Virus genome (UHGV): UHGV-0285855 | Strand: one strand, 5' to 3' | DNA: 18,234 nucleotides | From: a virus | Part shown: one piece after another, positions 1-18,234 of the stretch | Layout: every line of letters begins with the position of its first letter | Position numbering within the stretch: position 1 is the stretch's first letter | Translations under genes and position numbers: made by a program | Notes under the pieces: model-generated | Told to the model about the DNA's origin: nothing | The model's input: the letters and a program-made list of their open reading frames with translations, nothing else | Databases searched by the model: none

Positions 1-9470: not shown

Positions 9471-10552
9471 TGCCTTATCAGCCTTTACCGCTGGCACAGT
9501 TAATCACGCAGACACAGCAGGATATCAGCCAGCGTCTGCCAGGTTCGCAGCCGGGTGTGAATGAAACCACCCTGAATGCCATTGCTTACGCTCAGGCAGG
9601 GTTATCTGCTCAGGAGCATGAGCATCTGGCCTGGATTGCGCGTCAGATCATCCCGACCGAAGCCGATGAAGCCGAACTGCTGAAACACTGTGCATTCTGG
9701 GGCGTCATGCGTAAGCCTGCCTCTCGGGGGGACGGGCCGGTTCAGCTGATGCTGACCACGGATGCGGGGATCACGGAAGGTGTGCTTCTCCAGCGCAGTG
9801 ATGGCGTGGTTTACCGCATCACCACCTCACTGACCGGTAAGGCCGGTACGCTGAATGTCAGTGTGGAAGCCGAAAGTGCCGGTCGTGCGGGAAATGCCCC
9901 AGCAGGGACAAAACTGACATTTATCACACCGCAGGCGGGGATCAACCAGACGGCCACGGTGACCGGAACGGGGATCACCGGTGGTGCGGATGTGGAAACC
10001 GTGCCGGAGCTGCTTTCCCGTCTGGTTTTCCGGGTGCAGAATCCGCCGTCCGGCGGCACGCAGTATGATTTCGAACGCTGGGCGCGTGAAGTGCCGGGCG
10101 TGACGCGGGCATGGTGCCGCCCGGAATGGCCGCAGGCGGGCAGCGTGGGGGTAACGTTCGTTCAGGATAATAACCCGGATATTTTCCCCGGTGACGGTGA
10201 TGTTCAGCGGGTGGCGGATTATATCCGCAGTCATGATGATCCGGCGACCGGCCAGCCTGTCGGACAGCCTCTGGGGCCGACAGTGACCGTGTTTAAACTG
10301 ACCAATAAGCCGGTGCCCTTCAGCATCAGGATCATCCCGAAAACACCGGAGAATCAGGCGGCCGTAAAACAGGCGCTGACCGACCTGTTATACAACGAAT
10401 CCCGGCCCGGCGGTCTGGTTCTGCCGTCGTCTTTCTGGCGTGCCGTGGCGGGGGTGAAAAATCTGGAGGATTTTGAAGTGCGCAGTCCGCTGACGTCAGT
10501 TCAGGCGGGAGACAGTGAGCTGCTGACGGTAGGAGAAATCACATGGCTGTAA
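9470..10552 (+). CDS. Baseplate J-like protein (Mu gp47-like)
   Basis: 360-aa ORF; TAATG stop/start overlap at 9468-9472; position between gp46 and gp48. Confidence 0.7.
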   Translation: MPYQPLPLAQLITQTQQDISQRLPGSQPGVNETTLNAIAYAQAGLSAQEHEHLAWIARQIIPTEADEAELLKHCAFWGVMRKPASRGDGPVQLMLTTDAGITEGVLLQRSDGVVYRITTSLTGKAGTLNVSVEAESAGRAGNAPAGTKLTFITPQAGINQTATVTGTGITGGADVETVPELLSRLVFRVQNPPSGGTQYDFERWAREVPGVTRAWCRPEWPQAGSVGVTFVQDNNPDIFPGDGDVQRVADYIRSHDDPATGQPVGQPLGPTVTVFKLTNKPVPFSIRIIPKTPENQAAVKQALTDLLYNESRPGGLVLPSSFWRAVAGVKNLEDFEVRSPLTSVQAGDSELLTVGEITWL

Positions 10553-11103
10553 CCCTGACCCCGCATCAGCGCGCCCTGTTGCAGTTACTGCCTGACGGGC
10601 TGGCATGGGACAAGCGTCCGTCATCCGTACTGGCATCGTTATGCCTGGGCCTCAGCCATTCGACAGCGCGTGTATCCTGGACGGGTAAACAGCTGCTTGC
10701 CGAGCGTTTCCCTGACACGTCTCGCCTGCTGCTGGAAGACTGGGAGCGTTATCTCGGCCTTCCTGAATGTGATATGGCCGGAGCCACCATAACGGAGCGA
10801 CAGCGTTATGCCGGAAATAAATACCGGATGAAGCCCTCGCTGAACCGTGAATTTTATATCCGGTTTGCGGCGGAGTTTGGGTATCAGATTGACATTCAGC
10901 CTTCACCGGATTCGCAGTGGGTCAGTATTGTCACGATTAACAGTGAAACCGACTACCGGAATATGAATGTGCTGGATGATATTCTCACGCCGCTGCGTAT
11001 TTATGAAGGCGGTGCGCTGGAATGTATTCTGAATCGTTATAAGCCTGCATGGCAGACGTTTATTTACGTGTATGCAAACAGCCACGAAGAGGAGAATATT
11101 TAA
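10543..11103 (+). CDS. Tail/baseplate protein Mu gp48-like (DUF2313-type)
   Basis: 186-aa ORF overlapping both neighbours; located immediately upstream of the tail fibre. Confidence 0.55.
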
Positions 11104-11984
11104 TGTTTCATGTTGATAATAATTCCGGCGTGGCGAATATGCCTGCGCTGGCACCGGCGCAGAGTAATACCACCACCTGGTTTACCGAAGGTGACGGACA
11201 AAAAGGTATCAGCTGGATTGGTCAGGACTGGCTGAATATTCTCCAGGCCGAACTGCTGAATATTCTGGCTGAAGCCAGTATTCAGCCGGATAAGGCGCAG
11301 TTAAACCAGCTTACGCAGTCCATTAAAGCCATTATCGCTGCGAATGCCTTTTCCCGGAAAAATAACCTGAAAGAAATTGCTGATGCCGGAACGAAAGCAC
11401 AACAGCTTGCCCGTGGTTATCTTGGTCTGGGGGCGCTTGCCACAAAAAACAGTCTTGGTCCCGGTGACGTTAATGCCCTGGCGAAGGATCAGAATCTGGC
11501 CGACCTGGAGAATAAGGGAACCGCCCGTAATAATCTGGATGTTTACAGCAAAAGCGAGGGTGATAACCGTTACCTGCGCAGGGAGCAGAACGGCGCAGAC
11601 ATTCCGGATAAAGGGGCTTTTATCGATAACGTCGGTTTACGGGAAACGGTAAACAAGGCCGCGAACGCACTGCCATCGAATGGAACGGCCGTTGCCGCGA
11701 ACAGGCTGGCAAATGCCCACACAATTAATGGGGTTCCCTTTGACGGGACCATGGATATCACTATCTCATCAGGAACAGTAACCGCTGTAAGGCTGGGGTC
11801 GGTGACAGCACATATGCCCGGAACATGGGAAAGCTGGGATCTTAATCTGGGGGGCGGTAATGTTATTACCGGAATTAAAGTACAGGATGTCGGTAAGAAT
11901 ACGGCAGATAACGTCGGCGGCGTGTATTACCGGCCGTTGCAGTATCTGTTAAATGGGGCATGGGTGACGGCAGCGAGTATATAA
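11103..11984 (+). CDS. Tail fibre protein: constant N-terminal part plus the currently fused variable C-terminus
   Basis: Start ATG at 11103 overlaps the gp48 stop (TAATG). The reading frame passes in frame through the left crossover site at ~11632 into the invertible segment. C-terminus ...[19 protein letters not shown] is paralogous to the alternative cassette end. Confidence 0.8.
11620..11645. promoter_or_regulatory. Left gix/hix-like 26-bp recombination site of the invertible segment
   Basis: TTATCGATAACG-TC-GGTTTACGGGAA. The inner half-site is identical to the reverse complement of the inner half of the right site; the outer half differs; the central dinucleotide TC is the complement of GA at the right site. 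Confidence 0.6.
11632..11737. repeat. Left copy of 106-bp perfect inverted repeat (IR-L)
   Basis: Base-by-base comparison: 11632-11737 equals the reverse complement of 12845-12950; imperfect extension to ~11749. Confidence 0.9.
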
Positions 11985-11992
11985 TGGCGTTC

Positions 11993-12012
11993 AGAAGGCC
12001 TTCCGGCCTTCT
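11993..12012. terminator. Hairpin between convergent tail-fibre and tfa stop codons (putative bidirectional terminator or stabilising structure)
   Basis: Perfect 8-bp stem AGAAGGCC/GGCCTTCT with 4-nt loop TTCC; weak U-tracts on both sides. Confidence 0.4.
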
Positions 12013-12015
12013 TCA

Positions 12016-12537
12016 TTACTGTGGCTGTTCAGGCCATTTAATGGCGTTAAATTCAGCTTCAGTTTTAATGGCGGGTAATACCATTTTTTTCACCTGACTG
12101 ATGTATGCCATCCATCTGGTAAGTGCGGCTCTGTCTTCATCACTGATGGTGCCCAGTTGTAGTTCTGTTCTCCAGTCATTAATTTTTTCATATGCCTGAT
12201 TAAGATATGACTGGCGCAGTTCTTCCGCTTTTTTGTCGTAGTTGACCGGAAGCGGTGAGATGACGCCATTATCAAACTTCCAGTTACCTGAAATATCCGT
12301 GCCTTCAGGGAGTTCATCGGCCTCAACCACAGAGAATCCCACAGGATACAGCGCCGAGGCGTCCTGTGATATTGAGCAGATAATGCCGCTGTCAGGTGTT
12401 ATGCAAAGTTTATATTTTTTGGTGAATAATGGCAGGGACTCGTAGAAATCCTTACCATCTTCACTCTGAAAATACTGAACATTATTACCATATGGCATAT
12501 TTTCAGGATAATAACGGGTTATATTTTTTAGTTCCAT
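12016..12537 (-). CDS. Tail fibre assembly chaperone (Tfa / Mu U-like)
   Basis: 173-aa ORF; C-terminus ...SDEDRAALTRWMAYISQVKKMV...IKWPEQPQ fits the conserved Tfa C-terminal signature; AGGAGG upstream on the minus strand. Confidence 0.8.
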   Translation of the reverse strand: MELKNITRYYPENMPYGNNVQYFQSEDGKDFYESLPLFTKKYKLCITPDSGIICSISQDASALYPVGFSVVEADELPEGTDISGNWKFDNGVISPLPVNYDKKAEELRQSYLNQAYEKINDWRTELQLGTISDEDRAALTRWMAYISQVKKMVLPAIKTEAEFNAIKWPEQPQ

Positions 12538-12588
12538 AAAATCCTCCTGGAAATAAATCTGTTTTAAAATATATTATTTACCGCCTAT

Positions 12589-12949
12589 TTATAACTGAGA
12601 TACCGTAATCCATGAGCCATTTATGTATATCTGTAGTGGGCGAAAATAAGCAAAATCGCCACTGTTATCCACTTCACCCGCTATAGATAACGCCGTCATT
12701 ACACATCCTCCTATACCGATTTTTCCCCCGAATGGCATTAATACAGACATTTCTGAACCCAGTCTCACATTCTGCACATAACGGGCATCACCATCCAGCA
12801 GAGTCATACCAGAAGTGATGTTTATATCCTGCGTTCCGTCAAAAGGAACCCCATTAATTGTGTGGGCATTTGCCAGCCTGTTCGCGGCAACGGCCGTTCC
12901 ATTCGATGGCAGTGCGTTCGCGGCCTTGTTTACCGTTTCCCGTAAACCG
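12589..12949 (-). CDS. Alternative tail-fibre variable C-terminal cassette (promoterless; expressed only after inversion)
   Basis: The minus-strand frame reads ...[31 protein letters not shown]...YFRPLQIYINGSWITVSQL; the first ~35 codons are encoded by IR-R and are identical to the current fibre. Confidence 0.7.
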
Positions 12950-12950
12950 A
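12845..12950. repeat. Right copy of 106-bp perfect inverted repeat (IR-R)
   Basis: Reverse complement of 11632-11737. Confidence 0.9.
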
Positions 12951-12962
12951 GGTTTTCAGGAA
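12937..12962. promoter_or_regulatory. Right gix/hix-like 26-bp recombination site
   Basis: TTCCCGTAAACC-GA-GGTTTTCAGGAA, a near-palindromic 26-mer closely resembling the gix consensus, at the outer edge of IR-R. Confidence 0.65.
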
Positions 12963-13027
12963 AGCCCCTGTTCTCCCCGTTTTATTCATCATGCGACAAT
13001 TCCGGCTTTTTATAATAAGGAGATCGT

Positions 13028-13600
13028 ATGCTGATTGGGTATATCAGGGTGTCAACAAATGACCAGAATACGGCGCTACAGAGAAATGCGCTGGAATGTG
13101 CAGGATGTGAGCTGTTTTTCGAAGACAGAATAAGCGGTAAGACAAGGGAACGTCCCGGCCTTAAACGCGCATTAAAGCGACTCCGGCCAGGGGATACCCT
13201 GCTGGTCTGGAAACTGGATCGTCTTGGACGTAGTATGCAGCACCTTGTCCTTTTAACAGAAGAACTCCGGCAGCGCGGCGTTAACTTCCGCAGCATTACG
13301 GACAATATTGATACATCCACTCCCATGGGACGTTTCTTTTTCCATATAATGGGCGCACTGGCGGAAATGGAGCGGGAACTCATTATTGAACGTACACGCG
13401 CGGGTCTTGCTGCTGCCCGTGCTCAGGGGCGTCATGGCGGCAGACCTCAGAAACTGACAGGGAAAGAGCGGGAGCAAATCGCCCGTTTGCTGGCTAATGG
13501 CGAGTCCCGTAAACAAATCGCACTGATATTTGATATTGGCCTGTCCACCCTTTATCGTTATTTTCCTGCCTCACCGGCTCCGTCACCAAAAGTACCGTGA
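13028..13600 (+). CDS. gin: Serine-recombinase DNA invertase (Gin/Hin/Cin/Pin family)
   Basis: 190 aa; N-terminus MLIGYIRVSTNDQNTALQRNAL... with catalytic Ser in RVST; resolvase-type catalytic domain plus C-terminal helix-turn-helix (LSTLYRYF); AAGGAG 5-10 nt upstream of the ATG; adjacent to the invertible segment. Confidence 0.9.
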   Translation: MLIGYIRVSTNDQNTALQRNALECAGCELFFEDRISGKTRERPGLKRALKRLRPGDTLLVWKLDRLGRSMQHLVLLTEELRQRGVNFRSITDNIDTSTPMGRFFFHIMGALAEMERELIIERTRAGLAAARAQGRHGGRPQKLTGKEREQIARLLANGESRKQIALIFDIGLSTLYRYFPASPAPSPKVP

Positions 13601-13685
13601 CGCTTTTTTGAATTTCCGCAAAACACATATTTTTCAGCGGTCGCTATTCTGACTCTGTTTAATTCAGAAACAGGCAGAAAAGACG

Positions 13686-15734
13686 ATGTCAGACTCCCAG
13701 TGGAAAATGCTCTCCGCCATGCCCGGAGAGTTTTCAGTCAAGGTTGCCGGTGGCACGGTGGCATTTATTGAAAGTCCTTTCCGGCCTTCGGGTAATAAAG
13801 GCGGGATCACCTTCGCAGACTGCGTGATCCGCTTCAGCACGAAAGAGCCATTATGGATAATGCCGGTATCAGGTAATCCCAGCGCAGAAATCACCAGTTC
13901 AGGCGTGACCGGTATCATTCCGATCACATCTGACGTGGCCGGAACACTCACACCTTCTGACTGGAGTGCACCGGATAACGCCGGATCTTCTGGTGGCACA
14001 AATGGCAGCAGTACAGAGCCGGAGTATTACTATGTGCTTCCACTGACCGGGCAGTCCAACGGGATGGCCTACGGTGAAGGGCTTCCGTTGCCGGATTCAT
14101 TTGACCGTCCTGAACCGCGCATTAAGCAACTGGCCCGACGCAGTACGGTAACGCCGGGTGGTGAAGCCTGTTCTTATAACGATGTCATTCCCGCAGACCA
14201 CTGTCTGCATGATGTGCAGGACATGAGCGGGATGAACCACCCGAAAGCTGATCTGGCAAAAGGCCAGTACGGGACTGTCGGTCAGGGGCTGCATATTGCC
14301 AAAAAACTGCTGCCTTATATTCCGCAGAATGCCGGGATACTTCTGGTTCCCTGCTGTCGTGGTGGTTCGGCATTCACCGCCGGGGCTGATGGCTCATTCA
14401 GTGAGGCCAGCGGTGCTTCCGCTGATTCTTCACGCTGGGGAGTTGGTAAACCCCTGTATCAGGACCTGCTCAGTCGCACCAGAGCGGCGCTGGCGAAGAA
14501 CCCGAAAAATAAACTTCTGGCTGTGGTATGGATGCAGGGAGAGGCAGACCTTGCTTCAGGAAGTCAGCAGCATAATGGTTTATTTACAGCCATGGTTCAG
14601 CAGTTCAGAACCGACCTGTCTCCGCTTGCTGCGCAGTGCGTGAGTGGAAATGCTGCCACGGTGCCGTGGATTTGTGGTGATACCACGTATTACTGGAAAA
14701 ACACGTATGCCACGCAGTATGAAACAGTCTATGGCGCATATAATAATCTGACCGCACAGAATATTTTCTTTGTGCCGTTCCTGACGGATGAGAATGGACA
14801 GAACACGCCAACGAATGCTCCGGCGGAAGACCCGGATATTGTGGCTGTCGGGTATTACGGTGCGGCATCCCGTACCCAGGGCAGTTTTGTCTCCACACAG
14901 CGTGACAGCCATTTCAGCTCATGGGCACGCAGGGGCATCATTTCTGACCGTCTGGCCTCAGCCATTCTGCTCCATGCGGGACGCACGGCTGAAGTTATGG
15001 GCGGACAGGCCGTGCCGCCGGATGAAAAACCATCCCCTGACACGCCATCAACGCCGTCAACGGACGGGAAATCAATGACGACGCTGTTTTCTTACCGCGC
15101 ATCGGAGTCAGGCGGAGCACTGACGCCACAGGGCTGGGGGGCGGAAGGCGGTAGTGCTGCTGTTGTGGATGATGTCGGTGCCAGCGGGGGCAAGGCGCTG
15201 AAGCTGACAAAACAGACCGGAAAGTCATGGTTTATGCAGCATGATGCCGGTAATGGTGCCGACCTGCTGGAAAAAGGTGGCCTTGTCAGCTGTCGTTTTA
15301 AACTTGATGGCGCGCTTACGGCTAATCAGTACGCACTGGCGCTGTACTGGCCGGTTTCTTCGCTGCCTCAGGGCGTCACACTGGAAGGTAATGCCGGCCA
15401 TAACCTGCTGGCATCGTTTTACGTTCAGAGCGATGCCACAGACCTTAACGTGATGTACCACAAGGGTAATCCAGACCAGAACACGAAGCTGGGTTCATTC
15501 GGTGCATTTAATAACGAATGGCATACGCTGGCATTCCGTTTTGCCGGTAACAACAGTATTGAGGTAACGCCGGTGATTGATGGACAGGACGGGACACCGT
15601 TCATGCTGTCGCAGTCTCCGGTAGGGACACTGGCGGCAGACAAGTTACGCCTGACCGATATCACCAGTAATGCAACGTATCCGGTACTGATTGACAGCAT
15701 TTTGGTGGAAGTGAATAACCCGTCAGCAGGATAA
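13686..15734 (+). CDS. Multidomain carbohydrate O-acetylesterase, SGNH/SASA (sialate-O-acetylesterase-like, NanS-like) family
   Basis: 682 aa; GQSN block at aa 122-125 (nt 14049-14060) in place of GDSL; WMQGEAD block; DSH near the C-terminal part of the catalytic domain; extra N-terminal (~115 aa) and C-terminal (~230 aa) domains. Confidence 0.65.
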   Translation: MSDSQWKMLSAMPGEFSVKVAGGTVAFIESPFRPSGNKGGITFADCVIRFSTKEPLWIMPVSGNPSAEITSSGVTGIIPITSDVAGTLTPSDWSAPDNAGSSGGTNGSSTEPEYYYVLPLTGQSNGMAYGEGLPLPDSFDRPEPRIKQLARRSTVTPGGEACSYNDVIPADHCLHDVQDMSGMNHPKADLAKGQYGTVGQGLHIAKKLLPYIPQNAGILLVPCCRGGSAFTAGADGSFSEASGASADSSRWGVGKPLYQDLLSRTRAALAKNPKNKLLAVVWMQGEADLASGSQQHNGLFTAMVQQFRTDLSPLAAQCVSGNAATVPWICGDTTYYWKNTYATQYETVYGAYNNLTAQNIFFVPFLTDENGQNTPTNAPAEDPDIVAVGYYGAASRTQGSFVSTQRDSHFSSWARRGIISDRLASAILLHAGRTAEVMGGQAVPPDEKPSPDTPSTPSTDGKSMTTLFSYRASESGGALTPQGWGAEGGSAAVVDDVGASGGKALKLTKQTGKSWFMQHDAGNGADLLEKGGLVSCRFKLDGALTANQYALALYWPVSSLPQGVTLEGNAGHNLLASFYVQSDATDLNVMYHKGNPDQNTKLGSFGAFNNEWHTLAFRFAGNNSIEVTPVIDGQDGTPFMLSQSPVGTLAADKLRLTDITSNATYPVLIDSILVEVNNPSAG

Positions 15735-15740
15735 AAAAAT

Positions 15741-15773
15741 GCCGCCGGTAAGGGAAAACAAGAAACCGGCGGC
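15741..15773 (-). terminator. GC-rich hairpin with a 7-nt T-run on the minus strand (intrinsic terminator for leftward transcription; weak for the plus strand)
   Basis: Stem GCCGCCGGT (15741-15749) pairs with ACCGGCGGC (15765-15773); A7 at 15732-15738 becomes U7 immediately 3' of the hairpin on the minus strand. Confidence 0.35.
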
Positions 15774-15867
15774 AAATGTCGTCATATCCAAAGCAAAACA
15801 TGCAGGACGATTTTTTAACCAACAGGTATTAACGATGTCAACACCATATCAATAACCGGGAGGGATA

Positions 15868-16050
15868 ATGACATTTTTACAGCTTATTTTATTGTATTTC
15901 TGCACGGTGGTATGTGTCTTATATCTGGTGAGCGGTGGTTATAAGGCCATCAGAAATTATGTTCGCCGCAAAATTGATGACGCAGCAGCCGAAAAGCTCA
16001 GTAAAACAGCGCAGGCAACTCCGCTCCCAAAAGACCCGACCCAGCCCTGA
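15868..16050 (+). CDS. Small membrane protein (single N-terminal TM helix), function unknown
   Basis: 60 aa; hydrophobic stretch LQLILLYFCTVVCVLYLVSGG; GGGAGGG 5 nt upstream of the ATG. Confidence 0.5.
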   Translation: MTFLQLILLYFCTVVCVLYLVSGGYKAIRNYVRRKIDDAAAEKLSKTAQATPLPKDPTQP

Positions 16051-16085
16051 TTGCAGGGCTTTATTCCCGCATAAGGAGGATATAC

Positions 16086-16340
16086 ATGCCAGAAATTAAA
16101 GGCACCGTCACTGAAGACCTGGTAAAACAGGCACTGTATTCCGGTGAAGTAAATAAGTTGCTGAAAGCGCAAGTCCGCAAGGATTTTGAGGCACAAATCG
16201 ACACTTACGTTGATGAAGTGCTGGCAAAACTTATTGGACCAGCTGCTGCGGCCAGTGATGCTGATAATGAGCCGAAAACCGAAGCACAGCCAGAACAACC
16301 AGACCCGGCTCAGCCCGGAACTGACAGCACCATGATGTAA
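16086..16340 (+). CDS. Hypothetical small acidic protein
   Basis: 84 aa; AAGGAGG 7 nt upstream of the ATG; followed by an intrinsic terminator. Confidence 0.5.
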   Translation: MPEIKGTVTEDLVKQALYSGEVNKLLKAQVRKDFEAQIDTYVDEVLAKLIGPAAAASDADNEPKTEAQPEQPDPAQPGTDSTMM

Positions 16341-16346
16341 CAATAC

Positions 16347-16379
16347 AAACCGGCAGTTTCTCCTGTCGGTTTTATTTTC
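16347..16379 (+). terminator. Rho-independent terminator
   Basis: Stem AAACCGGCAG / CTGTCGGTTT (one G-U pair), loop TTTCTC, followed by TATTTTC. Confidence 0.55.
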
Positions 16380-16415
16380 ATGGGCGCTTTATATACCAAT
16401 CAGAGGACGATAATC

Positions 16416-16616
16416 ATGGACAAGAATAAAAAGCAACCTGATACCAAAGGCCTGGAAATATTAAGCACAGAAATTATCAATGCGCTACGTTCAGGACTTG
16501 ATGAAGATACATTACAGGATCGAAACTTCACCACCGCAATGTGGATAGCTATGCAGATCCTGTGTACCCCAAGATGCGCTATTTTTGCGGTTCGTGAAGG
16601 TCAACTGACTCGCTGA
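16416..16616 (+). CDS. Hypothetical small protein
   Basis: 66 aa from ATG 16416 (GAGGA 8 nt upstream); the longer ORF from 16380 lacks a ribosome-binding site. Confidence 0.4.
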   Translation: MDKNKKQPDTKGLEILSTEIINALRSGLDEDTLQDRNFTTAMWIAMQILCTPRCAIFAVREGQLTR

Positions 16617-16732
16617 TTGCACGAATTACATCAGAAAATCAGGCGTTCCATAACTGCATAGCTGATGAATCACCTCCCTGAATCATTGTTGATGACTTTT
16701 CAATCTATTTGTTGTATCAATTAAACAAATCG

Positions 16733-16757
16733 AATCGATCGTTTTTGTCGATCGATT
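16733..16757. promoter_or_regulatory. GATC-containing palindrome upstream of com (candidate Dam-methylation-sensitive operator/promoter element)
   Basis: AATCGATCG-TTTTTGT-CGATCGATT: two copies of CGATCG, each containing a Dam site (GATC at 16737-16740 and 16750-16753), ~45-65 bp upstream of the com ATG. Confidence 0.4.
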
Positions 16758-16800
16758 AGGCGAGAAAGGTATCATCAACAAAGCAGGAGGTTATGCGGCC

Positions 16801-18234: not shown

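Follow-up and report, generated by a model that had tools for sequence, protein, structure and literature searches.

The 18,234-nucleotide stretch of viral DNA analysed here (UHGV-0285855, hereafter the window) carries, as part of a Mu-like transposable prophage, a host-range switch of the G-segment type in which a segment of 1.3 kb is flipped by an invertase of the Gin/Pin family and the constant N-terminus of the tail fibre is joined either to a class I tip, as in the present state, or to a class II tip. The switch comprises two alternative tips and a single tfa, the gene of the tail-fibre assembly chaperone, and the expressed fibre gene and this tfa are convergent. Such a layout is real and conserved, occurs commonly in E. 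coli and represents a clade trait of Mu-like prophages, not local decay. Tentatively, and with somewhat less than even confidence, these sequences are read as encoding one generalist Tfa that would act in trans on both tips and would be transcribed independently of orientation. The inversion switch and the protein families involved are known, and what is new in comparison with Mu, P1 and e14 is the single tfa in the segment, for which no discussion was found in a full-text literature search, nor any paper commenting on it in the related prophage Sp18. Since the switch and the families are so well known, the effect on general understanding is modest.

Anatomy of the invertible segment

The window holds homologues of Mu gp43-48, that is, only the tail-to-right-end part of a Mu-like prophage. 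The baseplate wedge gene (10543-11103, plus strand; Mu gp48/YmfQ family, Pfam Phage_Mu_Gp48, E=5e-22) is located directly 5' of the tail-fibre gene, whose present-orientation form (11103-11984, plus strand) was defined from its open reading frame and translation and encodes 293 aa, in which a constant part extending as far as the crossover near 11633 is followed by a shared stretch and by the class I tip "A". Residues 1-198 match the Mu fibre S (5YVQ_A, E=5e-44; 8JU3_A), while the cassette of tip A, distal to tfa (11751-11984, plus strand; 77 aa), matches the tip of Mu S' and the short tail fibre 9CUY, its identity being 53% with a P1-variant tip and 45% with a P2-variant tip. The alternative cassette, Sv' (12589-12948, minus strand), identified by translation, consists of the shared stretch and the 80-aa class II tip "B"; it is silent in the present orientation and lies directly upstream of tfa. 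Tip B matches the tip of Mu S (5YVQ_A 435-502) and shows 50% identity to the P2 H and P1 S tips.

The tfa gene itself (12016-12537, minus strand; 173 aa) is separated from the stop codon of tip B by an A+T-rich spacer of 51 nt (12538-12588, minus strand) with its own AGGAGG ribosome-binding site, and is directly downstream of, and co-directional with, tip B, being neither with respect to the expressed tip A. As the first-pass annotation had described, the expressed fibre gene is followed by a hairpin and then by the convergent end of tfa: the hairpin, AGAAGGCC-TTCC-GGCCTTCT, occupies 11993-12012, between the two stop codons. All the other features claimed in that annotation were likewise found in place.

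A repeat search of the window revealed an inverted repeat of 168 nt with arms 88% complementary, the left one (11606-11773) encoding the stretch common to both fibre versions and the right one spanning 12809-12976. Within this repeat there are two 26-bp gix-like crossover sites in inverted orientation and with the same central dinucleotide, TTATCGATAACGTCGGTTTACGGGAA on the left (11620-11645, centre TC at 11632-11633) and TTCCCGTAAACCGAGGTTTTCAGGAA on the right (12937-12962, centre GA at 12949-12950). The reverse complement of the left site, TTCCCGTAAACCGACGTTATCGATAA, aligns with the right site, with a central GA in both, and the aligned sites read TTCCCGTAAACC-GA-... The constant 5' part of the fibre gene remains outside the segment and the alternative 3' parts are inside it. 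Flipping 11634-12948 in silico gave an intact fibre gene of 296 codons followed by a co-directional tfa, the reading frame thus being intact in both states (293 aa as found, 296 aa flipped), and the flipped-state fibre is the gene called in three related loci (L016, L019, L020). The serine DNA invertase (Gin/Pin/Cin/Hin family; 13028-13600, plus strand) is encoded outside the segment by an intact gene; it has 190 aa, matches Resolvase (E=2e-51) and HTH_7, and is 74% identical to Mu Gin. In addition, the 5' 230 nt of the gene align with gin, including the part of the latter that bears the recombinational enhancer, of which a Fis-dependent counterpart may exist here; two blocks of this alignment, GTGCAGGATGTGA.C and AAACGCGC.TTAAAGCG, are well conserved.

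A single Tfa gene

The tfa product was recognised both by Pfam Caudo_TAP (PF02413; E=1.8e-18, 67.4 bits against a cut-off of 22.1) and by comparison with the structure of Mu U (5YVQ_B, E=6e-15). A profile was built from seven diverse Tfas and run against all stop-to-stop segments of the window and of the prophage of E. coli CI5, a close relative which is 97% identical, complete and inserted in yfcU, and which carries MuA, MuB and a Mor/C-family activator, with its head and tail genes ordered as in Mu, as corresponds to a complete transposable prophage of the Mu type. The window gave one match (E=2e-72, with the next best at E=2.1) and so did the 38-kb CI5 prophage in its entirety (next best E=0.53), while in the positive controls the same profile found two matches each in Mu and in a P1 variant. 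The claim of a single Tfa made in the first-pass annotation thus holds, and the second Tfa-like gene elsewhere in the prophage that would have contradicted it was found neither in the window nor in the complete CI5 prophage, whether by tblastn with several Tfas or by the seven-member profile; moreover, only one gene product is annotated in CI5 as a tail fiber assembly protein.

The matching of Tfa to its fibre is thought to take place through a variable N-terminal domain. In the Tfa family at large, according to PMC9608196, the N-domain is variable and fibre-specific and the C-domain is conserved. In the clade of the window, by contrast, the N-domain (residues 31-100, presumed to bind the fibre) is the best conserved part of the protein, with identities of 91-94% within the main group and 69-70% between groups, the C-domain standing at 49%.

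Distribution and natural inversion

The same layout was found in E. coli relatives (78-95% nucleotide identity), in Sp18-like prophages of O157, in more than 30 IMG/VR loci and in a prophage of Citrobacter braakii, and it is carried by about 240 of 5,426 complete E. coli genomes, O157 Sp18-type prophages included; a search of genome contigs with the fibre as query yielded four loci. Inversion takes place in nature: the present orientation is found in 208 complete E. coli genomes and the flipped one in 33, the prophages of E. coli CI5 and JKHS016 have opposite orientations, and a Tfa identical to that of the window occurs on metagenome contigs in both orientations, with identical tfa alleles in both states. 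Furthermore, many metagenome contigs end at the inverted repeats.

Pairing of tips and Tfa alleles

A position rule applies to every two-cassette locus, the tip distal to tfa always being of class I and the proximal one always of class II. Nevertheless, the pairing between Tfa alleles and tips is loose, as judged from the sequences compared. Tfa alleles 86-94% identical to that of the window adjoin proximal tips of types B, B2 or D, whose mutual identity is 35-54%, with distal tips A or C opposite them, and the O157-type Tfa adjoins a proximal tip E or D. Tips A and B are 38% identical over their last 70-75 residues, both being homologous to the tip domain of Mu S/S', and all tip types have a C-terminal motif in common, [YF][YF]R[PQ]xQxx[ILV]x[GN]xWx[TS]x[AS][SQ]x. 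The suggestion that the fibre C-termini are paralogous, and a shared chaperone plausible, is strengthened by this homology and by the common motif, and is further backed by the adjoining of one Tfa allele group to several tip types and by a precedent outside the clade. In fact, Mu U and the Tfa of a P2 variant are 85% identical although their tips are of different classes and only 52% identical, so that one Tfa type for both tip classes has precedent; the divergence between A and B is greater than in that case. Homologues of the distal tip class in a P1 variant and a P2 variant have their own Tfa 0-2 nt downstream, a dedicated gene which means that class I tips normally go with a Tfa.

Selection on tips and tfa

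Distal tips are intact in all loci, where two types of them have been exchanged, and the purifying selection acting on them matches in strength that on proximal tips, with a median dN/dS of 0.12 for A (nine alleles) and 0.09 for C. Selection on tfa is seen in deletion derivatives which lack Sv' and the invertase, have one common junction and cannot invert. These are fixed in the state in which tfa and the fibre gene converge and only a class I tip is expressed, and yet their tfa is full-length, with pairwise dN/dS of 0.10-0.23. The tfa alleles of these derivatives are not cleanly monophyletic and their differences are partly clustered; such clustering and mosaicism mean that part of the tfa divergence may have been imported from invertible relatives. 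The locked derivatives were for this reason set aside as a clean test of selection after the deletion, and are taken as supporting evidence. The deletion junction creates TGGACA-N17-CATATT and ACGATA-N17-TATAAT facing tfa, elements which look suggestive yet are at chance level and do not apply to the window.

Signals around tfa

The hairpin at 11993-12012 has a G+C-rich stem of 8 bp and, in a context of 56 nt, folds with -17.4 kcal/mol on the fibre strand and -15.7 kcal/mol on the tfa strand. It was not flagged as a terminator in the window, whereas the homologous hairpin of one relative (L002) was flagged as terminator-like on the fibre strand, and in relatives a T-rich run comes next on that strand, past the distal tip.

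The spacer upstream of tfa measures 51 nt in the window and 79 and 121 nt in relatives, in non-homologous versions, and the corresponding gap in Mu, P1 and P2 is 0-6 nt. Systematic translation showed that the 121-nt spacer (L004, L006, L007) holds the relic of an older tip end, the D tips being intact. A scan for the sigma-70 consensus detected no minus-strand site between tfa and the invertase. A weight-matrix scan was also carried out on the 200 nt upstream of tfa for all three spacer types, with composition-matched shuffles as control; the -10 elements of the candidates (TATTTT, TATCAT, AAATAT) lie 20-39 nt upstream of the start codon, but the candidates are at chance level, the same scores being reached in 50-218 of 300 shuffles. 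The best score in the window was equalled by 218 of the 300, and TTATAA-N17-TATTTT, within the 51-nt spacer, was discarded as a tfa promoter, being weak and not above chance. Moreover, with the annotated Mu late promoters as a guide, a late-promoter box was derived from the sequences preceding lys and protease I in CI5. It is clear in front of these two genes and of the DUF6645 gene, and with this matrix, which contains three sites only, it was absent from the tfa strand (best score 4, against 48-55 for true sites).

How one Tfa may serve two tips

In the preferred reading, that of a generalist Tfa, the chaperone would recognise the C-terminal motif common to the tips of the clade, whichever tip is expressed, and inversion would leave the fibre unchanged except for its last 77-87 residues. 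The tfa gene would be a transcription unit of its own, with its own spacer, ribosome-binding site and putative promoter, instead of the translationally coupled tail of the fibre operon, and, being such a unit, would be expressed in both orientations. We infer both this orientation-independent expression and the action of Tfa in trans on the distal tip. The interpretation offered in the first-pass annotation, which left the choice between a fibre that folds without a dedicated chaperone, a leftward tfa promoter and fibre-defective particles, is thereby supported in part, and its three alternatives can be ranked: the leftward promoter is retained in the preferred reading, even though neither a sigma-70 site above chance nor a late-promoter box was found for it, the chaperone-free fibre is a serious rival, and defective particles are disfavoured.

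According to that rival, which we consider possible but somewhat unlikely, Tfa would serve the class II tip only, being made after inversion with the fibre operon, while the class I tip would trimerise without it, either unaided or helped by the heterologous Tfa of another resident prophage; inversion would then toggle both the tip and the presence of Tfa on the fibre. The position of tfa, which follows the class II tip alone directly and in the same direction, speaks for this, as do the failure of the promoter scans to reveal a convincing tfa promoter for the present orientation, the terminator-like hairpin of L002, as expected after the last gene of an operon, and the strict rule of class I distal and class II proximal tips, which is what a split between tips that need Tfa and tips that do not would produce. 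As regards a heterologous supply, related fibre/tfa regions commonly occur at several places in one E. coli genome (median 2, maximum 8), and T4 gp38 and lambda Tfa cross-complement. On the other hand, each of the homologous class I tips of the P1 and P2 variants is followed at once by a Tfa of its own, the non-invertible derivatives with only a class I tip keep an intact and selected tfa, and the N-domain does not co-vary with the type of proximal tip, unlike what would be expected of a dedicated partner. A related claim, which we hold to be rather unlikely, is that inversion may also switch the use of Tfa, the class II tip being employed with Tfa, and possibly capped by it, by analogy with Mu, and the class I tip trimerising without a phage chaperone.

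Two further explanations are both highly improbable. In one, Tfa would be provided by the few prophage copies per cell that the invertase has flipped while lytic replicative transposition is under way; these, transcribing Sv'-tfa, would supply enough of it for the fibre of the majority. The invertase gene is intact, the contig breaks at the inverted repeats fit mixed orientations within a sample, and a high copy number late in infection is to be expected since the CI5 relative is a complete transposable prophage of the Mu type; against this, Gin-type inversion is slow in Mu compared with one lytic cycle, the other fibre would be made as well, leading to mixed particles, and such a supply is impossible in the non-invertible derivatives, which still keep tfa. 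In addition, the Mu Tfa remains on the fibre in the virion (PMC9608196), so that catalytic amounts from flipped copies may not suffice. In the other, the present orientation would be an OFF or defective state, where the fibre misfolds for lack of a co-transcribed Tfa and fibreless particles are formed, either as phase-variable on/off control or as decay. Although tfa is antisense to the late operon and the scans found no promoter for it, and although U is needed for fibres in Mu, such a defect is unlikely: complete E. coli genomes have this orientation more often than the other (208 against 33), the deletion derivatives are fixed in it, the distal tips, of two exchanged types, are intact throughout the loci and under purifying selection, and Sp18, the O157 member, was judged intact and its DNA packaged (PMC2669165).

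With its two tips and one Tfa, this widespread natural system provides a handle on Tfa specificity, there being a single chaperone for tips only 38% identical, and allows a second question to be addressed, namely whether all tips of this fold require Tfa. If inversion does switch the use of Tfa, Tfa dependence would be lineage-specific and not a property of the tip fold, and the locus would offer a natural matched pair of fibres for working out the role of Tfa. This is relevant for the host-range engineering of phages and tailocins, where the co-transfer of a cognate chaperone with swapped tips is a practical obstacle.

Comparison with known invertible systems

To our knowledge, every textbook invertible fibre system has one Tfa per tip. 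The premise of the first-pass annotation on this point is correct for Mu, P1 and e14, each of which has two tfa genes. The closest likeness is with the G segment of Mu (S/U, S'/U' and Gin), and the same comparison applies to D108, SfMu and the Mu-like Yersinia phages. As in Mu, a tail/baseplate module of the Mu type is located upstream, the N-terminus of the fibre (44-46% identical to that of Mu S) is split by the crossover site at the same place, the sites are 26-bp and gix-like with a central GA, the invertase lies just past the right end, homology links both tips to the S/S' tip domain and Tfa to U, and there is a hairpin in the short gap between the convergent inner genes. The window differs, however, in having one tfa against two, the equivalent of U being missing: where Mu has it, there are 31 nt from the stop of the distal tip to that of tfa. 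Moreover, the segment measures 1.3 kb against 3 kb in Mu, the variable parts have 77-87 aa in fibres of 293 or 296 aa with no long shaft, whereas the Mu fibre has 504 aa, and the spacer between Sv' and tfa is 51-121 nt in the clade of the window against 2 nt in Mu. Like the Tfa of the window, which aligns with it over residues 18-151, Mu U has two domains and about 175 aa (5YVQ; North et al. 2019, via PMC9608196); with respect to the family, the clade of the window differs in its better conserved N-domain and in a gene that is not placed behind one of its two tips.

The C segment of P1/P7 and the P segment of e14 (Cin and Pin) work with a recombinase of the same family and, by the same logic, offer alternative fibre C-termini, and the tips of P1 and P7 are 50% identical to tip B, that of the P1 variant being 53% identical to tip A; they differ in their two tfa genes, U and U' in P1 and tfaP and tfaE in e14. 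The same order as in the window (fibre, convergent single tfa, Sv', invertase and DUF6645 gene) is found in Sp18 of E. coli O157:H7 Sakai and its relatives, which include the Mu-like insert in the Stx phage records LC727881 and LC727895. The Sp18 fibre is 77% and its Tfa 62% identical to those of the window, but this prophage has another Tfa allele group and tips of types C and E. Among named phages, the closest Tfa (49%) is that of Rac-SA53, which has no invertase and carries two ordinary fibre-tfa pairs.

Organization of the invertible segment

The window covers the tail-to-right-end portion of a Mu-like prophage, carrying on its plus strand the genes for sheath, tube and tape measure together with homologues of Mu gp43-gp48. 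The fibre gene (11103-11984, plus strand) encodes 293 aa, the first ~190 of them corresponding to fibre S of Mu (5YVQ_A, E=5e-44), while the tail-fibre assembly chaperone gene, tfa (12016-12537, minus strand), matches Caudo_TAP (E=1.8e-18) and the Mu U structure (5YVQ_B, E=6e-15). The two genes are convergent, their stops 31 bases apart, with a hairpin with an 8-bp G+C-rich stem (11993-12012) between them. Upstream of tfa, and on its strand, the alternative fibre-tip cassette Sv' is a reading frame without a start, ending at 12589, in which 38 fibre residues are repeated (LRETVNK...PFDGT) before a distinct 80-residue end. The stretch common to the fibre and Sv' is encoded by an inverted repeat of 168 nt, 88% complementary, within which lie two mutually inverted 26-bp crossover sites of the gix/cix/pix type (11620-11645 and 12937-12962) with the same central dinucleotide, and the serine invertase gene (13028-13600) encodes 190 aa, 74% identical to Gin. 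When 11634-12948 was inverted in silico, the fibre stayed intact, at 296 aa, and tfa came to lie behind it in the same direction. On re-examination of ORFs, hairpin, sites, repeat and flip, the first-pass annotation proved right in every particular of its description. Each arm of the inverted repeat also holds an 18-nt direct repeat at 36-nt spacing (11658-11675/11694-11711, mirrored at 12871-12888/12907-12924; GCCGCGAAC...), reflecting the repeated AAN..L peptide motif of the shared fibre stretch.

The segment truly inverts. In human-gut metagenome contigs and one NCBI assembly, the window's exact Tfa protein was found in both states, convergent beside the 293-aa fibre (L015, L017, L022) and co-directional beside the 296-aa fibre (L016, L019, L020, L021), and other identical tfa alleles were likewise shared between states (L007/L061 and L057/L062). 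Among complete E. coli genomes, JKHS016 carries the present state and CI5, host of the closest complete relative prophage, the flipped one. Many short metagenome contigs end at the inverted repeats. Across 5,426 complete E. coli genomes, gp48-fibre-convergent tfa occurred in 208 and gp48-fibre-co-directional tfa in 33, a skew not to be over-read, as these counts are inflated by clonal lineages (e.g. O157) and include non-invertible derivatives.

A single tfa gene throughout the clade

A second tfa was sought with a profile made from seven Tfas of diverse origin (those of the window and of the O157 type, U and U' of Mu, two of a P1 variant and one of a P2 variant). Only one ORF was recovered from the window (E=2e-72; runner-up E=2.1) and one from the whole 38-kb CI5 prophage (runner-up E=0.53), and the same profile gave two matches on Mu and two on the P1 variant. 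The prophage of CI5 sits in yfcU and is a complete transposable element of the Mu type, with repressor, MuA, MuB, Gam, Mor/C-family activator, lysis, head and tail genes; its annotation also lists one tail fiber assembly protein. Both the reported single copy and the contrast drawn with Mu, P1 and e14, which do have two tfa genes, thus hold. The window segment works like the Mu G segment and shares its Gin-family invertase, its inverted crossover sites, its alternative intact fibre frames and its occurrence in both orientations, but differs from the G-segment family in lacking one Tfa per tip.

The window's gene order (fibre, convergent single tfa, Sv', invertase, DUF6645 gene) recurs in relatives whose nucleotide identity is 78-95%, in the Mu-like insert carried by two Stx phage records, in O157:H7, in more than 30 IMG/VR loci and, combined with longer fibres, in Citrobacter braakii and another two IMG/VR loci. 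The single-tfa arrangement is characteristic of the clade, and what was noted in the window is both genuine and wider than could be known from it. No paper remarking on the single tfa was found in a full-text literature search. In two IMG/VR loci with a fibre N-terminus 61-74% identical (L072, L074), neither a Tfa-profile match nor an invertase lies between the fibre and DUF6645 genes, suggesting that a third fibre solution, without any Tfa, exists in the wider group.

Tip classes and their pairing with Tfa

Translation of every cassette defined two classes of tip. The tfa-distal position always holds class I, of type A (77 aa, as in the window's expressed fibre) or C (87 aa), both with ...ADN.GGVYYRP.Q..., and the tfa-proximal position always holds class II, of types B (the window's Sv'), B2, D (Mu S-like) or E. 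This rule had no exception among loci with both cassettes (e.g. window 11751-11984 and 12589-12831), although types have been exchanged freely within each position. All tips have a C-terminal motif in common, [YF][YF]R[PQ]xQxx[ILV]x[GN]xWx[TS]x[AS][SQ]x, and the Mu S/S' tip domain is a homologue of both window tips.

Judged by these pairings, Tfa type does not follow tip type. Tips B, B2 and D, of 35-54% mutual identity, each occur beside alleles that are 86-94% identical to the window's, with A or C opposite, and tips E and D occur beside the O157-type Tfa (61% identical to the window's). From the homology to Mu U (PMC9608196), residues 31-100 are presumed to form the fibre-binding domain; their identity is 91-94% inside the main group and 69-70% between groups (window vs L005, L044), whereas that of the C-domain (101-173) falls to 49% in the latter comparison. 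The N-domain is variable in the Tfa family at large, so that this clade presents the reverse, a pattern that would be expected if Tfa were a generalist recognising some conserved feature of the tips.

Selection and possible roles of the single Tfa

The best-supported reading, held tentatively and at somewhat less than even odds, is that one generalist Tfa would act in trans on both tips and would be expressed irrespective of segment orientation. A precedent may be found in other phages. Tip A shares 53% identity with its counterpart in a P1 variant (MH422554) and 45% with the one in a P2 variant (OU784549), and in both phages the Tfa gene begins 0-2 nt past the fibre stop, which suggests that class I normally travels with a chaperone. 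Mu U and the Tfa of the P2 variant are 85% identical, yet the P2-variant tip and the class II-like Mu S tip share only 52% identity; nearly the same Tfa thus appears to serve both classes in different phages. By analogy, this pair offers the strongest precedent available for a single Tfa working on both window tips, although tips A and B, at 38% identity, are more diverged. The main rival, distinctly less probable, holds that the clade's class I distal tip can do without this Tfa, inversion toggling Tfa use as well as the tip. Minor possibilities are that Tfa comes from rare flipped copies inside the cell, which we consider improbable, and, marginally less probable again, that the present orientation is a defective state.

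The idea that particles made in the present orientation are fibre-defective, or that it is an 'off' state, is unlikely, since every distal tip is intact and purifying selection acts on these tips (median pairwise dN/dS 0.12 for nine A alleles and 0.09 for eight C alleles; 0.10-0.28 for the proximal types) and since derivatives unable to invert are fixed in the tfa-convergent state. These locked derivatives (E. coli M18, M3 and M1 plus seven IMG/VR loci, sharing one junction) have lost Sv' and almost all of the invertase gene and carry an A or C tip with a full-length tfa. Among them tfa shows pairwise dN/dS of 0.10-0.23 at dS up to 0.43, values to which recombination with invertible relatives may have contributed, the tree not being cleanly monophyletic and some differences being clustered. 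This conservation argues that tfa would matter even where co-transcription with the fibre gene is impossible. The deletion runs from near the Sv' 3' end to near the invertase-gene 3' end (M18, L002 3039-3342; L031, L033, L035-L038, L042), and its junction holds hexamers directed toward tfa (TGGACA-N17-CATATT and ACGATA-N17-TATAAT) that are promoter-like at chance level.

As regards expression in the present state, the gap between fibre stop and tfa start is 0-6 nt in Mu, P1 and P2; in the window tfa has its own AGGAGG ribosome-binding site and a 51-nt A+T-rich upstream spacer; relatives have non-homologous Sv'-tfa spacers of 79 and 121 nt. Such features would fit tfa as an independent unit. 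A sigma-70 consensus scan of the minus strand from tfa to the invertase found no site, and a weight-matrix scan of all three spacer types gave weak candidates (-10 at 20-39 nt before the ATG), equalled by shuffled sequences. The late-promoter box of the prophage, TTCTGAnnTnCCGCAAA-N23-TAnnCT, was identified with the annotated Mu late promoters as a guide and precedes lys and protease I in CI5 and the DUF6645 gene in the window; a matrix scan for it on the tfa strand found nothing similar. The 121-nt spacer (L004 3040-3160, L006, L007) contains, in decayed form, the 3' end of a former tip cassette (...LINGSWRTAGSA* in L007), a relic which suggests that new tips may have been inserted upstream of old ones, leaving tfa undisturbed.

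The single-tfa segment overturns nothing established, but in a prophage family common in E. coli it provides a natural setting in which the specificity of Tfa, and the need for it, can be tested cleanly.

Genes downstream of the segment

After the invertase terminator hairpin, a copy of the late-promoter box (13603-13654, plus strand; CTTTTTTGAATTTCCGCAAAAC...N...TATTCT) matches the CI5 lys and protease I boxes at equal spacing and precedes a gene (13686-15734, plus strand) for a protein of 682 aa that combines a sialate-O-acetylesterase-like SASA domain with a DUF6645 domain at its C-terminus. The gene consequently looks like a C-activated late gene; the box occupies the position of Pmom in Mu. 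The protein, possibly a virion-associated or moron esterase, is kept at the same position in all relatives (50-95% identical), even those without an invertase. At the prophage right end, where Mu has com-mom, a small Com-like ORF (16801-16989, plus strand) runs into the beginning of a gene for a C5 cytosine DNA methyltransferase (16955-18007, plus strand; CI5 annotation and Pfam), so that the translational-activator arrangement seems to have been kept with a different DNA-modification enzyme.

Follow-up and report, generated by a model that had tools for sequence, protein, structure and literature searches.

Why does a gene for a sialate O-acetylesterase-like protein lie between the invertase and Com genes of a Mu-like prophage, and where and for whom would its product work? 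In the window, by which we mean the whole 18,234-nt stretch of virus genome UHGV-0285855 analysed here, an intact frame running from an ATG to a stop codon and encoding 682 aa is located near the right end of the prophage (Table 1). The sequence-only reading had placed this frame, and its Gin-type serine invertase and Com zinc-ribbon neighbours, correctly. It had also called the protein a NanS-type sialate O-acetylesterase of three domains, and both statements are borne out: an N-terminal region is followed by a disordered linker, a NanS-like core, a Pro/Ser/Thr linker and a C-terminal domain. The family matches (SASA, E 2.4e-12, 47.4 bits against a cutoff of 24.8, and DUF6645, both in Pfam; phrog_143, E 5e-301, in PHROG) and the two PDB matches are far beyond chance. 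Based on these findings and those described below, we consider it probable that the gene encodes a NanS-p-type enzyme of the Mu-like prophage, released at lysis, which travels in a small gene module and consists of a recombining payload on a fixed N-terminal domain.

Table 1. Features at the right end of the prophage, in window coordinates.
Feature	Coordinates	Strand	Evidence
Gin-type DNA invertase, upstream neighbour	13028..13600	+	phrog_125 E 1e-94; Resolvase + HTH_7
nanS-p-like gene	13686..15734	+	ORF list/translation; Pfam SASA + DUF6645; phrog_143; PDB 3PT5 + 6YP6
N-terminal domain, aa 1-80, lineage-specific, predicted all-beta, in place of DUF1737	13686..13925	+	
Linker 1, aa 81-111, Gly/Ser/Thr-rich, predicted disordered	13926..14018	+	pLDDT
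NanS-like SGNH/SASA esterase core, aa 112-430	14019..14975	+	3PT5 match over aa 109-428, E 6e-121
Block 94.1% DNA-identical to lambdoid prophage L005	14019..15995	+	blastn of window vs L005
Core motif GQSN (Ser124 = 14055..14057)	14049..14060	+	
Core motif WMQGEAD	14529..14549	+	
His409 of the core	14910..14912	+	
Linker 2, aa 431-463, Pro/Ser/Thr/Asp-rich	14976..15074	+	indels in alignment A1
C-terminal lectin-like jelly-roll domain (DUF6645), aa 464-682	15075..15731	+	6YP6 match over aa 464-678, E 5e-95; Pfam PF20350 E 1.7e-68
GC-rich 10-bp hairpin just 3' of the nanS-p stop	15740..15775		RNA fold -22.2 kcal/mol, z -4.07
DUF1378 small hydrophobic protein, co-travels with nanS-p	15868..16050	+	PF07125 E 7e-35
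DUF826 protein, third module gene	16086..16340	+	PF05696 E 2e-15
Intrinsic-terminator-like hairpin + U-run closing the module	16347..16380	+	terminator scan; -14 kcal/mol, z -4.05
Com-family zinc-ribbon regulator, overlaps methyltransferase start	16801..16989	+	PF10122 E 6e-13; RefSeq annotation of CI5 copy
Dcm-type C5 cytosine methyltransferase, in Mom's Mu position	16955..18007	+	PF00145 E 1.6e-42, TIGR00675

The esterase core retains the catalytic pair of NanS. The GQSN block (codons 122-125) lies exactly where it had been reported, WMQGEAD occupies aa 282-288, and Ser124 and His409 align with the catalytic Ser19 and His301 of NanS and are invariant in 18 homologues (alignment A1). A downstream DSH (aa 407-409, nt 14904-14912) had been listed with them; it is present, but we rejected it as a catalytic Asp-His block because NanS and the active NanS-p enzymes do not conserve its Asp. 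Asp407, at position -2 from His409, is Ser or Ala in those proteins: NanS has S-S-H, and the RDSH seen here reads RSSH or RASH in Stx2a phage alleles and in active NanS-p. Position -3 is Arg406, and the canonical D-x-x-H block of a Ser-Asp-His triad is thus absent, just as the catalytic Asp is reported to be absent in NanS itself (PMC9063846). Ser124 would therefore serve as the nucleophile and His409 as the base, as in NanS, with no use of the classical Asp, and the core would de-O-acetylate Neu5,9Ac2 and O-acetylated mucin sialoglycans. In the literature, only lambdoid alleles are shown to act on Neu5,9Ac2 and on the O-acetylated glycans of mucin: seven enzymes of EDL933 and five of O104:H4 act on Neu5,9Ac2 and mucin, with a growth benefit (reviewed in PMC8065619). 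The second linker varies in length between alleles (alignment A1), and cleavage of lambdoid NanS-p falls at its position (bioRxiv 10.64898/2026.04.10.717836).

Both flanking domains had been described as of unknown function, with a domain search proposed as a check. For the C-terminal one this no longer applies: it is the structurally solved lectin-like jelly-roll of 6YP6, the C-terminal domain of a phage NanS-p. Its Y549, Y554 and Y579 correspond in the alignment to Y510, Y515 and Y540, which are proposed to bind sugar, while the fourth such residue, F611, is L649 here, so that three of the four proposed aromatics are kept. The N-terminal domain alone lacks a family match: aa 1-115 gave no Pfam match at E <= 0.1, DUF1737 (PF08410) included. 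PF08410 is absent from class-A homologues and present in class-B homologues, and the N-termini of the two classes are unrelated (alignment A1). The domain is predicted to fold as all-beta, unlike DUF1737, for which a helix and three strands are described. A fold search with it returned no informative match. Among 1.84 billion cluster representatives, phmmer found 4 matches, of which 2 are fragments of the same protein, one (P0005) combines the N-domain with a GQSN esterase, and one (P0006) is seemingly unrelated; a word-indexed search recovered solely fragments of the same proteins, and none of the GTDB representative genomes scanned gave a match. A profile search against every open reading frame in the window and the CI5 prophage brought up no paralogue.

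Wherever the N-domain was seen, it was fused to a NanS core and carried by a Mu-like prophage: in 34 of 34 IMG/VR loci, in E. coli CI5, O157 and Mu_JNE082796, and in one Salmonella prophage, whose version is merely about 30% identical. It is under purifying selection, with pN well below pS. The linker that follows is flexible, with pLDDT below 50 at residues 81-120, and its identity to the JNE allele is 38% (pN 0.53). Our literature search found no paper mentioning a Mu-type NanS-p or DUF6645. Judged by sequence, what is new here is a Mu-like NanS-p with a lineage-locked, uncharacterised N-domain instead of DUF1737.

The remainder of the protein has a different history. The block shared with lambdoid prophage L005 starts at nanS-p codon 112 and ends inside the DUF1378 gene, and in L005 nanS-p lies between antiterminator Q and the holin/lysozyme genes; at the protein level, a class-B lambdoid homologue is 94% identical across 85% of the query. 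The enzyme part has therefore been exchanged, while the N-domain stays with its phage type. We propose that the esterase and lectin parts are exchanged by recombination between co-resident prophages, the N-domain of about 80 aa remaining with the Mu-like backbone. Two IMG/VR contigs have Mu/lambdoid chimeric junctions at nanS-p. Selection also acts on the exchanged part: for the esterase and the C-terminal domain, dN/dS is about 0.12-0.18.

We also asked how regularly the gene accompanies its phage. The Mu-like family occurs in about 233 of 5426 complete E. coli genomes (about 4%), with O157:H7 strains among those sampled; its com region was found in 233 genomes and the N-domain in 28 + 205. 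This equality suggests that all genomes with the family carry nanS-p and that the module is fixed across it, and the gene therefore does not behave like a sporadic moron. Full-length copies are apparently present in about 233 complete genomes, a number that derives from N-domain DNA matches and not from gene-by-gene inspection. The proposal of a moron insertion thus stands in one respect, since the gene is extra relative to Mu, where gin leads directly to com across a 94-nt gap. It needs revision in another: this is no lone gene but a three-gene module, apparently fixed in the Mu-like family by these counts.

The module comprises nanS-p, DUF1378, DUF826 and a terminator, and it is also found in the late region of lambdoid prophages; DUF1378 and DUF826 follow nanS-p in both contexts alike. 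The hairpin directly behind the nanS-p stop has an A-run upstream, as read directly from the sequence, and therefore a T-run on the minus strand. Around the module, we looked for what marks a Mu-like right end: baseplate Gp45-48, a tail fibre with an invertible segment, then Gin and Com, as well as a modification gene and the end itself. Gp48 and Baseplate_J (Pfam), the tail fibre, the invertible segment with 168-nt inverted repeats (11606-11773 and 12809-12976), Gin, Com and the modification gene were all found, and alignment to Mu_JNE082796, with its annotated insertion duplication, puts the prophage end at about 18172. The com region here drives a Dcm-type C5 methyltransferase, not Mom. The CI5 relative carries MuA, MuB, Gam, Mor and gpT, and the carrier is a Mu-like prophage of the O157 Sp18 type. 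Mu-type C-boxes (TTAT-N6-ATAA) show no excess (6 matches against 3.6 expected) and none is upstream of the gene; a scan upstream of nanS-p found no sigma-70-like promoter, and the upstream alignment holds a single short shared stretch, GAATT..CGCAAAA. No Rfam RNA family was found anywhere in the window.

How would such a protein reach its substrate? Since neither a signal peptide nor a membrane segment is present (top Kyte-Doolittle 19-mer mean 1.16), it most likely would get out only when phage induction lyses the cell, either free or particle-bound. The lysogen population that survives would then be able to use the de-O-acetylated sialic acid, as is shown for lambdoid NanS-p.

Three other readings have to be weighed against this one. 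One holds that nanS-p has no current role and is a passenger in decay or without function, left as a scar of recombination between prophages; the mosaic locus, the chimeric contigs and the many fragments of nanS-p-type genes in the databases would suit it. However, all 682 codons are in one unbroken frame, the catalytic residues do not vary, full-length copies apparently occur in about 233 complete E. coli genomes, and the selection analysis already disfavours this reading; we regard it as highly improbable. A second reading sees a strict moron, expressed during lysogeny by read-through from gin, whose promoter is constitutive, or from a weak promoter of its own and bringing a metabolic gain without induction, with the N-domain serving only folding, oligomerisation or stability. 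Gin and nanS-p share a strand, with nanS-p directly downstream, and read-through is plausible because only a weak hairpin (-6.6 kcal/mol, z -0.5) stands at the gin end. A terminator of its own closes the module, and lambdoid NanS-p is documented to give lysogens a growth advantage on Neu5,9Ac2 (PMC8065619). On the other hand, an uninduced cell could not expose a protein lacking an export signal to extracellular mucin; free Neu5,9Ac2 would first need to enter the cytoplasm, whereas the described site of action of chromosomal NanS is the periplasm (PMC3658417). The lambdoid nanS-p is moreover a late gene induced with stx, and the upstream promoter scan was negative. On balance, we think this reading unlikely.

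A third reading is compatible with the esterase chemistry of our preferred explanation; the two disagree about the enzyme's site of action and about who gains from it. Here the protein would be a structural enzyme displayed on the virion, its N-domain acting as the counterpart of DUF1737 and anchoring esterase and lectin on the Mu-like head, or possibly the tail. The particle could then modify mucin or capsule, for example while dwelling in or crossing mucus, or de-O-acetylate bacterial surface glycan before adsorption. The sequence-only reading had raised a virion-associated enzyme as an alternative, and this idea now has indirect backing from phi24B, whose lambdoid NanS-p, gp84, is an abundant virion protein that decorates the capsid through DUF1737 hexamers on the hexons (bioRxiv 10.64898/2026.04.10.717836). 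With a lambdoid homologue now reported as a virion protein, cargo purely for the benefit of the host may not fully describe even the NanS-p members that founded the family. In agreement with virion display, the N-domain alone differs by phage type, while the rest is up to 94% identical; it occurs in Mu-like contexts only, with DUF1737 versions in lambdoid ones; and it combines purifying selection with a flexible linker and no signal peptide. SASA-type domains also occur in phrog_25867, annotated as a tail protein. Against it, the DUF1737 anchor through which gp84 binds is missing from the 682-aa protein, and the N-domain has no detectable similarity to it, an unlike predicted fold, no paralogue in the prophage and no informative fold match. 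Nor was co-variation of the N-domain with the capsid seen: the major head protein gpT is 98.4% identical between two sublineages and their N-domains only 59.5%. The sharp domain boundary could stem from recombination alone, since recombination needs homology, which begins at codon 112. Taken together, virion display is a possibility we take seriously without expecting it to prove right. Somewhat more doubtful still is a generalisation of it, in which NanS-p proteins are modular virion-display enzymes with the N-domain as a phage-type anchor: DUF1737 for the capsids of lambdoid podoviruses and siphoviruses, and the cupin-like domain of about 80 aa for Mu-like myovirus particles. If this were true, the esterase and lectin payload would swap freely between co-resident prophages, each phage keeping its own anchor, and E. 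coli Mu-like phages including O157 Sp18 would carry a mucin/sialoglycan de-O-acetylase on their particles.

The locus matters because NanS-p enzymes make the O-acetylated sialic acids of mucus available to pathogenic E. coli as food. A whole Mu-like prophage family carrying such an enzyme with a different, lineage-locked N-domain amounts to a natural experiment. Should the N-domain be a second type of virion anchor, particle-displayed glycan esterases would be a general phage strategy extending beyond Stx phages; should it not be an anchor, the enzyme would be one more copy in the nanS-p gene dosage of the host. In addition, the 94%-identical block marks nanS-p as a site of recombination between unrelated prophages of one chromosome.

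Finally, we compare the locus with known systems. The closest are the lambdoid NanS-p proteins (933W L0105/z1466, phi24B vb_24B_21/gp84), which have the same esterase core and C-terminal lectin-like domain, at 54-70% amino acid identity for phage records and up to 94% for some E. coli prophage alleles. Common to both are the blocks GQSN, WMQGE and R-x-S-H, the downstream DUF1378 and DUF826 genes and the lack of a signal peptide. Unlike them, the protein described here has an unrelated all-beta domain of about 80 aa, by prediction, and a longer linker in place of DUF1737 (aa 3-53 in 933W), and it is longer (682 aa against 636-657 aa). Its carrier is a transposable Mu-like myovirus prophage, in which the gene follows gin; the lambdoid late-region location, downstream of Q/stx and upstream of the holin and other lysis genes, is not seen, but the DUF1378-DUF826 linkage is retained. 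E. coli NanS/YjhS (PDB 3PT5) shares the catalytic fold and the Ser-His pair, and both proteins do without the canonical SGNH Asp. NanS, however, is a single-domain protein (a 337-residue chain in 3PT5) encoded in the NanR-regulated nanCMS operon and described as periplasmic (PMC3658417), whereas the protein studied here is prophage-borne, has an extra domain at the N-terminus and another at the C-terminus and lacks an export signal. The surroundings resemble the right end of Mu in the order of tail fibre, invertible segment, gin, com overlapping a DNA-modification gene, and right end, and in the conserved GATC cluster upstream of com. They differ from Mu, which has nothing between gin and com, in about 3.2 kb holding the esterase module and a small open reading frame, and in having a Dcm-type methyltransferase instead of Mom in the UHGV-0285855 prophage. 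Tailspike esterases such as G7C gp63.1 are virion-borne SGNH deacetylases, tail fibres with known anchor domains. With them our protein would share the idea of a particle-borne SGNH-type O-acetylesterase acting on a surface glycan, its own association with the virion being hypothetical.

Based on the database matches, two separate parts of the 682-aa protein can be assigned with strong support. In a PDB sequence search, aa 109-428 match the E. coli 9-O-acetyl-N-acetylneuraminate esterase NanS/YjhS (3PT5, E 6e-121) while the second match, for aa 464-678, is to the C-terminal domain of NanS-p, a phage esterase, as seen in its crystal structure (6YP6, E 5e-95); Pfam likewise gives SASA and DUF6645 domains, and PHROGs assigns the protein to phrog_143 (E 5e-301). 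The sequence-only reading had described a sialate-O-acetylesterase-like enzyme with GQSN, WMQGEAD and DSH blocks, and the NanS match and all three blocks bear it out: GQSN lies exactly where it was placed, at nt 14049-14060 (codons 122-125), WMQGEAD at aa 282-288 and DSH at aa 407-409. NanS catalysis uses Ser19 and His301 without a classical Asp (PMC9063846). Once the numbering is corrected for the 11-residue offset of the chain in the crystal, Ser124 in GQSN and His409 align with these residues, and both are invariant in 18 homologues. The Asp of DSH should not be taken for a triad acid, because it lies at -2 from the His, not the canonical -3, and because NanS has Ser at this position and the NanS-p alleles of Stx2a phages have either Ser or Ala (RSSH/RASH; PMC10462455). 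Both flanking domains had been called unknown; the domain search proposed at that time leaves this true of the N-terminal one (no Pfam match in aa 1-115) and identifies the C-terminal one as DUF6645/6YP6. Four aromatics have been proposed as sugar-binding in the phi24B C-domain (Y510, Y515, Y540 and F611), of which the first three have conserved counterparts in Y549, Y554 and Y579 here, while the fourth (F611) is Leu649. In some Mu-type alleles from IMG/VR (L041, L043-L045) the C-terminal domain is only 41-45% identical to the window's; therefore, the lectin-like domain is swappable in type also within the Mu-like lineage, comparable to the CTR groups reported for Stx phages.

According to published work, the NanS-p enzymes of lambdoid prophages remove O-acetyl groups from Neu5,9Ac2 and from mucin glycans and enable lysogens to grow on Neu5,9Ac2, and their gene is a late gene co-induced with stx (PMC8065619, PMC10462455). 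The best-supported reading of the protein, which we consider probable with all four of its parts taken jointly, is as follows: the protein would be a sialate O-acetylesterase with Ser124 and His409 as its catalytic residues; the carbohydrate-binding C-domain would direct it to glycans; the protein would be made in the cytoplasm and set free at lysis; and O-acetylated mucus sialic acids would be converted to forms usable by E. coli. No signal peptide or hydrophobic segment was found in the 682 aa. No promoter was recognised upstream of the gene; gin ends in a weak hairpin, so transcription could run on from gin into it.

Lambdoid NanS-p consists of DUF1737, SASA and a C-terminal domain in 636-657 aa. 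Our homologue search splits cleanly into proteins of 678-691 aa without DUF1737, covering the whole query, and proteins of 640-657 aa with DUF1737, whose match starts at about residue 112 and reaches 94% identity. The N-termini of the two classes are unrelated and converge at 'EPEYYYV' in the protein alignment (A1). When 1.84 billion cluster representatives were searched exhaustively with phmmer, four hits came up for the N-domain, two of them fragments of the 682-aa protein itself; in the Salmonella fragment P0005 the N-domain, about 30% identical, likewise precedes a GQSN esterase in one fusion protein. The hit P0006 (E 4e-4) looks unrelated. Between the window and the allele of the related Mu-like prophage Mu_JNE082796, pN is 0.25 in the N-domain against a saturated pS of 0.77, and 0.53 in the adjoining linker; the N-domain is therefore under purifying selection.

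At the DNA level, nt 14019-15995 share 94.1% identity with the lambdoid prophage L005, in a block that starts at codon 112 of nanS-p and ends within the DUF1378 gene, and the comparison with Mu_JNE082796 shows a 92-99% identical backbone with only about 70% identity from gin through nanS-p. From these two patterns we conclude that unrelated prophages exchange the part encoding the enzyme and lectin domains and that the N-domain stays with the Mu-like backbone. Against the compared locus L002, nt 12803-16668 (gin, nanS-p, DUF1378, DUF826) are only 70-78% identical, and the flanking tail genes and right end 92-99%. The tail sheath (75.5% aa identity) and a small DUF2635 protein (66.7%) are also divergent islands in the virion module, which is otherwise about 95% identical to that of L002. 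Of additional note, in the IMG/VR contigs L015 and L020, Mu baseplate genes and a Mu-type nanS-p are followed, just after a divergent DUF1378, by lambdoid holin/lysozyme genes; gin is seen in L015 only, and L020 continues beyond the lambdoid genes with inverted DUF826, com and mom. These contigs could reflect real rearrangement via the nanS-p/DUF1378 block common to both prophage types, or assembly chimeras.

All N-domain copies with a readable neighbourhood lie in Mu-like prophages, downstream of gin: in E. coli CI5 (a complete prophage with MuA, MuB, Gam, Mor and gpT), two metagenome contigs, Mu_JNE082796 (inserted within an Stx2c phage), an O157:H7 chromosome (gin, DUF6645 protein, DUF1378, DUF826, com and mom, in order), a Salmonella prophage, and 34 of 34 IMG/VR loci (0/34 with DUF1737). 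The DUF1737 form sampled, in a lambdoid prophage, has antiterminator Q on one side and the holin, lysozyme, Rz and terminase genes on the other, also with DUF1378 and DUF826 downstream. A count over 5426 complete E. coli genomes gives 28 with window-type N-domain DNA, 205 with the type of Mu_JNE082796 and the O157 prophage Sp18, and 233 with this Mu-like family's com region. Because the N-domain and com-region totals coincide (28 + 205 vs 233, compared as totals), our data suggest that nanS-p is fixed in the family. The earlier view of a moron at the Mu right end holds in that the gene is extra relative to Mu, but a sporadic moron is not what these totals suggest.

A 2026 preprint reports the NanS-p of phi24B, gp84, as an abundant virion protein that is proteolytically processed after release and whose DUF1737 domain assembles into hexamers on the hexons of the capsid (bioRxiv 10.64898/2026.04.10.717836). 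The strict pairing of N-domain type with phage type would fit an analogous role, in which the N-domain might anchor the enzyme to Mu-like particles. We consider this less likely than not: the sharp domain boundary may be a by-product of homology-dependent recombination, and no co-variation with the major head protein was found, since sublineages with N-domains of 59.5% identity have head proteins of 98.4% identity. Moreover, neither a paralogous N-domain elsewhere in the prophage nor an informative fold match for it was found.

Features of the locus from the tail-fibre gene to the methyltransferase gene
Feature	Position (nt)	Strand	Remarks
Tail-fibre gene	11049-11984		
Inverted repeats bounding invertible segment	11606-11773 and 12809-12976		168 nt; 88% complementary
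Tail-fibre assembly gene	12016-12537	-	sole one inside invertible segment
Alternative fibre C-terminus	12589-12807	-	inside invertible segment
Gin-type invertase	13028-13600		
nanS-p-like ORF	13686-15734	+	intact, 682 aa
GC-rich hairpin	15740-15775		directly 3' of nanS-p stop codon; -22 kcal/mol, z -4.1
DUF1378 gene	15868-16050		
DUF826 gene	16086-16340		
Terminator-like hairpin + U-run	16347-16380		z -4.05
78-aa ORF	16380-16616		between module terminator and com
Com zinc-ribbon gene	16801-16989		overlaps methyltransferase gene start
Dcm-type C5 cytosine methyltransferase gene	16955-18007		PF00145

The window covers the right-hand portion of a Mu-like prophage, in which tail sheath, tape measure and baseplate genes (among them Baseplate_J and Mu Gp48) precede the tail-fibre gene, and the prophage ends at about 18172, as placed by alignment to Mu_JNE082796 with its annotated insertion duplication. 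The assembly gene is directed away from the fibre gene in the window; in E. coli CI5 the invertible segment is flipped and the two are co-oriented. The hairpin after nanS-p falls within the block common to lambdoid prophages and, with an A-run preceding it on the + strand, is terminator-like only for minus-strand transcription. The 78-aa ORF has no match in Pfam, PHROG or NCBIfam, and the O157 relative has another hypothetical gene, on the minus strand, in its place. At the right end, com overlaps the methyltransferase gene instead of Mom (16801-18007). Of the 233 E. coli genomes with this com region, just 10 match this arrangement in full length, and the other relatives sampled carry com-mom. 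The GATC cluster that precedes com (in Mu, the Dam/OxyR region of Pmom) is conserved, suggesting re-use of a Com/Dam-type control circuit for a different DNA-modification enzyme.

In RefSeq these proteins already appear as 'DUF6645 domain-containing protein' or as 'sialate O-acetylesterase', and we found no paper on Mu-type NanS-p or its N-domain in the searchable, partially covered literature. In phage Mu, com follows gin after 94 nt with no gene between them, as the sequence-only reading had stated, whereas the window has the esterase module there. From its sequence, the protein is predicted to work like NanS-p, with which it shares two of three domains (esterase and C-terminal) and the downstream DUF1378/DUF826 genes; unlike NanS-p, it lacks the DUF1737 N-domain, and its gene is not at the lambdoid late-region location.

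Follow-up and report, generated by a model that had tools for sequence, protein, structure and literature searches.

DUF1378 and DUF826 Genes Accompany a NanS-p-Type Esterase in a Mu-Like E. coli Prophage

In Shiga-toxin phages the nanS-p region is arranged in the order Q – stx – nanS-p – small ORFs – S. The nanS-p gene lies downstream of Q and goes up by 1–2.4 logs upon induction with mitomycin C (PMC10462455). In 933W and VT2-Sakai, a 59-aa ORF between nanS-p and S belongs to the DUF1378 family, while the DUF826 family is represented by the C-terminal 81 aa of the VT2-Sakai ‘orf43’. A recent preprint reports that the NanS-p of phi24B decorates the capsid and is processed (bioRxiv 10.64898/2026.04.10.717836). 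The second system to which we compare our locus is the releasin gp25 of phage Mu (DUF2730), whose topology is N-out/C-in, with 4 residues in the periplasm and an RR/RK junction, and whose cytoplasmic domain is anionic (PMC9239132). For DUF1378 and DUF826 themselves, no experimental data were found in the literature that we searched.

The DNA analyzed here, a stretch of 18,234 nt (virus genome UHGV-0285855, in the following the window), is part of a Mu-like E. coli prophage with three small plus-strand ORFs near its right end. A sequence-only reading had described them as ORFs of 60, 84, and 66 aa, the first a single-pass membrane protein and the second acidic, and this is indeed what we find. 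The same reading had recognized none of them. Here we can go further: ORF1 (15868–16050) is a member of the DUF1378 family (PF07125, phrog_494) and ORF2 (16086–16340) a member of the DUF826 family (PF05696, phrog_311), so that the profile searches proposed at that time placed two of the three proteins and left only ORF3 without a family. Together with the upstream esterase gene, the two form a three-gene cassette on the plus strand, in the order SASA/DUF6645 esterase, DUF1378, DUF826. Of this identity and of the cassette membership we are highly confident.

The first gene of the cassette (13686–15734, plus strand) encodes a NanS-p-type sialate O-acetylesterase of 682 aa with the Pfam domains SASA and DUF6645. 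Among the PDB sequences, NanS (3PT5) matches residues 109–428 with E 6e-121 and NanS-p (6YP6) residues 464–678 with E 5e-95. The catalytic and C-terminal domains are 55–87% identical to those of the Shiga-toxin nanS-p region, in which the three genes stand in identical order. The N-terminal ~100 aa, however, are an unrelated domain, which has matches in Mu-like elements only and stands in place of the DUF1737 capsid anchor of the lambdoid NanS-p. This swap of the N-terminal domain between phage types fits the recent report of that domain as a capsid anchor. Directly 3′ of the esterase stop codon we see an A7 tract and then a 10-bp G+C-rich hairpin (15735–15774; −20.1 kcal/mol, z −3.9), which is followed by a U-run on the minus strand only. 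An A-tract and a hairpin after the stop codon are present in the Shiga-toxin region as well. Another Mu-like element and VT2-Sakai have a hairpin at the corresponding position whose stem sequence differs, and in the lambdoid locus L013 the hairpin is near-identical. A 38-aa ORF at 15739–15855 overlaps this hairpin and is unannotated in sibling genomes; we rejected it as a gene.

ORF1 aligns with its residues 1–58 to positions 1–58 of the 59 positions of the PF07125 profile (E 7.1e-35, 119.4 bits at a cutoff of 25) and matches PHROG 494 with E 1.1e-34. For the family, about 59 aa and one N-terminal hydrophobic helix are expected, which agrees with the 60 aa of ORF1. The Kyte–Doolittle analysis gave a top 19-residue window of 2.52 at residues 3–21, based on which we assign one transmembrane helix (about residues 4–24), and hydropathy together with charge predicts an N-out/C-in topology. 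The protein furthermore contains the basic juxtamembrane segment YKAIRNYVRRK, with six Lys/Arg in residues 25–45, and a variable tail. Nine residues (L9, F11, V15, Y19, L20, G23, G24, Y25, and R29) are invariant across 14 homologues, and the pairwise dN/dS, determined against diverged homologues, is 0.17–0.24. The lambdoid DUF1378 copies are 55–72% identical to ORF1 and share with it the size of ~60 aa, the conserved transmembrane helix, the GGY-basic junction, and the location after a NanS-p-type esterase and before DUF826, but they differ in the sequence of the tail. No Pfam holin family matches ORF1; the transmembrane helix is there, and a holin is the neighbor in the lambdoid prophages but not in the window. 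The ribosome-binding motif GGGAGGG, already pointed out in the sequence-only reading, is located at 15858–15864 on the plus strand, 3 nt before the ATG.

ORF2 is found by PF05696 with residues 1–55 on profile positions 1–56 of 75 (E 2.2e-15, 57 bits, cutoff 25) and by PHROG 311 over its full length (E 1.1e-28). The protein has a pI of 4.27 and a net charge of −8.5, and is built from a long amphipathic helix (residues 20–50) and a disordered tail, which is acidic and rich in proline; the C-terminal dipeptide is hydrophobic. In the AlphaFold2 model we see helices at residues 10–17 and 20–50, with pLDDT >90 in 21–50 and <50 in the tail. A fold search with this model against the PDB gave no match, which says little because the model is one long helix. 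The pairwise dN/dS against diverged homologues is 0.09–0.16. The lambdoid DUF826 shares the N-terminal helix region, the acidic/proline-rich tail, the C-terminal dipeptide, and the slot after DUF1378, but is only 36–45% identical in local tblastn alignments, and the Mu-like type falls into two subgroups of its own, one of 84 and one of 81 aa. The motif AAGGAGG of ORF2 is found at 16073–16079 on the plus strand. Also correct was the earlier claim that ORF2 ends at an intrinsic terminator: it extends from 16347 to 16380 on the plus strand and consists of a 10-bp stem (16347–16372) plus TTTTATTTTC, with a T-run, at a fold energy of −14.0 kcal/mol (z −4.1).

The G+C content between 15780 and 16620 is 45.2%, compared to 57.4% in the tail operon and 54.7% in the esterase. 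The AT-rich stretch that had been noticed before hence exists, but it is no island around the three ORFs: the lower G+C also covers com and the methyltransferase and reaches as far as the prophage end (~18170). The com gene (16801–16989, plus strand; PF10122 Zn_ribbon_Com, E 6e-13) marks the right boundary of the inserted region. Other candidates in the region were discarded. The antisense 128-aa ORF at 15957–16343 is unannotated in the siblings and the selection pattern fits the plus-strand frames, the 58-aa ORF at 18026–18202 crosses the prophage end, and the Rfam scan of 15400–17100 furnished STnc480 alone, at a sub-threshold 27 bits (cutoff 72). An NCBIfam search with all three ORFs gave no match.

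In VT2-Sakai and all sampled lambdoid loci of E. coli and Citrobacter, the order is esterase, DUF1378, DUF826, holin; the holins of these loci are from two families, and DUF1737 is present in some of the esterases and absent from others. In the lambdoid and Shiga-toxin phages, the cassette is part of the late operon and separates Q/stx from the holin. This is different in the window, where no Q, stx, or holin is nearby. Here, ORF1 and the cassette lie between gin and com and not in a late-operon position before a holin, and the cassette ends in the intrinsic terminator, after which com and a DNA-modification gene follow. In the sibling strain CI5, the lysis genes are found about 25 kb upstream of the cassette. 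Four other Mu-like prophages also have the trio between gin and com. The sequence-only reading had proposed to look for conserved synteny in related prophages and had counted a lack of conservation against the ORFs; the synteny is clearly there and the conservation is strong. DUF1378 is not bound to a single holin family, as it occurs with Phage_holin_2_1 and with Phage_holin_2_3, and in the Mu-like prophage of CI5 without an annotated holin.

How closely the genes keep together is seen in the counts. The phage database holds 309 records for DUF1378, 306 for the lambdoid-type DUF826, and 342 for the esterase C-terminal domain, with an almost identical breakdown by organism. Among 5,426 complete E. 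coli genomes, ORF1 plus ORF2 are present in 233, and the baseplate J gene of the lineage in 229. At the DNA level, the only matches of the region in the phage database are two Mu-like insertions inside Shiga-toxin phages, and a plain tblastn search of that database with ORF2 (E 1e-3) missed the lambdoid DUF826. Because the lambdoid copies are too diverged for blastn and their DUF826 escapes tblastn, profiles and a lambdoid query were needed. DUF1378 is also found alone. In phage BUCT709 it overlaps the Rz stop codon inside a pinholin/SAR-endolysin/spanin cassette, and in Cedecea neteri it is located after a tail-fiber gene and before a Dam-like methylase, in a neighborhood that contains neither a lysis gene nor an esterase. 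The Cedecea locus was the single one obtained when species-representative genomes were scanned with a DUF1378 pattern, so that the neighborhood statistics are those of E. coli.

A comparison of the individual genes shows that the cassette is exchanged between the phage types. Residues 98–682 of the esterase are 86% identical to the lambdoid L013-16 and only 56% to the Mu-like L007. ORF1 is 62% identical to its counterpart in L013, and the sequence shared between L013 and the window covers the intergenic region and reaches into the first bases of ORF1. Judged by these alignments, Mu-like and lambdoid phages swap the cassette piecemeal through recombination. Start codons, ribosome-binding sites, and lengths are kept between the Mu-like and the lambdoid copies.

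ORF3 (16416–16616, plus strand) is a separate case. The gene for this 66-aa helical protein occupies a variable slot, with the cassette terminator on one side and the com promoter region on the other, and only 17 of the 5,426 complete E. coli genomes carry it. The start at 16416 is preceded by GAGGA at 16403–16407 and is the one used in the NCBI annotation of sibling genomes; starting at 16380 instead would give 78 aa, but this start falls within the terminator T-run and lacks a ribosome-binding site. A word-index homologue search gave five clusters of close homologues, and an exhaustive phmmer search of 1.8 billion proteins gave the close E. coli copies and three weak relatives only. These three are 33–36% identical with 13 invariant positions, and all of them sit in Mu-like prophages beside DUF1804 and a terminase gene. 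The family motif is NFxxAMW[IL]AMQxxCxP. The dN/dS is 0.05–0.42, calculated from few substitutions, and 0.15 against a distant relative. Profile searches in Pfam, PHROG, NCBIfam, PADLOC, and PDB sequences gave no match to ORF3. The AlphaFold2 model shows three helices (mean pLDDT 76.6), and Foldseek found nothing significant, with best E values of 2.8 (BFVD) and 3.9 (PDB). The top PDB matches are chains with a histone fold; at E about 4, we took them as noise for a short helical model. ORF3 is a member of a tiny unnamed family confined to Mu-like prophages and a separate sporadic gene. The earlier picture of small genes at the variable end of the phage is therefore only partly correct: all three are conserved phage genes near the right end, but ORF1 and ORF2 are fixed companions of the esterase and ORF3 alone lies in a variable slot. 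The three ORFs are an ordinary phage cargo module, since the families of ORF1 and ORF2 are catalogued esterase companions and ORF3 is a rare extra of Mu-like prophages.

What could the pair do? A crude consensus scan, blind to Mu C-dependent or weak promoters, detected no sigma-70-like promoter upstream of ORF1 and gave promoter-like sites only inside ORF1. An AATAACC motif, which resembles a Mu C-protein half-site, was rejected because it is too near to the ATG and not conserved in sibling prophages. Given that no promoter-like site precedes ORF1 and that the lambdoid copies lie in the late operon, we assign ORF1 and ORF2 to the lytic cycle, and late expression is probable. Both would be co-transcribed with the esterase until transcription stops at the terminator 3′ of ORF2, although the hairpin behind the esterase could uncouple the transcription of esterase and ORF1. 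ORF1 would then insert into the inner membrane in the N-out/C-in orientation, with ~3 residues in the periplasm, the highly conserved helix in the membrane, and a basic helix at the cytoplasmic face. ORF2, with its amphipathic helix, would stay in the cytoplasm as an acidic protein and, as we propose from complementary charge and gene adjacency, dock on the basic tail of ORF1. The pair may modulate processes at the inner membrane when the phage exits, for instance the timing of lysis or the release of SAR endolysins or holins. To this reading as a whole, the family identity together with a late, membrane-tethered pair acting at egress, we assign a probability of roughly 50%.

The architecture of such a pair would resemble that of Mu gp25 split into two proteins. 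ORF1 and ORF2 reproduce the topology and charge of the releasin, with 3–4 periplasmic residues and a basic membrane–cytoplasm junction in both cases; like the releasin gene, they belong to a phage late region, and SAR endolysins are present in the phages in question. In the window, however, anchor and acidic part are two polypeptides and lie outside the lysis cluster. Homology between DUF1378/DUF826 and DUF2730 was ruled out with an hhalign probability of 0.3–0.4% against the DUF2730 protein of CI5 and no Pfam match. A position comparable to that of the releasin is seen only for the lone DUF1378 of BUCT709 and not in the prophage lineage of the window. For a link to lysis speaks that lambdoid prophages have DUF1378 directly upstream of their holin, and that weakly hydrophobic SAR-type N-termini are found in the endolysins beside DUF1378 in VT2-Sakai and BUCT709 and in the endolysin of the CI5 Mu-like prophage. 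Against it, the pair and the lysis genes are some 25 kb apart in the window and all Mu-like copies; a SAR endolysin, spanins, and a DUF2730 releasin are already encoded by the lineage itself; and the lone DUF1378 of Cedecea neteri has no lysis gene nearby. The role in lysis or egress specifically is our best guess from analogy, tentative and of low confidence.

The sequence-only reading had favored another function, namely superinfection exclusion, anti-defense, or host takeover. In such a lysogen-protective cargo, ORF1 would exclude superinfecting phages at the inner membrane, for example by blocking incoming DNA, while ORF2 and/or ORF3 would act against host defense or in takeover. Functions of this kind typically reside in small single-pass membrane or small acidic proteins. 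The prophage end at which the genes lie is indeed mosaic and lower in G+C, ORF1 comes with a strong ribosome-binding site and stands between a hairpin and a terminator as an autonomous unit would, the lone DUF1378 of Cedecea sits at the right end of its prophage after the tail fiber, and the slot of ORF3 is truly variable. Yet we obtained no positive support for this function. Among 5,027 PADLOC models none matches ORF1 or ORF3, and ORF2 reaches only a chance-level E of 0.048. The lack of a promoter-like site before ORF1 also argues against it, as do the near-universal presence of ORF1 and ORF2 in the lineage and the mere ~3 residues of ORF1 that would face the periplasm. The lambdoid copies, finally, stand just before the holin in a Q-dependent late operon with low expression in the lysogen (PMC10462455). 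We consider this function unlikely.

Rather unlikely, too, is that ORF1 and ORF2 assist the folding, proteolytic processing, virion attachment, or release of the NanS-p-type esterase, a role that would account for the three genes traveling together. The co-occurrence is near-perfect and the order stays fixed, although the two phage backbones are unrelated and the holins come from two families; the trio is also kept despite recombination junctions between and within the genes. Assembly factors are conceivable, as the main text of the phi24B paper describes a NanS-p that decorates the capsid and is processed (bioRxiv 10.64898/2026.04.10.717836). That main text, however, names no protein from the genes after gp84, and literature cited in the same paper has recombinant NanS-p active alone. 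A membrane protein is not required for capsid decoration or the reported autoproteolysis, and DUF1378 does without esterase or DUF826 in BUCT709 and Cedecea. That the ORFs are non-functional, as chance frames or decaying passengers hitch-hiking with the esterase, may be suggested by their very short length, the lack of a function so far, and the rarity of ORF3, but is largely refuted and very improbable in view of the strong HMM matches (E 7e-35 and 2e-15), dN/dS well below 1 over saturated synonymous divergence, starts, ribosome-binding sites, and lengths conserved in Mu-like and lambdoid copies, and the distant ORF3 relatives, which keep their 13 invariant positions and sit in like phages.

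In summary, the three ORFs are, as far as sequence comparison can tell, real genes under purifying selection. The finding alone matters little, because DUF1378 and DUF826 are already catalogued and routinely annotated in E. coli genomes. What it adds is that the two are fixed companions of the NanS-p esterase, common to Shiga-toxin phages and a frequent lineage of Mu-like prophages, while ORF3 defines a tiny family of Mu-like prophages. One may speculate that DUF1378 and DUF826 are a two-protein releasin-like device, with a membrane anchor and a detachable acidic subunit, that times SAR endolysins or pinholins; this seems quite improbable to us. Since the pair lies directly upstream of the holin in almost every Shiga-toxin phage, such a device would help to set the time of lysis and thereby of toxin and virion release, and the Mu-like copy would then be a second, horizontally acquired lysis-timing module. 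As fixed companions under purifying selection, DUF1378 and DUF826 are good and cheap knockout targets in the well-studied Shiga-toxin phages. If the pair affects the timing of lysis, this would have a bearing on the release of Shiga toxin.

The window covers the rightmost 18 kb of a transposable, Mu-like E. coli prophage, in which tail and baseplate genes and an invertible tail-fibre segment are followed by gin (13028–13600), an esterase gene (13686–15734, 682 aa), three small ORFs, com (16801–16989) and a gene for a C5 cytosine DNA methyltransferase (16955–18007, 350 aa, GTG start at 16955; PF00145, E 1.6e-42), which occupies the position held by mom in Mu. E. coli CI5 carries an annotated, nearly identical prophage whose genes follow the classical Mu order, beginning with repressor, transposase A/B and gam and running on to the tail genes. 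Comparison with two other insertion sites places the right end of the prophage at about 18169–18171 (...TCGCCGCGCTA); a 58-aa ORF at 18026–18202 was rejected as a prophage gene because it spans this junction.

The sequence-only reading was correct on all three ORFs, on their ribosome-binding sites and on the terminator after the second. ORF1 (15868–16050, 60 aa) follows GGGAGGG and has one strongly hydrophobic stretch, residues 3–21, bearing out the single membrane segment ascribed to it. ORF2 (16086–16340, 84 aa, pI 4.3) follows AAGGAGG and is succeeded by a 10-bp hairpin and a T-run, and ORF3 (16416–16616, 66 aa) follows GAGGA. A 78-aa version of ORF3 was discarded, because it would start within the terminator T-run without a ribosome-binding site; the 66-aa form is the one annotated by the NCBI pipeline. 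The AT-rich island described earlier holds insofar as G+C is 45% over the three ORFs vs 57% in the tail operon, but the lower G+C persists to the prophage end and is thus a mark of the whole right-end accessory region, not of the ORFs alone. Directly 3′ of the esterase stop codon, an A7 tract and a 10-bp G+C-rich hairpin occupy 15735–15774. A U-run lies 3′ of this stem on the minus strand only, so the hairpin resembles a terminator of leftward transcription within a rightward gene array; another Mu-like element and the Shiga-toxin prophage VT2-Sakai keep its place and form but differ in the sequence of the stem.

ORF1 belongs, over its full length, to Pfam family DUF1378 (E 7e-35), ORF2 belongs to DUF826 (E 2e-15), and each also matches a PHROG family of unknown function. 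The upstream gene encodes a true NanS-p-type sialate O-acetylesterase, with residues 109–428 matching E. coli NanS (PDB 3PT5, E 6e-121) and residues 464–678 the solved NanS-p C-terminal domain (6YP6, E 5e-95). In Shiga-toxin and other lambdoid prophages, that is VT2-Sakai and all E. coli and Citrobacter loci retrieved via seven DUF1378 alleles, the genes invariably run Q ... (stx) ... esterase, DUF1378, DUF826, holin, endolysin, Rz, whichever of two holin families is present and whether or not the esterase has an N-terminal DUF1737. A 2023 paper mentions the DUF826 and DUF1378 ORFs between nanS-p and S in passing (PMC10462455). The same trio lies between gin and com, in unchanged order, in all Mu-like E. 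coli prophages inspected, showing that the synteny is conserved across both phage types. Phage database records number 309 for DUF1378, 306 for DUF826 and 342 for the esterase C-terminal domain, with a nearly identical organism breakdown. ORF1 and ORF2 together, at ≥80% coverage, occur in 233 of 5,426 complete E. coli genomes and a baseplate gene of the same prophage lineage in 229, a comparison of totals rather than genome by genome, which indicates that the pair is near-constant in the Mu-like lineage. This contradicts the earlier view of ORF1 and ORF2 as variable-end genes; they are small companions of the NanS-p cassette. In several public annotations, DUF826 calls of 138–147 aa (VT2-Sakai orf43, L003 4547–4966; L010, L012 and L005) consist of an out-of-frame stretch overlapping DUF1378 fused to the DUF826 frame (~139 aa). 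Such annotations omit the DUF1378 gene, and one is labelled "head completion protein"; the conserved DUF826 form has 81–101 aa and starts from an internal Met.

Residues 98–682 of the esterase are 86% identical to those of some lambdoid prophages and only 56% to another Mu-like prophage, while ORF1 is only 62% identical to that of the same lambdoid prophages. One of these lambdoid loci nearly matches the window from the 3′ end of the esterase gene across the intergenic stretch into the start of ORF1, beyond which the two sequences diverge, and two Mu-like prophages have near-identical ORF2 and very different ORF1. These patchwork identities point to recombination breaks between and within the three genes, and the trio is nonetheless always reassembled. 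At the right end, com and the methyltransferase gene are 100% and 99.7% identical in another Mu-like element, whereas its esterase (66%), ORF1 (78%) and ORF2 (72%) have diverged, so that the DNA-modification module swaps independently. The swapped module possibly retains Com-dependent translational control. In the window com overlaps the GTG start of the methyltransferase gene, where sibling prophages have com-mom instead. Upstream of com, an inverted repeat (AATCGATCGACAAAAACGATCGATT, 16725–16760) contains two GATC sites, reminiscent of the control of the Mu mom promoter by Dam and OxyR. The N-terminal ~100 aa of the esterase (13686–13985) contain no DUF1737, and their only matches are to Mu-like prophage esterases. 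Given that phi24B NanS-p is a capsid decoration protein anchored via its N-terminal DUF1737 (2026 preprint, bioRxiv 10.64898/2026.04.10.717836), the unrelated N-terminus fits a swap of virion anchor on transfer of the cassette to a different capsid, and it may be an alternative anchor for Mu-type particles.

In lambdoid prophages the DUF1378/DUF826 pair lies inside the Q-dependent late operon, where mitomycin C raises nanS-p transcription 10- to 250-fold (PMC10462455), and no sigma-70-like promoter was found 5′ of ORF1. We infer that ORF1 and ORF2 are expressed together with the esterase cassette in the lytic cycle. ORF1 has three residues ahead of its hydrophobic helix and, after it, the basic stretch YKAIRNYVRRK, with 6 Lys/Arg in residues 25–45, so that the positive-inside rule predicts an N-out/C-in topology. 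Helix and junction are conserved (L9, F11, V15, Y19, L20, G23, G24, Y25 and R29 are invariant in 14 sequences) and the tail is variable. AlphaFold2 models ORF2 as a short helix, a long helix (residues 20–50, pLDDT >90) and a disordered, acidic, proline-rich tail, which varies in length and sequence among copies, although its last two residues are hydrophobic in each (MM, ML, LL or TL). The charges of the ORF1 tail (+3.8) and of ORF2 (−8.5) are complementary, and the two proteins may associate as a basic/acidic pair anchored in the inner membrane on its cytoplasmic side. Combined, they would share the design of the Mu releasin gp25, in which an N-out/C-in anchor with 4 residues in the periplasm is joined through a basic junction to an anionic domain in the cytoplasm (PMC9239132). 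However, neither shows a sequence relationship to the releasin family DUF2730, and the prophage lineage already has its own DUF2730 gene adjoining its endolysin and spanins. In phage BUCT709 a lone DUF1378 (L004 3501–3653), its start codon overlapping the Rz stop codon, ends a pinholin/SAR-endolysin/Rz-Rz1 cassette from which esterase and DUF826 are absent; the endolysin has a SAR-type N-terminus in all visible cases, namely VT2-Sakai, BUCT709 and the CI5 Mu-like prophage. Most plausibly, the pair would adjust envelope events during phage exit, a tentative reading to which we assign a probability of roughly 0.25–0.3. Superinfection exclusion or counter-defence, as proposed from the sequence alone, seems unlikely for the pair, being weakened by the late-operon position and near-universal presence. 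That the two are dedicated helpers of the esterase they accompany is quite improbable: DUF1378 also occurs without esterase, in BUCT709 and, likewise without DUF826, in Cedecea neteri (L020 4797–4961, after a tail-fibre gene and before a Dam-like methylase), indicating a function independent of the enzyme. That the three ORFs are not genes at all is essentially excluded, the family matches and codon-level comparison with diverged copies (dN/dS 0.17–0.24 for ORF1 and 0.09–0.16 for ORF2, with synonymous divergence reaching saturation; 0.05–0.42 for ORF3 among close copies with few substitutions, and 0.15 against a distant relative) clearly showing conservation in related elements.

ORF3 matched nothing in Pfam, PHROGs, NCBIfam, PADLOC or PDB. 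Its homologues among 5.8 billion clustered proteins fall into just five clusters of near-identical sequences, all from E. coli, and it occurs in only 17 of the 5,426 complete genomes; the corresponding slot of sibling prophages is either vacant or occupied, by a minus-strand gene or by ORF3 with extra DNA. An exhaustive phmmer search gave three distant relatives (E about 3e-4, 33–36% identity) with the common motif NFxxAMW[IL]AMQxxCxP. All three lie in other Mu-like prophages, between DUF1804 (Mu gp27-like) and the large terminase/portal genes, a common setting that lends credibility to the weak homology. AlphaFold2 models ORF3 as a bundle of three helices (mean pLDDT 76.6), for which a fold search returned no significant structural neighbour. 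ORF3 represents a small family of accessory genes peculiar to Mu-like phages, relocated in the lineage of the window.

In summary, the three ORFs are genuine genes but unremarkable ones: ORF1 and ORF2 belong to catalogued families of unknown function and keep their customary neighbours, and ORF3 is a rare orphan. What is new is modest. The trio is a cassette that a widespread Mu-like lineage shares, and exchanges by recombination, with lambdoid prophages, the Shiga-toxin ones included; its esterase appears to exchange the N-terminal anchor between the two types; the ORF1/ORF2 pair may be releasin-like in architecture; and the ORF3 family is confined to Mu-like phages.

Follow-up and report, generated by a model that had tools for sequence, protein, structure and literature searches.

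A palindromic GATC pair upstream of com in an Escherichia coli Mu-like prophage as a probable counterpart of the Dam-sensitive OxyR site of Mu mom

The window analyzed in this study, a stretch of 18,234 nucleotides, represents the late end of an Escherichia coli Mu-like prophage. It comprises tail genes, a gin-like invertase (13028-13600) and several cargo ORFs (DUF6645/SASA esterase, DUF1378 and DUF826), followed by com, which overlaps the gene of a C5 cytosine methyltransferase. E. coli CI5 carries a complete relative (L164), inserted in yfcU. The Com protein of the window is 50% identical to that of Mu, and the closest solved relatives of the methyltransferase are M.HhaI and M.HaeIII. The region 12016-15734, which includes the gin-like serine invertase, resembles a G segment. 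Beside the invertase a minus-strand ORF of 173 aa (12016-12537) may be an inverted remnant of a tail-fibre-assembly gene, a reading based on the annotation at the matching position in the relatives L001 and L164. Between gin and com the prophage has an insertion (13686-15734) that encodes a DUF6645 protein of 682 aa with a SASA sialate-esterase-like domain. Besides, the plus strand carries a terminator-like hairpin with a T-run behind the DUF826 ORF (16347-16372), which suggests that transcription of the ORF at 16380-16616 and of com is not mere read-through from the tail operon. The features of the com locus are listed in Table 1.

Table 1. Features of the com locus, given in positions of the window
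Feature	Position	Strand	Remarks
Conserved operator-plus-com cassette	16668-16969	+	In 233/5426 complete E. coli genomes, whatever flanks either side
Alternative weak promoter (putative)	16692-16720	+	-35 ATGACT 16692-16697, 17-bp spacer, -10 TATCAA 16715-16720
Distal OxyR half-site (predicted) ATTTGTTGTATCAAT	16707-16721	.	7/10 positions; 31 bp 5' of the proximal half-site
Palindrome AATCGATCG-TTTTTGT-CGATCGATT	16733-16757	.	Contains the proximal OxyR half-site (predicted) and both Dam sites
Dam site GATC, distal of the pair	16737-16740	.	Invariant across about 10 lineages
Proximal OxyR dimer half-site (predicted) ATCGTTTTTGTCGAT	16738-16752	.	7/10 positions
Best-scoring sigma-70-like promoter (predicted)	16745-16775	+	-35 TTGTCG 16745-16750, 19-bp spacer, -10 TATCAT 16770-16775
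Alternative -35 TCGATC (predicted)	16748-16753	+	16-bp spacer to TATCAT
Dam site GATC, proximal of the pair	16750-16753	.	Starts 51 nt before the com ATG
Ribosome-binding site AGGAGG of com	16785-16790	+	Read from the sequence
com	16801-16989	+	62-aa zinc-ribbon protein, homologue of the Mu translational activator; PF10122, E=6e-13
Hairpin (putative) CCCCAC 16929-16934 x GUGGGG 16955-16960	16929-16960	+	Holds the GTG start of the methyltransferase
C5 cytosine DNA methyltransferase	16955-18007	+	In mom position; PF00145, E=1.6e-42

An inverted-repeat scan of the window returned the palindrome at 16733-16757 (AATCGATCGTTTTTGTCGATCGATT) with perfect arms of 9 nt and a spacer of 7 nt, located 44-68 nt upstream of the com ATG. 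Its two GATCs start at 16737 and 16750, 13 bp apart from start to start and 51-64 nt 5' of com, in the gene order gin - cargo - com - modification gene. The original prediction had described a perfect inverted repeat with two GATC sites 13 bp apart in front of com, and all of its coordinates and distances hold. On the window alone, neither the palindrome nor the GATC pair is beyond chance. The window contains two perfect 9+9 inverted repeats whose loop is at most 12 nt, compared to a mean of 1.17 in dinucleotide shuffles, 60% of which contain at least one. GATC-N9-GATC was found once where 0.26 were expected, and at least one copy occurred in 22% of the shuffles. Across the window there was no enrichment of GATC (65 observed, 71.6 expected). 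Since the statistics within the window do not exceed chance, the case for a real element must rest on comparison, and judged by homology and conservation the element is non-random. In the CI5 prophage, over its full length, the palindrome motif is present once and only 5' of com.

An inverted repeat of this kind could also be a structural hairpin, that is, an intrinsic terminator of the minus strand, a stem in the mRNA leader or a cruciform, rather than a protein operator, and our terminator scan indeed flagged the minus strand with a 9-bp stem and a 7-nt loop followed by CGATTTGTTT. Nevertheless, no minus-strand gene runs into the palindrome, as com and the methyltransferase gene are both on the plus strand, and the plus strand has no T-run. 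Moreover, pairing beyond the GATC core is lost in several lineages, including Mu and L155, and an Rfam search at E<=1 gave no match. We consider such a structural role extremely improbable.

The palindrome strongly resembles the regulatory region of Mu mom, which contains ...GACGATCGAATCAATTAAATCGATCGGTAATACAGATCGATTATGCCCCAATAACC.... The Mu element AATCGATCG-GTAATACA-GATCGATTATG and the element of the window, AATCGATCG-TTTTTGT-CGATCGATTAGG, have an equal frame of 25 bp with a GATC spacing of 13 bp. The arms AATCGATC and GATCGATT are identical in both, and the palindrome corresponds to the Mu GATC sites 2 and 3. The block ATCAATTAA further upstream is also common to Mu and the window, as is an ATAG-type distal half-site 31 bp upstream. 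Moreover, the two elements agree in genomic position, each lying 5' of com at the right end of a Mu-like prophage. However, Mu carries three GATCs and the window only two, and the cargo is Mom in Mu but a C5 methyltransferase in the window. The operator is also about 27 bp nearer to com, with the proximal GATC at ATG-51 compared to ATG-78 in Mu, and the roughly 27 bp missing from the window are those where Mu carries the C activator site TTATGCCCCAATAA. Among the com lineages the distance from the proximal GATC to the com ATG is 50-57 nt in most, to which we refer as 'short', and 78-81 nt in Mu and two Mu-type lineages. OxyR reportedly binds the Mu mom region only when it is unmethylated, a result attributed to Bolker and Kahmann in 1989 and to Hattman and Sun in 1997. 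Passages in two later publications describe that OxyR binds the mom region only if its GATCs are unmethylated by Dam, and that it then represses mom (PMC3378877, PMC2909390). By its homology, the palindrome is the conserved counterpart of this methylation-sensitive OxyR site that silences mom in Mu.

To search for OxyR half-sites we scored sequences against the OxyR dimer consensus ATAGnTnnnAnCTAT at its 10 specified positions, which measures a match to the consensus and is not a calibrated model. Two predicted half-sites matching ATAGnTnnnAnCTAT lie at an allowed spacing in the window (7/10 and 7/10, offset -31), as consensus matches only. Scores of at least 7 occur in the window at a background rate of 0.0015 per position. 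The fit is imperfect, since both half-sites reach only 7/10, and position 10 of the proximal half-site is G and not the consensus A. The distal half-site does not contain a GATC but has TATC in place of the GATC-I of Mu and agn43. In Mu the distal half-site is ATAGAAAACGACGAT, which carries GATC-1, and agn43 also has a distal match, ATAGAATAAAACGAT. The offset between the half-sites is 31 bp in the window and in Mu, and 32 bp in gtr and agn43. In all com lineages the proximal half-site scored 7-8/10, and a distal half-site at -31 or -32 scored 6-8 in 9 of 11 lineage representatives and 5 in the remaining two. An alternative half-site 22 bp upstream (6/10), which overlaps the -31 site and is a possible register of oxidised OxyR, was left out of this count. 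Downstream of the proximal half-site, at offsets from +20 to +33, the best score was 5 and was reached at one offset only.

Similar elements control agn43 (flu) in E. coli MG1655 and gtr in phage P22. The agn43 operator ATCGATCGTTTATATCGATCGATAAGC and the corresponding stretch of the window, ATCGATCGTTTTTGTCGATCGATTAGGC, have a near-identical core, and the palindrome corresponds to GATC-II/III of agn43, which has three GATCs compared to two in the window. The distal ATAG half-site of agn43 lies 32 bp upstream, that of the window 31 bp. At agn43 OxyR acts as a repressor from a single site, and this single-site switch does phase-vary (PMC2909390). The agn43 operator is located just 3' of the start site, and the isrC/flu transcript is annotated as starting at GATC-I. 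This arrangement would fit the window only if the putative weak promoter upstream of the palindrome were in use.

In P22 gtr a perfect ATAGATAAAAACTAT has on either side, at an offset of 32 bp, a half-site of the form ATCG-N7-CGAT with two GATCs spaced by 13 bp. Broadbent et al. reported that OxyR binds the gtr half-sites in gel-shift assays and that Dam methylation abolishes this binding (Broadbent et al. 2010, PMC2909390). In form, the proximal half-site of the window equals half-sites A and C of gtr, for which binding was shown experimentally. Likewise, the OxyR(BC) repressing site of gtr consists of a distal half-site without GATC (B) and a proximal one with two GATCs 13 bp apart. For gtr, GATC4 has been placed at -33 relative to the start site (PMC2909390). 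With TATCAT as -10 and TTGTCG as -35, the two GATCs of the window would be positioned at about -46 and -33, like GATC3 and GATC4 of gtr. The -10 begins 21 nt after the proximal GATC in gtr and 20 nt after it in the window. The geometry of the window operator is therefore nearer to that of gtr OxyR(BC) or agn43 than to that of Mu. Both gtr and the com operon are phage-borne, but the genes that they control are unrelated. Moreover, gtr has a third half-site (A) and a second GATC pair which give rise to an OxyR-activated ON state and to phase variation, and no counterpart of half-site A was found upstream in the window.

We also scanned viral contigs for CGATCG-N7-CGATCGAT. Among the matches listed, only 16 of 133 were followed within 400 nt by a com-like ORF, and many of the others come from G+C-rich stretches and have the appearance of chance hits, so that the scan does not serve as a census. 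The core with an AT-rich spacer also occurs in other phage contigs with an enterobacteria-like G+C content of 0.40-0.49 (L186, L203, L270 and L199/L202/L238/L264/L281), in several of which a third GATC is found nearby. In L186, L203 and L270 the core lies beside ORFs that resemble glycosyltransferases or an acetyltransferase, as judged from sequence alone. These contigs may contain further Dam/OxyR switches of the gtr kind.

For a broader comparison we collected 160 loci encoding relatives of Com. The com ORF was located in 151 of 163 sequences (the 160 loci, L001, Mu and the window), and the upstream sequence was read at each. A GATC pair exactly 13 bp apart was found 5' of com at 77 loci, all of them in prophages of the enterobacterial type. 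These collapse to 41 unique sequences and about 10 lineages (E. coli, Salmonella, Citrobacter, Mu and others). The nine inner bases between the GATCs differ among the lineages (GTTTTTGTC, GTTTTTATC, ATTTTTATC, GATAAAAAC and GTCAAAATC, and further GGTAATACA, GGTGTTGTC, GGTGATATC, GATTCTGGC and AATATTACC), but both GATCs and the flanking C/G are kept, and most of the different spacers observed also retain T at consensus position 6. The com loci of Neisseria, Haemophilus, Acinetobacter, Methylophaga and the other non-enterobacterial genera examined do not have the GATC pair, which is consistent with an enterobacterial adaptation. As the lineages are homologous, the agreement among them should not be counted as so many independent events.

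Within the E. coli lineage, we compared 11 unique variants from 29 loci. Variable columns made up 0 of 15 in the distal half-site and 1 of 25 in the palindrome, compared to 6 of 15, 4 of 11 and 8 of 18 in the surrounding segments. The two blocks form a footprint that widens the functional element to about 16707-16757 and provides the strongest internal evidence for what would be a bipartite protein site. The same pattern bears on the idea that the element is an inherited relic of a Mu-type operator which is no longer functional in the prophage lineage of the window. In favour of a relic, GATC-1 and the activator site are gone, the downstream -10 drifts among siblings, and operator-deleted variants persist in Salmonella-type prophages (L005, L150, L153 and L154), so that the operator is dispensable in some prophages. 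However, in the E. coli lineage the two half-sites hardly vary although their flanks do, and the GATC pair survives in lineages whose surroundings have diverged beyond alignment. A non-functional relic thus appears highly improbable. In the four deleted variants, at about 2400-2500, an operator with three GATCs has collapsed to AATCAAT, and the TATCAT -10 and the leader were kept. L005 is labelled as Vagococcus sp., yet its sequence is Salmonella-like, which suggests possible contamination.

The original prediction had placed the palindrome over the -35 region of a promoter with TATCAT as -10-like element. The overlap is borne out, as with a 17-bp spacer to TATCAT the -35 position (16747-16752) falls within the right arm. 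For TATCAT itself the result was divided: scored with our own approximate PWM, TTGTCG-19-TATCAT was the best promoter of the window (8.6, compared to 6.8 for TCGATC-16-TATCAT), but this -10 is not conserved in the sibling E. coli prophages, most of which have TATCAA or CATCAA. A stricter consensus sigma-70 scan of 16300-17100 detected no promoter. The putative weak promoter further upstream, ATGACT-17-TATCAA, reached a PWM score of 4.8-6.2 and lacks the T at -7. Its two hexamers are kept within the E. coli lineage with a variable spacer, and if it were used, the palindrome would span about +6 to +30, an agn43-like position. A good -10 (TATCAT or TATACT) follows 7 nt after the proximal GATC in the lineages of Salmonella and Citrobacter. 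With either candidate promoter of the window, the operator would coincide with the promoter or with the first 30 nt of the transcript, given their predicted start sites. As far as predicted promoters can tell, there would in every case be an overlap of the operator with the promoter or with the early transcribed region.

The position of the GATCs within the predicted -35 and spacer would also be compatible with control by Dam without OxyR, in which the GATCs alter the affinity of RNA polymerase or the hemimethylated pair recruits SeqA after replication. SeqA binds pairs of hemimethylated GATCs, and such affinity speaks for this possibility. Furthermore, at gtr methylation also has a direct effect on promoter activity (PMC2909390). 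However, this explanation does not account for the conserved distal half-site at -31, which has no GATC, nor for the T6 and the CGATCG context that fit the OxyR consensus, and it leaves the homology to sites of proven OxyR binding unexplained. We regard it as quite unlikely.

The prophage's own late activator of the Mor/C family was considered as another ligand of the palindrome, in which case the com operon would be an ordinary late unit and the GATCs incidental. Mu mom needs C, which binds a dyad-symmetric site beside GATC-3 (PMC4461284). The CI5 prophage encodes a single Mor/C-family protein, a C orthologue that is 40% identical to Mu C (WP_000852372), and a dimeric activator could recognise a dyad; the weakness of the com core promoter would also agree with a need for activation. 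Nevertheless, the Mu C site TTATGCCCCAATAA is absent from the window, where the gap between palindrome and TATCAT is only 17 nt. The lys and I late promoters of CI5 share the motif CCGCAAAnCCTGCCC-N15-TAyGCT (L164:13790-13804 and L164:21719-21733), of which CCGCAAAnCCTGCCC is probably the site of this activator. Only these two exact copies of CCGCAAAnCCTGCCC were found in the CI5 prophage, with no third, and near com there was none with up to three mismatches. Besides, no equivalent of the Mu P promoter carrying CCGCAAAnCCTGCCC was found in the CI5 prophage. The palindrome, in turn, occurs nowhere else in this prophage; its core is shared with agn43 and gtr, which have no phage activator, and it is kept across prophage lineages whose activators must differ. 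Recognition of the palindrome by the late activator therefore seems very unlikely, although a very degenerate activator site could still be present near com. The late-activator part of the analogy with Mu is not supported, as neither the Mu C site nor the motif of the lys and I late promoters was found near com. The comparison indicates that the commonest natural arrangement would not be that of Mu but one without an activator site and with the operator on the predicted promoter.

Downstream of the operator, com and the methyltransferase gene parallel com and mom of Mu. In Mu a CCCAC/GUGGG stem covers the GTG start of mom, and the putative CCCCAC/GUGGGG stem of the window would cover the GTG of the methyltransferase at 16955 in the same design, with CCCCAC falling within the com codons for EHPT. 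The folding energies of this hairpin were no better than those of shuffled sequences (z = -0.4 and -0.9), and the parallel with Mu is an analogy of design only. A com homologue followed by a DNA-modifying enzyme other than Mom in the mom position has been described elsewhere (Drozdz et al. 2012, PMC3299994). Hin1523 of FluMu, Nma1821 of Pnme1, Hia5 and ORF48 of B3 are such com-linked methyltransferases of Mu-like prophages (PMC3299994). These are adenine methyltransferases from non-enterobacterial hosts, whereas the enzyme of the window is of the C5 type and found in E. coli.

The limits of the operator-plus-com cassette were taken from megablast alignments, which begin at query position 69 and stop at position 370 in most genomes. 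The downstream recombination junction of the cassette lies inside the 3' end of com. Only 10 of the 233 E. coli genomes with the cassette combine it with a C5 methyltransferase of the window type, and most of the others carry Mom. Altogether, three unrelated cargos were found 3' of the operator, namely Mom, the C5 methyltransferase and, in the Salmonella lineage, an N6/N4-type methyltransferase with a DPPY motif (L004:2643-3434). This evidence indicates that operator and com form a conserved, portable cassette in prophages of E. coli, Salmonella and Citrobacter.

Taken together, we consider it likely that the palindrome forms the proximal part of a Dam-sensitive OxyR operator in two halves, about 46 bp long (16707-16752), which controls the com-methyltransferase operon. 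The idea that an epigenetic switch analogous to that of Mu mom may gate this operon is supported by the homology to Mu GATC sites 2 and 3, the 7/10 matches to the OxyR consensus and the conserved GATC pair, but the dependence on C is not supported. The element would be a variant of an already known switch, from which it differs by having two GATCs, a position nearer to com, no recognisable activator site and a predicted overlap with the core promoter. In the window the operator would lie on the promoter itself and guard a cytosine methyltransferase in place of Mom.

In the mechanism that we propose, an OxyR tetramer would occupy both half-sites (16707-16721 and 16738-16752) as long as the two GATCs of the proximal half-site are not fully methylated. 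With their separation of 31 bp the half-sites have the extended spacing on which reduced OxyR relies at P22 gtr. Since the site overlaps the predicted -35 and spacer or, with the upstream promoter, the transcript over its first 30 nt, bound OxyR would block RNA polymerase. Full methylation of both GATCs by Dam would evict OxyR and permit transcription, and the Com protein then made would relieve the hairpin over the GTG start of the methyltransferase. OxyR binding and its sensitivity to methylation, the position of the promoter, repression and the Com step are all inferred from the sequence.

As the predicted promoter has no recognisable late-activator site, expression independent of lytic induction may follow. 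In prophages with the 'short' architecture, com and the methyltransferase, and in siblings com and mom, would then be expressed from the resident prophage without induction, under the control of Dam and OxyR and possibly in a bistable manner, which we regard as rather unlikely. A gtr construct with the BC site alone showed uniform low expression and no phase variation (PMC2909390). This argues against phase variation at com and calls for caution, although the single site of agn43 does support it there. In the methylome papers searched (O111, O145, ST131 and Salmonella) no undermethylated GATC was reported at a Mu-like com.

Control of Mu mom by Dam and OxyR is a textbook case that has been studied in a single phage. 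If our reading is confirmed, the regulation derived from Mu would not be simply transferable to most Mu-like prophages. Moreover, lysogens might then switch a prophage methyltransferase on and off epigenetically, which touches on restriction evasion and on the methylomes of the hosts. An epigenetic switch that drives an epigenetic writer would, if true, give lysogens of E. coli a phase-variable C5 methylome of prophage origin.
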